Shown piece by piece: positions 1-64,000 of a stretch of 64,000 nt of DNA. Under the pieces are notes generated by a model. It saw only the letters and a program-made list of their open reading frames with translations, was not told the origin of the DNA and did not search any database. How positions within the stretch are numbered: the first letter of the stretch is position 1; every line of letters begins with the position of its first letter. The DNA is from a virus. Its lineage: Duplodnaviria; Caudoviricetes. The translations under genes were made by a program, and so were the position numbers. The DNA is taken from positions 3,626 through 67,625 of the IMG/VR virus record IMGVR_UViG_3300019459_001231; one strand, given 5' to 3'.

Positions 1-170
1 ATTGCATCTTGTTCAACCTGCGCAAGTCTTTCGTGTAGTGCTTCTGGGAAGTTTTCTTTAACAATGTCAAACACATCTAATGCTTCCCACAGTGCATCTT
101 GCTCTTGTTTCATTCGTTCTCGTTCTTGTTCACTTTTAATAATAATGTGCTTTAGATGTTTGGGTTCCAT
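1..170 (-). CDS. hypothetical protein, 3' end runs off the window
   Basis: Manual translation MEPKHLKHIIIKSEQERERMKQEQDALWEALDVFDIVKENFPEALHERLAQVEQDA...; ATG at 168-170; divergent from csgF. Confidence 0.6.
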   Translation of the reverse strand, partial: MEPKHLKHIIIKSEQERERMKQEQDALWEALDVFDIVKENFPEALHERLAQVEQDA

Positions 171-218
171 GCTTTCCTCGATAAATAGTTGTATAAAATA
201 CGCATTTTTTTACCTATT

Positions 219-250
219 GGTGTAAAAATATTTACACCTATTTATAAATA
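219..250. promoter_or_regulatory. bidirectional late-type promoter (palindrome TATTTATAAATA, 239-250) next to an 8-bp inverted repeat GGTGTAAA-N4-TTTACACC (219-238)
   Basis: TATAAATA reads on both strands, between divergent genes. Confidence 0.6.
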
Positions 251-260
251 ACAGCGGAGA

Positions 261-731
261 GTGACTATGAAAAAATTGTTATACGCCATATGTGCCTTTT
301 TTATACTGGTGCCTGCGTGTGCAGTAGCTGAATTAACTTGGGGCTTTAAAAGTCCTGCGTTTCACTACGGCAATGGTTACAGTACACATGTACTTAGCGT
401 AGAACAATTACAGTTTAATCGACAAGAAGACCTCCGTAAAGAAGCAGAAGCTGAAGCTGATAGAATAGAACGTGAGTTGGATAATAGTGTATTAAACAAA
501 TTTATACGCAATTTAGAATCACGTATCTATGCTACATTATCAAAACAAATGGTGGACAATATGTTTGCTGAATGTGGAGATACATGTAGTAATACAGGTA
601 CAGCAGAAGTAGAAGGGAATACTATTACGTGGAGCAAAGATCCAACATCAGGCGATATTACATTGATTGTAGATGGTCCAGATGGCTACACAGAAATAAC
701 TATTCCAGGTGCGGGAGACTTTAACTTTTGA
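261..731 (+). CDS. csgF: curli assembly protein CsgF-like
   Basis: Signal peptide, ELTWGFKSPAF N-terminus, FIRNLESRIYATLSKQMVDNMF segment; directly upstream of csgG. Confidence 0.8.
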   Translation: MTMKKLLYAICAFFILVPACAVAELTWGFKSPAFHYGNGYSTHVLSVEQLQFNRQEDLRKEAEAEADRIERELDNSVLNKFIRNLESRIYATLSKQMVDNMFAECGDTCSNTGTAEVEGNTITWSKDPTSGDITLIVDGPDGYTEITIPGAGDFNF

Positions 732-1546
732 TTAGAAAATTAGCAATATTACTCACTTTTATTGCTTTATCTGGATGCTCCGGCTACAACGCAGCCAAGA
801 GTATTAAAGATAATGCAGGACCTGCTAGACTACAAAGTAGTCCGGAACAGATTCGGCTGGATGCTGTGCCTGAACTGGATGGTAAAAAGATAACTATCGC
901 TGTTTACAATTTTATGGATAAAACCGGACAACGTAAACCCAGTGATAGATTAGCAAACTTGAGTAGTGCAGTAACGCAAGGCAGTGAAGTATGGGTAATA
1001 AAAGCACTACAAGATGTAGGTGGTGCAAGTTGGTTTGATGTAGTTGAAAGAGTTGGTTTAGATAACTTGGTCAAGGAACGTCAATTGATACGTAACACCA
1101 GAGAAGTGTATGAAAAAGAAAAATCAACTGGTCCTACTCCGCTCAAGCCTATGTTGTTTGCAGGCTTATTACTAGAAGGCGGTATTGTTGGATACGACAG
1201 TAACGTTGCAATGGGAGGTGCAGGAGCACGTTACCTTGGAATAGGAATGCAGGACGAATATAGAATAGATACAGTGACCGTAGTAATTAGATTAGTAAGT
1301 GTTAGCACAGGTAGAGTAATGTTAAGTGTTGCCACAGAAAAAACTATTGCTAGTTATAGATCAGGTACAGACGTGTTTAAATTTTTAGACCTCGGTACCA
1401 AGATTGTTGAAAGTGAAATTGGTTGGAGTGTCAATGAACCAGTGAACTATGCAGTGAGAGCTGCAATAGAAGCAGGGGTGGTTGAAATGATCTATGAAGG
1501 CGAGAGAAAAAATTATTGGAAATTCAAACAGTTTGGACAACAATAG
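728..1546 (+). CDS. csgG: curli secretion channel lipoprotein CsgG
   Basis: Lipobox LSGC; IAVYNFMDKTGQRKP, SSAVTQG, WFDVVERVGLDNLVKERQLIR, EGGIVGYDSN motifs. Confidence 0.9.
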   Translation: MIRKLAILLTFIALSGCSGYNAAKSIKDNAGPARLQSSPEQIRLDAVPELDGKKITIAVYNFMDKTGQRKPSDRLANLSSAVTQGSEVWVIKALQDVGGASWFDVVERVGLDNLVKERQLIRNTREVYEKEKSTGPTPLKPMLFAGLLLEGGIVGYDSNVAMGGAGARYLGIGMQDEYRIDTVTVVIRLVSVSTGRVMLSVATEKTIASYRSGTDVFKFLDLGTKIVESEIGWSVNEPVNYAVRAAIEAGVVEMIYEGERKNYWKFKQFGQQ

Positions 1547-1573
1547 TTTAACCAAATAGAGAGTGAACACAAT

Positions 1574-2284
1574 ATGAAAAATTTTATTTTAAGCAGTCTA
1601 CTTATTTTGTTAGTTACACCTGCATTAGCGAATGAGATTTATATAACCCAAGTTGGTGATAGTTTAGATTTAGATATTACACAAGATGGATCTGGCAACG
1701 ATTTTGGTGATAGCACAACAGATGTCGTACTAAATGGAGATGACATGACTTTTGCTATTACACAAACAGGCAACAACAACGACATAGCAGCAGTTATTAA
1801 AGGTGCTACTTACACAGGTACATGGGTATTTACTGGAAATACCAACACTGTTGATTTAAAGTGTAGTAGTGCAAGTGTAGGTAACTGTGAAACTGTAACA
1901 CTAAACATAACTACAACAGGTGACGACAACACATATGATTTTGATATAGGTGAAACTGCTGATGCTGATTCAGCATCAATATCATTTACTGTCACAGGCG
2001 ATGATAATATTGTTAATGCCGCAGTAGATGGTGAAAGTGCTGCAATTACAGTAGTATCAAACAACAGTACTAGCTTGTCAACTAACAGTACAAATGGTGA
2101 TGCAGGAAACGAATTTACCTTTGATATAGACGGTGACGGAAGTACCAACGGACACACAGTTAACCTGACAGTAACCGGCGGTGGCGGTTTTTACGATATT
2201 ACACAAGGCGGTATAAACGACAACACAGTAGACGCAACGTTTACAGGCGATGATCAAGATGTCACTATTAGCCAAACTGACTAG
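1574..2284 (+). CDS. secreted curlin-like / beta-solenoid repeat protein A
   Basis: Signal peptide then ANEIYITQVGD; repeated Q/T-x-G-D/N-N-N motifs; rich in N, D, T, G. Confidence 0.7.
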   Translation: MKNFILSSLLILLVTPALANEIYITQVGDSLDLDITQDGSGNDFGDSTTDVVLNGDDMTFAITQTGNNNDIAAVIKGATYTGTWVFTGNTNTVDLKCSSASVGNCETVTLNITTTGDDNTYDFDIGETADADSASISFTVTGDDNIVNAAVDGESAAITVVSNNSTSLSTNSTNGDAGNEFTFDIDGDGSTNGHTVNLTVTGGGGFYDITQGGINDNTVDATFTGDDQDVTISQTD

Positions 2285-3395
2285 TATATTTTTATTACTG
2301 CCAACTATAGCACTAGCAAATGTTGATGCAGGTGCAATAGGTAAAATTCGTGGCAGTGGTGTATTAGAAAGAAACAATGAAGTAATCGACGGTGATACAG
2401 GTGTTGGCGTGATGAGCATGGACACGGCTGTCACTGCTCGAGGACAAATGCAGATTGACTTTATTGACGACACCCGTGTTGATATCACTGAACACAGCAG
2501 ATTACTAATCGACGAGTTTGTGTATGATCCAGCCAACGGCAAAGCGGCACTAGGACTACGTGCTACTATTGGTACTGTGAGATATGCCAGCGGGCAAATA
2601 GCAAAAAACTTCAAACAAAATGTCAAGATCAGAACACCTAGTGCAACTATTGGTGTGCGTGGTACAGATTTTGTAATGGTTGTTGACGAAGTGGGCGGCA
2701 GTATGATTACACTGTTACCTAGTTGTGACGAAGAGGGTATGTGCTACACAGGAGAGATTGAAGTAGAAACTGATGCAGGGTTTGTAATAATGAATCAAGC
2801 ATTTCAAACTACTATTACAAGCATAAGCAGTCAACCTCCTAGTAAGCCATTGGTACTAGACTTAGATGAAAAGATGATAAGTCAATTATTAATACTGAGA
2901 AAAAAGAAACCATATGACGAAGAAGAAGATGAAATAAGATTACAACGAAGAAAAATGTTTGATTTTTTAGGATTAGACTTCTTAGATTTTGATGCATTAG
3001 ACGTAGATGCACTCACTGACAGTATCGAAGGCATTTGGAAAACACAACTAGATGAAACAGACTACATGTTGGCAGATGTATTATATGACATGCTAGATCA
3101 ACTCAATGCTGCACTTATGGAAATTTTTAAAGACGAACTGCTTAAACAAAACCAAGCCTTTTTTACTGTGAAGAAGGAAGGACTAGATCTTAAATCTGGA
3201 ATATTTTATGAACTACAAGATGATACTCACTTAGTGAGGCGTGAAGACAATGCCGGAGATAACTTTTTTCAATTACGATTAAGTACACTGTACGGTTATG
3301 TATTAGATTTACAACAACAAGATTGGACAATTTATGAATATGATGTCGGGGTTGGTAACAACAACAGTATTACTATTACTCAGCGCACCTACTAG
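2250..3395 (+). CDS. secreted FecR-domain protein
   Basis: Signal peptide (probable start MSLLAK), FIDDTRVDITEHSRLLIDEFVYDP and IRTPSATIGVRGTDF FecR motifs, acidic C-terminal region. Confidence 0.8.
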   Translation: MIKMSLLAKLTSIFLLLPTIALANVDAGAIGKIRGSGVLERNNEVIDGDTGVGVMSMDTAVTARGQMQIDFIDDTRVDITEHSRLLIDEFVYDPANGKAALGLRATIGTVRYASGQIAKNFKQNVKIRTPSATIGVRGTDFVMVVDEVGGSMITLLPSCDEEGMCYTGEIEVETDAGFVIMNQAFQTTITSISSQPPSKPLVLDLDEKMISQLLILRKKKPYDEEEDEIRLQRRKMFDFLGLDFLDFDALDVDALTDSIEGIWKTQLDETDYMLADVLYDMLDQLNAALMEIFKDELLKQNQAFFTVKKEGLDLKSGIFYELQDDTHLVRREDNAGDNFFQLRLSTLYGYVLDLQQQDWTIYEYDVGVGNNNSITITQRTY

Positions 3396-4389
3396 TGCCA
3401 ATGAAATCTATCTCAATCAGATAGGTGACGATGTCACTGTGACTATTACTCAAGACGGCGAAAACAACAAAATTGGTGATTTGAATAACCTATCAAACAA
3501 AGGACTGCTAGGAAGTCTTGGTCCGTCTACATACACTTATACACAAACAGGCAACAACAATACCCTTGGATTTTACAATGCTGATGTAGGAGATAGTAGT
3601 AGCACTCTTACACAAACTGGCGATAATAATGCGGCTGTGATAGACTGCCACGGTGAAGACTGTACAATGAGCATTACACAACTAGGTGACAACAATGATG
3701 CTCACGCTGAAGCTGGTAGTAGTTACAGCGATGATGGCAATACAATAGTAATATACCAAAAAGGTGATTCCAACGAATCGTATGCTGAAGCCGACGGAGA
3801 CAGCAATGACTTAGACAGTTATCAGGAATCAGACAATAACTTTAGCCGTGTTGTAGTATCAGGAAATAACAATGCTGTCAATGCTTGGCAAGGCAAACAC
3901 GATGATAACACTGTAGACGGTGACGAAACTGGTGACCACGAAGTATACTGGACTGTTACAGGCAATAACAATATTCTAGACAGTTATCAAACTGATGAAA
4001 ACAGAGGTGGTGGAGGTGGCGCTGGACATCACATAGCAAATGTTGTAAATGGTGATAACAATGGTGTGACACATACACAAAGAGGTAAAGCAGGACACGA
4101 TGGCTTTATTGAAATACAAGGTGACAACAATGATGTTGAGTTATATCAACGTGGCAATGGCGGTCAACAATGGGCAGACATAGTGCTTACAGGTGATGGG
4201 CATACAGTTGATGCTAGTCAACGTGGAACTATGGGACATTCATTTGAAGTTGATCTCACAAACGGTGGCGGTGCTTATTCAGTGATCAGCAATCAGACTA
4301 CTAATAACACAACCACAAGCAAGACTTACAGCCTGACAGGTATTTGTACTAATGGTAATGGTTGTTCAGTAACTGTGAGTCAAAATTAA
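3334..4389 (+). CDS. secreted curlin-like repeat protein B
   Basis: ANEIYLNQIGD N-terminus shared with protein A; many Q-x-G-D-N-N-x-A-x-x-x-Q curlin-type repeats. Confidence 0.75.
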   Translation: MNMMSGLVTTTVLLLLSAPTSANEIYLNQIGDDVTVTITQDGENNKIGDLNNLSNKGLLGSLGPSTYTYTQTGNNNTLGFYNADVGDSSSTLTQTGDNNAAVIDCHGEDCTMSITQLGDNNDAHAEAGSSYSDDGNTIVIYQKGDSNESYAEADGDSNDLDSYQESDNNFSRVVVSGNNNAVNAWQGKHDDNTVDGDETGDHEVYWTVTGNNNILDSYQTDENRGGGGGAGHHIANVVNGDNNGVTHTQRGKAGHDGFIEIQGDNNDVELYQRGNGGQQWADIVLTGDGHTVDASQRGTMGHSFEVDLTNGGGAYSVISNQTTNNTTTSKTYSLTGICTNGNGCSVTVSQN

Positions 4390-4400
4390 TAAGTAATGTT

Positions 4401-6449
4401 ATGAAAGTTATTACACATTGGACATTGGCATTTGTAACAGTATTGTTGGTAACTGCATTTCACTACAGCAATAACTTTGTTGTAGAAACTGCACGACTCA
4501 AAAGTTTTGACCTCCTACAACAATACGATGAACCTATACAAAGCAGAGACATCGCTATTGTTGAAATAGATGAACATGCTATTGAAAAATATGGACAATG
4601 GCCCTGGAAGCGTGATGTTCTTGCAGATATAATATGGAAACTCAGAGAAGCAGGTGCTGGCATAATTGTGTTGCCCGTACTGTTTAGTGAATATGATAGA
4701 CTAGGCGGTGACCAAGAACTCTTGGAAGCAATCAATGGCAATGGTGTTGTTATTGCACAGAACGGAAGTTTCAGTGCTAATCGTAATGGTGTTCCTAGAG
4801 GTGTTGCTAAGATAGGTGACCCGCTTCCGTTCTTGTTTGAATGGCAAGGCATGCTAGGTCCAATAGCTGAGTTTGGCGAGTATGCAGATGGTGTTGGCGT
4901 ACTAAACACAGTACCAGAGATAGATGGTGTAGTAAGGCGTTTGCCTATGTTAATGCGTATAGGAGAAGATGTTTATCCTGCACTAGCAATTGAAGTTATA
5001 CGTGTTGCTGTTGGAGAACCCAGCTATCAAGTTAAATCAAATGCAGGCGGCATTGACAAAATGCGTGTACCTGGATATCCTATTATACAAACAGATCCTA
5101 ACGCAAGAATATGGTTGCGCTGGAATAAACAGTTCGAGACTATCAGTGCCGCAGAAGAAGAACATTTTTATATGCTGGCAGGTAAAACTGTTATTATTGG
5201 ACCAAGTGCAGATGGTATTAGCGGTATAATTGCAAGTCCAAAAGGCGGACAATACAACTATATGCCTGCGGCTGTATCGTTACAAAATATTATGGATGGA
5301 GACACAATATCTCGTCCGTATTGGGCATTTATTTTAGAATTAGCCACTACATTTAGTATTGGATTCTTGATCGTTATACTTGGACGCTATTCGCCCTATT
5401 GGCTTGCAGGAATCAGCCTAATTGGATTTGCTGGTGGTATTGTATATGGTGTTTGGTATGCATGGACCAATTACTTGTATCTAATAGATGGCACTATGCC
5501 AATAGTTGCAGTAGTACTGGTTGGCTTACATGCAGTGTTTACAAGATTTGTATTAGAGTTCTTTGAAAAGCAAAAGATCAAAAAACAATTTGCTGGATAT
5601 GCATCACCTACAGTTGTGCGTATGTTACAAGAGAATCCTGCACTTATAAAAGACGGTATGAAGAAAGAAGTTAGCATATGCTTCAGTGACTTACGTGGCT
5701 TTACACCACTAGGAGAAAGTTTTGGTGACGATGTAAAAGGGCTAACAAAGATTATGAATGGCTACATGGATGCCATTACACAACCTGTTCTGGACATGGA
5801 CGGAATGATAATCAAGTATATTGGAGATGCTAGTATGCATGTACACAATGCACCTATAGATGATCCTAATCATCCACGCACCGCTGTGCAGTGTGGTCTA
5901 GACATGCTCAAAGCAGTGGAGAAGTTCAATGATAAAATCACCAGTGAAGGTAGGCCACCTGTTGGTATGGGTGCTGGTATCAATACTGGGCTTGGCTATT
6001 TGGGAGAGATGGGAAGTACACAAAGACACAGTTACGATGTACTTGGAGACTCGGTCAGTACAGCCGCTCGTATTGAAAGCAAGTGTAAAGAATACGGATG
6101 TGTATTACTTGTTGGAGATGCGACATACCAACAAACCAAAGACGACTTCTTCTACCTCAAAGTAGATGACCTTGCTGTAAAAGGAAAAACTGTTGGTATT
6201 GGTATTTGGACTGTGTTGGATGATACAATTCCAGCATGGGCAGCGGCACAACGTAAACATCAACAAATGCACGAAGACTACCAAGCACAACGTTTTGACG
6301 ATGCTATTGCCAAGTGTCGTTTATTGCATGATCACTTTGATCACAAGATGGAAGGCTATTACGACATGTGGATAGAACGCTGTGAATATATGAAAACACA
6401 GGATCTACCCTCTGATTGGAATGGAGTTTTTATTGCAACTACGAAGTAA
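4401..6449 (+). CDS. CHASE2-domain class III adenylate cyclase
   Basis: N-terminal TM, CHASE2 (IDEHAIEKYGQWPWKRD, DGVVRRLP), 3 TM helices, cyclase motifs FSDLRGFT, IKYIGDA, GINTG, YDVLGDSVSTAARIE; ORF track starts at 4362, likely ATG at 4401. Confidence 0.92.
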   Translation: MKVITHWTLAFVTVLLVTAFHYSNNFVVETARLKSFDLLQQYDEPIQSRDIAIVEIDEHAIEKYGQWPWKRDVLADIIWKLREAGAGIIVLPVLFSEYDRLGGDQELLEAINGNGVVIAQNGSFSANRNGVPRGVAKIGDPLPFLFEWQGMLGPIAEFGEYADGVGVLNTVPEIDGVVRRLPMLMRIGEDVYPALAIEVIRVAVGEPSYQVKSNAGGIDKMRVPGYPIIQTDPNARIWLRWNKQFETISAAEEEHFYMLAGKTVIIGPSADGISGIIASPKGGQYNYMPAAVSLQNIMDGDTISRPYWAFILELATTFSIGFLIVILGRYSPYWLAGISLIGFAGGIVYGVWYAWTNYLYLIDGTMPIVAVVLVGLHAVFTRFVLEFFEKQKIKKQFAGYASPTVVRMLQENPALIKDGMKKEVSICFSDLRGFTPLGESFGDDVKGLTKIMNGYMDAITQPVLDMDGMIIKYIGDASMHVHNAPIDDPNHPRTAVQCGLDMLKAVEKFNDKITSEGRPPVGMGAGINTGLGYLGEMGSTQRHSYDVLGDSVSTAARIESKCKEYGCVLLVGDATYQQTKDDFFYLKVDDLAVKGKTVGIGIWTVLDDTIPAWAAAQRKHQQMHEDYQAQRFDDAIAKCRLLHDHFDHKMEGYYDMWIERCEYMKTQDLPSDWNGVFIATTK

Positions 6450-6621
6450 GTTTTTCTACTAGTTGCTTGAGCAAATATTCTCTACCTTCTAGAAATTTCC
6501 TAATAGGCTTGTTTGCTTCATACTGGTTAGTGTGTAGTGGTGCATCAGATACACCCTCTACCATTGGATAATCTGCTGGTAATTGCTCAGCTACCTTTAT
6601 TCCTTCTAATATTTTTGTCAT
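6439..6621 (-). CDS. hypothetical protein
   Basis: Short ORF continuing the minus-strand gene chain and overlapping the upstream gene. Confidence 0.4.
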   Translation of the reverse strand: MTKILEGIKVAEQLPADYPMVEGVSDAPLHTNQYEANKPIRKFLEGREYLLKQLVEKLTS

Positions 6622-6922
6622 TGTCTCTCACTTTCTGGTTTTCGATATCGTCTAAATCGATGTCCATTTTTCTGCCTGTCATCTTTTCATATTCTTCTTT
6701 AAATTCTAATACGCTGTTTAACTTTTGTGTTAGACGTATCATATCGTTATCTAACATTCTTATTCTGTCCACTAGGTCTATTAGATCACCCATGGCCGCA
6801 CCTATCACAGGTTTAACCTTTGTTGTTGCCCATACCCAAATATAATATATGAAATATCCAAGTCCTACTGCCGCAACAATAGGAAATCCATACTGGTTAA
6901 CCCAGTCAGCAAACTGACTCAT
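6587..6922 (-). CDS. small membrane protein (YvrJ/holin-like), paralog 1
   Basis: YGFPIVAAVGLGYFIYYIW TM segment followed by coiled coil LVDRIRMLDNDMIRL. Confidence 0.65.
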   Translation of the reverse strand: MSQFADWVNQYGFPIVAAVGLGYFIYYIWVWATTKVKPVIGAAMGDLIDLVDRIRMLDNDMIRLTQKLNSVLEFKEEYEKMTGRKMDIDLDDIENQKVRDNDKNIRRNKGS

Positions 6923-7143
6923 TAACTTTCCTGATCAGATGCTCTTGCAGCTTCGTCTTCTGGATTACATCTAATAAGCCAACCGCTTTCGTTAACAATA
7001 AAACGATCTCCTGGTTTATACAACCAATTATCTTTACTGCTACCGTCTGCTAATTTTCCCATAACTTCGCCTTCCCAGTCGCCTTTAACTGTAAAGCCTT
7101 TACCGCCAGGCAAGCTGTCGATTGTATAGTCTACCCACATCAT
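6922..7143 (-). CDS. hypothetical protein
   Basis: Abuts the neighbouring gene; RBS-like GGAGAG upstream. Confidence 0.6.
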   Translation of the reverse strand: MMWVDYTIDSLPGGKGFTVKGDWEGEVMGKLADGSSKDNWLYKPGDRFIVNESGWLIRCNPEDEAARASDQES

Positions 7144-7154
7144 AATTTCTCTCC

Positions 7155-7436
7155 TCAGTCTTTACGTGCGTCATCTTTACCCTCGTTGGCGGCAATACGA
7201 TCAACATTGGGTCTCACTCCTAATGCATGACTCATAAGTGCATCAATTTTAACAAGATCATTGTTCATTGTTTGTACACGATTGTCCAAACTTTTAATGA
7301 TACCTGCCAGTGTTTGTACACTTCCTGTAACACCGTCGAGAATAAATTTTATTGTGAGGAAAACTAGGTAGCCAGCAGCACCAGCTGCCGCGATTGGAAA
7401 ACCAACATCTGCAATCAATTTGAATGCATCGCCCAT
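7155..7436 (-). CDS. small membrane protein (YvrJ/holin-like), paralog 2
   Basis: VGFPIAAAGAAGYLVF TM segment followed by LDNRVQTMNNDLVKI; aligns with 6587-6922. Confidence 0.65.
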   Translation of the reverse strand: MGDAFKLIADVGFPIAAAGAAGYLVFLTIKFILDGVTGSVQTLAGIIKSLDNRVQTMNNDLVKIDALMSHALGVRPNVDRIAANEGKDDARKD

Positions 7437-7518
7437 TAAAGTACTCCTCTGTCTGCGCTAGTATTTAGCGTAAACAGAGTATTTTATAGGTTGTTACCGA
7501 GCAGGCGGTATGTTTGTA

Positions 7519-8301
7519 CTAGGAACTTATATCTAATAACTTCCAAACATCTACATATTTGTCCATGATGTATTGTGGCTTTGCATCAGTAAGTAAACAT
7601 TCATCACCAGCATTCATATCTATTGCTTCAATAAGTTTGTTGTAAATAATTTCATGGTCAGGATTGCTAAGATGTCCATTCCTTTGATCTCTGTATTGTT
7701 GCTTTGCATTATATTTTGGATCATTTTCACTAAACCACATTAGACTTGGATACATTGTTACACCACTTGCAAATCTATGATAGAGATATTGATTTTGTAT
7801 AAGTTGTGTGTCTCCTGTTGCAAACTCAACACCAGCACTGAAACTATGAAAATGTATTATTTTTTTATGGGAAAAGTCTCTGCACAATACTTTGTCAAAC
7901 CATTGGAGCACTCCAGCAAGTTTCATATCTTCATATTGATGTATGTAAAAATTAGAATGGTACTCATGTGCTGATTCATATACTTTTTTGAACTCGGGTT
8001 TCTGTCTAGCCACCTCATGCTGAGCACTAAAAAAATTTATATCCTCAACAATTTTATGAAAAAGTCTACTAGGTTGACTCCAAGCAAAAATTAATAGGTC
8101 ATATGTTTTTGATTCTTTGTTGCTTTGCCACTTGTAAAAGTTTGCAATAGCATTCAGAGGCCCACTACCGCCTTGAGAATATTTGTTGTATACTGTGCAA
8201 TTTTTTCTCATTTCCAAACGTTGTAGCCAATGTTCTCCTTTTAAAGGATCAGGTCCTGAGTATGATAAAAAGCTATCACCAAACACAGCTACCTTCTTCA
8301 T
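7519..8301 (-). CDS. SGNH/GDSL-hydrolase-like protein
   Basis: N-terminal VAVFGDSF block I and C-terminal RNGHLS His motif. Confidence 0.5.
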   Translation of the reverse strand: MKKVAVFGDSFLSYSGPDPLKGEHWLQRLEMRKNCTVYNKYSQGGSGPLNAIANFYKWQSNKESKTYDLLIFAWSQPSRLFHKIVEDINFFSAQHEVARQKPEFKKVYESAHEYHSNFYIHQYEDMKLAGVLQWFDKVLCRDFSHKKIIHFHSFSAGVEFATGDTQLIQNQYLYHRFASGVTMYPSLMWFSENDPKYNAKQQYRDQRNGHLSNPDHEIIYNKLIEAIDMNAGDECLLTDAKPQYIMDKYVDVWKLLDISS

Positions 8302-9212
8302 AGATTCATTAGCTCTATTAGTGTAGCTGAAAGATTTATTTCAGGATCAGCAACTTGTGTGTGCTTGACCATACTGTTTCTGATAACAATGATTGCTTCA
8401 TCTTGTTTGTCCTCTGTGTTACCAAAGAACTCTACATTACGATATAACCAACGATACATCTCTTCATATTCGTCAGTTCTACAGTTTGCAATAATAAGTT
8501 TGCGAGCTTCACGCACTTGTCCTGCTTTAAACAAGTCAACCATTTTGATGCGCCAGCCTGTGTCTTGATCACTTTGTTCCGCTTGCTTTAATTCGCCATC
8601 TACAACTGCCATTTGCACATTGTTAATAGTCTTACGCAAGTCTGGATATGTTGCACGAACAAAACTGTCCAGTGTGTCCAGTTCAAACTTGACACCGTTT
8701 TCAATCAATATCTCTGCAACTCGTGCAGTGAATTCATTTGTGTCTAAACTGGTAATATGAAAGCCTTGACATCTGCTGTGCAGTGCCGGAATAATCTTAT
8801 TGGGATAGTTACATGTGAGAATAAAACGCACACTTTGATGATATTGTTCCATTACACCACGCAGTGCCGCTTGTCCTTCTGCACTGATATAATCAGCCTC
8901 ATCAAGCAAGATAACTTTGTAATCACCCCAAGGCATAGTTTCACTAAAGTTTGTGATCTTACGTCTAATAAGATCAACACCATTGTCACGACTTGCGTTG
9001 ATTAGAAGTACATCAGCTTCTTGTACACCCAAGTCATTGATAAGAACTTTTGCAAGTGTTGTTTTGCCTGTGCCAGCACTACCACTAAACAACAAGTGTG
9101 GAATGCCACCATCAGTGACCCATGTTTTTACTTGATGTTTTTGTGCTTCGTCTTTAAACACATATTCACTTACTGTCTTAGGTCGATACTTTTCTACCCA
9201 AATGTCTTTCAT
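8298..9212 (-). CDS. sliding clamp loader AAA+ subunit (T4 gp44/RFC small-like)
   Basis: WVEKYRPK, GSAGTGKTT, NASRDNG, ILLDEAD, ALHSRC motifs. Confidence 0.95.
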   Translation of the reverse strand: MKDIWVEKYRPKTVSEYVFKDEAQKHQVKTWVTDGGIPHLLFSGSAGTGKTTLAKVLINDLGVQEADVLLINASRDNGVDLIRRKITNFSETMPWGDYKVILLDEADYISAEGQAALRGVMEQYHQSVRFILTCNYPNKIIPALHSRCQGFHITSLDTNEFTARVAEILIENGVKFELDTLDSFVRATYPDLRKTINNVQMAVVDGELKQAEQSDQDTGWRIKMVDLFKAGQVREARKLIIANCRTDEYEEMYRWLYRNVEFFGNTEDKQDEAIIVIRNSMVKHTQVADPEINLSATLIELMNL

Positions 9213-9213
9213 T

Positions 9214-10194
9214 TTAAATCCTCATCATGTGTGCGGCAACATCTGCCATTCTGCAACTAAATGCCCATTCGTTATCATACCATGCTAACACACGAACCAG
9301 GTGATTGTCAACCACTCTTGTTTGATCTGGTGCAAAAATACAACTCTCTTTGGTTGTATTAAAGTCACTGCTTACCAGTGGTTGTGCATCATACCCAATT
9401 ATTCCACGCATTTCGTTGTTAGCACTTAATCTCATAAATTCGTTTACAGTTTGTTCACTGCATTCTTTTTCTACTTCTACTGTTAGATCCACACAACTTA
9501 CATTTGGAGTAGGAACACGTATTGCACTGCCTTTGATCTTTCCTTGTACATTGGGATAAACCAAGTCTAACGCTTTTGCGGCGCCAGTACTAGTGGGAAT
9601 AATGTTAACACCGCCTGCTCTAGCCCTATACGGATCTTTGTGTTTTTTGTCTATGGTTGCTTGGTCACCAGTATAACTGTGAATGGTTGTCATTTGACCA
9701 CGTTTAATGTTTAGGTGTGTATCTAATACTTTAACAAGCGGTGCTAGGCAGTTTGTGGTACAACTGGCATTGCTTACAACACGTTCATTTTTGTCTATGT
9801 CTTTGTGATTAACACCATATACAACTGTGCGTTTACATTCCTTTGCAGGTGCGCTTATAACAACTTTCTTAGCACCATTGATTGTATGATGTATACACTG
9901 TACACCGTTGTTGTATGCACCTGTACATTCTAGCACTACATCTACATTAGCCCACTTAATTTTTGCAATGTCACGCTCTTCAGTCCACAGTATAGGATCA
10001 TGTATTGCGCCATTATATCTACCATGTACACTATCATACTTGAGCAGATGCATGTTTGTTTCTCTGCCGCCTGTAGCATTGATTTGCACTATCTGCATAT
10101 CACTGCGTTGATCCATTATGTGACGTGTCACACAACGACCTATTCTACCAAATCCATTTATACCAATACTAATCATATTTAAAATACGTTCCAT
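9214..10194 (-). CDS. gap: type I glyceraldehyde-3-phosphate dehydrogenase (GapB-like)
   Basis: GINGFGRIGR, LLKYDSVHG, SNASCTTNCLAP, AIRVPTPNVS, WYDNEWAFS. Confidence 0.95.
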   Translation of the reverse strand: MERILNMISIGINGFGRIGRCVTRHIMDQRSDMQIVQINATGGRETNMHLLKYDSVHGRYNGAIHDPILWTEERDIAKIKWANVDVVLECTGAYNNGVQCIHHTINGAKKVVISAPAKECKRTVVYGVNHKDIDKNERVVSNASCTTNCLAPLVKVLDTHLNIKRGQMTTIHSYTGDQATIDKKHKDPYRARAGGVNIIPTSTGAAKALDLVYPNVQGKIKGSAIRVPTPNVSCVDLTVEVEKECSEQTVNEFMRLSANNEMRGIIGYDAQPLVSSDFNTTKESCIFAPDQTRVVDNHLVRVLAWYDNEWAFSCRMADVAAHMMRI

Positions 10195-10381
10195 CTATAT
10201 TGTGGGTTTTACTGTTGCTCACTGCCCACCAAAAACAATTCCATCTACTGTATCTTGCATACCAAGCCAAGTCACTTTGATCTTTTCCATACATGCGAAT
10301 TCCTTCGGCACGTAAGTGAACATACCAAAGTTTGAAATTGTTATACCTCTTCTTCGACTTTAACACTGCCTTTTGTTCCAC
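10169..10381 (-). CDS. hypothetical protein
   Basis: ORF overlapping the gap start, same strand. Confidence 0.5.
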   Translation of the reverse strand: MEQKAVLKSKKRYNNFKLWYVHLRAEGIRMYGKDQSDLAWYARYSRWNCFWWAVSNSKTHNIDGTYFKYD

Positions 10382-10452
10382 ACTTAGGACAATAATATTG
10401 ACCTCTGTCTATTTTAAAGTTTTTTTGCATTACAGCATAAGTGAAATAACAT

Positions 10453-10467
10453 TTGCAACTGGTGCAT
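10453..10467. promoter_or_regulatory. dyad TTGCA-N5-TGCAT (LysR-type T-N11-A box candidate)
   Basis: Intergenic, upstream of the gap unit; near-identical geometry to the dyad at 33005-33019. Confidence 0.4.
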
Positions 10468-10504
10468 GTTATATGAAATATATATTCTAAGTGCGCTGTA
10501 AAAC

Positions 10505-10732
10505 TCATATTGGCGTGGTTTCAACTATTTCAGCACTAGGAAAAACTTTTTTAATTTTACTTGCAGCAGTTATTTTGCCTGTTGCTCTAACATATGCTAT
10601 GCCATGTCCGTCTGAGATTTCGATATCGAAATCGTCTTCAGCTGACTTACGCATTGCAATTACTTTGTCTTTGGGCAAATTAAACAAAACTTTGTACCCG
10701 CAGTCAGTGGGAAAATTAATTACATTACTCAT
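10505..10732 (-). CDS. hypothetical protein
   Basis: ORF overlapping the GroES-like gene stop. Confidence 0.65.
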   Translation of the reverse strand: MSNVINFPTDCGYKVLFNLPKDKVIAMRKSAEDDFDIEISDGHGIAYVRATGKITAASKIKKVFPSAEIVETTPI

Positions 10733-11064
10733 CGTGTTGTATACTCTAACACACTTCTGTCTCCTGTCCAGATGCCCATAATATCTTTTGGATCAAGTGC
10801 GTATAATTTTTTGCCTTCTGGATGATCTACATCAAACCCTCTGCTCCAACGTCCGTGAGCTACAGCAACAATGTCACCAGGTTTCACATCATCAGTTACT
10901 TCATTGTCACTGCCAACATCGTGTACTTCAAAGAAGCGAGTTTTGATACCTGTTGTATCGCCATTGTCGTCTAGTGTGATAATACCACCTTTTGTGCGTC
11001 CTTCGCCAGGCGGGTTAACAAAAAATGCTAATACGCTGTGTCTAACTGCTTTTATATTTTTCAT
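10729..11064 (-). CDS. GroES/Cpn10-like co-chaperonin
   Basis: IKAVRHSVL, RTKGGIIT mobile loop, VHDVG...VKPGDIVAV. Confidence 0.75.
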   Translation of the reverse strand: MKNIKAVRHSVLAFFVNPPGEGRTKGGIITLDDNGDTTGIKTRFFEVHDVGSDNEVTDDVKPGDIVAVAHGRWSRGFDVDHPEGKKLYALDPKDIMGIWTGDRSVLEYTTR

Positions 11065-11067
11065 TAA

Positions 11068-12258
11068 TTACTCCTTGATTAATTCTTCTAATATCTCTAA
11101 ACATGCATCGCTGTTATCAGGTGCACCTTGTTCAATTGCCATTTTAACACATTCTCTAGTAAAGTCTAGTGAAAAACGTTCACCATCTCTGTCCATGCCT
11201 GTGTTAATCAAATATACATTACAGTCGTTAGCATGAATCTTTTGTATTAATAAGTCGCTGTATTCACGTACTGCTCTTGGCATAAAAGGTGATCCATAAC
11301 AAGGACTAAACAATGGTTTAATCTCGTCGGTGCCTGCTTCTGTGCCTGGCATTTGACTGGTGTATCCTGTTTCAAAGAAACGTCTAATAGTTCCATTTGT
11401 AATTTTACTCACAGGCGGAAATACACCTTTGGCATCCATCGTTAAAAAGAATATGTTGTCCGGATGATCAAACTTAGTTTGAGTATCATGTGCATTTTCC
11501 ACACAATCAAGTGGATAACTTAAACGTGCATTTGGTACGCCTGGGTTTTCTACAACCAATGTGTCACGTTCACGAGCAAGTTCTACTGCATTGAAAATAG
11601 TAGGATGTGTTTCTGGTGTAAGTCCTTCTGACTTTGCGTAGCATCCTGTTTCGATCATTTGAATACCATCGTGATGCCATGCAACTTCGTCATCACTGAT
11701 AAGTTCATAATCTGGATCACTGCTGAGTGTAGTCTTGCCTGTGCCACTAAGACCAAACATTAAGTTTGTTGTATCATTGTAAGTAAATGCACTACAATGC
11801 ATAGGCATCACACCACTATCAGGTAACATAAAACTAATGATACCAAATACACCTTTTTTGATTTCGCCTAAAAAAGTTGTGCCTGCTATTAGCATTTCGC
11901 CTTTGTCTAAGTGTACAAATATTTTAGGTTCATCTACTTGTACGCTTGTGTTGTGTAGTATCTGAAAGTCTGGCTCTTGGTCTGTTGCTTCGACTGTAAA
12001 CATGTTGCGAACAAACTGTGCATGTCTATCATCATTTGTAAGTACCCTAAAACGGATACCAACGCTTGTAAACTCTAACTCATGTTTGTAGTTTGGTTGT
12101 TGTGCCATAATGGCAAAAAAGTCTCTGTAGTCTGATTCGAGACCAATTTTGTTGTACTTAGGTCTAGTAAGATCCAAGTGTTTGGTTGCTTCTCCAAAGA
12201 AAAATTTATTCTCTGGACTCCGCCCTGTAGGCGAAGTAGCTATTTCTATGTTGGGCAT
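11068..12258 (-). CDS. pckA: ATP-dependent phosphoenolpyruvate carboxykinase (shortened)
   Basis: TGRSP, GEIKKG, MHCSA, FGLSGTGKTTLS, ISDDE, GCYAK, VYLINTG. Confidence 0.92.
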   Translation of the reverse strand: MPNIEIATSPTGRSPENKFFFGEATKHLDLTRPKYNKIGLESDYRDFFAIMAQQPNYKHELEFTSVGIRFRVLTNDDRHAQFVRNMFTVEATDQEPDFQILHNTSVQVDEPKIFVHLDKGEMLIAGTTFLGEIKKGVFGIISFMLPDSGVMPMHCSAFTYNDTTNLMFGLSGTGKTTLSSDPDYELISDDEVAWHHDGIQMIETGCYAKSEGLTPETHPTIFNAVELARERDTLVVENPGVPNARLSYPLDCVENAHDTQTKFDHPDNIFFLTMDAKGVFPPVSKITNGTIRRFFETGYTSQMPGTEAGTDEIKPLFSPCYGSPFMPRAVREYSDLLIQKIHANDCNVYLINTGMDRDGERFSLDFTRECVKMAIEQGAPDNSDACLEILEELIKE

Positions 12259-12662
12259 TATTCCTCGAGTTCTATAGTTTCTATACTACCGTCGTCGTAT
12301 TCAATTTCCACGTATTTTGTTCCGTCATCTCTGGTTCTAGTAATTTTACTTACTGCTTCTGGCTGTTGCGTAAACTGTTCCTGTAAGTCTGGCACCTCTG
12401 GCTCTGCAAACTCATCTGGTTCTTGTACAGTTGCTTGTATTGGTTTCGGATCACTGATTGGCGTGTTAGCAGGAGCCTCTTGCATATTGTGGTGTGCAAC
12501 TGCAATTTCTTCTGCTTTCATTCTCACAGTGCCATCTTGGTTAAGCCTATCACCTCTAGCATTCATTGGCACATTGCCAACTGCTCTTGTCATTTCGTGT
12601 TTAGTAGCAAGTGCTGCCATGTCTAACATAACACCTCTTGCTGTACGATTGCCTCTACTCAT
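12258..12662 (-). CDS. hypothetical protein
   Basis: Translationally coupled ORF; acidic C-terminus. Confidence 0.7.
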   Translation of the reverse strand: MSRGNRTARGVMLDMAALATKHEMTRAVGNVPMNARGDRLNQDGTVRMKAEEIAVAHHNMQEAPANTPISDPKPIQATVQEPDEFAEPEVPDLQEQFTQQPEAVSKITRTRDDGTKYVEIEYDDGSIETIELEE

Positions 12663-13165
12663 CTTAAGAATTCCTTGTAATCCAAATTGTATTTAACACT
12701 GTCAATTTTATGTACACCAATTAGATACAAAATATAGCTTGAAACACTTGATCCTCTTCCAACTCCCCACAATATATTGTTGTGTTTTAGTTGGTCTACC
12801 ATGTATACTAGAAACTGTAGCATCGGAAGCATATCACGCTGTTTAAATTCTTCAAGTTCCTCCAAACACCTCTGTTGATTTTCTTCGGGACTTAGTCCTA
12901 GTATATAATCAACGATGTTCAGCTGTTTGTATTCTTCTGGCATCCACCAATTGTCAGCATTTTTATAATTGTACTTATCACTTGAGTCGGCAGGTGTTTC
13001 ATAATCAATTTGATCATCAAATTTGAACAGTGTACAAAAATGATTGTAGCTATCGATCTTTTCAGCGTCTTTGGTTACAACATACTTGGCACTTTTGCCT
13101 TGTAGCATACCTTCGACTAGATCATTTTCGTCTACTACTACTTCGTTAAGGTCAGTCATCTTCAT
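12659..13165 (-). CDS. DNA polymerase III alpha subunit, N-terminal/palm fragment (split DnaE)
   Basis: WGVGRGSSVSSYILYLIGVHKIDSVKYNLDYKEFLR corresponds to DnaE GPGRGS...FERFL; stops before the PDID catalytic motif. Confidence 0.85.
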   Translation of the reverse strand: MKMTDLNEVVVDENDLVEGMLQGKSAKYVVTKDAEKIDSYNHFCTLFKFDDQIDYETPADSSDKYNYKNADNWWMPEEYKQLNIVDYILGLSPEENQQRCLEELEEFKQRDMLPMLQFLVYMVDQLKHNNILWGVGRGSSVSSYILYLIGVHKIDSVKYNLDYKEFLR

Positions 13166-13407
13166 CCTATATTTAACACATCATCGTCTGGGTCTTTGCC
13201 TTCTTCAATTTTACGCTCTCGTTCTTTTTCAAGTGCTTGAAGTTGACTCTTTGCTTGCATCTCAATGCTTACTTGATCTAGCATATTTTGAATTTGTACC
13301 GCAGGCCCAACCATTCCTGTGCTTTGAGCCTGAGACAATTTTTGTCGCAACTCTATTTGCTTCTCTAAAAGTTGCTCGATTGTTAGATTTTCTATATTTA
13401 AAAACAT
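13162..13407 (-). CDS. hypothetical coiled-coil protein
   Basis: ORF overlapping the dnaE fragment start. Confidence 0.65.
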   Translation of the reverse strand: MFLNIENLTIEQLLEKQIELRQKLSQAQSTGMVGPAVQIQNMLDQVSIEMQAKSQLQALEKERERKIEEGKDPDDDVLNIG

Positions 13408-13438
13408 AATATACTATAACATAGTTATCAGCATTGTG

Positions 13439-14227
13439 TCAACCGAAGTCTCCACTTACGTATGCCTTTGTTTTTCTATGGTTAGGGTTCTCAAAGATTT
13501 TCTTTGTACTACCTTTTTCAATGATCTCTCCCAAGTGAAAGTATGCTGTTGTATCCGATATACGCCGAGCCTGTTGCATGTTATGTGTGACAATAACAAT
13601 GGTGTAGTTCTTCTTCAACTCGAGTATTAGTTCTTCTATAGCATTGGTTGATATCGGATCCAGTGCTGAACACGGTTCGTCCAACAGTAGTATCTGTGGA
13701 TCAACTGCAAGGCTACGAGCAATACATAGTCGCTGTTGCTGTCCGCCACTAAGGCCAAACGCATTGTCGTGTAATCTATCCTTTACTTCCGTCCAGAGAT
13801 TTGCTTTCTTTAGACTGTCTTCTACGATAGCATCTAACTGTTCTTTTGTTTCGTACATACGATGCAGTTTAGGACCATACGCAATGTTTTCGTAGATACT
13901 TTTAGGAAAAGGATTGGGCTTTTGGAATACCATGCCTACACTCTTACGCAAGTTGTTTACATTGGTATACTGTGTTCTATAAATGTCTGTGCCATCAATG
14001 TCTACGCTTCCTTTTGTACGACAAATATCAACAAAGTCATTCATACGATTCAATGCTCTTAGGAATGTGCTCTTGCCACAGCCACTAGGGCCAATCAATG
14101 CTGTTACATTGTTCTTGCGTATCTGTAAGTCAGCATCAATAATAGCGTGATGATCGTCATACCAGATGTTTAATCCTCGAACATTGATCTTTGAACTTGA
14201 ATTTAGTTCTAGTGTTTCTCTTACCAT
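13439..14227 (-). CDS. pstB: phosphate ABC transporter ATPase
   Basis: [62 protein letters not shown]. Confidence 0.97.
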
Positions 14228-15399
14228 TTTATTTCAAACCTTTTTCGTAACCAGATTGCTAATACGTTTAGCACTATGAGTGCTGAGAGTAGAACAAGGA
14301 TCGCCGCACTGGTTTTCTCAGCAAAGCCTCGTTCAGGCGAGTCTGCCCAAAGATAAATTTGAACAGGTAATGTTGTTGCACTATCCCAAGGTGTGCTAGG
14401 CGGAACCAAAATAAATGCAACCATACCAATCATTAGTAGTGGCGCACTTTCTCCTATTGCTCTAGCAATACCTATGATAGTTCCTGTGATGATGCCAGGC
14501 ATAGCCGCAGGTAGTACTTGATAGACAGTTGTTTGCATTCTACTACCACCTAGTGCATTTGATGCATCTCTGATTGACTGTGGTACTGTTCTAAGAGCTG
14601 TCCTAGCACTAATAACAATCACAGGAAGTATTAGGATGCCCAGTGTAATTGCTCCTACTAAACTAGCACTCCTTGGCATACCAAAGAAGTTTATCAACAA
14701 TGCTAAACCTAACAAGCCATAAACAATACTAGGTACTGCGGCTAGGTTGTTGATATTGATCTCCATAAAGTCTCGTATCCAACCACGTTTTTTTGTTTGG
14801 AATTCTTCCATATAGGTAGCGCATCCTACTCCTATAGGAAATGCAAACAATACTGCCAGTCCAATGGTATAGACAGTACCTACCACTGCTCCCCATATAC
14901 CTGCTATCTCCGGCGATCGACTGTCTGAGTTTCGCCAAAAGTCCCAATTCCATGTACGATATATTTTGCCTTGTTCAATTAATTGATCTGTTATTGAACG
15001 TTGCTTATCTGTTAGTTTGTCATAAACTCCCTTTACATACATATCAACATCTGTATGGGCTACCAATGTGTATACACCAGGCTCTGTGATATCTAATGTC
15101 GAATAGGCATTAGGTGTAACTAACTGTCGTAAATCCTTTTTTGTTTTCCTATCGGCGCCTGGCCAGAGATGATACATAGCACTGTTTATAGTTTTCTTAG
15201 TACTACTTTCAATACTATAAACACTAACATCAATCTTAGTTTGTGTAAATGCGCCTATACCTCTATAGCCTAGTGTAGCAAAGAACACCAACATCAATAA
15301 TGCTGTTAGTGCAAGTGCAGACTTACAGGCATACTCTAGGCCTTTTTGTAAGCGTCTGCGTTTGCCGTCTAATTTACTGTTTAAGTCTATCGATTGCAT
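14221..15399 (-). CDS. pstA: phosphate ABC transporter permease
   Basis: [38 protein letters not shown]. Confidence 0.95.
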
Positions 15400-16321
15400 T
15401 CTTATAGTTCCTATATGCTATCCAGTTTAATATAAATGTAACCACAAAGAGTGTGAACGCAAGAGCAAATGCACTAAGTGTTTTGGCACTATCAAACTCT
15501 TGGTCGCCTATTAGTAGTGTTACAATCTGTACTGTTACTGTTGTTACTGCTTCTAGTGGATTAGCTGTTAGATTAGCGGCTAGTCCTGCAGCCATAACAA
15601 CAATCATTGTTTCGCCTATGGCTCTTGCAATGGCCATAATAAATCCTGCAACAATACCCGGCAGGGCGGCAGGTAATATAATATCTTTAATAGTTTCTTC
15701 TCGTGTAGCACCTATACCTCTTGCACCATCTCGCATTGCACTAGGTACGGCTTTTATAACATCATCTGTTATGCTTGAGATCAAGGGTATAATCATCATA
15801 CCCATTACAACACCTGCGGCTAGTGCTGACTCTGTTGCTACATCTAAACCTAGTGTAACACCCATATTTCGTAGCCACGGACCTAACACAATCGCGGCAA
15901 AGAATCCATACACCACTGTTGGGATACCTGCCAGTATTTCCAGTAACGGTTTTACAACTTGTCGGTGTGAGGGTTTTAAATATTCTGATGTATAAATTGC
16001 GGCAAGCAATCCAATTGGTCCTGCTATGCACATTGCAATAATTGTAATAAACATTGTGCCCCACATCAGTGGAACAAATCCAAACTCACCTGAGCTACCT
16101 ACACTGTCTGCTCTAAAGGCTGTTTGTGGGCTCCAAGTGGTGTTAAAGAAAAACTCACTGGGCGGAACCATTGTAAAAAATTTAATTGTTTCGTAACTTA
16201 AACTAGCAATGATGGCAAATGTAATGCCCACTGTAATCCAACTACTAACTCTAAAAAAGCCTTTGAGCCAGTCTTCACTGAACCCGCTTTGCTTTTGCTT
16301 TGGGCCTATCCATATAAACAT
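15374..16321 (-). CDS. pstC: phosphate ABC transporter permease
   Basis: KPLLEILAGIPTVVYGFFA, ARAIGETMIVVMAAG, SAFALAFTLF. Confidence 0.95.
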   Translation of the reverse strand: MFIWIGPKQKQSGFSEDWLKGFFRVSSWITVGITFAIIASLSYETIKFFTMVPPSEFFFNTTWSPQTAFRADSVGSSGEFGFVPLMWGTMFITIIAMCIAGPIGLLAAIYTSEYLKPSHRQVVKPLLEILAGIPTVVYGFFAAIVLGPWLRNMGVTLGLDVATESALAAGVVMGMMIIPLISSITDDVIKAVPSAMRDGARGIGATREETIKDIILPAALPGIVAGFIMAIARAIGETMIVVMAAGLAANLTANPLEAVTTVTVQIVTLLIGDQEFDSAKTLSAFALAFTLFVVTFILNWIAYRNYKNAIDRLKQ

Positions 16322-16341
16322 CTATCTACCTTGCGTAAAGT

Positions 16342-16365
16342 GAGAGTGAGCCTGAGCCCACTCTC
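16342..16365. terminator. stem-loop between pstS and pstC
   Basis: GAGAGTG-N10-CACTCTC inverted repeat; likely raises PstS relative to the permeases. Confidence 0.6.
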
Positions 16366-16374
16366 TTATTTTGT

Positions 16375-17376
16375 TTAGTTTAACACGTTTGCACGTACTG
16401 TGTCAAGTTCATTTTGTGGTAGAGGAATAAGTCCTGCATCACCTAGTGAACCGTCTTGACCTGCTACGTCATCGCTGAGATATAGTTCCATGAACTCAGT
16501 CATGCCGTCAATTACACCCATATGCTCTTTTTTAGCATACACATATAGTCCGCGGCTTGCTGGATAGCTACCATCTGCAATTGATTCAAATGTTGGAACC
16601 ACGCCACCAATCGGTGAACCTTGGATAACATCTGTGTTTTGGTCTAGGAATGAATAACCAAAGATACCATAAGCATTTGGATTGTTAGCAAGTTTTTGAA
16701 TGATAAGGTTATCGTTTTCACCTGCTTCTACATAAGCACCATCTTCACGGATACCGTGGCAGATACCTTTGTATGCTTTCTTGTCTGCTTTCTTAAGGTC
16801 TTTTACCCAACCATAAGTCTTACAGCCTGCTTCCATTACAAGCTCACTCCACGCATCACGTGTGCCTGAACTTGGCGGTGGTCCTAATACTTCAATTTTT
16901 GTGTTAGGGAATTTTGGATTGATTTGGTTCCAAGTTTTGAATGGGTTTGGAACAAGGTCGCCATTTTCCTGTGGGACATCTTTTGCTAATGCTTGGAACA
17001 ACTCACGTGGTGTGATTTCTAATGCTTCGCCTTCGTTGCTGGTTGCGAACACAATACCGTCATAACCAACTAGCATTTCTAAGGGTGTTACTCCATTTGC
17101 ACTACACTTCTCTACTTCTGATGATTTGATTGCACGTGAAGCATTTGTAAAGTCTGGGTGATCAACACCTGTACCTGCACAGAATAGTTTCATGCCACCG
17201 CCTGTGCCAGTTGATTCAATAACTGGAGCAGTGTTGCCCTCTGCGGCAAATGTTTCTCCTACGATTGTTGTGAAAGGATATACTGTAGAACTACCTACAA
17301 TTCTAATTTCTCGTGCTTCAGCAACTGTTGTTACTGCAAAAACCGCCACGAGTGCGGCTACGAATGATCGTACCAT
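16375..17376 (-). CDS. pstS: phosphate-binding periplasmic protein
   Basis: Signal peptide; IRIVGSSTVYPF, ESTGTGGGMKLFC, NASRAIK, GPPPSSGTRDA. Confidence 0.95.
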   Translation of the reverse strand: MVRSFVAALVAVFAVTTVAEAREIRIVGSSTVYPFTTIVGETFAAEGNTAPVIESTGTGGGMKLFCAGTGVDHPDFTNASRAIKSSEVEKCSANGVTPLEMLVGYDGIVFATSNEGEALEITPRELFQALAKDVPQENGDLVPNPFKTWNQINPKFPNTKIEVLGPPPSSGTRDAWSELVMEAGCKTYGWVKDLKKADKKAYKGICHGIREDGAYVEAGENDNLIIQKLANNPNAYGIFGYSFLDQNTDVIQGSPIGGVVPTFESIADGSYPASRGLYVYAKKEHMGVIDGMTEFMELYLSDDVAGQDGSLGDAGLIPLPQNELDTVRANVLN

Positions 17377-17451
17377 ATTTTTTCTCCATATTTGGTCTGC
17401 CCTGTTGGGCCATCATAATAAAAAGTGTACACAATTTCTTGCGTACACCGT

Positions 17452-17459
17452 TATTTATA
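17452..17459 (-). promoter_or_regulatory. T4-late-like promoter TATAAATA upstream of pstS
   Basis: Exact 8-mer. The same 8-mer is also intergenic or at gene junctions on the minus strand at 26393, 32943, 44867, 47742, 55680 and 56944; the CATAAATA variant occurs at 20844 and 57322. Confidence 0.7.
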
Positions 17460-17477
17460 AACTGTGTAGATTACAGT

Positions 17478-17885
17478 TTACAAATCACCGTCTTTTCTAT
17501 TTTCTGAAAAGTATACATCAAAACTGCCGCCTGGATAACGGCTTTCAAGTTTGCGTACATTCTCTGCTACTACTTCATTTGGATCTTCTCCAATAGCACG
17601 ACATGCGTTGACCCAATACCACATGATGTCTCCTAGTTCACGCTTCATGTGAAAGATTGTTTCTTCGTTCATGGGCTTGCCTTGGAATGTACACTTCTTT
17701 ACAATCTCACTAAACTCTCCGCCTTCACTAGCCATACCGATACTAGATGTGAGTAGCAGTGCAGGATTTATACCTTGCTCACTTAGTTCAATCATTCTAC
17801 TGTGCAATGCGCCAAATGCATTGCTTTCACTACTGGTGACTTTTTCTACAAAGTCTTTGTATTTGTTTAAATCTACTTGTGACAT
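17478..17885 (-). CDS. MazG-like nucleotide pyrophosphohydrolase
   Basis: EGGEFSEIVKK and RELGDIMWY motifs. Confidence 0.85.
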   Translation of the reverse strand: MSQVDLNKYKDFVEKVTSSESNAFGALHSRMIELSEQGINPALLLTSSIGMASEGGEFSEIVKKCTFQGKPMNEETIFHMKRELGDIMWYWVNACRAIGEDPNEVVAENVRKLESRYPGGSFDVYFSENRKDGDL

Positions 17886-18152
17886 TTATACCTCTATATC
17901 TATAAACTCGCCTACTGTTGTAGTTGAGCCAGTTTCATATCTTAATTTTGCTTGATCTCGTAACGCTTGTATTTCTTGATAACGTTCTTCAATTGCTTTT
18001 GTTTGTGCAAGTTTTACTTCTGCTCTAGTTGCTTGCTCTACAACTCGAATACGTTCTTTTTCCATTGGCGGTTTAATGTGTTCGCTGTTGGGATACACAT
18101 TAGGGTGTCCATAGTAGTTGGCTGGTACGGATTGCTGGATCTCAGTCATCAC
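17886..18152 (-). CDS. hypothetical protein
   Basis: ORF in tightly packed minus-strand run. Confidence 0.6.
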   Translation of the reverse strand: MMTEIQQSVPANYYGHPNVYPNSEHIKPPMEKERIRVVEQATRAEVKLAQTKAIEERYQEIQALRDQAKLRYETGSTTTVGEFIDIEV

Positions 18153-18336
18153 TTACTCCTTCGCTCTTTACATACTTTACACTTAAATCAGGTTGTATAC
18201 GTTGTTCCATGTGTTCTCGACAGCAATACCATACTTGTGTTCCAACTATTAAACCACAAACTGTGTCATTGGCTTCCCAGTCGCCTGCGGCATTTTGTTG
18301 GAACAATATATGGTGTTCACTACAAGTTTTTGCCAC
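18142..18336 (-). CDS. hypothetical small Cys/His protein
   Basis: CSEHH...C...CCREH; coupled to the aldolase stop. Confidence 0.5.
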   Translation of the reverse strand: MAKTCSEHHILFQQNAAGDWEANDTVCGLIVGTQVWYCCREHMEQRIQPDLSVKYVKSEGVSDD

Positions 18337-19139
18337 TACACCGCTTTCAGTATCTGTTGAATGTTTTCAGATAGCTTTGCATTAAACTCCGCATCTGTTT
18401 GATTTATGTTTAATCCTTCACTAAGTGCTCTGCTAAAACTTGCAGTCATTTGATCATTTTGTGAAAGACGTCTGCATGCTTCAGCAGTACAATATCCTCC
18501 ACTTAACCCTACTAGTTTTTCCAAGTTATTGTACATGGTAAGATCCTTGTACAAGTTTGGTTGATCTGGTAGTGTTAGTTTTAGTATACAACGTCCTTCG
18601 AATTTTTTCAAGTGTTCAGATAGTTTTTCTTTTAATAAATTTTCTAACTCTGCTTTATCTTCGTGATCAATAGGAATCTCTGGTTCTACAATTGGTAACA
18701 ATCCAGCTTCACTTATACTTTTAGCAAGTGCAAACTGTTGATCTACAATCATGTTTAGTGCGCCATGTGTTTTTACAATACTGCGCATCTTGGTACCCAC
18801 ACAATTGTTGTCCAGTGCATACTGTGTCATTTCGTCCCAACGAAAGTATTTTAGGTAACCATTATCTTCACATCCACTATCTATTTTAAGAATAGCTCTA
18901 ATACCTTTGTTTTCTAGTATAGGTACCATGCCTCTGTCTACTGTGTCTTTGTACAGTATTGCATGACTGATGTTTTCGCCGTTAAAGTCTGGATGGTTCA
19001 CCATGCGCAATCGCATCAAATGGATATCATCCATTACTACTTCATGTGGTAAGTTGTGCGCATCAGTATAACCGTAACGTTCTAGTACGCCGGGACTACT
19101 ACCGCCACTGTGGTCCATTGCTGCTATAAATCTTGTCAT
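18336..19139 (-). CDS. class I fructose-bisphosphate aldolase (bacterial type)
   Basis: FIAAMDHSGGS, GTKMRS, LLPIVEPEI, ILKLTLP, LSGGY, ASFSRAL. Confidence 0.9.
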   Translation of the reverse strand: MTRFIAAMDHSGGSSPGVLERYGYTDAHNLPHEVVMDDIHLMRLRMVNHPDFNGENISHAILYKDTVDRGMVPILENKGIRAILKIDSGCEDNGYLKYFRWDEMTQYALDNNCVGTKMRSIVKTHGALNMIVDQQFALAKSISEAGLLPIVEPEIPIDHEDKAELENLLKEKLSEHLKKFEGRCILKLTLPDQPNLYKDLTMYNNLEKLVGLSGGYCTAEACRRLSQNDQMTASFSRALSEGLNINQTDAEFNAKLSENIQQILKAV

Positions 19140-20083
19140 TGAAATAAACTACTCACTGATTCTTCGTTGGTAATCCTACGCATTGCTTCGCCAAACAAAG
19201 GTGCTAGACTCACTTGTCTCACTTTTTTACTTGTGCCTTTGTAAGGAATACTGTCACTGATTACCAGTTCTTCTAGTTTACTAGCATCAATCTTTTTACT
19301 TGCACCGTTGCTGAGTACACCATGTGTAATGTATGCACGAACACTTAGCGCACCTGCATCTAAGATAGCTTCAGCCGCTTTGCACAATGTACCGCCGCTG
19401 TCCACAATATCATCTACTAAGATTGCATGCTTGTTTTTTACATCGCCAATTAGTGCCATAACTTCCGCTACACCAGCTTCAGGTCTGCGTTTGTCCACAA
19501 TAGCAATATCTCCATGAAACATATCAGCAAACTTACGAGCTCTAACAGCGCCGCCTGCATCCGGTGACACAAACACTGTGCCTGCTTGTTCTACTTCAGG
19601 TTCTTCTCTAATGCCAATCGAACGTTTGATGTCTTTGGCAAATACTACACGGCTTGTTAAATCATCCACAGGAATATCAAAAAAGCCTTGTATTTGTCCT
19701 GCATGTAGATCCATTGTTAAAATTCTATCTGCGCCCGCTCGTTGCAATAGATCAGCTACTAGTTTTGCAGTAATAGGAGTACGACTTGCACTCTTACGAT
19801 CTTGTCTTGCATATCCAAAATACGGAATTACTGCTGTAATTCTCTGCGCACTGCTACGTTTAGCAGTGTCTATCATAATTAATAGTTCCATTAAACTTTC
19901 GTTTACAGGAGTACAGGTGCTATTCACTAAAAAAACATCCTTGCCTCGGATGTTTTCTTTAACCTCTACACATATTTCTCCGTCACTAAACCGATTGAGC
20001 TCTGCTGGAACGAGATCGGTAAAACAGTGTTCCGCAACCTTTTGTGCAAAAGGCTGGTTACTGCTTCCAGTAATAATTTTCAT
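19136..20083 (-). CDS. prs: ribose-phosphate pyrophosphokinase
   Basis: FSDGEI, PYFGYARQDRK, DLHAGQIQGFF, VSPDAGG, VDDIVDSGGT. Confidence 0.97.
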   Translation of the reverse strand: MKIITGSSNQPFAQKVAEHCFTDLVPAELNRFSDGEICVEVKENIRGKDVFLVNSTCTPVNESLMELLIMIDTAKRSSAQRITAVIPYFGYARQDRKSASRTPITAKLVADLLQRAGADRILTMDLHAGQIQGFFDIPVDDLTSRVVFAKDIKRSIGIREEPEVEQAGTVFVSPDAGGAVRARKFADMFHGDIAIVDKRRPEAGVAEVMALIGDVKNKHAILVDDIVDSGGTLCKAAEAILDAGALSVRAYITHGVLSNGASKKIDASKLEELVISDSIPYKGTSKKVRQVSLAPLFGEAMRRITNEESVSSLFQ

Positions 20084-20094
20084 TTAGTCCTCCG

Positions 20095-20400
20095 TTATAC
20101 TGCGAAACTTTCCCCACAACCGCATGAAGCAGTTGCGTTGGGATTCTTTACGGTCAGGTAACTGCCGCCTAATTCGTTAACATAATCTACTGTGCATCCA
20201 AACACAAACATTTCTGCCATAGGATCTAAACTTAGTATGTCTTCGATCACAGGGCCTTCAGGCTCGTCAGTGAATGTCCATTCATACTGAAAGCCACTGC
20301 AACCGCCGCCTTTGACTGCCAAGTTCACGTAACGTTTGTCGTGTTGCTTGGTCATATTTGCCAAATAGTTTTTTGCGGTTTCAGTGACTGTCAATAACAT
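20095..20400 (-). CDS. Fe-S cluster assembly accessory protein (HesB/IscA/ErpA family)
   Basis: VKGGGCSGFQY and NPNATASCGCGESF. Confidence 0.93.
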   Translation of the reverse strand: MLLTVTETAKNYLANMTKQHDKRYVNLAVKGGGCSGFQYEWTFTDEPEGPVIEDILSLDPMAEMFVFGCTVDYVNELGGSYLTVKNPNATASCGCGESFAV

Positions 20401-20822
20401 TATACTTTTCCTTGTTCTTTTAGTAGTTGCCGATTGTTCAAATGTTCGTCTTCGATATCGCTTTTAGCTTGACCATGATATCTTACTGCCATATGTTCAT
20501 CGATCATTTTTTCGTTGATGTTGATACCTTCTGCCCATACTGTTCCGAGTACTCTGCCAAATTTGCCTTTTTCATTATCTAATTCAGTTGATATAATAAT
20601 ATCGTCATTTAGATGATTGCCTAGCCAATCTTTAGCCAGTAATCCGAACTTCTTTTCTTCTAGGTCTCTTGTTCTACTTTCCGGTGTGTCTATTCCGTAC
20701 ATACGTACTCTTGCCTCTAATAACACATCGAATCCTAAATCCATTATACAATCAAATGTGTCTCCGTCAATGATTTTTACTATGCTTTTTACCCTATAAC
20801 TATAGGGACTTGGTTGCGTCAT
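20400..20822 (-). CDS. thermonuclease (SNase-like) family nuclease
   Basis: IIDGDTF, RMYGIDTPE, KFGRVLG catalytic motifs. Confidence 0.85.
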   Translation of the reverse strand: MTQPSPYSYRVKSIVKIIDGDTFDCIMDLGFDVLLEARVRMYGIDTPESRTRDLEEKKFGLLAKDWLGNHLNDDIIISTELDNEKGKFGRVLGTVWAEGININEKMIDEHMAVRYHGQAKSDIEDEHLNNRQLLKEQGKV

Positions 20823-20853
20823 AATTTTCTCCTCTTATAGGAGTATTTATGAG

Positions 20854-21210
20854 TTAGTCCCCTTCGCCTGGCTTCTCACTTAGTAGATGTGTTTTTGATT
20901 CATTTGGATCCCAAGTTCCATTTTTAGGACCATAATAACTGTGATCAGGCATAGGATCTTTTTTCTGTGTGATAACAGGCCATAGGTCTGCATACTTTTG
21001 ATTAATTTCTACCCAGCCATCTGCTTGTGGTGCAGTATCAGGAAATATTGCGCCTTCCGGACACTCGGGTTCACATACACCGCAATCAATACATTCAATT
21101 GGATTAATTACAAGTGTGTTCTCACCTTCATAAAAGCAGTCAACAGGACAGACTTCAACACAATCTGTGTGCTTGCACATGATACAAGCGTCATTTACAA
21201 TGTATGTCAT
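20854..21210 (-). CDS. fdxA: 7Fe-type ferredoxin (FdxA family)
   Basis: [21 protein letters not shown]; [12 protein letters not shown]. Confidence 0.93.
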
Positions 21211-21485
21211 TTTACCTCAGATTGCGCCGATAGGTAATCTTCAATCATTGTCTCTTTCTTTTTACGTCTATCTAACTCAACACCTAATGCGTTTTTTGCT
21301 AGTTCGTCAATCTGTGTTTTTGTCATTTTATTCAGACTAGCTGTTGTTTGCATATCGCTGTTCGATTGTTCAACCCTAGGCTTAACAACCAATTCACTAG
21401 TAGCACTTGCATTAGTAAACTTGTCATCTAATTCTACAGTGTCATCTTTGATTCCAAAGATTTGTTTAATCCATTTCATTCCCAT
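21207..21485 (-). CDS. hypothetical protein
   Basis: C-terminal [14 protein letters not shown]...[11 protein letters not shown] helical motif (SAP/Rho-N-like). Confidence 0.6.
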
Positions 21486-21781
21486 ACTCCTAATATTAGT
21501 TTTGCATCCTCACTCATATTCCATGGTCCGAATGGAGGATCAAAAGTTGTAATTACATCAACATCGTTTACATTATCAACACTAAGTGTAGCACTTCTGA
21601 TATCTTCAATAATGTCGTCTGCCGCTGGACAAAACGCACTTGTTAATGTGTGTGTGATTTTGACATCGGGTAAATTATCAATGTCAATATTGTATATTAA
21701 TCCAAGATCATATATGTTGATACTTATCTCTGGATCATATACTTCTTTTAATTTTTCTATGATTTGTTGTTCAGTGTCCAT
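21476..21781 (-). CDS. DUF59/SufT-like Fe-S biogenesis protein
   Basis: LKEVYDPEISINIYDLGLIY, TLTSAFCP, FDPPF. Confidence 0.9.
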   Translation of the reverse strand: MDTEQQIIEKLKEVYDPEISINIYDLGLIYNIDIDNLPDVKITHTLTSAFCPAADDIIEDIRSATLSVDNVNDVDVITTFDPPFGPWNMSEDAKLILGVWE

Positions 21782-22040
21782 TTCTAGCCAATAACTTTAA
21801 TGTTAACATGTCTTCTTTACTTTTAAACCAGCATTCATAACCGTTACGATGATTGTCGTATCTAAACGCACCATAGTCATTGCCAAAAAGGTCTTCAAGT
21901 AATTTATGAAAACCTTTTGGCTTACTATATCGTTTGCTTCTTATAAACATAGTACAATAATACCTATTGTCCTGTGTCCAGTTAGCACACCATTCTAAAT
22001 CATTCGTTGTGATAGATTGCACTATTCGCTCCGTGTTCAC
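21771..22040 (-). CDS. hypothetical protein
   Basis: ORF overlapping both neighbours. Confidence 0.55.
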   Translation of the reverse strand: MNTERIVQSITTNDLEWCANWTQDNRYYCTMFIRSKRYSKPKGFHKLLEDLFGNDYGAFRYDNHRNGYECWFKSKEDMLTLKLLARNGH

Positions 22041-22452
22041 TACATTCGCAACTCACACAATAACAACGATTGTCTGTTGCTTCACGTATTAATTTGTCTG
22101 CAAATTTACAAGCATGTTCTGCAAACTTTTCTGCACCTACACCATCTAGTACTGTAATTTCTGCTAGGCCCATGTTCTCAAGTTCTGTGAACTTATACAA
22201 GAATGGATCTTCTCTGTCAATTACTGTCTTGTGATCAAATGTGTCTTCTAACCATTTCTTCAATGGCTTTAGTCCACCAAAGTCTACAGCCCAATTGCGA
22301 TGATCTAAACTATCGCAACCAAATGTAAACTTAAATGCTAAACTATATCCATGCAAGAATCTACAATGTGAATGATCTGCGTGTGGTTGACGGAACACTG
22401 CACTTAGTCCAATGTTATGCCCGTATGTTTTTGTTGATTGATATTTTGCCAT
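22000..22452 (-). CDS. queD: 6-carboxy-5,6,7,8-tetrahydropterin synthase (QueD/PTPS)
   Basis: HCRFLHGY, DFGGLKPLKKWLEDTFDH, terminal EH. Confidence 0.88.
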   Translation of the reverse strand: MAKYQSTKTYGHNIGLSAVFRQPHADHSHCRFLHGYSLAFKFTFGCDSLDHRNWAVDFGGLKPLKKWLEDTFDHKTVIDREDPFLYKFTELENMGLAEITVLDGVGAEKFAEHACKFADKLIREATDNRCYCVSCECSEHGANSAIYHNE

Positions 22453-22453
22453 A

Positions 22454-23059
22454 TTAAACTCCTTGACTTATGGTTGGTGCGGAGTCTTTATAGTGGGTCG
22501 AACCGTTAGTCCACTCAGCATATTTAGCATATGCTATTTGTATTGCTTTTGCTTGATAATAACTATCAGCAAGAGCGTTGTGCAGATCCTGTTGCATAGT
22601 TTTGCGAGGATCGCTGGGCAGTAAACTTAAGAATGTTCGACCATCTTTTACTTGCCAAAAGTTCCATGGAATAGGTGTAGCCATTTGACGATACATATCT
22701 TCTACAATAGTAACGTCAAAGCCATATCCATGACCCCATAATACATCGACACCTACCATCCACTTGGTCAAGTGGTCTAGGAAATGTTTCAGCCCGACTC
22801 TATCATCTTCTCGAAAGGCTTCTTCTTTTACTTTGGGATCTTGTTTGGCCCACCATTCAATGGTATCGTCTGTAACTGTACGTCCAAGTTTATCTTGTTC
22901 GTCTAAGTCCAAACGAAAATAAAATTCGCTGTGAGGTTCGTCTGATGTGTGAGGATTAAACTTAACACCGCCAATAGTTAGCACAGTGCAACGTGGACTG
23001 GTGTCCAACGTTTCTAAATCAATCATTGCGTGAATTGCCACGTTTTCTAAACTCCTCAT
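22454..23059 (-). CDS. DEDDh 3'-5' exoribonuclease (DUF5051-like)
   Basis: MIDLETLD, WGHGYGFD, HNALADS. Confidence 0.85.
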   Translation of the reverse strand: MRSLENVAIHAMIDLETLDTSPRCTVLTIGGVKFNPHTSDEPHSEFYFRLDLDEQDKLGRTVTDDTIEWWAKQDPKVKEEAFREDDRVGLKHFLDHLTKWMVGVDVLWGHGYGFDVTIVEDMYRQMATPIPWNFWQVKDGRTFLSLLPSDPRKTMQQDLHNALADSYYQAKAIQIAYAKYAEWTNGSTHYKDSAPTISQGV

Positions 23060-23171
23060 ATTGTAACCATAGTATACACATAACCGCTAAAGAAATCAAG
23101 TTCAAAGATAAAATACCTATCCAAACTTGAAAGGCAAAAAATAAACAAACTGGATAGTCCCACCACTTCAT
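23019..23171 (-). CDS. small membrane protein
   Basis: MKWWDYPVCLFFAFQVWIGIL..., hydrophobic; probable ATG at 23171. Confidence 0.5.
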   Translation of the reverse strand: MKWWDYPVCLFFAFQVWIGILSLNLISLAVMCILWLQYEEFRKRGNSRND

Positions 23172-23293
23172 ATTAAGTCTTTTAGTGCTTGTGCTATCTT
23201 GTCGATTAGCCATTTTTCATGTTCGTTTGGTACCCAACTTTCTTCGGGTATCATTGTATCAAATACTTCCCACATTGCATCTTGTTCGTTCAT
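23168..23293 (-). CDS. 41-aa hypothetical protein (below ORF-track cutoff)
   Basis: Manual translation MNEQDAMWEVFDTMIPEESWVPNEHEKWLIDKIAQALKDLI; overlaps both neighbours. Confidence 0.55.
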   Translation of the reverse strand: MNEQDAMWEVFDTMIPEESWVPNEHEKWLIDKIAQALKDLI

Positions 23294-23676
23294 TATCCAC
23301 GCCTCATGTTTGCTATGTCTTTTGCGTCTTCTTTTTTATCGGCAAATATAGGTACCATGTTTGACTTGTGCATTGTAGCAATACCTAGTAGCTGACGTTC
23401 GCCACTGTATGTCATACTTTCTTTTGCAGGTCCATGTCCTGCAACTTTGTCACTAGTAGGAATGCTACAGGCATCTGCACGATAATCAGGAATAGTATTA
23501 GTAACAATATTTCCACGTTTTGCTTTCTTTGCTTCTAATTGTTCAGGATGTACGCCTTGTTTGCGTAACCATTTTTCATGCTCAGCTTGTGCTTTTGCTA
23601 CTTTAGCATTGGGCTTTTTCTGTTTACGATTATACTTTGTTGTGGTCATATATGGACCAACTAAATGCATACTCAT
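23293..23676 (-). CDS. conserved phage hypothetical protein
   Basis: MHLVGPYMTTT and GIATMHKSNMVPIF motifs typical of marine myophage ORFs. Confidence 0.7.
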   Translation of the reverse strand: MSMHLVGPYMTTTKYNRKQKKPNAKVAKAQAEHEKWLRKQGVHPEQLEAKKAKRGNIVTNTIPDYRADACSIPTSDKVAGHGPAKESMTYSGERQLLGIATMHKSNMVPIFADKKEDAKDIANMRRG

Positions 23677-23678
23677 AA

Positions 23679-23909
23679 TTACCTCCGTGTATACTTGATT
23701 GACTCTTTGGGACCGTCTGTTGTAAACTCCATACCGCTTACATTACCTACATAAGTTTTACCATTCCACCGCATTGGTATTTTGTTTGTCGCGATGAATG
23801 CATCTAGGTGTTGTTGGAATTTAAAGTTATCTATTTCAGCTACAACTTCTGTACCTGTTCGTGTGCTAGTGATTGTTGCTTCATTAGCATATACTACTTT
23901 GTTGTTCAT
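23679..23909 (-). CDS. hypothetical protein
   Basis: ORF in minus-strand run. Confidence 0.65.
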   Translation of the reverse strand: MNNKVVYANEATITSTRTGTEVVAEIDNFKFQQHLDAFIATNKIPMRWNGKTYVGNVSGMEFTTDGPKESIKYTRR

Positions 23910-23921
23910 TTAAATACTTTC

Positions 23922-24470
23922 TTAGTCTAACATTTGATAACGGATACGAAAACGTTTGGTTTGTCCAACCCATGCGTTACGGCCTTGAGCTTTGTTTACA
24001 GTGTATGCAAACTCATGCCCATCTACAAGATACACTAAACGATACTGATTTGCAATCGTTTTTTGTTCATTTACGTATCTTTGTTCACAGCGTTGTTCTT
24101 GTCGATATCCTGTGATAACACGTTTTGAGGTATTAGCACCTTTGTCAGCGCCAATTAGACCGCCAATTACTGCACCTGCGGCTGCACCATTGTCATTACC
24201 GCTTACACCTTTACCTAGTATACCACCAATAATCATACCCGCTAGTGCGCCGCCTGCGGCATCACCGCCGCCTTGTACATTTCCGTACACAGGGACATCA
24301 ACTGTATAGCATTCATTTACAGGTGTCTGTTGTGTTACTTGTGTGTAGATGGGTTCTTTGCGAATTAGTTTACCTGTTGTAGTAAAACTATTTGCATGTG
24401 CTGCTCCAGCAACAAGTCCAATAAATCCACTGATAACAATTACGTGGAAGATTTTTTCAAAGTATTGCAT
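23922..24470 (-). CDS. glycine-zipper 2TM envelope protein (YcfJ-like)
   Basis: Signal peptide; GALAGMIIGGILG...GAAAGAVIGGLIG; ITGYRQEQRC. Confidence 0.8.
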   Translation of the reverse strand: MQYFEKIFHVIVISGFIGLVAGAAHANSFTTTGKLIRKEPIYTQVTQQTPVNECYTVDVPVYGNVQGGGDAAGGALAGMIIGGILGKGVSGNDNGAAAGAVIGGLIGADKGANTSKRVITGYRQEQRCEQRYVNEQKTIANQYRLVYLVDGHEFAYTVNKAQGRNAWVGQTKRFRIRYQMLD

Positions 24471-24663
24471 TCTTCATCTCTCCTTAGCCATACTTCAAAG
24501 AATTGCTCTTTGGTTATAGCTTTATCGTTCCATACTTCACGCTCAGCTTGATTCTCATAATAAGCATCGTGAAAGGCTTTTAGTTTCATTGCTTCTTCTA
24601 AGGTCATTATACACCTCTTTACTACAATTATACATTAGCATCTTATGCTAGCAATGTCAACCA

Positions 24664-24909
24664 TTAATGTAGATCTGGATCTCTTCCAAATCCTTTTTTT
24701 ACCTGTGGTTTGTGTTCTACTTCAATGTGCAAGTTTCTCAAACCTTCTTGTTGTTCATGAAAGTCAATGACAAGCCAGGCGTCCTCTTCGCTTGGAAGAT
24801 CGCCCTCTAATACATGGCCACTGTCATCAACTACAAAAAATTTGTATATTTTACCAGGCCATGGTTTATGCTCAGTGATTAGTTTTCTACTCATATGTTC
24901 CCTATCCAA
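24664..24909 (-). CDS. hypothetical protein
   Basis: ORF ending KKGFGRDPDLH. Confidence 0.55.
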   Translation of the reverse strand: MDREHMSRKLITEHKPWPGKIYKFFVVDDSGHVLEGDLPSEEDAWLVIDFHEQQEGLRNLHIEVEHKPQVKKGFGRDPDLH

Positions 24910-25055
24910 TGTGTTACATCATCGCATGGGTCATCGCAAGTGTTCAACCAATCTTCATTGGGATCTTCCATGGTTATATATTTACCGTTCAATATCTTCT
25001 TAGATATATACATACATAAATATCAATACAAAGTCAAGCTCTAAAGGAGAAAGAT

Positions 25056-25247
25056 ATGGCAGAAGCAGATGATAAAGGTAAATTAGAAGTAAGTGTTCGT
25101 ATATTAGGTAACGAACTAGTGGCACTACGCATGGATGTAGACGATTTTAAAATGAAATGGCTCGTAATGGGGGTTGTTGCTATTGTTGCTCTTGGATGGG
25201 CAGCTGGTAGTTTCGGACCTGAATTAATTGGAATGTTTGGAGAATAA
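25056..25247 (+). CDS. small membrane protein
   Basis: AAGGAG RBS; C-terminal TM helix. Confidence 0.65.
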   Translation: MAEADDKGKLEVSVRILGNELVALRMDVDDFKMKWLVMGVVAIVALGWAAGSFGPELIGMFGE

Positions 25248-25252
25248 AAACA

Positions 25253-25615
25253 TTGATAATTTATTTTTACTTGCTTCTTATAAAACATGCTGTAGCCGAC
25301 TTGTGGTTACAGAGCAGATTAAACAAACCAAAGTATGGTGACAAACAAAAACTATACACACCCAAACTTTGGTTACACAGCATGGATCATGCACTGCTTA
25401 CAGGTTTAGTTACACTTGTATTTGCAGGGATCTATTGGGCTATAATAATCACACTGCTAGATTTTGTATTGCATGCTGTTATTGATTATGTAAAGAGAAT
25501 ATACACTATACGTGTAAAATTAGATATGAAGTCTAACAAATTTTGGAAAGTTCAAGCAATAGATCAGATGGCACACTACAGTTGCTATTTGTTTTATGTG
25601 CTTATGGTGTATTAG
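25253..25615 (+). CDS. DUF3307-like membrane protein
   Basis: KHAVADLWLQ, LHSMDH, HAVIDY, DQMAH His/Asp motifs. Confidence 0.75.
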   Translation: MIIYFYLLLIKHAVADLWLQSRLNKPKYGDKQKLYTPKLWLHSMDHALLTGLVTLVFAGIYWAIIITLLDFVLHAVIDYVKRIYTIRVKLDMKSNKFWKVQAIDQMAHYSCYLFYVLMVY

Positions 25616-26387
25616 CCTGCCCGCCCATGCCACTGTGATTAACACAATAGTAGTACAGTGTAGGTGCACCAACTGCAACAACAATTTGTACATATGATCC
25701 TGATTGACCAGCACTAATACCCGAGTTTGTAACACCTGTTGTATATTCACTACCACCGCCATGTGTACCATCAGCAGTTGTGCTAAATCTAAGTGGATGG
25801 CTACCATTACTACTGTCACTTTGATCAAATCTATATGTACTACCTTCATTGAGTGTTACAGTTGCTTGCTGTACACCGTCAATGTAGAACTTACCGCCTG
25901 CTACTGTAACAGTAAATGTAGTTCCACTAAATCCGCCGCCGCTATCATCACCTTCAATGTCTGCGGCACCCACAAATACATCATCATCTGTACCGAGGGT
26001 TGAATCAGCGCCAGCGCCTATGCTTTCCCCTGCGTCTTCGACTATAACATAACCTGCAACTCCGTTTGATTGTAATACCCAAGGAGCATATTCATTGTTG
26101 TCTAGTGTTACTTTACGACCTGAAATTTTTACTATTTGACGAGTATGAATACCATCTTGGCATGTCATTGACATTTCGCCTTCAAGTAAATCTGCACTAG
26201 CTTTGTCTACTAGTGAGCATATTTTTGTCTTTGTGCCGCCTGCATTTGAACATTCAAAGCGTCTAGCACTTCGTTGCTTGATAATATATCCAGGCATACT
26301 TCCAGAACCATCATTGAACTGAATCTTGAATTGGTATTGTCCAGCTGTTGAAGCTCCGAAGTTTCTTTTGTTTAGTGGTCTTCCCAT
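25602..26387 (-). CDS. putative virion protein with C-terminal cupredoxin-like domain
   Basis: Late promoter at 26393-26400 directly upstream of ATG (MGRPLNK); SHPLRF...YYYCVNHSGMGG. Confidence 0.65.
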   Translation of the reverse strand: MGRPLNKRNFGASTAGQYQFKIQFNDGSGSMPGYIIKQRSARRFECSNAGGTKTKICSLVDKASADLLEGEMSMTCQDGIHTRQIVKISGRKVTLDNNEYAPWVLQSNGVAGYVIVEDAGESIGAGADSTLGTDDDVFVGAADIEGDDSGGGFSGTTFTVTVAGGKFYIDGVQQATVTLNEGSTYRFDQSDSSNGSHPLRFSTTADGTHGGGSEYTTGVTNSGISAGQSGSYVQIVVAVGAPTLYYYCVNHSGMGGQANTP

Positions 26388-26458
26388 ACAACTATTTATA
26401 TTAAAAGCCAAGATCTCCTAGAGGATCTTTTCTTTTCTTGGGTTTTGGTTTCTTTGTT

Positions 26459-26770
26459 TCAGGTTTTTCTTTTGGCAAGAAGTTTTCTTTTGAATTCGTC
26501 TGCGGGTGACTCCGCCTTTGTTGTGTTGTAGCTAAACTCTGGAGATACTTCTGATCCTTCTGCGAGGCTTCTTCTAAGGTCATTACTTTTGTTTTTGATG
26601 TCTTGTAACGTGGACGTTGAGTAAACCCTGTGTGTTGGAAGAACTGGCTTCTGGGTACTTTTCTCTCTGTAGATCCTTGTACGAATATCACGTATTCTTG
26701 ATTCCAGTTGTTCAACATCACTCCAGTCTACTTGCTCAGGTTCGAACAATTTTTTAATAAACTTGAACAT
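26459..26770 (-). CDS. hypothetical protein
   Basis: ORF after TAAATA-type signal. Confidence 0.55.
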   Translation of the reverse strand: MFKFIKKLFEPEQVDWSDVEQLESRIRDIRTRIYREKSTQKPVLPTHRVYSTSTLQDIKNKSNDLRRSLAEGSEVSPEFSYNTTKAESPADEFKRKLLAKRKT

Positions 26771-26771
26771 A

Positions 26772-27281
26772 CTAATATTTATTCGGTGCTCGTCGAATAC
26801 CTAATGCTTTGCTTGCAGGATATATTTCTATGTTTACACTATTGTTTTGATTGCCACCTAGTATACGATAGTATTCAACATTGTTTCTGTATATACTACC
26901 AACATAAAAACCTACGTGTCCTTGCCATCCTTGTTTACCTCTTGGAAATATTACTAGATCTCCTGCTTTGGGTTCTTGTATAGTTTCACCCCAAGTTAAA
27001 AAACTTCTTGCCATTAATGGAACGTCACTTACACTTTCACTACCCGATATACCGCTTTCGTGTAGTACTGCATTTACAAATGCTGCACACCATTCTGTGC
27101 GTTTTGGATCAACGCCTACATACTCTTTGAGTACAGTTCTATGTTGATACTCGTTGAATCCATACTTGTTGAGTGCAGTTTGAATATGCTCTGGAGCATT
27201 TGGTATTGCATTGCCATCTACTATTACAGTAGGCTCACACGCAGATAAAAGTAATATAGTTAAAACAACTTTGTATTGCAT
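26772..27281 (-). CDS. TIGR02594 family NlpC/P60-like cell-wall peptidase (lipoprotein)
   Basis: LLSAC lipobox; EWCAAFVN, ARSFLTWG, GHVGF, ILGGNQ. Confidence 0.85.
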   Translation of the reverse strand: MQYKVVLTILLLSACEPTVIVDGNAIPNAPEHIQTALNKYGFNEYQHRTVLKEYVGVDPKRTEWCAAFVNAVLHESGISGSESVSDVPLMARSFLTWGETIQEPKAGDLVIFPRGKQGWQGHVGFYVGSIYRNNVEYYRILGGNQNNSVNIEIYPASKALGIRRAPNKY

Positions 27282-27298
27282 TCGGTATCCTAATCATG

Positions 27299-27328
27299 AC
27301 AACACCTGCAACTTAGTGCAGGTGTTGT
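27299..27328. terminator. intrinsic terminator-like hairpin
   Basis: ACAACACCTGCA-ACTTAG-TGCAGGTGTTGT perfect 12-bp stem. Confidence 0.75.
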
Positions 27329-27377
27329 ACTTGTAATTACTTATGTCTTATCTCGATACCGCTAAGTTCTTTTCAAA

Positions 27378-27560
27378 CTATTTTGTGTCTAAATTGGTGC
27401 CAGCGACAATTCTTCCATTATCAAGAACTTTTAGTAGTTTTAGTTTTATCATACCGTCTAAGGTACTTTCAATTCCGTTACGTTTTCCTTGCGTATAACC
27501 TAACCATGTGCAAAATAAACAAATTGCTACGGCTATATAACCTTCGTAACCTACTAACAT
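27378..27560 (-). CDS. small membrane protein
   Basis: N-terminal TM; preceded by a sigma70-like promoter (TTGACA-N17-TATATT, about 27590-27620). Confidence 0.55.
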   Translation of the reverse strand: MLVGYEGYIAVAICLFCTWLGYTQGKRNGIESTLDGMIKLKLLKVLDNGRIVAGTNLDTK

Positions 27561-27621
27561 CGCTGACTCCTCTGTTTGTCTATATGTATAATATAGTATA
27601 TTTATTGACAGATGTCAAGTC

Positions 27622-28395
27622 TTAGAAGTTAAAACTTGCTACAATACTTGGTGAAAATTCTTCAGCATCAAGATCGTAGTTTGCTTTTGGTTCAATAGTC
27701 ATGCCATTGAAATCCATTTCATAACCTGCACCAATGTTACGTGCTAGTTCATCTTCGTCACCATTGATATATGCTGTGATACCCCTAGGTCCAGTGGCAT
27801 CAATTTCAAATGCTAACTTTTCAGTTGATTCTGCATATGTCACTACACCGCCAAACCTATCTACATCAACACGTGATCCAAATGTCCAGCTTTCTGCATC
27901 TAAGTCGTAGTCAAGTGCGATTGTGCCACTAAGTGCATCTTCGCCCCAGTGCATTGCACCAGCAATTGCTTCAATGTCACTTACGTCATTTTTATAGTCG
28001 CCAAACTCAGCTGCAACTGCAACTGATCCTAAGTCTACAATTACACTTTCGTCCATTTTTGGATTTGCAATTGTATGTTCACCTTCTGCACCAACCCAAA
28101 TATCACCTTGTTTACCAAGTGATACAGTTGCTTCTGTGCCGATTGTTGTACCTAGTTGCCATTCGTCAAGTGTAAGATCACCGCCGTCTGTTGATGCGAA
28201 GTTAAATCCGCCAAACGCTGTGCCTTCTCTTGCAATGCCTAAATCTAGTACAGTTGTTGAGCCCCAGTCTCCTGCGGCATTTTCTTTAATTGTGACTTCT
28301 ACTTCACCTGCGATAGTTGTACCTGCGATTTCAGTTTCAGCGAAAGCGCCTGTGCTTACAGTTGTAGCTAGAAGTACTGCTAGTAAACGATTCAT
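27622..28395 (-). CDS. alphaproteobacterial-type outer-membrane porin
   Basis: Signal peptide, acidic amphipathic beta-strands, C-terminal VASFNF (terminal Phe). Confidence 0.75.
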   Translation of the reverse strand: MNRLLAVLLATTVSTGAFAETEIAGTTIAGEVEVTIKENAAGDWGSTTVLDLGIAREGTAFGGFNFASTDGGDLTLDEWQLGTTIGTEATVSLGKQGDIWVGAEGEHTIANPKMDESVIVDLGSVAVAAEFGDYKNDVSDIEAIAGAMHWGEDALSGTIALDYDLDAESWTFGSRVDVDRFGGVVTYAESTEKLAFEIDATGPRGITAYINGDEDELARNIGAGYEMDFNGMTIEPKANYDLDAEEFSPSIVASFNF

Positions 28396-28516
28396 TATTA
28401 TTTTCCTTAAGGTTCTTAAAAAAACAGCTGATTATTCAGCTGTCAAACTATATTTAACACATTCTAGATAAAAATCAAGTCTCTAAAGACATAATTTATA
28501 CAGGTGTAGTAAATAT

Positions 28517-28815
28517 GCAACGATTCTGTTGCTAGGTTCGTTGCCAACCCCCACTTACCTAAATCAGGCAGCTAAAGCCATTTCTGGCGCATAATTATCA
28601 TTTGCAATTATGAATGTTGACCAATAACGCAGTCATCCGGTAAACTCCACTTCACTACAACACCTGTCGATCCTAGTTCAGCCCCATCATAAACACTCTG
28701 CGTCTGTCCTTACTTCTGGGTACCATCAGGTTCTGGTAACTACAGAGTGTTTATGGTGGAGCTGTGGGGTACTGCCCCCCAGTCCAGTATGCGTTCACGT
28801 TGCTTCAACGTTTAC
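28517..28815 (-). ncRNA. ssrA: circularly permuted two-piece tmRNA
   Basis: Minus-strand order: acceptor piece ending GGACTGGGGGGCAGTACCCCACAGCTCCACCA (CCA at 28754), intervening hairpin 28686-28753, coding piece starting GGGGCTGAA (28685). Acceptor stem GGGGCUG/CAGCUCC has G3:U70. Own TTGACA-N17-TATAAA promoter at about 28823-28851. Confidence 0.93.
28564..28605 (-). other. tmRNA tag reading frame ANDNYAPEMALAA*
   Basis: GCA AAT GAT AAT TAT GCG CCA GAA ATG GCT TTA GCT GCC TGA. Confidence 0.92.
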
Positions 28816-28860
28816 AGCTATATTTATACATGGTTTCTATAAGGTTGTCAAGTAAAAAGT

Positions 28861-29079
28861 TTACCAGCGAGTTTCCAGAGTCTTGTTCAATTCACGTTGT
28901 CCTTTGATTGCAGTAATGCAGTTCATAATTCCACGACTACGTTGAAAAGGTCTTTCATAGCTATTTTTAGTTTTCCAGGTTTTATTTTGTTCTGCTTCGT
29001 ATAAAAATTCTTTATGTAATATTTTTTCCATAAGTTGTAACTCTGCATCTGTCAGGTTAGCTAGTTTGTTTGCAATCAT
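28861..29079 (-). CDS. hypothetical protein
   Basis: Probable start MIANKLANL after GGAGG RBS. Confidence 0.6.
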   Translation of the reverse strand: MIANKLANLTDAELQLMEKILHKEFLYEAEQNKTWKTKNSYERPFQRSRGIMNCITAIKGQRELNKTLETRW

Positions 29080-29143
29080 AACGACCTCCTTGAATTGATT
29101 AAGTGTATTTACATAACTGTTACAATGTTGTACGCTAACAGGT

Positions 29144-29371
29144 CTATTTTCGAACAGTACGAAATGCACCCACAGGACTGTGCATAGCTGAAATCAATTC
29201 TTCCCACATCTGAGGACTTAGTGCAATAGCTTGAGGTGTAGTTGAATTATCCTCAAACTGTCTTATGTAAACGATATCATCAAAACTGTTGATGATTACA
29301 TCAGCATAGTTGCCACTGTCATCTAACAATGTGATAGTAATTTCGTCAAGATCCATTTCTACTGTATACAT
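29144..29371 (-). CDS. small conserved protein of Rhodobacteraceae type
   Basis: MYTVEMDLDEITITLLDD...DIVYIRQ...SPVGAF; family assignment is from memory only. Confidence 0.55.
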   Translation of the reverse strand: MYTVEMDLDEITITLLDDSGNYADVIINSFDDIVYIRQFEDNSTTPQAIALSPQMWEELISAMHSPVGAFRTVRK

Positions 29372-29916
29372 TAAAAATTCAAATAGTTTGTTGCTTTTTG
29401 CTTGGCGCTGTTTTCAATACCATGTGACCACTGTTCTTCTGCTGTTGCACTCCACATAAAATCTTTTTGATAGTCAGCACTGACCCACATACTTTTACCG
29501 CCGGTTCTACTGCCCAGTAATTCACTTTCAAGTTGACCAGGACCCCAACTAGCACATCCAATTATAATCCTGTAGTTTTGTGGAAATTTATTTTCATTGA
29601 GCATTGTAATAATTGATTTATCTCTGGTCACACACAAATTGTCATTGATTTTTAAACTCTGTGCAAGCATTATATCGCTACTGTGTAATACAAAACATTG
29701 ATTAACTTCAACAGGTCCACCGTAGTATATAGGAGCGTTTATTCCAAGCTGAATACTTTTACGCAATCTTACAGCAACTCTAGCATCTAGTTCTTTGTTT
29801 ACTATCCATCCCTTTGCTCCATCTCCGTCATGATTCTCTACATAGACAACACTTTTAAAAAAGTTACTGTCTCCCAGCATAGGTAAACTAACAAGGAATT
29901 GCTGGCTCATGTTCAT
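29371..29916 (-). CDS. YqgE/AlgH (DUF179) family protein
   Basis: FFKSVVYV, YYGGPVE, GCASWGPGQLESE. Confidence 0.85.
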   Translation of the reverse strand: MNMSQQFLVSLPMLGDSNFFKSVVYVENHDGDGAKGWIVNKELDARVAVRLRKSIQLGINAPIYYGGPVEVNQCFVLHSSDIMLAQSLKINDNLCVTRDKSIITMLNENKFPQNYRIIIGCASWGPGQLESELLGSRTGGKSMWVSADYQKDFMWSATAEEQWSHGIENSAKQKATNYLNF

Positions 29917-30125
29917 TGAGGATTTGATCCTTTGCCAAAATCAATATCAAAATCTATCATTCCGTGTTGGATATCAAATGCTAAAGCTCTTAGATCGTCA
30001 AGCATTACTTGACAAGCATGTGCATCGTATGTTCCTTGTACACGATATCTTTCTCTGTGTAGTGCTATAGCTTTCTCATGTAGCACTTTTGCTTTGTGAT
30101 AAAATTGTTCTACGCTGTGTGACAT
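29913..30125 (-). CDS. hypothetical protein
   Basis: Downstream of a TTGACA-N17-TACAAT promoter at about 30144-30172. Confidence 0.6.
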   Translation of the reverse strand: MSHSVEQFYHKAKVLHEKAIALHRERYRVQGTYDAHACQVMLDDLRALAFDIQHGMIDFDIDFGKGSNPQ

Positions 30126-30180
30126 TGTGTTCCTTTTGCAATATTGTACACGTATTTAACTCGATTGTCAATAAATACAA

Positions 30181-30645
30181 GTGGAGAGAAACATGGACGC
30201 AGAAATAATGAGTGCCTCAGGTGTAGGCTTGGAAATCACCAATTTATTAATGCCTTTTATAAGTGCATTATTGTTACTAGTAATAACATTATGGTTCAAA
30301 GACTTTGCAACTAAAATTGCCAAAGGTATGATGTTCAAAATGAATAGAGCTTTCAATGAAGGCGACAAAGTCATATTAGATGGCAGTGACAGCGTCATTG
30401 TTAAAATTGGACTTACTGAAACAGTGTTTGGAGTGTACGGCGAACAAGGATATACTTGGCGTTATGTACCCAATGAACGCATCCCAACATTAAAACTTGA
30501 AAAAGTTATTAACAAAGATCTCCACTTAGATTCAGATATGGAAAAAGCACAAAAGTTGCAGGCTATGATTGACCTTGCACAAGATTCAAAAATAAGTGCC
30601 AACAAAGAAGCTATCGAGGAGATCAAGAATGGCGTTAAAAAATAA
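30181..30645 (+). CDS. membrane protein with MscS-like beta domain
   Basis: One TM then FNEGDKVILDG...IVKIGLTETVF...VPNE. Confidence 0.55.
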   Translation: MERNMDAEIMSASGVGLEITNLLMPFISALLLLVITLWFKDFATKIAKGMMFKMNRAFNEGDKVILDGSDSVIVKIGLTETVFGVYGEQGYTWRYVPNERIPTLKLEKVINKDLHLDSDMEKAQKLQAMIDLAQDSKISANKEAIEEIKNGVKK

Positions 30646-31378
30646 GTTTAGTTATGAGAACGCACTAGAATGTGCAAATCTAAGTAACTTAGCATACCAA
30701 GAAGAAAAAACATTTAAAAAAGCTGTCTCTGCTATGGGATATAAGAACATAAGATTCTTTAATATAGATGGTGCTCAAGCATACGGTATGAGTAAAAATG
30801 ATTATGTAGTGTTGGCGTTTAGAGGTACAGAACCCACACAATTTAACGATATCAAAGCGGATCTTAATGCACTGCATGTGCGCAACGAACTAGGTGAAGG
30901 CAGAGTACACAAAGGATTTAAAAGCGAAGTAGACGAACTGTGGGATCAAATTGAAGCATGGTTAGCCAAGCGCAAGTTTACACAAGTGTACACATGTGGT
31001 CACAGTTTAGGTGGTGCTATGAGTACTATTGCTTGTAGTAGATTGCCCGAGGGAACAATATGCTATAACTATGGATCGCCACGTGTTGGTACTAGAAGTT
31101 GGGTTAAAGAGTTCAACAGCAAATTTACATGTTATAGATTTGTGAATAACAACGATATTGTGCCGCGTGTTCCGCCTAGCTTTTTGTTCTATAGACATGT
31201 AGGTGAATTACACTATATCAATACATATGGCAATATTAGAAATGCTACTGCTTGGCAAAGATTTAAAGATAGATTCAGAGGATATCGTGCGGCGTTTCGT
31301 AAACGCCAATGGTTTGATAGTATCTACGATCACAGTATGCCAGGATATGTTGAACGCATCAGTAAGCACACTGACTAG
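30629..31378 (+). CDS. class 3 lipase (alpha/beta hydrolase)
   Basis: LAFRGTE, VHKGF, GHSLGGA, YGSPRVG, NDIVPRVP, DHSM. Confidence 0.92.
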   Translation: MALKNKFSYENALECANLSNLAYQEEKTFKKAVSAMGYKNIRFFNIDGAQAYGMSKNDYVVLAFRGTEPTQFNDIKADLNALHVRNELGEGRVHKGFKSEVDELWDQIEAWLAKRKFTQVYTCGHSLGGAMSTIACSRLPEGTICYNYGSPRVGTRSWVKEFNSKFTCYRFVNNNDIVPRVPPSFLFYRHVGELHYINTYGNIRNATAWQRFKDRFRGYRAAFRKRQWFDSIYDHSMPGYVERISKHTD

Positions 31379-31590
31379 CCGCCTGGTGTAAATCCTTTGG
31401 GAGAATACCAATTTTTTTGATTGTGTATTCTTCCTAGTAACTCTTGTATTTCGTGCATTTCATCTCTAAGTTTTTTTGATGTTTCTCCAGAAGCAATTGC
31501 CAGACCACGTCTGCCAGCTTTTGCTCTTAGTGCTTGTTCGATAATTTCTATATCTCTAACCTCGAGTTCAAATTTTTTGTTTGGTTTCAT
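31375..31590 (-). CDS. small conserved protein of Rhodobacteraceae type
   Basis: FELEVRDIEIIEQAL...LLGRIHNQKNWY. Confidence 0.6.
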   Translation of the reverse strand: MKPNKKFELEVRDIEIIEQALRAKAGRRGLAIASGETSKKLRDEMHEIQELLGRIHNQKNWYSPKGFTPGG

Positions 31591-31802
31591 TTATTGTCCT
31601 TTACATTGAGATTAGAGGGACTATATTGTTCCCCATTATATCCAGGATATTGTCCATCCTCTACGCCGCTGTTACATCCAACAACGACAACCAACAAAAA
31701 GAATATGCTCCATAATGTTACTCTTTTTGTCCATACCATGAACGCTTCAAATGTGCGCTCTGCTTCTACTTGTGCGGCTGCTCTTACTTCTTCGTCTGTC
31801 AT
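31587..31802 (-). CDS. single-TM protein resembling aa3-type cytochrome c oxidase subunit IV
   Basis: AERTFEAFMVWTKRVTLWSIFFLLVVVVG compared with COX IV QEKTFAGF + TM; ATG at 31802. Confidence 0.4.
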   Translation of the reverse strand: MTDEEVRAAAQVEAERTFEAFMVWTKRVTLWSIFFLLVVVVGCNSGVEDGQYPGYNGEQYSPSNLNVKDNK

Positions 31803-31957
31803 TCTGGCGTCACCCAAGGATAACAAGGTAAGATACTTTGTTTACAGTATTTGGCATTGTCTACCATTAATACTGGTATGCCTACTATAAAGAAAGCAAT
31901 TATAGCAAATGCTTTGCCAAGATCTTTTGTAGTGCAATAGTTAGTTTTTTCACTCAT
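31799..31957 (-). CDS. 52-aa membrane peptide (below ORF-track cutoff)
   Basis: MSEKTNYCTTKDLGKAFAIIAFFIVGIPVLMVDNAKYCKQSILPCYPWVTPE; RBS present, stop overlaps next ATG. Confidence 0.65.
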   Translation of the reverse strand: MSEKTNYCTTKDLGKAFAIIAFFIVGIPVLMVDNAKYCKQSILPCYPWVTPE

Positions 31958-32050
31958 TGAAATTTCCCTTCATGCTATACTATATAGTGGACAAGAATCA
32001 AAATTCAAGCCCACTATATACTTTTTTACATGCGCTAAAACGTAGCACTT

Positions 32051-32185
32051 TTAATATGTTGGATACATCTTATGTTTGAACTCACTAATCTCATCAGCTT
32101 TTTTATAGTAGCCTCTGCTTCTTAGTTCTCTAATTGCCATACAATAACTTCTGTATTCCATTGCTTTGATAAATTTTTTAAACAT
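32051..32185 (-). CDS. small basic protein
   Basis: MFKKFIKAMEYRSYCMAIRELRSRGY...; GGAGAA RBS. Confidence 0.55.
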   Translation of the reverse strand: MFKKFIKAMEYRSYCMAIRELRSRGYYKKADEISEFKHKMYPTY

Positions 32186-32391
32186 TATCGTTTCTCCAAC
32201 ATTAAACGTTTTGCTTCTTCGTGGTAACCTTCTCTCCAAAGTGCTTCAGCGGCTCTTGCTCTGCCTGCTGATTCGCCGAATGCCCATACACCCATTGCAA
32301 ACGTTACTAGTGCTGTTTGCAATACTTTACATACTTTACATGTTAGTCCCCATGTATTATTTCTAATTGTTGCCGCAGTCATTATACCCAT
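32185..32391 (-). CDS. small protein
   Basis: GESAGRARAAEALWREGYHEEAKRLML. Confidence 0.6.
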   Translation of the reverse strand: MGIMTAATIRNNTWGLTCKVCKVLQTALVTFAMGVWAFGESAGRARAAEALWREGYHEEAKRLMLEKR

Positions 32392-32648
32392 CCTTTTAAA
32401 TTGTTGTTTGTTCTTGCTTTGATTTCTTCACTTGCATCTTGTAAGTTACCACGTGAGATGCTGTAAATATCACCGCGACATAAGCCAATATCAGATAAAT
32501 CTGCATCACTTAATTTAGATAATTCTTTGTATGTTGCTCGTTGTCTAGCACGTATCTGTGATTTTTTTCTTAATGTTTTGATAAGATCCATAAATCCTGC
32601 AATTGCGTCTTGTATCACGCCTGATGCTGTTAAAATTGCTTGTGTCAT
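32382..32648 (-). CDS. DUF1127 (YjiS-like) small RNA-binding protein
   Basis: RQRATYKELSKLSDADLSDIGLCRGDI. Confidence 0.85.
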   Translation of the reverse strand: MTQAILTASGVIQDAIAGFMDLIKTLRKKSQIRARQRATYKELSKLSDADLSDIGLCRGDIYSISRGNLQDASEEIKARTNNNLKGWV

Positions 32649-32818
32649 TAGTTGTATACTCCTGCTCTCGGACCACGTCCGTTGTGTGTTTTCATGTATT
32701 CAAAGGCGTACTGCCAATCATTGCCATATTCTGTTTTTGCGTATGTAAGCATTTCTCGTTCGAACGTTGATCTGCGCCCAAACATACTCACAAGATTACT
32801 GTATAGCATCTTTGCCAT
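32648..32818 (-). CDS. small hypothetical protein
   Basis: MAKMLYSNL...YAKTEYGNDWQYA; AGGAG RBS. Confidence 0.65.
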   Translation of the reverse strand: MAKMLYSNLVSMFGRRSTFEREMLTYAKTEYGNDWQYAFEYMKTHNGRGPRAGVYN

Positions 32819-33003
32819 TATTTTTCTCCTAATTGTTTGGATGCTTGAGGGAAGCAATACCCCGGTCTATTTCCGGCGTCACTGGTCTTTGCCGAGTGTC
32901 ACTCATTTTTGAAAAGCTGAGGTCGCTTTGTTTGTACGCATTTATTTATAATTATAGTACAGCATTTCTGACCTAAAAGCTATAGCAGATTTCAAAAAGC
33001 CGT

Positions 33004-33020
33004 TATGCAATTACTGCATA
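33004..33020. promoter_or_regulatory. perfect dyad TATGCA-N5-TGCATA (LysR-type T-N11-A box)
   Basis: Upstream of the promoter and leader of the DUF1127 cluster. Confidence 0.55.
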
Positions 33021-33095
33021 CCTATAAAAATTTATAGCATAAGTTAGAAGATATGGGGATTTTGTAATATTCTTAGCTGCGTTGAAATAGCGCAG

Positions 33096-34436
33096 TTATT
33101 TTAGTTTGAAGCCAATACGACCTTTTTGCCCAGTTGCAAAATAAGTCTTGTTAACCAATTGAGGCGCACCTTTAAAAACTGCTGGAAACTTAGTGTAGTA
33201 TTGCATACTTACTGCGTCTCCTTGTTTAACGGCTTTGGTTACCAATTGCACATATTCATTGTTGTTGAGTACTTCCAACATAGCATTTTTAAAGTTTTCA
33301 TTTGCATTTACAACAGGAATAACTGCATTCATAACGGCTGTTAGTGTGTGCCAAAATACTCTATAGTCTGGTCTTTCTTGTGTACCATTAGCAACACCTT
33401 GTTGCTGTGTCATTTGTTGTAAGCGTTCGCTTTGTAAATCGCCAATGTTTTGTGTACGCTTGTCCAAGTTTGCCATTGCTTGAATATCACTATCGTCAAT
33501 GATGTTAAACATACGTGCTACTTTAAGTGGACCATTTACACTACTTTCAGTTGCTAGTAATTCAATAATCTTTGCACCTTCTGGAAAACGTTGTTCGATC
33601 TCTGGAGTCATTTGTTTGTACACACCACTTAAACTACTAGCTGCTCCGCCGCTTGTACTGATCTTACTAGAGATTTGAATACTGCGTCCATCTTGTGTCA
33701 TAATAACACTGTCAATTAGTTCCATTGCAGTGTCTTGTGGAAACATTACTCTTGAACCAGCAAAGTTATTAAGACCAAACTGTTGCATCATCTTAGCAGT
33801 ATCGCCAGTAACACTATTGGGTTTACTCATAAGTGCAATCGGACCTAGATACTCGCCGCCGTATTTTTGTAGTACATTATAATATTTGTCGCCGCCTGGA
33901 ATAGGTTGATTTGTTCCAGCTAGTGCTTGATCAACTGCCATTTCCATAACTTCGCCCAGCTCTCCCAAGTCTTTTGAACCTGTTTTAATTTGCTGTGCTA
34001 GTTCAGTTGCACTACGATAGTTTTCATCGGGTACCAAGTCACTTGGTTTGATTGGGATACTTTCTTGTTCAGCACCTTTACTAAACTTATAACCATTAAG
34101 TGTTTTCCACATAGTGTGTACACCTTGAGGTGGAATAGCTCTGATGTATCTTACATGTGTTTGACCTTTGCCATCTTTATCACTTACTGTAGCAAGTATA
34201 GCAGCTTTGGTTCCACTATTGGGTTTGTTATCATCTATGCGTGTATTTGTGTCTGGAATAGCACTGTCTACAGCCTGCATCATTTGATCCATATCTTCAT
34301 ATGAGTCACCTTCAGCAGGTAGTACTGTAATATCCTGTATGGTAAGAATGTCGCTAGGATCAGTATCGCTAACGTATGTTTCTCCAGGCGCCCTTGCAGT
34401 TACACCTCTAGATTCTAATAGTTCAAATGCTCTCAT
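33096..34436 (-). CDS. putative head-packaged protein, possible PD-(D/E)xK fold
   Basis: Late promoter; N-terminal MRAFELLE leader; LIDS...IQISSK motif. Confidence 0.6.
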   Translation of the reverse strand: MRAFELLESRGVTARAPGETYVSDTDPSDILTIQDITVLPAEGDSYEDMDQMMQAVDSAIPDTNTRIDDNKPNSGTKAAILATVSDKDGKGQTHVRYIRAIPPQGVHTMWKTLNGYKFSKGAEQESIPIKPSDLVPDENYRSATELAQQIKTGSKDLGELGEVMEMAVDQALAGTNQPIPGGDKYYNVLQKYGGEYLGPIALMSKPNSVTGDTAKMMQQFGLNNFAGSRVMFPQDTAMELIDSVIMTQDGRSIQISSKISTSGGAASSLSGVYKQMTPEIEQRFPEGAKIIELLATESSVNGPLKVARMFNIIDDSDIQAMANLDKRTQNIGDLQSERLQQMTQQQGVANGTQERPDYRVFWHTLTAVMNAVIPVVNANENFKNAMLEVLNNNEYVQLVTKAVKQGDAVSMQYYTKFPAVFKGAPQLVNKTYFATGQKGRIGFKLK

Positions 34437-34447
34437 ACAACTATTTA

Positions 34448-35605
34448 TTAATTTCCAGTCGTTGTACTTTCGTATGTTCGATTGAATTGATTGTGTACTC
34501 TAACAAAAGTTGTACACTTGTTGAGTTGCTTGAGTTTGTTTGCACCAACGTATGTAAGTGTACTGCGCACACCTCCCAGAACATCTTGTAGTGTTACTAC
34601 AACTGGACCACGATATGGTACTAGCACTGTGCGTCCTTCACTGCTACGATAATCTTTTAAACCTTCAAAGTGTTTGTCGTTAGCAGTCTTACTGCTCATA
34701 CCGTAGAACTGTACAAACTTTTTAGTTTCTATAACTTTCTCAAATCTGCCTAGTGTGCCTTGGCTCATTTCATAGTTACGTTCATTTGTTTCGTAATATT
34801 TTGTAATTACTTCACCACCGCCTTCATCGTGCCCAGCAAGCATGCCGCCAAGCATAACAAAATCTGCTCCGCCAGCAAAGGCTTTAGCGACATCTCCAGG
34901 GCAAGTACACCCACCGTCAGCAATAATGTGACCCCCAAGTCCATGTGCTGCATCAGCGCACTCGATGACCGCCGATAACTGCGGGTATCCAACACCAGTT
35001 TGTATGCGAGTAGTGCAAACAGACCCGGGACCAATGCCCACTTTAACAATATCAGCTCCATTTAGTATTAACTCCTGTGTTTGATCTGCGGTAACAACAT
35101 TACCTGCAATGATTACAATGTTAGGATACAGCATTCTAAATTCAGCTACATATTCTATAAAACGTTGACTGTATCCATTTGCTACATCGATGCACACATA
35201 CTTGAGCTTTTCACCAACTTGTTCATAAACTGATCTAAACTTAGTTTGGTCTTCGTCTTTGATGCCAATACTCATAGCAACATTATCTCTGCGGAATGTT
35301 TCTTCGCAGTCGAAGTAGCTAACTAATTCGTTTACACTGTATGTTTTTACTAAACAAGTGAACACTTTAAATTCAGCTAGTCTATCAGCCATTTCAAATG
35401 TGCCAACACCGTCCATGTTACTTGCCATAATAGGAATACCTTCATAATGATATTCATCAGACTCAGGCTGTGCTATATCACGATCATAGTTTGCAAATTG
35501 AAACTTGCGTTCCATTCGTACTTCTTTGCGTGAGCCCAAGGTGCTACGCTTTGGACGAATCAGCACATCACTGTAGTCCAACTTAACTTCATCTTCAATT
35601 CTCAT
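34448..35605 (-). CDS. guaC: GMP reductase
   Basis: [63 protein letters not shown]. Confidence 0.95.
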
Positions 35606-35614
35606 GATTTACCT

Positions 35615-35914
35615 CTATAGTTCTTCAATGTCAAGTGTTAGTGGATAACCTGCTTGTCTACTAACCAAAATGCTTTCATGTACTTTTTGTTCTGCTACTT
35701 CATAATAATACACACCAGCTACACCCTTGCCTTCGTTGTGTATAGCCATTGTGATGCCTTCTGCACTTTGTTGTGTGTGCATGAATATATTTTTAAGTAG
35801 CTCTATTACAAATTCCATTGGTGTTGTATCATCATTGTAAACTATAACTTGATACTGTTTGGGTTTTGCAATGTCTAACTCGTTTGTGGTTTTATCTTCG
35901 AGTTGTGTATCCAT
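35615..35914 (-). CDS. clpS: ATP-dependent Clp protease adaptor
   Basis: YQVIVYNDDTTPMEFV, IHNEGKGVAG, YPL; probable ATG at 35914. Confidence 0.92.
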   Translation of the reverse strand: MDTQLEDKTTNELDIAKPKQYQVIVYNDDTTPMEFVIELLKNIFMHTQQSAEGITMAIHNEGKGVAGVYYYEVAEQKVHESILVSRQAGYPLTLDIEEL

Positions 35915-35962
35915 ATCAATATTTACCGTAAATCGTGGGAGGATTTCTCCCCCCACTTTATT

Positions 35963-36397
35963 TTACTTAATTTTAATTGTACGTGGTTTCTTTTCTTCAG
36001 GAACAATACGCTCTAGTTCAACATAAAGCATACCATTTTCCATTCTTGATCCATTTACAACAATGTCATCACTCAGTGTAAAATTACGCTTGAACTTACG
36101 CTGACTGATGCCTTTGTGAATCCATTGCCAACCTTCTGGCTCTACTTCGCCTTCTGGATTGTGTTCAATTGTAAGCACACCTTCTGCTACAGTAATTTCC
36201 AAATCTTCTTTGGCAATGCCTGCTAGTGCGATTTCAATTTGAAACTTGTCTCCATCTCTTACTATATTGTAAGGTGGATACCCTGTGCTATTGGCATTGT
36301 GTTGTACATACTTGAACATGTCGTCAAATACTCTGTCAAAGCCTACAGCATAAGGAGTGAGTTTGTTAATATCTAAAGTTGTCAATCTATTCATCAT
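35963..36397 (-). CDS. small heat-shock protein Hsp20 (IbpA-like)
   Basis: GYPPYNI, EIALAG, HKGISQRKF, MENGML; AAGGAG RBS before 36397. Confidence 0.95.
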   Translation of the reverse strand: MMNRLTTLDINKLTPYAVGFDRVFDDMFKYVQHNANSTGYPPYNIVRDGDKFQIEIALAGIAKEDLEITVAEGVLTIEHNPEGEVEPEGWQWIHKGISQRKFKRNFTLSDDIVVNGSRMENGMLYVELERIVPEEKKPRTIKIK

Positions 36398-36405
36398 CAC
36401 TCTCC

Positions 36406-36603
36406 TTATACTTTCAATGCCGCTGTGTAAGCAGAGGTCATTGTTTCTGTTGCATCGGCCCAAGTTTTAGCAAACGCTGTGTTTGCATCAGCCATAGCTC
36501 GTACAGGTTTTGTGTACTGCTCGCTTGGATCAATTGTGTTTAGGAAAGTTTTTGTTTGTGTGTGGATTTGGTCCACAAGTCCATTAATATAATTTGCTTG
36601 CAT
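36406..36603 (-). CDS. small helical protein (phasin-like)
   Basis: AAGGAG RBS; late promoter at about 36661-36667; Ala/Thr-rich amphipathic helix. Confidence 0.55.
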   Translation of the reverse strand: MQANYINGLVDQIHTQTKTFLNTIDPSEQYTKPVRAMADANTAFAKTWADATETMTSAYTAALKV

Positions 36604-36668
36604 AGTAATCTCCTTTTAAAGCAAGATTGATTTAGTAGACCCTATTGGCATCTACATGTTTATTTATC

Positions 36669-37116
36669 TAGGGACTAACCGTAGTCCCTAACGTGCGTAT
36701 TACGGCGCAACCCATCTCTGTTTGTGTATTTCTAATTATCCCACTATAGTTCTTGTCTAATGGGTTTCCTTTCTTGTTACAGTTCGGATTAAAGTAACAA
36801 CACAGTTACTTTGAAATACACACTCACTTGTTGCCTTTCGAGCTCTTGTCCTATGCACAGGAAAGTAGGTGCATCTACTCTGGTGTGTATATCAAAACAC
36901 TATGTTAATATGGATAGGAGGGACTCGAGAATACCCTCAACCCAGGTTTACAGTCTCGCTGTCATATACCCAGGAGCCTAGCATCGTACAGTTACGTTCG
37001 AAGTCGCATCTTCATGTCTCCATGCTCATGCGCTGCCACTACAGCTACTAGCCAAGTTCGGGGCCTGTCTACCCCTCTTCCTTGCACTATCTAACTCAGA
37101 CCGTCGTCTTTGTTAT
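36669..37116 (-). ncRNA. unassigned structured non-coding RNA(s)
   Basis: No credible ORF; own sigma70 promoter; many hairpins; terminal 9-bp stem at 36669-36690. Confidence 0.75.
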
Positions 37117-37122
37117 GTACTT

Positions 37123-37151
37123 AATATAGTATAGGTTAACCACAATGTCAA
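37123..37151 (-). promoter_or_regulatory. sigma70 promoter TTGACA-N17-TATATT
   Basis: -35 at 37146-37151, -10 at 37123-37128. Confidence 0.8.
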
Positions 37152-37155
37152 CCTT

Positions 37156-37404
37156 TTATTGCCATTTTTCTTTATTTTTTTCTTGTTCTTTTAACCAACG
37201 CTTACGTGCTTGTGCTTTGGCACGTTTCTTTACTGCACTGGGCTTTTCATAAAAGTCTTTTTTACGCATGTCTTTTGCCATGCCTTCGTTGTTGCATAGC
37301 TTCTTGAGCTTGCGTATTGCACGACTTACATCGTTGTTTCTTACTTCGACATACAAGCCTCGCTTGTTTACTTCGTCTCTATCTTTATATCTGTCTCTAT
37401 TCAT
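37156..37404 (-). CDS. rpsU: 30S ribosomal protein bS21
   Basis: VEVRNNDVSRAIRKLKK...EG...YEKPSAVKKR. Confidence 0.9.
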   Translation of the reverse strand: MNRDRYKDRDEVNKRGLYVEVRNNDVSRAIRKLKKLCNNEGMAKDMRKKDFYEKPSAVKKRAKAQARKRWLKEQEKNKEKWQ

Positions 37405-37931
37405 TCTTTCCTCGTCAATACGCCAATCATTCGATTACCGTTTATAGATGGTTTGGCATCCCAATCACAGTTTTGGATACATTGTATAATACGATCCATT
37501 ATACCAAAACCTTGTTGCTTATTGGCATTTTCTCTGCCTTTAAATCGTATAACACACTTTACCTTGTTACCTTTGTCTAAGAACTTAATAATATTTTTAA
37601 GTTTAGTATCAAAGTCGTGATCACCGATACCTAATCTGAATTGCATCTCTTTGATTACAATTTTACTTTCTCGTTGCTTTTTTGCGGCTTCTTTTTGTTT
37701 ACGTTTTTGTTCGTAGAAATATTTACCAGCATCGAGTAATTTTGCAATTGGTGGATCACTTTTTTCGTTGATCACTACCAAATCTACTTGTTGTCTTTTA
37801 GCCAAGTCAAGTGCTTCATTTTTATACATAACACCTGATTGTCCTTGTTCACCAACCACACGCAATTGTCTGTATGTGATTGATTCGTTAACCTGCTTTA
37901 TAGCAGTGTTGTTCTTCTTAAAGTTCTTCAA
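37401..37931 (-). CDS. infC: translation initiation factor IF-3
   Basis: NESITYRQLRVVG, DLVVI...PPIAKLLDAGKYFYE, IKEMQFR..IGDHD, GNKVKCVIRFKGRE. Confidence 0.93.
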   Translation of the reverse strand: MKNFKKNNTAIKQVNESITYRQLRVVGEQGQSGVMYKNEALDLAKRQQVDLVVINEKSDPPIAKLLDAGKYFYEQKRKQKEAAKKQRESKIVIKEMQFRLGIGDHDFDTKLKNIIKFLDKGNKVKCVIRFKGRENANKQQGFGIMDRIIQCIQNCDWDAKPSINGNRMIGVLTRKE

Positions 37932-38343
37932 GAGTATTCAACATCATTTCTGCGTATTCTCCTATATTATCATATACGTTTACTTCAGGTATTGTATTCA
38001 ACAAACGCACCACGCTCTTGCGTTTATTCTTTTCACTGAAATAAACAGTTCCTTTTTTCTTAACCATAAATGCACAAACCAAGCCCAGCTCTGTAATATT
38101 ATCTAAATCAACATAGATAGTATCACTGAATCTCATCATACTCATTACCCATGCACAGTTAGCATCATCTATTGCACCGTCTGGATGGTACAATGTAATA
38201 GGTACAGTCTTAAATATGTTTTCATAAAGAGCTTCTAAGTCTAATACAAATTCTGTGTTACTACTTAGCACAGTAATCACAGGGCCATTGTCGGGTAATA
38301 ACATGTCAGGCGGTGTTACTGTATATATAGGGTTTTCCCTCAT
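37918..38343 (-). CDS. hypothetical protein
   Basis: ORF coupled to infC. Confidence 0.7.
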   Translation of the reverse strand: MRENPIYTVTPPDMLLPDNGPVITVLSSNTEFVLDLEALYENIFKTVPITLYHPDGAIDDANCAWVMSMMRFSDTIYVDLDNITELGLVCAFMVKKKGTVYFSEKNKRKSVVRLLNTIPEVNVYDNIGEYAEMMLNTLEEL

Positions 38344-38352
38344 AGGGCTATA

Positions 38353-40476
38353 TTATTCCTTTTTTATCTTTATGCTCTTAATAGTTTTACCAGTACCAGC
38401 TAAACGTCCGTCTGACGAATATAATTTTATATTACGTCTTTGACTCAGCTCTTGCGCACTAAGTTCGCTATCGTCTCTATTATCAGTATACGGGTCGTAT
38501 GGGATATTGTCAACCTCTTTTTCAAGTTCTTTGGCAACTTGCTCGAGTACATCAGGTTCTGCTTTATCTAAGAGAACGGCCAATTCGTCTTCTTTGCTGT
38601 TAACATTTGATCCTTGAGCTTCCTCCACTGTCTCCCGTTGTGAAACATTAGATTCATTGCTGGCTTCTCCATCTCGTTCATTATTTGCCACATCATCTCT
38701 TTGTAGGTCTTCTTGTACTGTGTCCCCAGAATTTCGTCTATCATTTGTAGGTTCTGGAGGTGTAGGTTCATTATCATGTGCATTTTTTTCATTCCTTCGC
38801 CATTCAAATGTGTACTGTGCGGCAATCAATAACATAACCGCTAGTGGATCAAATACAAATATGATTGTAATAATAACCCAGCGTACTGCTTGTTCTAATA
38901 TATCTTTGTCTGCATCGTCGTATATGAATTCAGCAATGTACTTGATAGGCCCCACTTCTGCTTCTAATTTACGATACTCTGCTTCAATTGCATATTTTTC
39001 TTCTGTCATATTATCTATTAGATTATTTGCATTAACAATACGTTGTTGCTGATCATCTATAATAGCATCAACATCTGCGCCGCCATCTACTCTAATACGG
39101 TCTCTTAGACGCTGTATGAGATCATTACTTGCGGCTATTTGTGCATCAGCACCTTCACGTAATTGTTTTATAGTATCTCTAGCGGCATTAATACGGGGAT
39201 CATCTGCTTGTCTAAGTTTTGTAATTTGATCTTGGGCAACTTGTCTAGCACTTCTATTAGCAGGAATATCTGTGTTTAACACTGCATCAATTTTTGTTTG
39301 TATACTTTCTTTACTTTGTTTTGCGACATCAATAGCACCTGCACGTACTGTATCGATTGCTTCCAGTAACCCTTGTTTGCGATCTTGTATTGCAGTTGTT
39401 TGATTGCCACGCAAGTCTTTGACCAAGTCTGTTAAACGTGTGCGCTCTGTTTCAACTACACTTTGTGCTTGAGTTCTCAATTGTGTTTCTTGTGCTTGAA
39501 GATCTGAAATACGTTGCTGTTGTGCCTCTACCCAAGTTGTTAATGCTCGTCGGGTATTGCCTCCAAATAGTCCATCACTAGTAACACCTATAACAGCCTG
39601 TCCTTCTTGTATCTTAGCACGTTCTGTACTTTGCAGTTTATTTGTAGTAACAACAATTGATTGTTCTATGTTTGCAATTTGTTTTTGTAAACTTTCTACT
39701 GCGCTGTTGTCTGCTTCTACTGCACTAATACGTGCTTCGTATTCATTTGCTTGTGTGTTTATGCGATCCAAGTCTGCATCTAACTGTGCAATCTGATCCA
39801 AGTAAGGTTGTACTTGTTGTTCAATACTTGCAACAGTTGTGTTGGCAAGATCCGATCTCAATTCGGATACCAAGTTATTCAAACGTTGTAGCTCTTTGTC
39901 TAACGCTGTAATTTCGTCTTCATACACAGCAACTCTGCTGTCCATAGTATCAAGTTGTGTTTGAATAATAGTGTTTTGTTCTGCAATAGCAGGTTCTATT
40001 CTTGTGTATGCACTGTCAATACGTGTTTGTTCTTTGTCTATCTGTGCTTGGATGTCCTCATTGAGGTTACCTGTACTGCTTTCTGCTTTGGCAATTTTTT
40101 GTTCAGCTCTAACAATAATACTTTCTTGTCTAGCTATTTCTGTTTCAAGTCTTGCTACTTGTTCTACAGTCTCCATACTTGCTGTGGTTTGTTCGATGTG
40201 TGCTTTTGATAAGAAACCAAATATACCCATACTAGTAATAAACATAAGAACCACAACTGCGATACTGAGATAAAATTTCATCCACCAAGCAGCTCTATCC
40301 CAGAAGCGATGAAGCCAAACTGCGGTGACAAGTTTACCAACTTCTAACACTCCGCCCATAATAATAATTGGAACTGCGGCGGCGGCAAAAATAGCAACCA
40401 ATCCAGCTACACTGTAATAGATTGCAACGGCACTGATGCACAGTGCGATTAGCATTGTTAATATTCCAAATATCAT
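38353..40476 (-). CDS. membrane-anchored long coiled-coil protein
   Basis: 3 N-terminal TMs, ~420-aa heptad region, C-terminal TM (IIFVFDPLAV), internal QAVIGVTSDGLFGGNTRRAL PG-binding-like motif. Confidence 0.8.
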   Translation of the reverse strand: MIFGILTMLIALCISAVAIYYSVAGLVAIFAAAAVPIIIMGGVLEVGKLVTAVWLHRFWDRAAWWMKFYLSIAVVVLMFITSMGIFGFLSKAHIEQTTASMETVEQVARLETEIARQESIIVRAEQKIAKAESSTGNLNEDIQAQIDKEQTRIDSAYTRIEPAIAEQNTIIQTQLDTMDSRVAVYEDEITALDKELQRLNNLVSELRSDLANTTVASIEQQVQPYLDQIAQLDADLDRINTQANEYEARISAVEADNSAVESLQKQIANIEQSIVVTTNKLQSTERAKIQEGQAVIGVTSDGLFGGNTRRALTTWVEAQQQRISDLQAQETQLRTQAQSVVETERTRLTDLVKDLRGNQTTAIQDRKQGLLEAIDTVRAGAIDVAKQSKESIQTKIDAVLNTDIPANRSARQVAQDQITKLRQADDPRINAARDTIKQLREGADAQIAASNDLIQRLRDRIRVDGGADVDAIIDDQQQRIVNANNLIDNMTEEKYAIEAEYRKLEAEVGPIKYIAEFIYDDADKDILEQAVRWVIITIIFVFDPLAVMLLIAAQYTFEWRRNEKNAHDNEPTPPEPTNDRRNSGDTVQEDLQRDDVANNERDGEASNESNVSQRETVEEAQGSNVNSKEDELAVLLDKAEPDVLEQVAKELEKEVDNIPYDPYTDNRDDSELSAQELSQRRNIKLYSSDGRLAGTGKTIKSIKIKKE

Positions 40477-40479
40477 AAT

Positions 40480-40833
40480 TTACTCTCCAAACTTTTTGGC
40501 ATACCCATCGTCAATCATTCTAGCATTGACGTCGACTTTGCCACCTATGGAGTCAATGGTGTAAACTTTACCCATTGTTCTTCCGGCTTTGCCTCTTTTG
40601 TTCATTATTGTTTCACAGAAAAATTGCTGACCTAACAAATCTGTAAGTTTTATTTTAGCTGACATTGCACTATTTTTTTCTGCTTCGTCCGCACTTCTGA
40701 TATCATGTACATGTACGCCGTATAATTTAATTCTTTGTCTTATAGTAACATTAAAACCCAAGTCGATGATTGCATCAACTGTGTTTCCGTCTATCACTCT
40801 TATTGTGTTGCATTGATACGTATACATATGCAA
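40480..40833 (-). CDS. degenerate thermonuclease-like paralog
   Basis: VIDGNTV, KLYGVHVHD, KAGRTMG; homologous to 20400-20822. Confidence 0.75.
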   Translation of the reverse strand: MHMYTYQCNTIRVIDGNTVDAIIDLGFNVTIRQRIKLYGVHVHDIRSADEAEKNSAMSAKIKLTDLLGQQFFCETIMNKRGKAGRTMGKVYTIDSIGGKVDVNARMIDDGYAKKFGE

Positions 40834-40850
40834 AATCCTTTATCTTTATA

Positions 40851-41534
40851 CTATTTATCGGATTTTGCTTGGACAGCCATCCATTGTTGGGCTATTCTGT
40901 TGTTGGGAATAGTTTTTGACCATGCACCTATCTGTTTAAATGCACTTGTTAAATCACGTTGGACATCAGAACCTTCGCTGTTGTCAATAATAAACATATC
41001 TTCTTTAAAATATCTTTGGAACTTTCCAATATTATTTTGTACTTGACTCCACATCTTAGACACTACATCTTCTGGCAAAGTGCGATCTCTAAGTTTATTA
41101 CGCTGTTGTGCAGTTTCTAAGTCAGTGTTGACGAATACCATTGCAGTTTCGTAACCTAACCGACGGAGTTTTTCACTCATCATTACGATTTTTTCGTAGT
41201 CTTTACCAGTGCCATCCATTACTAATCCAAGTCTACCTGTATCAGTATAGATTTCCTGTCTTTTTCTAGTAATATTTTTAGCTTTATCTCTTACGTCCTG
41301 ACCTTGTGGACTGTAGATAGTATCTGGGTCTGCTTTCATACCCATCTTTGCTAGCATCTTTTCAAATGCTGTGTCGCTATTAACGATTTTAAATCCCATG
41401 CTTTCGAAACCGCTATTCTTTACAACAAAACTTTTTCCACTGCCAGGGCCTCCAGCAGTGAATATTGCTTTAAAAATAGCGGGGTCGTTAGGACCCTCGC
41501 TAATAGTTTTCGTTATGATTTCGTTTACTAACAT
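40851..41534 (-). CDS. P-loop kinase (zeta-toxin/PNK-like)
   Basis: AGGPGSGKSF, LVMDGTG, VFVNTDLETAQQRN; N-terminal leader ending in ISE. Confidence 0.75.
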   Translation of the reverse strand: MLVNEIITKTISEGPNDPAIFKAIFTAGGPGSGKSFVVKNSGFESMGFKIVNSDTAFEKMLAKMGMKADPDTIYSPQGQDVRDKAKNITRKRQEIYTDTGRLGLVMDGTGKDYEKIVMMSEKLRRLGYETAMVFVNTDLETAQQRNKLRDRTLPEDVVSKMWSQVQNNIGKFQRYFKEDMFIIDNSEGSDVQRDLTSAFKQIGAWSKTIPNNRIAQQWMAVQAKSDK

Positions 41535-41547
41535 GCATTTATTTATG

Positions 41548-42177
41548 CTAGTCCCAACGATAAAAGATATGACTTCCTATTCTACCAATATGATTCATAC
41601 TACTGTCTGTAGACCAATAAGGCTTTACATAGCTAGCATGATAGTGTGTTGCACCTTCAGTAATGCCTCGATACTTGTTTGCAAATAGAATACTACCTGC
41701 TACATACTGTGCATTAGCCCATCCTGTTTCGTCACCTGGAACGTCTGGTTTCCCGTCACAATACCAACTAAATTGACAAGCATCTCGAACCATCACCATA
41801 CGTTCAGGATCTTTCCAACTGGGTTTTTTCTTTCCTTGATATACTACATCACAAATAGTGTTTGGGTATCTTGCATCACGTACTCTGTTTAATACAACAT
41901 CTGCAACTGCGTATTGTCCTGCTAGATTATCGCTTCGTGATTCGTAATACACATTTAGTGCCAAACAATGTGCTTGTGGGTTGTCGATTAGATCAGGATA
42001 GATTGTAGGCGTTTGCTCATTTTCAATTACACTTGCAACAAGTGCTTCAATCATCTCAGGTGGAACAATTGCTGTTTCACTTTTTGCCGCTGTTGCTGAA
42101 TACGAATACGCAATTAGCCCAATGGCCACTGCTCCGTTCAATGTCATACTCAATGCGGAGGTAACAAATTTTAACAT
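41548..42177 (-). CDS. SleB-like cell-wall hydrolase
   Basis: CLALNVYYESR, VVLNRV, CQFSWYCDG, GATHYHA, IGSHIFY. Confidence 0.92.
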   Translation of the reverse strand: MLKFVTSALSMTLNGAVAIGLIAYSYSATAAKSETAIVPPEMIEALVASVIENEQTPTIYPDLIDNPQAHCLALNVYYESRSDNLAGQYAVADVVLNRVRDARYPNTICDVVYQGKKKPSWKDPERMVMVRDACQFSWYCDGKPDVPGDETGWANAQYVAGSILFANKYRGITEGATHYHASYVKPYWSTDSSMNHIGRIGSHIFYRWD

Positions 42178-42201
42178 ACTCTGCCTCTTTGGTTATGTTA
42201 T

Positions 42202-42426
42202 TTACAGTTCACCAAGACTTAGTTGTTCTCTGATTTTACCATTTTCATCAATCAGCTGAACACGACCGTCTTTGATTTTACCACGTGGCATCAAGTATTG
42301 TTTTTGTTTTATTTGACTGTTCATGTGTTTGACTGCTTGTCTTTTGTCACTGAACAAGTCGTAATTTTTTGTTTGGATGCCACCATGATTATTATAAAAC
42401 ACAGTTTCAACTTCGTAGGTACTCAT
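42202..42426 (-). CDS. hypothetical early protein
   Basis: AAGGAG RBS; TTGACA-N17-TATATT promoter upstream. Confidence 0.6.
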   Translation of the reverse strand: MSTYEVETVFYNNHGGIQTKNYDLFSDKRQAVKHMNSQIKQKQYLMPRGKIKDGRVQLIDENGKIREQLSLGEL

Positions 42427-42466
42427 TGTATTACGCTCCTTTGTATACAATATAGTACACCCTGTG

Positions 42467-42649
42467 TTATATGTCAAGTTCAAACTGATAGCCAGGAGCT
42501 TGTTTTTCAAACTCTTCAACTATTGCTTTCTTTGTTGCAATCATGTTTTCTAGCGAGTATATTGCCATTCGCTTTTCATCACTAGCACCTTCTGTTAGGT
42601 TGATGATTGCATTTTCAAGTGTTTCGATATCTTGAAGTTCTTGTACCAT
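42467..42649 (-). CDS. hypothetical early protein
   Basis: GGAGA RBS. Confidence 0.6.
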   Translation of the reverse strand: MVQELQDIETLENAIINLTEGASDEKRMAIYSLENMIATKKAIVEEFEKQAPGYQFELDI

Positions 42650-42659
42650 ATTTGGTCTC

Positions 42660-42845
42660 CTAGTTTAAATCACACTGCCAATAAGAACCATCATACTCAG
42701 CACGTAATGCGCCAAGTGGATAATCCTCATGCTCAAACAGTATATAAGGTTTTCCATAAAAGTCAATCTTTTGCGTTACAACATTGACTTCGCTAATATC
42801 TATAGTACGCTCGCCGGGTACAGCTGAATTAAAAATCCGTATCAA
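42660..42845 (-). CDS. hypothetical early protein
   Basis: Coupled ORF. Confidence 0.55.
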   Translation of the reverse strand: MIRIFNSAVPGERTIDISEVNVVTQKIDFYGKPYILFEHEDYPLGALRAEYDGSYWQCDLN

Positions 42846-43144
42846 ACCATTGCTCCTTCAATTTCATTAGCGGCTTCATCAAACCAAGCAGTGTATTGCT
42901 CTCCATCAAGAACAACGCTCCAACACATATACATGTCACTGTCAACAAAGTTCCAGTTGATGCTTCCATCTTCGTTGAGATTATCTGTCATCTCAACAGT
43001 TGCGATCATATCTGTTTTAAAACGGTTGTACATTTCATCTTGCTCTTTAAGAGCATTGTACAAACTTTCAGGAATAACACTGTAACCAAGTTTTCTGTTG
43101 TGTGCTACATACGCTTGGTAAGTATTATGATCAGTTGCTTGCAT
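42842..43144 (-). CDS. hypothetical early protein
   Basis: GGAGA RBS, probable start MQATDHN. Confidence 0.6.
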   Translation of the reverse strand: MQATDHNTYQAYVAHNRKLGYSVIPESLYNALKEQDEMYNRFKTDMIATVEMTDNLNEDGSINWNFVDSDMYMCWSVVLDGEQYTAWFDEAANEIEGAMV

Positions 43145-43176
43145 GTTTGTCTCCGTTTTATCTAACTTATACATAT

Positions 43177-43205
43177 ACAATAACACCAAGACGTCTTATT
43201 GTCAA
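43177..43205 (-). promoter_or_regulatory. sigma70 promoter with palindrome AAGACGTCTT in the spacer
   Basis: TTGACA(43200-43205)-N17-TATTGT; palindrome at 43188-43197. Confidence 0.7.
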
Positions 43206-43255
43206 GAAAAAAGTGCAAGAAAGAATCCTTGCACTTCAATGGTTTACAACTTTTT

Positions 43256-43516
43256 TTAAGAAAAATCAATATCTGGATATTTTTCTTTTAGCTTGGCACG
43301 ATCATATGCGCCACTAATCATAATGAACATACTGCCCAATACCAAGTAGCTAATCATGCCAGCAAAGAAGCCACTATCACCTTCCCAACCAATTGCATAC
43401 ATCCAAAATGCAATGCATGCTACTAAACCTGTAGCACTGATTGCAATTATTTTTGCGGCACCAAGTGCCATTTTTCCAGCTTCGATTGCTGTAGTTTTAT
43501 AAAGTGTTTTACTCAT
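43256..43516 (-). CDS. two-TM hypothetical protein
   Basis: Probable start MSKTLYK after AAGGAA. Confidence 0.55.
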   Translation of the reverse strand: MSKTLYKTTAIEAGKMALGAAKIIAISATGLVACIAFWMYAIGWEGDSGFFAGMISYLVLGSMFIMISGAYDRAKLKEKYPDIDFS

Positions 43517-43581
43517 TTCAGGTTCCTTTCTTAGAGTAATTGGACTAAGTGTCCGGTTAGTTCCTCCCAAATTCGCCCGTA

Positions 43582-43899
43582 TTATACTGCCTCGAAGCCG
43601 CACATTGCGACCTTATATTTTTTATTGCCAATCAACATTTGGTCCCCCATTGATGTTGACCGGAGACCCATTCCACCTTCGTGCAATGGTGCCATTACTG
43701 TTACATTAGGATTGTAGTCACCGTTTGGTTCTCCGTTTGAGAACGTTTCTTCTTTGATTGACCAACTACCCATTACGTTGTTAGTCCAACGATATGCATA
43801 CTCAAGTGCATCATTGGTTTCAGTTCCGTCAGGAACATCAACAAATGCCACTGTGTTAGGTGTATCTTCGAACGCTGTGTGTATAACTGCTACTTGCAT
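43582..43899 (-). CDS. conserved phage hypothetical protein
   Basis: AYRWTNN..GSWS, LRSTSMGD motifs. Confidence 0.7.
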   Translation of the reverse strand: MQVAVIHTAFEDTPNTVAFVDVPDGTETNDALEYAYRWTNNVMGSWSIKEETFSNGEPNGDYNPNVTVMAPLHEGGMGLRSTSMGDQMLIGNKKYKVAMCGFEAV

Positions 43900-43916
43900 A
43901 TCTAAGTCCTCTCTTT

Positions 43917-44066
43917 TTATAACTGTTCACATACTGCATGACCTTCTGACAGGTCAACTACAACAACAGTTTCCTGCACAGGGTACTGCGTGATAAAATC
44001 TGACGCTGCTTGAAAGCTGGTGAAAAAGAATGACTGTTGACGGTCAAAATCTACTACTGCAAACAT
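43917..44066 (-). CDS. 49-aa hypothetical protein (below ORF-track cutoff)
   Basis: MFAVVDFDRQQSFFFTSFQAASDFITQYPVQETVVVVDLSEGHAVCEQL; AAGGAG RBS. Confidence 0.6.
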   Translation of the reverse strand: MFAVVDFDRQQSFFFTSFQAASDFITQYPVQETVVVVDLSEGHAVCEQL

Positions 44067-44096
44067 AAGTAACTCCTTTGTCTAACTTACATATAC

Positions 44097-44125
44097 ATAT
44101 TACAGTCAAGACGTCTTACTGTCAA
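44097..44125 (-). promoter_or_regulatory. sigma70 promoter with palindrome AAGACGTCTT in the spacer
   Basis: TTGACA(44120-44125)-N17-TAATAT; palindrome at 44108-44117. Confidence 0.7.
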
Positions 44126-44140
44126 CCTTTTTCTGCATCT

Positions 44141-44431
44141 TTATTCGAAAATTTTTGGATCAAATTCTACAGTGACAGTTGTGTTCTCTGTATCGTTCCA
44201 CATCTTAATATCTTGCATTAGTTTGTCTAAGGATTCATCAGTCCAGTTGTGTTCTATGTCAACTTCTGTGTTAATGAATCCTTGAAAGTTTTTCCAAGCA
44301 TAATAATTTTGTACCTCTACATAATCGCAAGGATCATATCCTTCATGTATGATATCTTTGATTAATGCAGTATCTTTGAATCCGCTTTTGCGTTTTGCAC
44401 GTTCGACTTTGAAGTCGATTATATCCGCCAT
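44141..44431 (-). CDS. hypothetical protein
   Basis: MADIIDFK N-terminus; coupled ORF. Confidence 0.65.
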   Translation of the reverse strand: MADIIDFKVERAKRKSGFKDTALIKDIIHEGYDPCDYVEVQNYYAWKNFQGFINTEVDIEHNWTDESLDKLMQDIKMWNDTENTTVTVEFDPKIFE

Positions 44432-44721
44432 TAATCACACTCCGGAAACTTGTGTCTTACTATTTGTTCAATTGGTTGGAAATGCCCATTCATATTTTCT
44501 GCAATGTATACTTTAGGTTCTTCTGTTCCCCAACGGAAAATAGCACCCTTAGCCATGTTAAATATTTCACGTTTATTGCTGTTAATAATGGTATCTTTTG
44601 GATCATCGTCTCCCACTTCATCCAAATATCTTAGTGCATAAGTCGCAATGTCTTCTACACTTAGTGGGACTTCTACTTTTGCGAGTATTCTTCTTCCATT
44701 GCCAGTGTCTTTTGACCTCAT
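44431..44721 (-). CDS. hypothetical protein
   Basis: GAGAGG RBS. Confidence 0.65.
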   Translation of the reverse strand: MRSKDTGNGRRILAKVEVPLSVEDIATYALRYLDEVGDDDPKDTIINSNKREIFNMAKGAIFRWGTEEPKVYIAENMNGHFQPIEQIVRHKFPECD

Positions 44722-44797
44722 TTTTTTAGCCTCTCTTTGCCTATGTTAGTTCTATTATGTGCCATGACATCTTTCCATTCATTCTTACTATAGTAAG

Positions 44798-44826
44798 AGT
44801 TTATGGCAAGACGACTTGATTGTCAA
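44798..44826 (-). promoter_or_regulatory. sigma70 promoter with near-palindrome CAAGACGACTTG in the spacer
   Basis: TTGACA(44821-44826)-N17-TAAACT. Confidence 0.6.
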
Positions 44827-44869
44827 GAAAAAAGATGCAAAAAAGACAAATTAATTCTTGACATAGTAT

Positions 44870-47419
44870 TTATACTTCAACTTTGGTAAATCTTAGCTTC
44901 CAATCAACAGTTTTACCTGCTGTACCTTTTACTCTAATACTGAAACTGCCGCCAACCACTTCTGCCGTAACGTTCCATCCTGAATAACTCAGTGTCCAGT
45001 TTGTTGAATCTTGATCAGGAGGTAAGTTACTGCTAAGAGCTCCTCCTGTGATATTGTTGTTGGCTGTGTATACGTTCAAGTCATATTCAACTACATCGCT
45101 TGAATTATAACTTGCCATTGGATCCCAGGGTGTTTGTGCTAGGTCTGCTGTTCCTGAACGTACATAATCAACTTTATTGTTAGTGCCAACTATTGATTGT
45201 GATCCAGCAACATTTGTTACTACACCTTCAATTTTAAATGCTTGCTTTTCTCCACTTGTAGCAACACCAATTGCACGTATGTCAAAGAACCAAGTTTTTC
45301 CATTTGCTGGAGAAATAGTGCCGCCATGAAAATTAACAGCAACCGCAGTGCCGTCTGTTGTCTGTACAGCATCACTTTTGCGTACATCAGGATCTCCGCT
45401 TAGATCAACTGTGTCTGTATTTTGTGTAATCGTAACACTACTATCTGTGCTAGTGAGTGTTCTAAATGCAAAGTTATTTGCATTTCTTGTTTTAAATATT
45501 TGACCACCACTGCCTACATTACTCGATGTTATTGTATCAGTTACTTGTATTTCTGTGCCACTACTGGTAAGTGCAATACCTCCAGCTGATGTAATTGTTC
45601 TAAACTGTAGTTCTGTACCGTTAAGTTGTTTGAATACTTGTTGTCCACTACCTAAATTAAGTGCAGTTTGTATACTAAAGTTTATTGAATTAGGGCCAAT
45701 TACTTTCCAAGTACCTGTATCACCAAAGTAACCTTCGATAACATGTGTGTCAGTGTTATAACGTATTTCGCCTACTTCAGTATTAGGTCTTTGACTAGTG
45801 TTTCCAGCTGGTATCTTAATAGCCGCAGTGCCTGGAAATCTTGTGTTTGGTTGTAGGTCAATTTGAATATCACCACCTGCGCCGTCACCATTTGTAACTT
45901 GTATTTGACCAGCGCCGCCAACAACACTTCTAGCTCTACTAACGCCTGCATCTTTTACAACAAGTCCGTTTCCTGATTCTACATTCAGATTATTAAGAAA
46001 GTCAAACAGTGTACTTGTGGCTTGTTGAAAATCATTGATAGTTCCTGTACTAAACTGATTTGTATCTTTTCTAGTGAATATGGTTAAGATATCACTGCGT
46101 ACTACAATATCATTTGTTGCGGCATTTACACTAAGCATTGCACTTTCGCTGCCTACAACAAACAGTGTGTTTCCACTGTTGTTAAAATTGTTGATTACAG
46201 TTGTATCGCCTGCACCTCCGCTACTAGCAATATTACTAGAATCTGTTACAAGTCCGCCTGCATTATATCCAGGACTGTTTGGCACAGTAGGAGTTGAACC
46301 TTCACTTGATGTTGTTTCTCTTTGTGCAAAGTTGCTGGTATATCCGATAATATTGCCACAGTAATCGTACACAGGTGTTTGATTGTCTACTGTAGGATTG
46401 GGATTATCATCACGCTGTATAATTTCAAGTAAGCTATCTTCAAGTAACAAGTGGAATATATTCGGATACTCTATCACTTCTCCTTGCAGTATACGGTCAC
46501 CGTTTGAATCATATTGATGTCCTGTACCTGTGGTACCTGTGCCAGACCCCAAACTGTACTGTACAGGATATGCACCCAATCTATCATATAAACTTTTAAG
46601 TTGACTTACAAGTCTTGCATTACCGCTAACTCCGCCTGTGTTTGAATTGTGTAGAACACCAATTTGTGTATTACATCCAGAGTCTGGTGTTGCAAATTGA
46701 CTACCGCCTTGTGCATAACTGCCGTTGATGTTGTTTTCAAAGTTTATAAGATTGGTAATGCCGCCTGTAACATTAGAAATGTCAGCTCTTATACTGTCAA
46801 TAACACTTTGTCCAAGATTTCCTGCATTAATGTCGTTGATGTTATTTGCAATAGTACCAAGTATTCCGCCATTAAACACACTTGCATTAAAGCCACTTGG
46901 GCCAATACATGCACACACATTCTCAGGAGCAATACCGCCGATTTGGTCAATGATGTCTTTACCAGCACCAAGGAAACTACCCATAGCACGTTCTAGCATG
47001 TTTGGAATAGCAATTGGATTTACAGGTGTTGCACAGAAGTTGATCAAGTTTGCAACGTTTTGTGCTTCTGCTAGTACACCATTTAGACGTCCTAGTACAC
47101 TGTCCAATTTGGTGTGATCCATAAATTGTTCAACACTGCCTACTAGCTCTGTCAGAGCATCGTGTAGTTCGCTTTGCAATCCTGGAATACCCAACAATGC
47201 ATTGATATTAGCATGCATACACAATTGTACGTTTGGTAATTTAAGTCCATTACCACTGAGCATACCGCAAAGAAGTTCTCTGAGTGTAAAACTATATTCA
47301 GCACTAGCAACAACTTTGAGTGAATCTGTTCCACTGCCAGTTGTACCGCTGATATGATGCCGTGCATCTAAGTATTCATTAAGGTCATTTAGACCATTTG
47401 GAAAATCTTTAAAACTCAT
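44870..47419 (-). CDS. large virion structural protein (tail/baseplate-associated)
   Basis: 849 aa, G/T/N-rich fibre-like repeats (TSSNVGSGGQIFK), follows the PAAR gene under a late promoter. Confidence 0.7.
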   Translation of the reverse strand: MSFKDFPNGLNDLNEYLDARHHISGTTGSGTDSLKVVASAEYSFTLRELLCGMLSGNGLKLPNVQLCMHANINALLGIPGLQSELHDALTELVGSVEQFMDHTKLDSVLGRLNGVLAEAQNVANLINFCATPVNPIAIPNMLERAMGSFLGAGKDIIDQIGGIAPENVCACIGPSGFNASVFNGGILGTIANNINDINAGNLGQSVIDSIRADISNVTGGITNLINFENNINGSYAQGGSQFATPDSGCNTQIGVLHNSNTGGVSGNARLVSQLKSLYDRLGAYPVQYSLGSGTGTTGTGHQYDSNGDRILQGEVIEYPNIFHLLLEDSLLEIIQRDDNPNPTVDNQTPVYDYCGNIIGYTSNFAQRETTSSEGSTPTVPNSPGYNAGGLVTDSSNIASSGGAGDTTVINNFNNSGNTLFVVGSESAMLSVNAATNDIVVRSDILTIFTRKDTNQFSTGTINDFQQATSTLFDFLNNLNVESGNGLVVKDAGVSRARSVVGGAGQIQVTNGDGAGGDIQIDLQPNTRFPGTAAIKIPAGNTSQRPNTEVGEIRYNTDTHVIEGYFGDTGTWKVIGPNSINFSIQTALNLGSGQQVFKQLNGTELQFRTITSAGGIALTSSGTEIQVTDTITSSNVGSGGQIFKTRNANNFAFRTLTSTDSSVTITQNTDTVDLSGDPDVRKSDAVQTTDGTAVAVNFHGGTISPANGKTWFFDIRAIGVATSGEKQAFKIEGVVTNVAGSQSIVGTNNKVDYVRSGTADLAQTPWDPMASYNSSDVVEYDLNVYTANNNITGGALSSNLPPDQDSTNWTLSYSGWNVTAEVVGGSFSIRVKGTAGKTVDWKLRFTKVEV

Positions 47420-47736
47420 TGTGGACCGCTCGCTGGACTATAGCCGCCTGCTCTAACATCAGGACTTGCACTTGTTGCACTAGGTGAACAATGATTGCCG
47501 CCTGGAATAGGACAGAGATTATCAGCACTTGCACTATCACCATTTAGTATCACAGGAATACTGTTTGCTCTGACATGTCCTACTGTTACGCTTGCTTTTA
47601 AATTGCCGCCGCCATGTGTGTTTGGATCGTTGTCCACACTTATGGGTCTACCGTTTACACGAACATCTGTTACTCGTGTTATTGTAGTTGCGCCGCAACT
47701 TCTAGTATCGCCCTGTCTGTGTACAAATGATGCCAT
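47416..47736 (-). CDS. PAAR-like tail spike tip protein
   Basis: HRQGDTRSCG, VNGRPI, GDSA, HCSP..TSASPDVRAG. Confidence 0.8.
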   Translation of the reverse strand: MASFVHRQGDTRSCGATTITRVTDVRVNGRPISVDNDPNTHGGGNLKASVTVGHVRANSIPVILNGDSASADNLCPIPGGNHCSPSATSASPDVRAGGYSPASGPQ

Positions 47737-47744
47737 ACAACTAT

Positions 47745-48062
47745 TTATAGTTGCAGTGAACTAGCCGGTGCAATGCCTGTTGTACTTTGCATATATGCGT
47801 CTCCCAAACCTTTGTTTGGTTTGTTTGTAGCAATTACATGTGTTTTGTGAATCTGTACTGGATCACTACTTGCTGTGTCGATACTCATAAGCCACGGAAT
47901 AAGCATAGCTTGTCCGTTTTGCGGGTTAAGTGTAATTACACAAGGCTTTACAACTTTGATAGCATCTGCATCGCTACTGTCGAAACGTGCAACTAACTCC
48001 TCGCCTGTGCTTAATTTGATACTAACTGTATCACCTTTTTTATAATTGGATATCACCAACAT
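47745..48062 (-). CDS. Sm-like-fold hypothetical protein
   Basis: VSIKLSTGEELVARF...VVKP. Confidence 0.65.
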   Translation of the reverse strand: MLVISNYKKGDTVSIKLSTGEELVARFDSSDADAIKVVKPCVITLNPQNGQAMLIPWLMSIDTASSDPVQIHKTHVIATNKPNKGLGDAYMQSTTGIAPASSLQL

Positions 48063-48315
48063 CTATAATTTCTCCTATGAGTTTTTTAACTTGATTTGGA
48101 TCCATACGAACAAGTGCTTGCCCTCCGCCAGAAACTAAGAGTTTTCCGTTATGATATATTTGAGGCATAGTTCTATGCCCTTCATTGATCAAAAACTCTC
48201 TAGCTTCTGTATTGGTATCCACTCGTATTTCTTCGTATTGTATATTATTGTTTTTCAAATAAGTTTTTGCCATGTCACAATAAGGACACAGTGGTTTACT
48301 GTAAAGTGTTATCAA
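48040..48315 (-). CDS. glutaredoxin
   Basis: CPYC, HRTMPQIY; TTG start. Confidence 0.9.
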   Translation of the reverse strand: MITLYSKPLCPYCDMAKTYLKNNNIQYEEIRVDTNTEAREFLINEGHRTMPQIYHNGKLLVSGGGQALVRMDPNQVKKLIGEIIDVGDIQL

Positions 48316-49451
48316 AGTTTCATTCCTTGGAATGTGCTTCCGTTCACATCCTGTTTTGTACCGCCAATAACATAACTACTAATTTCTGTTTCTTGTGGTG
48401 CTACTTGTACTTCTGCACCTGCAATCCACTTTTGTGTCCATGGCAGAGGATTACTACCGCCTTTGTACGGGCTAGGTAGTCCTGCCGCTATCATACGTTT
48501 GTTAGCAGTCCATTCTACATATTCATGCAACAATTGTGCATTTAGCCCAATCATCGATCCGTCTTTAAACAAATAATCAGCCCATGCTTTTTCTTGATCC
48601 ACTGCATCCACAAATAGTTGTACCATTTCGTCCTGAGTTTCTTCTTGGATACGTGCAAAGTCAGGATCATCTTTGGGCATCAGTTTAAGTAACGTTTGGG
48701 TACTACCTAAGTGTACATTCTCATCTCTACAAATAAGTTTAATAATCTTAGCATTGCCTTCCATCTTTTTAAGTTCAGCAAATGCCCAGCTACATGCGAA
48801 CGACACGTAAAAGCGAACGCCTTCTAGAATGTTTACACTCATCATAGCTTTCCAGATTAGTTTTTTAAGTTCATATTTGTCCACTACAACATTACGTGCT
48901 TTACGATTAGAAACAATTTGGTGTGTGCCTTCTCCGAGAAGATTATACCACATGCCCATTTCAATAAGGTCGTCATAGTGCTTACTAATATCAGTTGCAC
49001 AATCCATAATCTCTGCAATGTCCATCATTTCGTCAAACACAATACTTGGATTGCTGTAGATGTTACGGATAATATGTGTGTAACTGCGACTGTGGATAGT
49101 TTCATTAAACGTCCACGTTGTTACCCAGTTTTCAAGTTCAGGTAAACTTACTAGTGGATTAAAACTATCAGCTGGCGCACGACCTTGTACACTGTCCAAC
49201 AAGATTTGTCTTTTGAGATTACTTGTAAAGATGTGTTTCTCATGTTCAGTCAATTGTTTAAAGTCTGCACTATCTTTTAGTACATCAACTTCTTCCGGAC
49301 GCCAGAAGAATCCTAGTTGTTTGTCTGTTAATTTGTCAAACTGTTTATATTTTAATGCATCGTAACGCTGGATGTCGACGCCGCCATTAGGGTCTAAAAA
49401 CATCAAACTTTCGAGATGCTTGTTTCGTTGTTGTTCATTTAATACGCTCAT
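48312..49451 (-). CDS. nrdB: ribonucleotide reductase class Ia beta subunit
   Basis: FFWRPEEVD, DSVQGR, ETIHSRSY (radical Tyr), LEGVRFYVSF, RDENVH, VAPQETE. Confidence 0.97.
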   Translation of the reverse strand: MSVLNEQQRNKHLESLMFLDPNGGVDIQRYDALKYKQFDKLTDKQLGFFWRPEEVDVLKDSADFKQLTEHEKHIFTSNLKRQILLDSVQGRAPADSFNPLVSLPELENWVTTWTFNETIHSRSYTHIIRNIYSNPSIVFDEMMDIAEIMDCATDISKHYDDLIEMGMWYNLLGEGTHQIVSNRKARNVVVDKYELKKLIWKAMMSVNILEGVRFYVSFACSWAFAELKKMEGNAKIIKLICRDENVHLGSTQTLLKLMPKDDPDFARIQEETQDEMVQLFVDAVDQEKAWADYLFKDGSMIGLNAQLLHEYVEWTANKRMIAAGLPSPYKGGSNPLPWTQKWIAGAEVQVAPQETEISSYVIGGTKQDVNGSTFQGMKL

Positions 49452-49460
49452 ATTATTTCC

Positions 49461-51770
49461 TTAAATTGTGCAGCTGTCGCAGGCTTCTTCATCTTCAATT
49501 TGATATTCATCATCGATCTCTATATTAGCAGGTTCGTTAAGTTTGTCAATATCTATTTCGCCTTGACCATCATATGTGTTGAAATAGTATAATTGCTTGC
49601 CGCCGTATTTGTAAAAGATCATTAAATGTCTAAGCATTTCACTCATGCTGATCTTTTCATCTTCATAGAACACAGGATTGTAACTTGTGTTTACACTGAT
49701 ACCTTGGTCAATATACTTTTGTAGTATAGCCATAATAGTCATATAGCCTTCTGGACTACGCTGATCCCACAACAGCTCATACTTGTTTTTAAGATGATGG
49801 ATGCCAGGCACAACTTGTTTTAGTATGCCGTGTTTACTTTGTTTAACACTTACCAAACTACGTGGTGGCTCAATACCGTTTGTAGCATTTGAAATCTGTG
49901 CTGATGTTTCAGCAGGCATAAGAGCCATTAGTGTACTGTTACGAATACCTGTAGCTTTGAGTTGTTCTCTTAGCTCTCTCCAAGGCATACGCTCTTTGTG
50001 TGGTACTAGTTCATCTACATCTGTTTTGTATGTTTGGTTAGGTGTAATACCATCACTATACTTTGTTTCATTGTTCCACAAGCATGCACCTTGCTCTACT
50101 GCTAGGTCTGCACTTGCTTTGATTAGATAGTAACTCCAAGCCTCAGCAAATGTATCAATCATTTCTAAGTCTGGATTGCTGTATGTCATGCCATTCTTGG
50201 CCATCCAATACGCAAGGTTAATAATACCTACACCCAGTGGACGTCTGCCTGCTGTAGCACGTTCTGCCGCTTTGACTGGATAGTTTTGATAGCTGAGTAG
50301 TGCATCAAGTCCACGTACTGCTAGCTCACATGGCTTTGCAAAGTCTTCTGGTTTTTTGATGTTACCCCAATTAATAGCACTCAGTGTACACAGTGCAATC
50401 TCACCTTCGTCATCGTTAAAATCAGTTAACGGTTTTGTAGGCAAATCGATCTCTGCACATAGGTTACTTTGTCTGATTGGTGCTAGGTCTGGTTTAAATG
50501 AACCGTGTTCATTTGCATTATCTACATTCTGTAAGTAAATGCGTCCTGTATTTTTACGCTCTTCCATAAATTGACTAAACAATTCAGTTGCACTAATAGT
50601 TTTCTTGCGTAGTTTTGTATTACGTTCTGCACGTTCGTATAGTTCTCTAAACTTGTCTTGATCTGCAAAAAATGCTTCGTATAGACCTGGAACATCACTT
50701 GGGCTGAACAATGTAATTTGTCCGTTACTAATTAATCTTTCATAAAACAACTTGTTGAATTGAACACCATAGTCCATTTGACGTACACGATTCTCTTCTG
50801 TACCTTTGTTGTTTTTGAGTACTAGCAGATCTTCAACTTCATAATGCCAAATTGGATAGTACAGTGTGGCGGCTCCGTTGCGCACACCTCCTTGGCTACA
50901 GCTTCTTGTGGCGCTTTGGAACATTTTATAGAACGGAATAACTCCTGTATGGTAAGCGTCTCCTTTGCGGATTGGGCTACCGAGTGCTCTAATACTTCCT
51001 GCTCCGATGCCAATGCCTGCCTTTTGACTAACATACTTAACAATGCTGCTAGTAGTAGCGTTAATGCTATCCAAGCTGTCATCACTTTCAATGAGTACAC
51101 AACTGCTGAACTGTCGCTGAGGTGTCCTAACACCTGCCATAACAGGAGTAGGCAAACTGATATAAAAATTGCTAACTGCATCATAATATTCCTTTACCCA
51201 ACGCATACGTGTTTCTTTTGGATAATCTGCAAATAATGTTGCTGCAATTAACATGTATGCTACTTGCGGTGTTTCTTTAATTTCATTTGTTACACGATTT
51301 TGTACAAGATATTTGCCACGGAATTGTTCCATAGCGGCATATGTAAAGTTTTCATCTCTGTCATGCTTTACAAAGTTGTTTAATTCGTTCCATTCTTCTT
51401 GTGTGTAATCTTCTAATAGTGCAGGATCATACCATCCTTCTTCTACATTGCGTCTCACAATGTCTAGCAATGGCCATGGGTCATAGTCGCCGTAAACCAT
51501 TTTGCGAAGGTGATACACAATAAGACGACCTGCAACCCACTGATAGTTTGGTGTTTCTTCGCTGATTAAATCAGCCGCACTTTTGATAAGCGTTTCTTGA
51601 ATCTCACTACTGGTGATACCATTATAAAATTGTAAACTACTTTTAATCTCTACTTCACTCGGGCTTACGCCATTAATGTCACTGCATGCATGAAACACTA
51701 CTTTGTGTAACTTTTCTAAATCTAATGTATCTTTACCACCACTTCGTTTGATTACTTGAATTTCGCTCAT
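49461..51770 (-). CDS. nrdA: ribonucleotide reductase class Ia alpha subunit with ATP cone
   Basis: VIKRSG ATP cone, PTPVMAG, QFSSCVL, SNLCAE, C-terminal CDSC. Confidence 0.97.
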   Translation of the reverse strand: MSEIQVIKRSGGKDTLDLEKLHKVVFHACSDINGVSPSEVEIKSSLQFYNGITSSEIQETLIKSAADLISEETPNYQWVAGRLIVYHLRKMVYGDYDPWPLLDIVRRNVEEGWYDPALLEDYTQEEWNELNNFVKHDRDENFTYAAMEQFRGKYLVQNRVTNEIKETPQVAYMLIAATLFADYPKETRMRWVKEYYDAVSNFYISLPTPVMAGVRTPQRQFSSCVLIESDDSLDSINATTSSIVKYVSQKAGIGIGAGSIRALGSPIRKGDAYHTGVIPFYKMFQSATRSCSQGGVRNGAATLYYPIWHYEVEDLLVLKNNKGTEENRVRQMDYGVQFNKLFYERLISNGQITLFSPSDVPGLYEAFFADQDKFRELYERAERNTKLRKKTISATELFSQFMEERKNTGRIYLQNVDNANEHGSFKPDLAPIRQSNLCAEIDLPTKPLTDFNDDEGEIALCTLSAINWGNIKKPEDFAKPCELAVRGLDALLSYQNYPVKAAERATAGRRPLGVGIINLAYWMAKNGMTYSNPDLEMIDTFAEAWSYYLIKASADLAVEQGACLWNNETKYSDGITPNQTYKTDVDELVPHKERMPWRELREQLKATGIRNSTLMALMPAETSAQISNATNGIEPPRSLVSVKQSKHGILKQVVPGIHHLKNKYELLWDQRSPEGYMTIMAILQKYIDQGISVNTSYNPVFYEDEKISMSEMLRHLMIFYKYGGKQLYYFNTYDGQGEIDIDKLNEPANIEIDDEYQIEDEEACDSCTI

Positions 51771-51819
51771 CGTTGTTTTTCCTTTGTCTATCTTGTACTT
51801 ATTGTTCTGTCAATATCGG

Positions 51820-52278
51820 TTATGTGTTGTGTTTTATCACATCTGCAATTTTCTTTTGATAAGTTATTGCCATATCCTTGGTTGGTAATTTACTTATCGC
51901 TCCATGTTCGAAGTTAAGCAGATACTTATTGTCAATATGCACACATAATCTTTGTATACTTTTTTTTCTGTCAACGATGTACAACAGTTCGTTGGGTATC
52001 GTTTCATTTGCATAATAGATAGTGTAACTCATACCTAATGCTAGGCTGTTGTCACAAAAATCTCCGCTGTGCAACATTTCCCAAGGTGTGGGCCATGTGC
52101 TACTGTTAACTGGATCGATAGTCCAACTGCTGATTGGTGCCATCTTCCACCACTGAACAACCGTTTCACAGACATCATATGTGTTGTTTGTGTTTAACGC
52201 TTGCCTAAATATTCGCCATTTGCTCAGCCGAGTGCTAGGAGCCTCAAACCAAGCTGTGTGTATTAATTGCTGTTCCAA
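51820..52278 (-). CDS. hypothetical protein, transglutaminase-like (BTLCP) resemblance
   Basis: WPTPWEMLHSGDFCDNSLA resembles W.TP.E...G.GDCED. Confidence 0.5.
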   Translation of the reverse strand: MEQQLIHTAWFEAPSTRLSKWRIFRQALNTNNTYDVCETVVQWWKMAPISSWTIDPVNSSTWPTPWEMLHSGDFCDNSLALGMSYTIYYANETIPNELLYIVDRKKSIQRLCVHIDNKYLLNFEHGAISKLPTKDMAITYQKKIADVIKHNT

Positions 52279-52922
52279 AGTTGATATGTATATTTGAATT
52301 TAGAAATTTTATTGTCGCTGTCTGTGTACTGTAGTTTCATAGTATTTGCAGTTGCAATGTCAACATTAAACACTATGCCAACTGCAGCAGTTTGTGTAAA
52401 TTGATCATCTATTGTACTTGTTGACGCACTAGTATCAGTAGCAAAACGCAACTGTCCGACTCTTACACCGCTTGTGCTTTCTAATGTGTAGTCCATAACT
52501 ACAATATTGTACAATGTTGTGTCTACACTGAATCCAGTATCGGCTGTTGATCCTGCGGCAGGTAGTTCAATTGCACTTGGTAATGTAGAGTCAGTAACAA
52601 TGCCAATCTCACTGTTGAAACTTACAGTAATTGCACCAGTTGGAGCACTTGCAAATGTGAGTGTTGTGCCTTGCAGTGTATAATCTGCGGCAGCAACAGC
52701 GGTTCCAGCTGCAAATACAGTAATAATATTAGGTTTGCTCAATGTAACAGGCACTGTGAACTGTGTTAGTACACCATTACCTGTACCAATGTTTACAGTG
52801 TCGTTGCCAATAAACAAACGTCTTTGGTCTTTAGCGTATCCAATCTCGCCTGGATCTAATACTGGCAAGTCTGCAAAATTGCCCTGCCTTACTTGAATTT
52901 TACTAGTTCTTGTATCTGCCAT
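52263..52922 (-). CDS. virion protein with major-tropism-determinant-like N-terminal domain
   Basis: KIQVRQG..ADLPVLDPGEIGYAKDQRRLFIG; late promoter upstream. Confidence 0.7.
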   Translation of the reverse strand: MADTRTSKIQVRQGNFADLPVLDPGEIGYAKDQRRLFIGNDTVNIGTGNGVLTQFTVPVTLSKPNIITVFAAGTAVAAADYTLQGTTLTFASAPTGAITVSFNSEIGIVTDSTLPSAIELPAAGSTADTGFSVDTTLYNIVVMDYTLESTSGVRVGQLRFATDTSASTSTIDDQFTQTAAVGIVFNVDIATANTMKLQYTDSDNKISKFKYTYQLWNSN

Positions 52923-52943
52923 CTCGTGCTCCTGATACAGTAT

Positions 52944-53609
52944 TTATGACAAGTTGTAGAACTCTGCTACCCTGTTTGCCCATTTTTCTTCCCATTGTTT
53001 AAATTCCTCTGGTCCCACTTCCCATAGTTGCCAATCACAATCTCTACTACACATAAAGATGGCCGCATGTTCAATCTTAGTTTCAAACACTTCGTTGTGT
53101 GCCATACCATAAGCCGCAGCTTGCATAAAGTAATCATCAATCCACTCACGCTTCTTGGGCTTGTTGGTTTGTTTGAAGTCCATAATAGTTGGACGCCCTT
53201 TGTACACACCAACTAAGTCAGTGGTGCCAGCATACAAACCTGGATAACACAAGTTTACTTCACTGCCCCAAACTTCGTCAATGTCAGCTTCAACGTTTTT
53301 AATAACGGTCTCTGCCATCATCTTAGCTTGTAGCAAGTTCTTGCCTGTGTACTCTTGATTGAGACTCCATGCTTCTAATATTTCATGCATAACTGTACCA
53401 ACACTAGCGGCTTCAGTTACAATCTCTTGTGCTTTCTTTTCACCTACCCGCTTTTTCCAAGCATTTAAGTGTGTCATGTCCTTGGTCTTGCTGAGAATAG
53501 TTGTTACACTAGGCACAGGTTCGCCATAAGGATTTTCGTATAAACGCTTACCGTTTACACTTTTTCGTTTAAATTCTTTATACGGGTAGGGTGAAGTAAT
53601 ATTTAACAT
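52944..53609 (-). CDS. PD-(D/E)xK (Cas4/RecB-like) exonuclease
   Basis: PSVTTIL, GTVMHE, AGTTDL, IMDFKQ, QAAAY. Confidence 0.88.
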   Translation of the reverse strand: MLNITSPYPYKEFKRKSVNGKRLYENPYGEPVPSVTTILSKTKDMTHLNAWKKRVGEKKAQEIVTEAASVGTVMHEILEAWSLNQEYTGKNLLQAKMMAETVIKNVEADIDEVWGSEVNLCYPGLYAGTTDLVGVYKGRPTIMDFKQTNKPKKREWIDDYFMQAAAYGMAHNEVFETKIEHAAIFMCSRDCDWQLWEVGPEEFKQWEEKWANRVAEFYNLS

Positions 53610-53640
53610 ACTGTACTATAGCATGTCCGTATATTACTTG

Positions 53641-54261
53641 TCAATAACTAATGACCCATTTAAGTGTCTTTCCTGTAGAAGTATTTTTAAGACGCTCAAT
53701 GGTATATCCTAAGTTTTGGAAATATTTTATAACTTGATTCATTTGATCTGTTTTTGCACGATCACTTGCAGTTCCTTGCCAGCAATTAAAGTATGTTACG
53801 CTGTCTGGATTTGTTGCTGTATAAGTTTGTGCAGTAAGTCCTAGTGGTGTATTAGCTGTACCAGCACCAACTGTAACAGTCCAGCTTGTACTTGCAGGTG
53901 CAGTATATGTTAACACAAGGTTGTTGCTGGCGTTTTTACTTGCCACTAAGCCACTTATTGCCGCATCATTGATATCAGCAATAATACTGTTTAGGTTTGT
54001 ACCTGTTGTACCTAATGTAATTGTACTGCCTGCAACAATAACAGTGGGTGTTCCTGTGATAGTAGGACCACTTGCAGAACCTGTAATTGTAATTGTAGGT
54101 GTGCTTTCAGTCATTGTGGTAGCATCTGTAACTGTGGTTTGATACAAACCATTGCCTGCATCGGTGATGACCTGTTTCATAAGTGCCTGAGTTTCATTGA
54201 AAATGGTAAGATCTGCTCTCGCCATTGACCTAGCTTCAGTTTTGTTAATATAATATGTCAC
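53641..54261 (-). CDS. putative virion structural protein
   Basis: T/S/G-rich beta protein in the late cluster. Confidence 0.6.
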   Translation of the reverse strand: MTYYINKTEARSMARADLTIFNETQALMKQVITDAGNGLYQTTVTDATTMTESTPTITITGSASGPTITGTPTVIVAGSTITLGTTGTNLNSIIADINDAAISGLVASKNASNNLVLTYTAPASTSWTVTVGAGTANTPLGLTAQTYTATNPDSVTYFNCWQGTASDRAKTDQMNQVIKYFQNLGYTIERLKNTSTGKTLKWVISY

Positions 54262-54572
54262 AGTTCATCATCCTTTTGCATTTGCTTTTTAGCCAACTTA
54301 CTAACAACATCACTGTCTGGTTCAGCATTGGAACGGGGTATTGCTGTATCCAGTGAGATGTCTTTTTTATTGCTGGCTCCCACACTAGTAATTGTAGGTA
54401 ATAGGTCTAGTAGATCTTGAATACTAATACTATGACCCATAGCACGAAGTTTAGCAAGTACCATGTTTGTTGGTATTTTGAATTTGCCATTGGCTTTTGC
54501 CCTAGTGATTAATTCTTCTAGGTCATTCAAAATATTATTTTGATCCTCTACTATAACTTCGTATATTAACAC
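54258..54572 (-). CDS. hypothetical protein with E-terminated leader
   Basis: MLIYEVIVE leader. Confidence 0.65.
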   Translation of the reverse strand: MLIYEVIVEDQNNILNDLEELITRAKANGKFKIPTNMVLAKLRAMGHSISIQDLLDLLPTITSVGASNKKDISLDTAIPRSNAEPDSDVVSKLAKKQMQKDDEL

Positions 54573-55654
54573 TAGTTAGACTTTCTTTTCAAAAAGTTCA
54601 TCACAGCACTGTGTCCTGTATCACCTGGTCTTAGGTCTGCGGTTCGAAGTCCTGATGGTTTACGCTTTTTCATAATTGATCCTATATCTGGCATTGGCAC
54701 TGGACGTAGAGGCTTTGACTTTGGCTTTGTTATCATGCCGGCGCCACGTGGTAATTTTTGTGTGTTGTCGTTGTGCATGTCATTGTAGTTTTGACCAAAA
54801 TATGGATCTGCTTCATCCAGTTGACTGATAACATTGATAAAATGTTCTTGCGTCATTTTGCCACTCTCGACCATTTTAAAGAGCTTGTCTTTACTCTCTA
54901 GATACTTTTTTTCAGCTAACGCACCTTTCTCCATACTATGGATAGCACTTTCGCCTTTTAGTTCTCTGCCTACTGGATTGTCATCGCCTGCGGCTGCTGG
55001 ATCTGCTTCAAAGTCGTCACCCATGTCTACATCCACATCCATGTCCATTTCTGCATCATCTGCACCCATGTCTGTTGGAGCTGTCATGTTTGGTTGTTTA
55101 CCTTGAGCTGCAAGTGTAGCATTTTCCATTGCTTCTTTTGCGGCTTTCATTTGATCTAGTAGAGCGGCAAGTGCAGCGTCTGCTGATGAATTATACTGCT
55201 CTGCAATTTCAAAACTGATTTGTTCTTTCATTGCGTCTACAATTGGCATTAGTTTTTGTACTTGCATTTCTGCAACGTCTTCTACCATACCTTGTAGTTC
55301 GTCAACTAGTTCATTTGCAGCAAGAAGAACTTCAGCTGTGTCTAGCTCGTCTTCCATTACAACACTTTCTTTGGTCTTCATTCTTTTACCGTCTTTACGT
55401 GTTGGTGCAACTTCGTTGATATATGTTTTAAGTTGATGTTGGATAAGTCCAAGTTTGTTATACTGTGGATTTTCCCAATACTTGAGATCACTCTCTTTAA
55501 TTGTGTCAATTTTTGCTGTTGTAGCTGACAACATACGCTTTAATGCATTCGTGCTCATCTCAGATAAATCAATCTCGTGATTGAAAGTATCTGCTAGTAC
55601 ACGATTTAGCTTTTCCACGTTGTGTTTTGCGCTATTTAAATCGTTTAGATACAT
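54572..55654 (-). CDS. putative prohead scaffold/core-like protein
   Basis: Acidic, helical, several (V/L)xE sites, in the late cluster. Confidence 0.55.
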   Translation of the reverse strand: MYLNDLNSAKHNVEKLNRVLADTFNHEIDLSEMSTNALKRMLSATTAKIDTIKESDLKYWENPQYNKLGLIQHQLKTYINEVAPTRKDGKRMKTKESVVMEDELDTAEVLLAANELVDELQGMVEDVAEMQVQKLMPIVDAMKEQISFEIAEQYNSSADAALAALLDQMKAAKEAMENATLAAQGKQPNMTAPTDMGADDAEMDMDVDVDMGDDFEADPAAAGDDNPVGRELKGESAIHSMEKGALAEKKYLESKDKLFKMVESGKMTQEHFINVISQLDEADPYFGQNYNDMHNDNTQKLPRGAGMITKPKSKPLRPVPMPDIGSIMKKRKPSGLRTADLRPGDTGHSAVMNFLKRKSN

Positions 55655-55682
55655 AATATTATTCCCGTTCCTTATATTGTAT

Positions 55683-56165
55683 TTATAGTCTTTTTAATAT
55701 TTTTGATTTTGCTTCAGCAACTTTACTTTTTGCTTTGCTCAGCTTGGCAACTGCAACGTCTTCGTTAACTGTACCACGTTTAATTCTAGTGTTGTGCATG
55801 TAAACTTCGTATAGATTATCCATATAACTGTTGTCGTGTGTTACTAATTCTTGTATTCTACTGCTTTTACCCAGCATTAGATTTTTTACAATGCCCATAG
55901 CAGTTTCAAATAAACCTAATTCTCTGTGTATAATTTTATCGCCATCTACTACATTATAAAAACGTTTTTGTTTACCTGCAAATTCTTGTAATACAATATC
56001 AATTCTATAATTTTGTACACTAACACTAGTTTCTGTTACTTTTTGGGTGATTGCCATTTCTAATTCAACATCACTTTCAGCACGTTCAGCTACTATTTTA
56101 CTAGTACTGTCCACACTGTTGAGTTTGTTGAGAATATCATACATTTTTTTGGTATTTTGATCCAT
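55683..56165 (-). CDS. hypothetical protein
   Basis: ORF in late cluster. Confidence 0.65.
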   Translation of the reverse strand: MDQNTKKMYDILNKLNSVDSTSKIVAERAESDVELEMAITQKVTETSVSVQNYRIDIVLQEFAGKQKRFYNVVDGDKIIHRELGLFETAMGIVKNLMLGKSSRIQELVTHDNSYMDNLYEVYMHNTRIKRGTVNEDVAVAKLSKAKSKVAEAKSKILKRL

Positions 56166-56166
56166 A

Positions 56167-56391
56167 TCATTTCGCCATTTTGTTAGTGTTAAGTTTGTAT
56201 GCTACTTGTTTGTTATTGATGTCTTTGTCCAGTACACCTTTGGTTACTAGTGATTGTGCAATATAACAATCACGTTCATTTAAATTTTGTTTTTCTAATA
56301 GTTTGTCTTCACTGAAGTGTTCTTGTATAAACTGATTTTCTCTACTGCTGAGCCAAACAGTAATACCGCCTTTGGTTACCATAGTCTTCAT
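56167..56391 (-). CDS. hypothetical protein
   Basis: Coupled ORF. Confidence 0.65.
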   Translation of the reverse strand: MKTMVTKGGITVWLSSRENQFIQEHFSEDKLLEKQNLNERDCYIAQSLVTKGVLDKDINNKQVAYKLNTNKMAK

Positions 56392-56645
56392 TGCTGTGTG
56401 TCCTGTGCTGGTTGTGGATTAAGTATTCTCTGAGGCATACCTGTTGCCATTTTCTTGCTCAGTCTACTAGCACGTCTAGTTAATGCTTTGTTGGCTATGT
56501 TAAGTTCTCTGTTTGCATCAGCATTTTTATTGTTGGCACGTTTGGTTTGGTTAATGTTTGTTGCATTGACTTTTCTATTCATTGCAACACCTTTTTGCAT
56601 TCCGTACCCTGCTGGGCTCTCAGATATAATGTCCATAATCTTCAT
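56388..56645 (-). CDS. basic hypothetical protein with E-terminated leader
   Basis: MKIMDIISE leader. Confidence 0.6.
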   Translation of the reverse strand: MKIMDIISESPAGYGMQKGVAMNRKVNATNINQTKRANNKNADANRELNIANKALTRRASRLSKKMATGMPQRILNPQPAQDTQQ

Positions 56646-56938
56646 TAGCGTCTCCTCGCCGGCTTGTTTAATCTTTTCAGTGCTCTACTTGCTGGATTAA
56701 ACTTTTTAGTACGCTGTGCTTTACGTGCCATACGTTTGCCCATGCGACTTTTGGTTTTTCTCAGTGTTAAACGTTTTTTAATATCAATGGGAGCACCGCA
56801 TTGACCTGGTTTACTAACCAAACGACCTGCTCTCTGACCCACAGTGCAACGATACTTGCGTACCAAGTTACGACCTTTACGAGCCCATACTAGTTGTGCT
56901 TCAACCACATTACTGATATCTAATTCATTTAAGTTCAT
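56645..56938 (-). CDS. highly basic protein with E-terminated leader
   Basis: MNLNELDISNVVE leader; very R/K-rich; TATAAATA upstream. Confidence 0.7.
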   Translation of the reverse strand: MNLNELDISNVVEAQLVWARKGRNLVRKYRCTVGQRAGRLVSKPGQCGAPIDIKKRLTLRKTKSRMGKRMARKAQRTKKFNPASRALKRLNKPARRR

Positions 56939-56958
56939 ATGTGTATTTATACGGAAGT

Positions 56959-57213
56959 TTAATTCATCAATAATACGATGATAGTGGACAGTATACCTGC
57001 TGTCACAGTGGCGGCTGCGCCTAACATAATTTTGTTGGTACTTTGGTGATTCTTTACGTTTTCGTCGTGCATAGTTCGCATCTCTGTATGGAGATCCTTA
57101 ACTGCCTTCTCGACGTTGTCAAGTCGTGATTCCAAACCCTTGTACCTTTCTGCACAAAGATCAACATGCGCTTCTAAATTTGTTCGCTCTAGCGAAGTCG
57201 TCTCGGTTGACAT
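56959..57213 (-). CDS. coiled-coil protein with C-terminal TM
   Basis: LEAHVDLCAERY, C-terminal hydrophobic helix. Confidence 0.7.
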   Translation of the reverse strand: MSTETTSLERTNLEAHVDLCAERYKGLESRLDNVEKAVKDLHTEMRTMHDENVKNHQSTNKIMLGAAATVTAGILSTIIVLLMN

Positions 57214-57257
57214 AGTTCAGCTTTCCTGTCACTTCTAGTGACTTAGTTAAAACAGGG

Positions 57258-57315
57258 TGCCTCTATTTTATGTTTGCCTAATATAATTTGCCTATTTGTG
57301 CCTTTGTTTGTGCCT
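57258..57315 (-). repeat. five AGGCA motifs in the A/C-rich 5' leader
   Basis: Plus-strand TGCCT at 57258, 57275, 57289, 57299, 57311; hairpin GTCACT-TCT-AGTGAC at 57228-57242. Confidence 0.8.
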
Positions 57316-57324
57316 ATAGTGTAT

Positions 57325-57738
57325 TTATGATACGTCTTGGTTAAACTTAAAGTATATGTTTACTAATTTGTTATCCAACGTTTCAAATGTTTTAGTATTG
57401 AGTTCTGCTGTTTCTTCTAATCCAGTGTATATAGCAACTCCGTCACAGTCGTTTTTTAAATAATAGAATTTATCGCCGTTGTTATAGAAGACATTGTTAT
57501 GCTCTATACTAAAGTCTAATCTCCATACAGTATGTAGTCCTTGATACTGTTTTCCAAAGCCATAATCAACTACATCTTGTGCCATTAATACCTTCACCTT
57601 GGTGTTAATTGGCTGACTGCGTAGTCCTATACTTTGTACTAGTGTGTTTAGATTCTGTTGTTGATTAAATTGTAAATTGTTATTACGATTTACATTTGTT
57701 TGTGTTATGTCAACCAAACTAAAGGCAGTATAGTTCAT
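57325..57738 (-). CDS. hypothetical protein
   Basis: SLVDITQT, QQQNLNTLVQSIGLRSQP. Confidence 0.7.
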   Translation of the reverse strand: MNYTAFSLVDITQTNVNRNNNLQFNQQQNLNTLVQSIGLRSQPINTKVKVLMAQDVVDYGFGKQYQGLHTVWRLDFSIEHNNVFYNNGDKFYYLKNDCDGVAIYTGLEETAELNTKTFETLDNKLVNIYFKFNQDVS

Positions 57739-58565
57739 CTGTCAGTGGACTTGTATATAGTTTTTTGTCCACTGGACACATCTCCTACAGCGCCTTTCAT
57801 CATACCTCTGCCCAGTGCGTAACCTCCAGCTATTGCTGCTGTTGCACCTGCTATTTTTGCTAATGTGTCACTGCCACGCATACGTGGTGCTTCTGCATTA
57901 CCTGCATTTTTAATCATTAGACCCTGTGTACGTCCAATGTCTCTGATGTAACTGTACAGTTCGCTTCTTAGTGCTTTATTTCTATAGTATTGATTCATTC
58001 TTGTTATAACCAAACTTTTTTGCATGTTGTTGAGTCTAGGCCAATTTTGTGCCAATCGTCTAATACTTCTGTAGTTGCTGTTTTGAATGTCTAGTCCTCT
58101 TTCCAATCTCATAAAGAAAGTTTCAGGACTTGATATAGTCCTACCCTGTTTCATGTTGTTTAAGAACTGTCTTATTTGCATTTCTGGTAAATTAATTTTG
58201 GAATTTTGCATTTGATTTTTTGCACCAGCATCGCTCATTCCATTTTTAAGACTTGCGAGTGCTACGTGTAAATCAGTGCCGCCTTGTTGATAGTTAAAAT
58301 TACTGCCGTATTTCATTGTGCGCTGAGCATATTCTTTTGCGGCAGGAGCCATATCATAATCATGACTCATAATATACAAACTAAGCATGTTCATAAATGC
58401 AAGATCCGCCATATCTCTACTGCTACTGCCTTCTACACGTTGCTTGGTTCTAAACAAACGACTTTCGTTGAGATCACTGATAAATCCATACTGTGACTTT
58501 TTATCTTCACTCATAGTGTGACCTCCTTCAATCTCTGCCCATTGTTTTGCTGTATATTTTTCCAT
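57735..58565 (-). CDS. putative head-associated protein
   Basis: FISDLNE-SRL cleavage-like site; late signal upstream. Confidence 0.65.
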   Translation of the reverse strand: MEKYTAKQWAEIEGGHTMSEDKKSQYGFISDLNESRLFRTKQRVEGSSSRDMADLAFMNMLSLYIMSHDYDMAPAAKEYAQRTMKYGSNFNYQQGGTDLHVALASLKNGMSDAGAKNQMQNSKINLPEMQIRQFLNNMKQGRTISSPETFFMRLERGLDIQNSNYRSIRRLAQNWPRLNNMQKSLVITRMNQYYRNKALRSELYSYIRDIGRTQGLMIKNAGNAEAPRMRGSDTLAKIAGATAAIAGGYALGRGMMKGAVGDVSSGQKTIYKSTDR

Positions 58566-58578
58566 ACTAGTATTTACC

Positions 58579-59652
58579 TTAATTTGGAGTCCAGCGATGA
58601 CGTGGTACTAGTTTGATTTTATCTCTAGTAGCAACATATCCTTCACCGCCTTGTTGACCTTTTGTAGTTGCTGTGACATCACTGCCTGCATTGTCTAATT
58701 GGTCAATTAAATTATTTTTAATAGTTTGAATCTTTACCACAAGATCCAATATAGCATCTAAACCTTTGTCGTCTCCTGCCATCAGTTTTGCTTGCTGTCC
58801 TTGGCTGACCTTGCTGGTTTTTAGCCAATCATAAAATCCTGTCCTGAGTTGGTCTAACTTACCTTGCTTGGTCATTTGGTTAACATAGTTATAGAGTATT
58901 GCATCTTTTCTACTCAGTCCCTGTTCCGGCGCTAACCAATTGTTTATTATTTGTGCGTTCGCATTTGCCGTACTAACTATATCCTGAACTGCACTCGTAT
59001 CAACTTTAGGTTGATGTGTTACGTAGGTTTGCCCTAGTACCACTACATCCTTGCTGTTAACACTGTTGGTATCTTTGATTGGTGTACCTTGTTTGTCACC
59101 AAATGCGTCATGGTAGGTGTGTGCAACAATACCCACACTACTGTTTGCTATACGTTGTCCTAGTTTGCTGTTGGGATCAACTGTGTATGTGACTTTATTG
59201 GGTGTAAACTGTATACCTTGTTCTGTTTTTGCAAAAGGCTTACGTGGTGTATACAGTAAATCTCCATATACATATCCACGCATGTCAGCAGGTGTATTGG
59301 CTTCTAATGTGTCAAACACACTTGCCATGTCTCCTGCGAAGTCCTTGCGCCAATCTTCGCCTTGTCCGCTGTTCATAATAAAATCTGCTAAAGCACCACT
59401 GCTGGTTGTTTTGTTTTTACCCCAGCCATTTTTACCAGTCATTACAAAAGTACCGTCAGGCTCACGACCCCAAAACAATGTTGGATTACCGTCCCATTTG
59501 ATGCTGACATCTTTTGAATCTTGACCTAGGCGTGTGAGTATCTCTGCTGCTTTGAGTGCGCCTTTGCTACCTTCAAATGTAACTAAATCTTCTAAATGAT
59601 TATACTCTCTGCCTTTTTGTGTGGCTTCTGTTAAAAACTGATTGGCTCTCAT
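58579..59652 (-). CDS. DUF6267-like protein with nucleotidyltransferase/ligase motif I (KWDG)
   Basis: HLEDL, SIKWDGNP, YGDLLY, GGEGYV, KLVPR; leader MRANQFLTE. Confidence 0.7.
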   Translation of the reverse strand: MRANQFLTEATQKGREYNHLEDLVTFEGSKGALKAAEILTRLGQDSKDVSIKWDGNPTLFWGREPDGTFVMTGKNGWGKNKTTSSGALADFIMNSGQGEDWRKDFAGDMASVFDTLEANTPADMRGYVYGDLLYTPRKPFAKTEQGIQFTPNKVTYTVDPNSKLGQRIANSSVGIVAHTYHDAFGDKQGTPIKDTNSVNSKDVVVLGQTYVTHQPKVDTSAVQDIVSTANANAQIINNWLAPEQGLSRKDAILYNYVNQMTKQGKLDQLRTGFYDWLKTSKVSQGQQAKLMAGDDKGLDAILDLVVKIQTIKNNLIDQLDNAGSDVTATTKGQQGGEGYVATRDKIKLVPRHRWTPN

Positions 59653-60443
59653 TAGTCAAGTTCTTTCCAATTTGGATCATTGCGAAGATCAGCAAGTAGT
59701 GCATCGCCTGCTTCTTTACCCAATGCGGCTAGTATTTGTTCCACACTGCCAATGTCTTTTCCTGTGGCATTTGGGCCTAATAGTGTACGTGCTACTTCGT
59801 CAATGTTGTTGGTAATTAGTTCTGCTTTTTTACCATTGGCATCTCTGTTAAACAATCCTTGGTAAGGTGACCATAACATGTTTTTGCTCTTGGCAATATT
59901 TGCTAGTGCAATCTGTTTGTTCACACCTTTCCATTTTGATCCTTGTGGAATACTGTGTGTATGAAACTTTGCAGCATTATCAGCATTGGGCACAACCATA
60001 ATATCCACTTGGTGTGTGTTGTCGCCTACAGGTATTTCGATATGTACACTGGTGCCACTTTGCCCAGTATTAAGTCCTGCTAAATCAAATACTTGACGTA
60101 GCTTTTGTCTAATAACTTTGTCTGGCTGATCTTCCATATTAAAGTGTTGCTTGAGTTGATCTACATCAACAATCATATCCAAGTCTCCACTTACTTTGCC
60201 AGGAGTTGGAGTTGCTCCACTGCCAATTGGAATAGCAGTACTGCCAGTTTTTTGTAATACACTGTTTACAGTTTTCATAATTTGAGGAATTATTTTGTGA
60301 TCAAAGCTCACACTATCGGGGAATATATTGCCGCCTTCTTTAATAGGAGCATTATCAAATAAACTTCTTTGTCTTATTCTCTTTAGTCGGCTTCCACGTT
60401 TTTTACGTTTCTTAGTTCCGCCTAGTATGTCTGCTATCTTCAT
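59652..60443 (-). CDS. Pol-beta superfamily nucleotidyltransferase
   Basis: EGGNIF, IGSGA...SGDLDM.VD, HQVDIM. Confidence 0.7.
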   Translation of the reverse strand: MKIADILGGTKKRKKRGSRLKRIRQRSLFDNAPIKEGGNIFPDSVSFDHKIIPQIMKTVNSVLQKTGSTAIPIGSGATPTPGKVSGDLDMIVDVDQLKQHFNMEDQPDKVIRQKLRQVFDLAGLNTGQSGTSVHIEIPVGDNTHQVDIMVVPNADNAAKFHTHSIPQGSKWKGVNKQIALANIAKSKNMLWSPYQGLFNRDANGKKAELITNNIDEVARTLLGPNATGKDIGSVEQILAALGKEAGDALLADLRNDPNWKELD

Positions 60444-60678
60444 TTACTTTACCAATTCCTCTTTGAAACTTACGTGGATCTTTGGTTCTTATGCTGTTAA
60501 TCAAACGCTTGTTTAAATCTGCGGCTGTTTCAACATCAAAACTTTCATTGATCAAATTGATCAAGTTTATCGCTGTAACAATCACTTGTTGTGCATTTGA
60601 CTCAACAATATGCTTTTTGTCACGTTTTGGTGACATAGCATTAATTTCTTCCAATAATGATCTTGTTTTACGCTTCAT
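60412..60678 (-). CDS. hypothetical protein
   Basis: Probable start MKRKTRSLLEE just after TAAATA. Confidence 0.65.
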   Translation of the reverse strand: MKRKTRSLLEEINAMSPKRDKKHIVESNAQQVIVTAINLINLINESFDVETAADLNKRLINSIRTKDPRKFQRGIGKVNEDSRHTRRN

Positions 60679-60916
60679 CTTAGTAGTATTTAGTAAATAT
60701 TGTTGCTGGAGCATTGGTGACAAGCACTTATGGCAGTTGCAGAGAAATTGATTCTCAACATAGGACCAACCATTAAAAATAAGAGCAAATCATCAATGGC
60801 AATGCAAACACACAACACAGGCTCAACTAGGCTCATATTAATGACTCAAATTATACATCGTGTTTGCTGTTCGGAATCATATAATAGATATAGATAAGGT
60901 CGACTGCACCTTTGCT

Positions 60917-61339
60917 TCAGCGCACATCATACTCAAAGTTTTGACAGGTGCTGTGTTTGGCTACAAATCTAGCACCATTGTTTATATGAAATTTTCTTGC
61001 CATCTCTGTTAGCGGACTTAGTGTAACAAATCTTTTAACCCAAGGCCGCTGATGTTTGATTCGCTCTGCTACTCCATTTACTATTTCCCTTCCTGCTCCT
61101 CGCTGATAACTCCACACAGTATAAAATACTGCACAATTTAATCCTACCCACTTCATATCTATTTCGCTAGTAGGCACTTCGTCCATGAATGCTACACATA
61201 TACATGCAGCAATCTCTCCATCACGTTCCAACACATAAACTTCTCTGCCGCTGCGTGTGCGCCATTCTTTGCTAATATGTGGTCTAACTGGATCATTTTT
61301 AATGTGTTCTAATTCTTGTTCAGTTGCTAATCTGATCAC
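60917..61339 (-). CDS. GNAT-fold-like phage protein
   Basis: DPVRPHI, AVFYTVWSYQRGAGR, FVTLSP, ARKFHINNGA. Confidence 0.6.
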   Translation of the reverse strand: MIRLATEQELEHIKNDPVRPHISKEWRTRSGREVYVLERDGEIAACICVAFMDEVPTSEIDMKWVGLNCAVFYTVWSYQRGAGREIVNGVAERIKHQRPWVKRFVTLSPLTEMARKFHINNGARFVAKHSTCQNFEYDVR

Positions 61340-62730
61340 TCGCTTTTCCTCAACAAACTTTTTAATCTATCTGTAGCATCAACTTTTGGATCGGCGTCCA
61401 TGTTATTCTCTGTAACACTTTCACCTGCTGGTGCTACACTGCTTTTTGTTTTTAGTTTTTGATAGATGCTGGTTACTGCACCTTCATCTTCTTGATCGTC
61501 TGGATCCAAGTCTTCAATTTTCAAACTGTCCATGTTAAACTTGAGATCTAGTTTACTTCCAACACCGCTACTACTACGTGTTTTCATAAACTGTATTTGT
61601 ACCCTACCTCTTTCTCGCATAGCTCTACTGCTGAAGATACCAATCAAGTTATCTGCTGTATTGATCTTACTAATACCGCCTGCAATATGGCTATGGTCAA
61701 ATTCTATTTCGTCAACTGCACTTCTGTTCAACTGCGATGCTGTTACAAACAGTATGCCCAGTTCAGTTGCCAAGTTGCGTAGCTCTTCACTAACAAATTT
61801 ATCTTTAATAAATTGATCACTTGGATTTACTTTAACAGTAATTGGCATCATCAAGTCCAAGTAATCTACCAACAGTGCATCCACATGCAAGTTGTGTTGT
61901 ATTTGATATTCTCGCAAATATGCTTTGATGTCGTTGATAGTGCTACCATTTTTCATTTGTATTACTTGTAGTCTACCAGCTTTTTTACTGGCCATCTTAA
62001 CACGTAGTTCAACGTCACTGCTATTTTTCATAACGTCTTTGGTGCTCATACCTGTAAGCATAGCATCCAGTCTCATAGCACAAAGTTCTTCGCTAAGTTC
62101 TAAACTGATGTACACAACATTCTTGCCTTGCAAACTCCAGTTCAATGCCAAGTTCTGCATAAACAAACTCTTACCACTACCACTACCACCTGCAAAGATG
62201 TTTAGTTCGCCTGGATTAAATCCACCATACAGCACTCTATCAAATGTTTCCCAGCCAGTTGTGTTCTGTCCTCTGTTGTCTTTGATGCTTTGGATACGTC
62301 CAGCAGGATCCTCCCAATAGTTTGTACCAAAGTCTTTAGCAAGTCCAATCTCAGTTGCGGCTTTGATAATGCCTTCAACTGTGCCATACTCTTTGTTTTC
62401 AAGTTTATCAGCACTTGCTAAGATTGCCGCTTCAAGTGCTTTGTGTCTACAGAACTGTTCAAAGTTATCCATAAACCAATTTTTGTGTTCTGTTGTTAGC
62501 TTGTCTTTTACATCAGCTATTTCAATACCAGCGACACCTTTGACCTGTTCCAACATGGGAACATCATGATATTCATCTGCATGTTTTTTCACAAAGTCCA
62601 CAGTGTCTCTGAACTGTCTATCAAAGTAACTGCTTTCTAATATAGCATTACACCGCACAAAAAGATCCTTGTCTGCCAACAAGAACTCTAAATATAGTTG
62701 TTGTAATTCTGCGCTGTAATCTTCACTCAT
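61336..62730 (-). CDS. replicative DnaB/gp41-like helicase
   Basis: AGGSGSGKS, YISLEL, LVDYLDLM, TASQLNR, KTRSS. Confidence 0.95.
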   Translation of the reverse strand: MSEDYSAELQQLYLEFLLADKDLFVRCNAILESSYFDRQFRDTVDFVKKHADEYHDVPMLEQVKGVAGIEIADVKDKLTTEHKNWFMDNFEQFCRHKALEAAILASADKLENKEYGTVEGIIKAATEIGLAKDFGTNYWEDPAGRIQSIKDNRGQNTTGWETFDRVLYGGFNPGELNIFAGGSGSGKSLFMQNLALNWSLQGKNVVYISLELSEELCAMRLDAMLTGMSTKDVMKNSSDVELRVKMASKKAGRLQVIQMKNGSTINDIKAYLREYQIQHNLHVDALLVDYLDLMMPITVKVNPSDQFIKDKFVSEELRNLATELGILFVTASQLNRSAVDEIEFDHSHIAGGISKINTADNLIGIFSSRAMRERGRVQIQFMKTRSSSGVGSKLDLKFNMDSLKIEDLDPDDQEDEGAVTSIYQKLKTKSSVAPAGESVTENNMDADPKVDATDRLKSLLRKSE

Positions 62731-63055
62731 TAATTTCCCCTTGCAACTTCTTTGTAATATACTCTTCTCTGGTATATATCATAATCCAACTGTTGGATTT
62801 TTTTGGCACAGCGCCTTGACTATCCATTTTTATAGCGTATTCCCAATAGTTTGTCAACCAAATTCGTTGATTGGTTATGTCACTGCGTTTGGGCCACCAA
62901 GCAAAACGTTGTGTCCATTCTGCTTCTAAGTTTGCATAAACTCCAATTGGTTTCATATTTGCTGCCCGTCTGTAAAATTCATCATCTCTAATGTTGTAAT
63001 CATCTACAACGGGATTTCGCAAGTATTTTGATCTTTGTGCTCGATGTCTCAACAC
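62723..63055 (-). CDS. hypothetical protein
   Basis: FAWWP...IWL motif; lies between primase and helicase. Confidence 0.6.
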   Translation of the reverse strand: MLRHRAQRSKYLRNPVVDDYNIRDDEFYRRAANMKPIGVYANLEAEWTQRFAWWPKRSDITNQRIWLTNYWEYAIKMDSQGAVPKKSNSWIMIYTREEYITKKLQGEINE

Positions 63056-64000
63056 TTTCTAATATACTCCTCACTGTAAATAATCTACCATAGCGTTCTA
63101 CTGCATCGCTGGCATCTTTTATATCGTCATCCCATTCAGGAAATGCAACTGCCCAGCCACGCTTTACCGCAACATTCACAGTGTCCATTCCTGCTTTATC
63201 AAAGTCTGGTAATAGTACTATTTGTTTATCTAGTTCTTCAATTATACTGCACTGAACATTACTGGGTGTGTTGCCTGCTAGTGCAACGCCTCCCACTTGT
63301 AGTGCATCTAACTGTCCCTCTGTTACTATAATTATGTCATGTTTCTTTTGTGCATCCAAATTGAACACAAAGTTCTTAGGACTTTTCAAATAGTATTTGG
63401 GCATGCCTTCTGGTCTACTGTCAGGACACCAACGTGCAGTGTATCCAACTATACTACCCTGATGTCTAAAAGGCAGTATAACCCTACTAGCAAAGTGCAT
63501 GTGTGGGCTCCAATACCAGTCAGTATAAAAGTCCAATCCACGCTTCATAAGATATGTGCATGCTAGTGCTAGTTTATCCAACTGCTTGGAGTCTAGTGTA
63601 TCCAATGGATAATTGCCAATCGGATGTGCATCAGGCGGCAGTTCATCTGGATGCCATTCTACTGTGACTTTTTGTACACGCTCTTTGGGTATAAACTGTC
63701 CTGCAATATCATCTGCTTCTTCTTGTTTGAGCAGTTCAAAGTTGACACGCTGTATGTCAGCTTCATCTGCACCAAACGTTTTTAACAATTGTGTAAGTCT
63801 ACCATTGATACGTTTACCTGCACTCCAGCCAGTTTTAAATCCACAGTTAAAACAGTTGTATTGGAACTTGTCATCATGGAACATAATACCGCCACGACCA
63901 CGCTTGTCAGCACTGTGACCGCGAGTGTGACACATTGTACAGTTTCCACTGATCCACCCACTAGGTGTTTGCTTCCAGCCATAAGGCATGTGCTGACGAA
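63000..64000 (-). CDS. DNA primase (Zn finger + TOPRIM); 5' end probably beyond the window
   Basis: CTMCH...YNCFNCG, GYTARW, IVTEGQLDA, PDFDKAG, KDASD. Confidence 0.9.
   Translation of the reverse strand, partial: RQHMPYGWKQTPSGWISGNCTMCHTRGHSADKRGRGGIMFHDDKFQYNCFNCGFKTGWSAGKRINGRLTQLLKTFGADEADIQRVNFELLKQEEADDIAGQFIPKERVQKVTVEWHPDELPPDAHPIGNYPLDTLDSKQLDKLALACTYLMKRGLDFYTDWYWSPHMHFASRVILPFRHQGSIVGYTARWCPDSRPEGMPKYYLKSPKNFVFNLDAQKKHDIIIVTEGQLDALQVGGVALAGNTPSNVQCSIIEELDKQIVLLPDFDKAGMDTVNVAVKRGWAVAFPEWDDDIKDASDAVERYGRLFTVRSILESVETSSTKIKILAKSRCR

Follow-up and report, generated by a model that had tools for sequence, protein, structure and literature searches.

An intact copy of the published viral curli module, with a FecR-fold protein and a CHASE2 receptor cyclase, in an uncultured marine T4-like phage

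The window analysed here (the whole stretch of 64,000 nt, positions 3,626 to 67,625 of IMG/VR record IMGVR_UViG_3300019459_001231) comes from an uncultured T4-like phage of marine origin whose relatives include Melnitz, which infects OM43, and HTVC008M, which infects SAR11. Six plus-strand genes at 261-6449 encode, in order, CsgF, CsgG, the curlin Cur1, a FecR-fold protein, the curlin Cur2 and a CHASE2/class III cyclase. The features of the locus are as follows.

243-250, plus strand: TATAAATA, match to the T4-type late promoter consensus, directly 5' of csgF
261-731, plus strand: CsgF-like protein (Pfam CsgF, 5e-10; phrog_35372, 4e-47)
728-1546, plus strand: CsgG outer-membrane pore lipoprotein (Pfam CsgG, 3e-48; lipobox LSGC)
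1574-2284, plus strand: Cur1, secreted CsgA-type β-solenoid subunit (C-terminal end VTISQTD; AF2 model)
2250-3395, plus strand: periplasmic FecR-fold protein (Pfam FecR, 7e-9; AF2 model)
3334-4389, plus strand: Cur2, secreted curlin-repeat protein (Pfam Curlin_rpt, 2e-13; C-terminal end VTVSQN)
4362-6449, plus strand: CHASE2 receptor cyclase (Pfam CHASE2, 6e-39; Guanylate_cyc, 3e-16)
6587-6922, minus strand: small membrane protein, phrog_18771 paralogue 1 (N-terminal TM and predicted helical tail)
7155-7436, minus strand: small membrane protein, phrog_18771 paralogue 2 (phrog_18771 match)

The preliminary description of this locus had named the same six genes, and all six identities hold by Pfam. 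The ORF layout likewise bears out its picture of co-oriented, overlapping or closely spaced plus-strand genes, neighbours overlapping or lying at most 30 nt apart, within a window that is mostly minus-strand by GC skew and ORFs. It had extended the unit from 261 to 7436; the six-gene operon covers 261-6449, whereas 6450-7436 carries three minus-strand ORFs outside the operon, although two of these (6587-6922 and 7155-7436) are members of the conserved module. The late-type promoter that it had placed before the block is found as TATAAATA at 243-250, the only plus-strand copy in the window and, as a consensus match, a candidate late promoter. Copies in the window number ten, a count reached in 2 of 100 shuffles, against 5.7 expected. 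Only about 10-17 nt separate the element from the csgF start codon, a tight spacing that would give the csgF transcript a very short leader; the true csgF start is probably the ATG at 267.

N-terminal signal peptides are present on CsgF, Cur1, the FecR-fold protein and Cur2, and a lipobox (LSGC) on CsgG. The CsgF-like protein also has an N-terminal F-K-S-P-x-F motif resembling the CsgF constriction peptide. The phage CsgG matches the NCBIfam CsgG model at 2e-54, under the equivalog cut-off, and shares 39-48% identity with its counterparts in the curli operons of Azospirillum and Erythrobacter. No CsgE, which normally serves as the periplasmic gate, was found in the phage record.

Both exported substrates are real curlins, as indicated by the Pfam match of Cur2 (2e-13) and by the predicted fold of Cur1. 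The Cur1 model (pLDDT 82, pTM 0.78) finds the Pontibacter CsgA structure 8C50 as the best of 48,161 PDB representatives, with a Z score of 18.1 over 195 aligned residues at 23% identity and an rmsd of 8.8; its match to Pfam Curlin_rpt is weak and sub-threshold (0.005). Cur2 matches the NCBIfam CsgA and CsgB models at 2e-6 and 9e-6, both under their cut-offs, and is the one member of the block that varies in size, from 112 to 500 aa at other loci. It has been proposed (PMC7029224, PMC9004378) that CsgG/CsgF in phages is a repurposed pore, either a channel for nutrient or cofactor uptake or a pinholin- or secretin-like pore that times lysis, with the curlins as accessories. The missing CsgE gate and the adjoining small TM proteins, holin-like in size and layout, are consistent with such a role, but CsgE is also missing from alphaproteobacterial curli operons, every locus keeps two intact exported CsgA-type proteins, and an outer-membrane pore alone does not depolarise the inner membrane. 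We regard this proposal as very unlikely.

The FecR-fold protein comprises a signal peptide, a RIN/FecR-like β domain (residues 24-218), an acidic linker, a long helix, a β meander and a C-terminal strand; the β domain follows directly after the signal peptide, and the protein has no cytoplasmic anti-sigma domain. Its AF2 model resembles PupR over residues 55-218 (6OVK, Z 15.2) and the RIN periplasmic plug of MpIBP over residues 24-119 (5IX9, Z 9.9, 73 of 76 residues). The RIN match shares residues with the FecR-fold region and may indicate no more than a β-sandwich common to both. The C-terminal strand is conserved and curlin-like (G-x-G-x-N-x-I-x-I-x-Q), and a terminal Φ-x-Φ-x-Q strand common to the FecR-fold protein, Cur1 and Cur2 is kept in an alignment of 30 sequences. 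By profile comparison the likeness is weak: hhalign of the FecR tail with the Cur1 C-terminus gave E 0.0013 at 18% probability, and only two of five FecR tails matched Pfam Curlin_rpt (E 0.004 and 0.036).

In the cyclase, an inner-membrane protein, the periplasmic CHASE2 domain lies between one N-terminal TM segment and a membrane block (residues ~320-401), after which comes the class III cyclase domain. Homologues begin to align at residue 10-15, so the true start of the protein is probably Met14 (about 4401). It is 68% identical to the cyclase of Melnitz and 47% to that of HTVC008M. The active-site residues D443, K485, D489, D559 and R570 are present, with Ser at 566, the Asn position; in sequence, the metal-binding, adenine-specifying and arginine positions are intact. 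The change is coupled: 58 of 60 phage cyclases have Ser at 566 for the transition-state Asn and Asp at 559 for Ser/Thr, whereas Asn 566 is kept in HTVC008M and in all 20 bacterial CHASE2 cyclases, 19 of which have Ser or Thr at 559. Judging from the corresponding Asn change in a mammalian cyclase, the substitution could lower activity. This coupled change, together with a generic homology to Pycsar cyclases, might suggest that the domain works as a scaffold with weak or no catalysis, or that its product is not cAMP, a reading to which we give very little credence: the two metal-binding Asp residues never vary, nor do the Lys and the Arg, and Lys with Asp is the canonical adenine-specifying pair of class III cyclases. 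Moreover, within the block the catalytic domain shows the strongest conservation (mean p-distance 0.23), which, with the invariant catalytic residues, argues for a selected enzymatic function. The enzyme is predicted to make cAMP. No cNMP-binding protein or cAMP receptor is encoded in the phage record or in the complete genomes of its cultured relatives Melnitz and HTVC008M, leaving the cyclase output with no known target.

A synteny search of viral contigs found the csgG, FecR and CHASE2-cyclase neighbourhood co-conserved from both anchors, in agreement with the earlier proposal that pore, substrates, FecR protein and cyclase form a single unit. All 58 cyclase-anchored loci with at least ~3.5 kb upstream contained CsgF, CsgG, Cur1 and FecR; among CsgG-anchored loci with enough flank, the FecR gene was present in 54/54 and the cyclase in 25/25, this co-occurrence of 100% being that of the myophage loci sampled. 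FecR divergence tracks that of CsgF/G (rho 0.63-0.74) and of CHASE2 (0.65), whereas pore and CHASE2 correlate at only 0.35, falling to zero or below with FecR controlled; since FecR sits between pore and cyclase, the pattern could also result from simple linkage decay along the gene order.

These data also bear on whether the block is simply two uncoupled neighbours in a variable island, namely curli fibres (with aggregation, 'sibling capture' or a superinfection shield as their roles) and an auxiliary gene for cAMP synthesis that has a FecR partner of its own. Such independence would fit the variable cargo genes that many loci carry between Cur2 and cyclase, the inversion of the curli and FecR block relative to the cyclase in two loci (L027 and L028), the frequent lack of cyclase and second curlin in podophage versions (PMC9599517), and the absence of FecR and CHASE2 from true bacterial curli operons. 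We nevertheless consider it unlikely, as the FecR gene is flanked by the two curlin genes, overlapping each of them, and moves with them where the block inverts, its product shares the C-terminal strand motif of the curlins, its divergence follows CsgF/CsgG as strongly as CHASE2, and co-occurrence is complete in the sampled myophage loci.

Small TM genes were present in 23/23 CsgG-anchored loci. The protein at 6587-6922 appears to correspond to what Wittmers et al. (2022; PMC9599517) call 'HK'. These authors proposed that the fibre system is accompanied by transcriptional regulators, FecR being iron-responsive and the cyclase and 'HK' controlling curli genes as in enterobacterial cAMP/CsgD regulation. 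The genes are indeed co-located and co-conserved, but the 'HK' proteins (93-111 aa) have no kinase domain by Pfam or NCBIfam, the FecR protein lacks the cytoplasmic anti-sigma domain, and neither the block nor the record contains an ECF sigma factor, TonB-dependent transducer, CsgD or CRP-type protein. Furthermore, a phage late-promoter match precedes the block, and the cyclase carries a periplasmic CHASE2 sensor not mentioned in that study. Transcriptional control of this kind is, in our judgement, decidedly unlikely.

The best explanation of the whole, with a probability of about 0.5, is a copy of the published module in which fibre export is coupled through the FecR-fold protein to the CHASE2 cyclase, and the block is plausibly a surface-to-cytoplasm sensor. 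Late in infection the pore would export the curlins, which would build fibres on a host without curli of its own. The FecR-fold protein would remain periplasmic because, once folded, its N-terminal domain would be too big for the pore, much as type I secreted adhesins are proposed to be retained by their RIN plug. The curlin-like C-terminal strand of the FecR-fold protein may tether it to pore or fibre. Contact of its FecR domain with CHASE2 would then make cAMP output follow the condition of pore or fibre, be it assembly, load or cell-to-cell contact, and the protein may also replace the missing gate CsgE. Fibre export would not strictly depend on the cyclase, because some published podophage versions lack it (PMC9599517).

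The block is an intact copy of the published viral curli module, and its architecture is not new. The preliminary description knew of no characterised system of this kind and took phage curli operons to be usually incomplete; Wittmers et al. (2022) had already reported the exact block, HK-CsgF-CsgG-CsgA/B-FecR-CsgA/B-AC, in podo- and myo-pelagiphages with expression data (PMC9599517), following partial descriptions by Zaragoza-Solas et al. (2020; PMC7029224) and Buchholz et al. (2022; PMC9004378). Gene order is identical in Melnitz gp99-104 and HTVC008M gp014-019, whose GenBank records annotate most of the block. No clumping is seen in Melnitz infections. Compared with the pelagiphage viral T8SS region, the genes and their order are the same, plus one or two small 'HK' genes; the small membrane genes lie here 3' of the cyclase on the opposite strand and there upstream of csgF.

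Among cellular systems, the curli operons of Azospirillum lipoferum and Erythrobacter (L098, L106) have the closest CsgG, the same csgF-csgG-curlin order and, like the phage block, no CsgE, CsgC or CsgD; unlike it, the loci examined have no FecR-domain gene or CHASE2 cyclase beside csgG. An exported FecR-domain protein encoded beside an inner-membrane CHASE2 receptor is documented in the RR-LysM/FecR-CHASE2 kinase operon of Burkholderia (PMC5192318) and the CHASE2 cyclase-FecR-PDE-TPR cluster of Campylobacterota (PMC9239204), which supports the earlier reading of FecR and CHASE2 as a signal-relay-like pair. In S. meliloti, the CHASE2 cyclases CyaD1/D2/K act downstream of the outer-membrane NsrA barrel (PMC13001267), the signal entering via an outer-membrane protein. 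Unlike the phage block, the bacterial FecR/CHASE2 pairs have no link to a curli pore, their output may be a kinase, and the mechanism is established for none.

A further parallel comes from alphaproteobacterial adhesin-secretion loci (L115-L142), an arrangement of CHASE2 cyclase, type I secretion and FecR-bearing giant protein of which we found no description in the literature. Of 20 alphaproteobacterial CHASE2 cyclase loci, ten have an adjacent ABC and HlyD type I secretion pair, and six encode a giant RTX/cadherin protein whose N-terminus carries a FecR domain, one of these domains being 33% identical to the phage FecR domain (E 1e-18). The phage cyclase is a full-length homologue of theirs (E 1e-65 to 1e-112), and the logic of secretion system, repeat-protein substrate, FecR domain and CHASE2 cyclase is shared. 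Secretion is type I there and type VIII in the phage, and the FecR domain is there fused to the giant substrate, whereas the phage has it as a protein of its own, exported by Sec. RIN, whose fold matches residues 24-119 of the phage FecR-fold protein, is the periplasmic plug of LapA/MpIBP-type retention modules (PMC5550230). The FecR/CHASE2 pair would seem to have been borrowed from such loci and attached to a curli operon of alphaproteobacterial type. The CHASE2 domain, the sensor-pair reading, the adhesin-plug likeness and the active-site switch are not mentioned in PMC9599517, PMC7029224 or PMC9004378. What the present analysis would add to the published block, from sequences and predicted models, is the likeness to adhesin loci, the RIN-plug match, the curlin-like tail, the divergence pattern and the coupled active-site change.

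The six gene identities proposed in the preliminary description were confirmed by Pfam, and the export signals were read from the translations. The proposed span of 261-7436 holds for six plus-strand genes at 261-6449; the remainder, 6450-7436, lies on the minus strand. The window comes from an IMG/VR virus record of 67.6 kb with a CheckV completeness of 23%.

Features of the gene block and its flanks
261-6449, plus strand: block of six co-oriented genes, overlapping or at most 30 nt apart
within 261-6449, plus strand: CsgF (Pfam 5e-10), signal peptide
within 261-6449, plus strand: CsgG (Pfam 3e-48), lipobox LSGC
within 261-6449, plus strand: Cur1, the first curlin-like protein (Pfam curlin repeat, weak, 0.005), signal peptide
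within 261-6449, plus strand: FecR protein, 381 aa (Pfam FecR 7e-9), signal peptide
within 261-6449, plus strand: Cur2, the second curlin-like protein (Pfam curlin repeat, clear, 2e-13), signal peptide
within 261-6449, plus strand: cyclase (Pfam CHASE2 6e-39 and class III cyclase 3e-16)
243-250, plus strand: TATAAATA, match to the T4 late-promoter consensus, sole plus-strand copy in the window
6587-6922 and 7155-7436, minus strand: two small membrane paralogues (phrog_18771; 93-111 aa), with a 73-aa ORF between them

Only 10-17 nt separate TATAAATA from the start codon, and we therefore take it as a consensus match and nothing beyond. A second copy, on the minus strand at 239-246, overlaps the first palindromically (window 239-250), so that the intergenic stretch may hold candidate divergent late promoters, one for csgF and one for the minus-strand gene starting near 170. 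Scanning the block for sigma-70 promoters and terminators gave matches at chance level.

A partial curli operon, with csgA/B said to be missing, has been reported in pelagimyophages and in phage Melnitz (Zaragoza-Solas et al. 2020, PMC7029224; Buchholz et al. 2022, PMC9004378). The full region was subsequently described in Podoviridae and Myoviridae pelagiphages as one or two ‘HK’ genes, CsgF, CsgG, CsgA/B, FecR, often a second CsgA/B, and an adenylate cyclase (AC) (Wittmers et al. 2022, PMC9599517). The same study reported alphaproteobacterial affinities for CsgG, CsgF, FecR and AC, block transcripts in Pacific metatranscriptomes, presence of the block at all 65 GOV2.0 stations and absence of CsgE and CsgC from the pelagiphage module; its text has no occurrence of CHASE2 and contains no trans-envelope sensor model. 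Because the full region is published, the earlier claim that no such architecture was known fails. Judged by gene content and order, the block is the already published module and the window holds one more intact copy. The accompanying claim that the genes form one unit did stand, as the synteny data below show, and the earlier interpretation is thus supported in its co-conservation and contradicted in its novelty.

The six genes occur in identical order in the closest cultured relatives, Methylophilales phage Melnitz and Pelagibacter phage HTVC008M, which are Kyanoviridae phages of OM43 and SAR11 hosts, with cyclase identities of 68% and 47%, respectively. These relatives were recovered by protein-level search only, megablast against cultured phages giving no match. 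A cyclase-anchored survey of IMG/VR found 391 contigs with a cyclase relative, from which 80 loci were kept; CsgF, CsgG, Cur1 and the FecR gene stood in the same order at every kept locus with enough upstream DNA, and in two loci (L027 and L028) the five-gene block was flipped as a whole relative to the cyclase. Likewise, a CsgG-anchored survey gave at least 583 viral matches, and among the best 80, which were kept, the FecR gene was present in 54 of 54 loci with enough flank, the cyclase in 25 of 25 and a small membrane paralogue in 23 of 23. A Cur2-type gene of variable size (112 to ~500 aa) always follows the FecR gene, and unrelated cargo genes lie between it and the cyclase in some loci. 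Two loci (L062:7960-9990 and L025:7984-9894) carry at this place an extra protein of ~640-680 aa, without counterpart in the window, that is rich in Gly, Asn, Asp and Thr and ends in I-K-F, as is typical of outer-membrane barrels.

The small membrane proteins appear, from their position, number and size, to be the ‘HK’ genes of Wittmers et al. Each has a hydrophobic helix at its N-terminus, followed by a tail that is polar and probably helical, and they lie directly upstream of csgF in most loci and beyond the cyclase in the window and in one further locus (L092). No kinase domain was found in them by Pfam (up to E 10) or NCBIfam, and their length would not accommodate one. They matched no Pfam, NCBIfam or PADLOC family, a YvrJ lead being weak, and the clusters nearest to them in the Atlas are without exception viral and unnamed.

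Cur1 and Cur2 are genuine curlins. The two are paralogues (cross-matches at ~30% identity), and Cur2 reaches the Pfam threshold, with NCBIfam CsgA and CsgB matches below their cut-offs; a sequence search of Cur2 against PDB sequences returned nothing useful. When the AlphaFold model of Cur1 (pLDDT 82, pTM 0.78) was compared with 48,161 PDB representatives, CsgA of Pontibacter korlensis, a curli subunit, came first (8C50; Z 18.1, 195 residues aligned, 23% identity, but rmsd 8.8), with generic beta-helices ranking below it at no more than 14% identity. Foldseek gave no significant match for Cur1, and CsgA surfaced only with the wider aligner. Neither CsgE nor CsgC had a Pfam match in the 67.6-kb record, itself an estimated 23% complete. 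A pore repurposed from curli export is a reading that we regard as quite improbable.

The nearest genuinely bacterial CsgG proteins, from Azospirillum lipoferum (48%) and Erythrobacter (39%), are encoded in plain csgF-csgG-curlin operons without a FecR or CHASE2 neighbour. Scanning 185,579 species genomes with CsgG as anchor yielded 29 loci. A bacterial origin of the whole block was considered and rejected, as every one of these loci with both FecR and cyclase also carried phage genes; one, from a ‘Luteolibacter’ bin (L105), lies on a contig of 103 kb that also encodes T4 gp23, a family B polymerase and a ligase. Such whole-block loci look like mis-binned phage contigs and were treated as such, hence no full block of cellular origin was found among the genomes searched. 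T4-like phage contigs with the block were seen in bacterial metagenome-assembled genomes (MAGs) at L105, L099 (Maricaulis), L084, L086 and L090 (a Rhodobacteraceae bin), L085, L087, L088, L091 and L092, which matters for anyone deducing a cellular origin of the block from MAG matches.

The cyclase has hydrophobic segments on both sides of CHASE2. Alignment to solved adenylate cyclases showed that the metal-binding Asp443 and Asp489, together with Lys485 and Arg570, are invariant in 60 distinct phage cyclases, and five of the six catalytic positions (two Asp, Lys, Asp/Thr/Ser, Asn, Arg) are present in the window cyclase. The sixth, the transition-state Asn at position 566, is Ser in 58 of the 60 phage enzymes and Asn in all 20 bacterial CHASE2 cyclases. 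HTVC008M, one further phage locus (L064) and the 20 bacterial cyclases have the pattern Y-S/T...V-N (with one bacterial Arg at the first site), and the remaining 58, the window included, have Y-D...V-S (Asp559 and Ser566), so that most of the phage clade shows a coupled Ser-to-Asp and Asn-to-Ser change.

5688-6059, plus strand: coupled active-site switch, cyclase residues 443-566; same positions in L002-L082

The adenine-specifying pair of class III cyclases is canonically Lys and Asp, and in the mammalian cyclase the equivalent Asn-to-Ser mutation lowers turnover. The switch is the feature that bears on a non-standard or inactive cyclase, a reading that we hold to be very improbable. Conservation within the block is highest in the catalytic domain (mean p-distance 0.23), and we therefore expect this domain to be an enzyme. 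No cNMP-binding domain or cAMP receptor was detected in the record of the window, in Melnitz or in HTVC008M; one Pelagibacter MAG encodes two cNMP-binding proteins and another none.

In the AlphaFold model of the FecR protein (30-sequence alignment, pLDDT 73), a signal helix precedes a beta domain modelled with confidence (28-200); an acidic linker, floppy in the model, then leads to a long helix (271-306) and a beta meander (311-366), and the 14 C-terminal residues are disordered. Over residues 55-218 the model matches the periplasmic signalling domain of the anti-sigma factor PupR (6OVK; Z 15.2, 130 residues aligned, rmsd 2.5), and over residues 24-119 it matches 5IX9 (Z 9.9, rmsd 2.3, 73/76 residues, 23% identity), the structure of the periplasmic RIN domain of the adhesin MpIBP from Marinomonas (PMC5550230). 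RIN was argued by its authors to be too large for the TolC pore, so that the adhesin stays anchored (PMC5550230). The similarity of the C-terminal meander to single-layer beta sheets, OspA for example, is not distinctive (Z only 6-7). Searching PDB sequences with a profile of the family brought no useful match, and the homologue search was filled, among the matches listed, with close phage relatives and supplied no bacterial context.

The family has a conserved C-terminal motif, G-x-G-x-N-x-I-x-I-x-Q, in which Gln378 is invariant and Ile374 and Ile376 are found in at least 90% of sequences, and the curlins end in D-V-D-I-T-Q-S-D (Cur1) and VTVSQN (Cur2). Profile comparison aligned the FecR tail end-to-end with the Cur1 C-terminus (E 0.0013, probability only 18%), and Pfam Curlin_rpt was the top, sub-threshold match of two out of five isolated tails. 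The resemblance of the tail to a curlin C-terminus is thus a consistent hint, not proof. Wittmers et al. read FecR as an iron-dependent regulator (PMC9599517); the module genes include no ECF sigma factor or TonB-dependent transducer, and we consider this reading improbable.

Divergence was compared through pairwise distance matrices for 40 distinct loci. CsgF and CsgG, which are known partners, gave a rho of 0.80; the FecR protein followed both CsgF/CsgG (0.63-0.74) and the CHASE2 and transmembrane parts of the cyclase (0.65-0.69). Values were only 0.35 for the pore against CHASE2, only 0.37 for CHASE2 against its own catalytic domain, and at most 0.39 for the curlins, which flank the FecR gene, against any other part. 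In permutations that ignore shared ancestry, none of 500 reached the partial correlation of FecR with CHASE2 (0.60, pore and catalytic domain controlled) or with CsgF/G (0.54-0.67, cyclase controlled), and CHASE2 against CsgG, FecR controlled, gave -0.23. This pattern would fit a FecR protein that needs compatibility with both pore and sensor. It is supportive only, since a linkage chain, with FecR between pore and cyclase, predicts a similar pattern and ancestry is ignored. That the block holds two independent functions that are merely neighbours appears unlikely.

FecR/CHASE2 neighbourhoods are known from bacteria. A FecR-domain gene lies beside a CHASE2 histidine kinase in Burkholderia (PMC5192318) and with a CHASE2 adenylate cyclase, a phosphodiesterase and a TPR protein in Campylobacterota (PMC9239204), and the CHASE2 cyclases of S. 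meliloti answer a plant protein via the outer-membrane barrel NsrA (PMC13001267). In a sample of 301 alphaproteobacterial genomes, 134 had CHASE2, and each of the 20 loci fetched, from 20 genomes, has a gene whose product is homologous to the phage cyclase over its full length (E 1e-65 to 1e-112). An ABC-exporter and HlyD pair (type I secretion) adjoins the cyclase in 10 of the 20; six carry a giant Big_9/cadherin/RTX-type protein (1,000-3,400 aa) with an N-terminal FecR domain, and one further locus a small FecR ORF.

Examples among the alphaproteobacterial loci (L115-L142)
L121:901-9604
L127:327-12267
L135:10223-15793
L138:3754-12909

One such giant has an N-terminal domain that shares 33% identity (E 1e-18) with the FecR domain of the phage. 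A literature search for CHASE2 together with type I secretion found no paper, and these loci may represent an undescribed adhesin-to-cAMP signalling arrangement.

Taken together, gene content, export signals, folds, co-conservation and the bacterial parallels suggest, with a probability that we put at about 0.5, that the block couples curlin export to cAMP output through the FecR protein. Late in infection, the phage would place a CsgG/CsgF pore in the host envelope and export both curlins onto a host without curli of its own. The FecR-fold protein would be retained in the periplasm, tied by its curlin-like tail to pore or fibre and in contact with the CHASE2 domain, so that the cyclase could report the state of pore or fibre as cAMP; it may also substitute for the missing CsgE gate. 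A more specific version, which we offer as speculative and rather doubtful, places the FecR N-domain under the CsgG pore, touching CHASE2, with the tail in the fibre. The block would then be a contact or load sensor that reads surface events such as aggregation, superinfection or particle attachment, and its cyclic-nucleotide signal would adjust host metabolism or lysis timing. Many Alphaproteobacteria would follow the same logic, with giant adhesins secreted by the type I route taking the place of curli.

The carriers of the block are very abundant ocean phages of SAR11 and OM43, and hosts without curli would acquire a surface structure new to them, perhaps together with an added second-messenger input. 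Should the FecR/CHASE2 pair truly read pore or fibre state, the phage would be sensing the cell surface during late infection, and CHASE2 receptors, whose ligands are largely unknown, would have a first mechanistic handle. The adhesin-locus parallel, plug-like fold, shared C-terminal strand, hub-like divergence and active-site switch are leads for experiment, not a new system.

Among known systems, E. coli curli (csgBAC/csgDEFG) shares with the block the CsgG lipoprotein pore and CsgF (Pfam, lipobox), and its secreted CsgA-type repeat subunit is matched by the phage curlins in their predicted beta-solenoid fold. FecIRA-type signalling shares the periplasmic FecR/CCSSD fold (Pfam and the PupR match), but has a cytoplasmic anti-sigma domain and a transmembrane helix where the phage protein has a cleavable-type signal peptide directly before the beta domain. 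The LapA/MpIBP retention module likewise has a RIN-like periplasmic beta-sandwich, as modelled for the phage protein, whereas its substrate is a giant RTX protein exported by ABC/MFP/TolC; with 381 aa, predicted Sec export and no ABC/MFP in the block, the FecR protein is perhaps plug-like and not a member of that module. Pycsar pairs a PycC cyclase with an adjacent cNMP-activated effector; the similarity of the block to it is limited to generic PycC homology of the catalytic domain (1e-14), and PADLOC gave no other match in the block. The predicted order of the phage cyclase, namely transmembrane segment, periplasmic CHASE2, membrane block and cytoplasmic cyclase domain, is that of the CHASE2 receptor class III cyclases of the CyaD1/CyaK type. 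Finally, in the pelagiphage T8SS/curli module (Wittmers et al. 2022) the ‘HK’ genes precede csgF, and in the window the two paralogues that appear to correspond to them are relocated to 6587-7436 on the minus strand. The window shares with that module the neighbouring csgF and csgG, a CsgA/B-type curlin gene after them, FecR after this first curlin, then a second curlin and the cyclase, likewise on a marine phage genome (IMG/VR virus record).

Follow-up and report, generated by a model that had tools for sequence, protein, structure and literature searches.

The RNA known as manA (RF01745) was described from marine phage DNA, where it lies upstream of the chaperone gene ibpA and of nucleotide-synthesis genes, and it was placed among the cis-regulatory RNAs as a probable switch (Weinberg et al. 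2010, PMC2864571). Members of the family other than the one treated here have since been reported to form closed homo-oligomers in vitro via kissing loops, with closed 60-mer icosahedral, decameric and octameric assemblies (Ren et al. 2026, bioRxiv 10.64898/2026.07.01.735769). The other group of RNAs relevant to this locus is that of the ROSE-like thermometers, the hallmark of which is a U(U/C)GCU sequence imperfectly paired to the Shine-Dalgarno sequence with a bulged G (PMC11342760; also PMC4166951). The Rfam family ROSE_3 derives from the two-hairpin thermometers of Pseudomonas ibpA (Krajewski et al. 2013, PMC3669281). In the literature library searched, no paper was found that joins cyanophage, hsp20 and thermometer.

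The window analysed here is a stretch of 64,000 nucleotides that makes up nearly the whole of a 67.6-kb IMG/VR virus record, which is itself estimated to be 23% complete. The non-coding region considered, on the minus strand of the window, represents no new type of RNA: two known kinds are found in it, a manA RNA and a ROSE-like leader, together with small uncatalogued modules. We read it, with a probability of roughly 0.65, as a composite 5' leader of an operon of a 65-aa ORF (ORF65), hsp20, clpS and a guaC-like gene, in which a manA domain, an insert, a ROSE-like thermometer and an internal late promoter would be separable modules.

Genomic setting of the leader

On the minus strand, infC (37401-37931) and the S21 gene rpsU (37156-37404) are followed by a gap of about 550 nt and then by ORF65 (36406-36603, start codon 36603-36601), which begins directly behind the ROSE-like hairpin. 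Downstream lie hsp20 of the Hsp20/alpha-crystallin type (35963-36397), clpS (35615-35956) and the guaC-like gene of the IMPDH/GMP-reductase family (34448-35605). The preliminary description of the locus had spoken of about 450 nt with no credible ORF, and an ORF scan bears this out, as the minus strand has zero ORFs of at least 60 aa from 36604 to 37155.

The Hsp20 of the window is about 40% identical to that of the Pelagibacter phage HTVC008M and to that of T4-like cyanophages, and in HTVC008M S21 is likewise found a short distance upstream of hsp20. In one phage subgroup ORF65 separates the ROSE-like hairpin from hsp20, while the hairpin leads directly to hsp20 in the other subgroups. The protein sequence of ORF65 is kept in relatives; it has no match in Pfam or PHROG, and comparison with the Atlas gave a weak phasin/PHB-like lead and nothing else. 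The gene hsp20 has its own, unmasked Shine-Dalgarno sequence, which overlaps the ORF65 stop codon.

At gathering thresholds, a scan against Rfam reports nothing at the locus, and a blastn search with the leader in 50,697 phage records gives no match. A genome search with RF01745 on the record of the window was likewise empty, which is put down to its loose first filter and not counted as evidence. The sole Rfam match in the window at these thresholds is a permuted, phage-encoded tmRNA of the alphaproteobacterial type elsewhere (28473-28855, minus strand; RF01849, 125.8 bits; tag ANDNYAPEMALAA), which is consistent with an alphaproteobacterial host. Related viral contigs were gathered via Hsp20 and S21; in these, the stretch between the genes is conserved module by module.

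An early promoter behind rpsU

The region opens with a sigma70-type (early) promoter on the minus strand (37123-37151), with the -35 hexamer TTGACA at 37151-37146, a 17-nt spacer and the -10 hexamer TATATT at 37128-37123. It matches the consensus in 11 of 12 positions and is the top site of a 3-kb scan, although the scan as a whole shows no enrichment of promoter-like sites (9 vs 9.2 in shuffles). All 21 related loci retain the two hexamers at this spacing, with a spacer of varying sequence, so the promoter claimed in the preliminary description is not only present but conserved. Transcription is predicted to start at about 37116, a few bases ahead of manA. Between the promoter and ORF65 (37122-36604, minus strand), a consensus scan finds neither a terminator-like site nor a second sigma70-like promoter.

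A diverged manA RNA

In a sensitive Rfam scan (1.2-kb search), manA RF01745 is found on the minus strand at 36908-37111 with 28.5 bits and an E-value of 3.7e-5, covering the full model from 1 to 192. This score falls below the gathering score of the family, which is 55.2 bits. Syntenic manA copies in related viral contigs (n = 15) reach 39 to 75.6 bits, and 6 of the 15 lie above the cut-off; these six (L041, L040, L046, L055, L019 and L057, with 56-75.6 bits) stand behind the same promoter, and the window copy aligns with them over its full length. Our own covariance model of manA (R1), built from an alignment of 17 copies, gives 181.7 bits in the window at 36905-37114. The R1 search finds no second manA in the window, and across the contigs it matches copies in 30 loci, with 142-220 bits for the syntenic copies above the Rfam cut-off. 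A pattern scan for the subtype of the window adds about 80 more loci.

The fold is supported by covariation. RNAalifold on 17 homologues yields 47 consensus pairs, 31 of which show compensatory changes. When 84 copies are aligned by fitting them to the model, 91.6% of the cells are paired, compared with 67.8% in shuffled alignments and 35-48% when the partners are slid, and in this same fitted alignment double changes occur in 36 of the 47 pairs. The structure consists of a 5' hairpin, a closing helix (GATAG/CTATC, 37091-37087/36917-36913), a multi-stem junction and a 3' hairpin, and among its helices are CTAGTA/TGCTAG, GGGG/CCCC, a GNRA-capped hairpin, CGTA/TACG and GAGGG/CCCTC. The whole non-coding region is also more stably folded than its shuffles (z = -2.8). 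The homologue alignment thus contains a conserved, covarying structure, in which every helix named from the single sequence is recovered with compensatory change.

The full-model match, the syntenic homologues above the cut-off and the covariation together identify the segment at 36908-37111, on sequence grounds, as a diverged copy of the known manA RNA of marine phages. The confidence in this identity, and in that of the ROSE-like leader discussed below, is high, and both are judged through chains of homologues and our own models, as in the window itself manA scores below the Rfam cut-off and no Rfam ROSE model reports a match. The boundaries of the Rfam match are also those of the first unit of about 205 nt that had been proposed, and those of a segment missing in one relative (L056). 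What has to be given up is the claim of novelty, as the syntenic homologues above the manA cut-off tie this RNA to a known Rfam family. Where one or two ncRNAs had been suggested, a structured RNA with its own conserved promoter stands, but the 3' half of the region turns out to be the ROSE-like leader of the downstream operon and not a second free ncRNA.

A tRNA-like CCA end had been put forward as a processing site of the first unit. The CCA occurs in the window copy only and is absent in 16 homologues. The supposed T-arm has a loop of 11-12 nt instead of a 7-nt T-loop, and ARAGORN finds no tRNA there. This idea was rejected.

manA as a separable module

The relative L056 is without exactly the manA segment, with promoter, insert and ROSE-like module retained. 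In the window, identities differ between the modules. Its manA (36905-37114) is 92.5% identical to a copy in another genomic context, after a capsid-like gene in L087 (1394-1604), and 69% identical to the copy of the nearest syntenic relative L038 (3291-3498), whereas the promoter, insert and ROSE-like module of the window and L038 are 96-98% identical. This mismatch between manA and its flanks is evidence of cassette replacement by recombination.

The order in L087 is promoter, manA, insert, intrinsic terminator, late-promoter octamer and structural gene. In at least 17 further loci, a strong intrinsic terminator lies no more than about 10 nt behind the same manA subtype, ahead of the late-promoter octamer and the next gene. 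In other loci of the subtype, manA abuts the start codons of gp32, mannose-6-phosphate isomerase, cspA, rubrerythrin and others, and in several the start codon lies 11-23 nt past the closing helix. Four larger partial records have one manA copy each, and the capsid gene of the L087 type is in none of the records searched. The position behind infC and rpsU had been taken to suggest a link to translation, which does not fit the finding that the same type of manA elsewhere precedes such different genes or stands alone.

The modularity, the terminated stand-alone copies and the cages seen in vitro (reported in a preprint) argue against a simple riboswitch of hsp20. We therefore favour a self-contained RNA over an hsp20-specific switch, while the confidence in any specific function of manA is low.

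Several of the free-standing copies have a further neighbour. In L097, L171, L130, L156 and others, the terminator of manA and the late-promoter octamer are followed by a second conserved structured leader (GACUUAUGCGG...CCGCGUAGACC), which precedes a set of related proteins of 117-153 aa, starting with MGRP(L/I)NK, that have been assigned to no known family.

The structured insert and the linker hairpins

Behind manA, a clade-specific structured insert (36800-36905, minus strand) forms a stem of about 17 bp that closes a three-way junction with complementary loops, followed by a hairpin at 36812-36791. The complementary loops are the TGCAC/GTGCA pair that had been noted earlier as a hairpin, and one relative shows a compensatory change between them. 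A few pairs of the insert fold are compensatory; the hairpin AAAGTAAC/GTTACTTT (36812-36791) covaries. No Rfam family matches the insert (36800-36905), and matches of our own model of it (R3) are confined to the clade of the window and the locus of L087 type. A pattern search returned the same clade plus one other context and no more. The insert is precisely absent in L043, L064 and L057, while L056 has it but lacks manA. The idea of a repeated or mobile element was rejected, as the window contains one copy of the insert and about 80 other manA loci contain none.

Two small linker hairpins follow on the minus strand (36788-36767 and 36764-36740), the second of which has the loop GAYAAGAA. Hairpins with this loop are found in all the hsp20 leaders, those of L019, L040, L042, L053 and L055 among them, with one to four per leader, and a protein or an RNA might bind to them.

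A ROSE-like leader before ORF65 and hsp20

The last part of the region is a ROSE-like leader of about 125 nt (36598-36724, minus strand) with four hairpins: A (36709-36694), B (36691-36668), C (36655-36635) and D (36628-36607). In hairpin D the sequence UUGCU (36624-36620, with the bulged G at 36622) pairs with the Shine-Dalgarno sequence AGGAG (36614-36610). The site masked in this way is that of ORF65 and not that of hsp20. The four hairpins come from an alignment of 17 leaders. Our own ROSE model (R2) scores 125 bits in the window and finds the module in 57 loci. Of the aligned cells, 98.3% are paired, compared with 84% in shuffles. Helices A, B and C covary, among them hairpin B (36691-36668), which had been listed as a terminal 9-bp stem. 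The Shine-Dalgarno helix D is invariant, and since it never varies, covariation cannot support it. The 3' limit of the locus had been set at 36669, which cuts off two conserved hairpins (36655-36607) including the one that holds the Shine-Dalgarno sequence.

In every distinct locus found, the module lies directly before the start of hsp20 or before ORF65 followed by hsp20, with dnaK in this place in L069. There, a two-hairpin ROSE-like leader (5507-5626, R2 39.7 bits) stands directly before a DnaK-like gene, the product of which starts with MGKVIGIDLGTTNS; phages would thus use ROSE-like leaders on chaperones besides hsp20. Among cultured phages, Syn33, P-SSM3 and Mosig EXVC030M also have the two-hairpin core ahead of their hsp20.

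A comparison of the window with the Rfam families ROSE, ROSE_2 and ROSE_3 reported no match even at E-values up to 10. Homologues of the leader score 34.8-35.3 bits against ROSE_3, below the cut-off of 43, and share with it the GAUGCC...GGGUC core of its first hairpin. By calculation, hairpin D is marginally stable and weakens with temperature, from -8.3 kcal/mol at 10 °C to -6.3 kcal/mol at 20 °C and -2.9 kcal/mol at 37 °C. We have moderate confidence that the leader may sense temperature in this phage of the cold ocean.

A late-promoter-like octamer within the leader

Between hairpins B and C lies an octamer resembling a late promoter of the T4 type (GATAAATA, 36661-36668, minus strand), which is nearly invariant in relatives. 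ATAAATA, the core of T4-type late promoters, is kept in at least 90% of the sequences, and in more distant loci a sigma70-type promoter is found at the place of the octamer. In the window, exact TATAAATA octamers lie on the minus strand, the main coding strand, in nine of ten cases, which fits the use of T4-type late promoters. Late genes that lie behind free-standing manA copies are preceded by this octamer too. It can be regarded as a candidate late promoter, and a short transcript starting at hairpin C would correspond to the two-hairpin form of ROSE.

Another of these octamers is found upstream of pstS (17452-17459), where the hairpin next to it gave a spurious weak R2 match. This stretch (17384-17497, R2 19 bits) was considered as a second ROSE-like element and rejected, since it consists of an octamer and a hairpin with no UYGCU/Shine-Dalgarno pairing.

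A model of expression and its alternatives

In the composite leader proposed here, the conserved early promoter of the host sigma70 type would fire just past rpsU. The 5' part of the transcript would be the manA-family RNA, a self-contained folded domain that phages put directly behind such promoters in many contexts, and which may be read as a modular stable RNA, a particle or a scaffold that possibly assembles with itself as in vitro. The clade-specific insert and the small hairpins with GAYAAGAA loops would come next. The last 125 nt would act as a ROSE-like thermometer, with a marginally stable final hairpin in which UUGCU pairs with the Shine-Dalgarno sequence around the bulged G. Such a hairpin implies that translation of ORF65, and through or alongside ORF65 that of hsp20, would be repressed at low temperature and set free when warming or another influence destabilises the hairpin. 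From the octamer inside the module, a second and short transcript carrying only the two-hairpin thermometer may be made late in infection.

The early transcript is taken to be one long leader, as neither a terminator nor a second sigma70-type promoter was detected and as hairpins A and B and the linker hairpins, which lie between the insert and the octamer and covary, must be transcribed from the same upstream promoter. Confidence in this single long leader is moderate, and cleavage or termination behind manA might occur by means invisible to a consensus scan. A bolder extension of the model is that manA RNAs are exchangeable cassettes of promoter and RNA that make self-assembling early RNA particles, and not riboswitches, with the fused domain tethering, concentrating or protecting the chaperone mRNA. 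Swapping of copies between loci would explain why the window copy matches the capsid-side copy better than its syntenic counterpart. This extension is speculative, and we consider it rather unlikely.

Of comparable low probability is a reading in which manA, with or without the insert, is a free ncRNA released by processing or by unrecognised termination, so that the operon would be expressed only from the internal octamer at 36668-36661. The conservation of this octamer fits such an arrangement, as do the units of promoter, manA and terminator that are common for the subtype, the one locus in which promoter, manA, insert and terminator follow each other, and the cages formed in vitro, which imply a free RNA. 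Among the 30 rpsU-hsp20 loci, however, none has a terminator after manA or the insert, and the covarying hairpins ahead of the octamer would be left without the upstream transcription that they need. A yet less probable view is the classical one of Weinberg et al. (2010), according to which manA would be a metabolite aptamer controlling the hsp20 operon in cis and in tandem with the thermometer. Besides the original classification (PMC2864571), it can draw on the geometry of other loci, as a start codon 11-23 nt after the closing helix or a terminator within about 10 nt is typical of expression platforms, and on the orientation of the window manA, which is that of the operon and has no terminator ahead of the operon. 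The Shine-Dalgarno sequence of the window, though, is about 300 nt away and already masked locally, and the analysis found neither a terminator nor an alternative helix that overlaps. The downstream genes (hsp20, gp32, cspA, rubrerythrin, the isomerase and structural genes) are so mixed that no common metabolite suggests itself, and where a terminator does follow manA, the gene behind it has its own late-promoter octamer. The locus L056 drops manA and is otherwise unchanged. In 16 years no report of a ligand has appeared, and the assemblies formed in vitro point to a function of a different sort.

That the region does not function as RNA at all, and instead holds small ORFs or an element that acts as DNA, for instance in packaging or replication, deserves hardly any credence. 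There are indeed short minus-strand ORFs of 31-33 aa at 36757-36858 and 36992-37087, but the substitutions are compensatory in helices and not codon-patterned, and wherever the modules recur in unrelated parts of genomes, they stand behind a promoter and are oriented for transcription. The composite leader of separable modules is the reading which we retain.

Significance

Taken alone, the result is a correction of annotation, with a diverged manA below the Rfam threshold and a ROSE-like leader. It also strengthens the case that manA, for years listed among the orphan candidates for riboswitches, is in its behaviour a portable RNA gene close to a promoter; the immediate termination of many copies fits the cage structures seen in vitro better than a metabolite switch. 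For hsp20 of marine T4-like phages, including cultured ones, ROSE-type leaders that mask the Shine-Dalgarno sequence are standard equipment. The alignments and models for the manA subtype and for the four-hairpin phage form of ROSE could improve the Rfam seeds. If the reading of manA as cassette and particle were true, the locus would provide a natural mRNA in which the subunit of an RNA cage stands in tandem with a thermometer.

Comparison with known systems

The behaviour of manA invites comparison with the large bacterial and phage RNAs ROOL and GOLLD, which are likewise phage-associated and highly structured and for which closed homo-oligomers have been reported in vitro (bioRxiv 10.1101/2024.12.08.627333). 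manA is much shorter, and the analogy is one of behaviour alone.

Compared with manA RF01745 as described, the window copy is a diverged subtype with the core AGUGCAAGGAA and reaches 28.5 bits only. It is separated from its gene by about 300 nt with other RNA modules in between, and its subtype is often a free-standing gene with promoter and terminator. The full-length alignment to the model, the closing helix, the multi-stem junction, the origin from marine phage and the promoter-proximal position are shared. The documented neighbours of manA, ibpA/hsp20 and genes of nucleotide metabolism, also have their counterparts in the window, where hsp20 and a gene of the GMP-reductase family lie downstream.

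The ROSE-like leader differs from the bacterial ROSE elements in being phage-borne, in scoring below the Rfam cut-offs and in masking the site of a 65-aa ORF ahead of hsp20. Its hairpins B and C are, moreover, separated by a late-promoter-like octamer, and it ends a leader of about 510 nt instead of following a sigma32 promoter. With the ROSE_3 of Pseudomonas ibpA (RF02523) and the four-hairpin ROSE of rhizobia it shares the Shine-Dalgarno pairing with a bulged G, an architecture of two to four hairpins and a small heat-shock gene as its neighbour, and with ROSE_3 in addition the preceding hairpin with its GAUGCC...GGGUC core.
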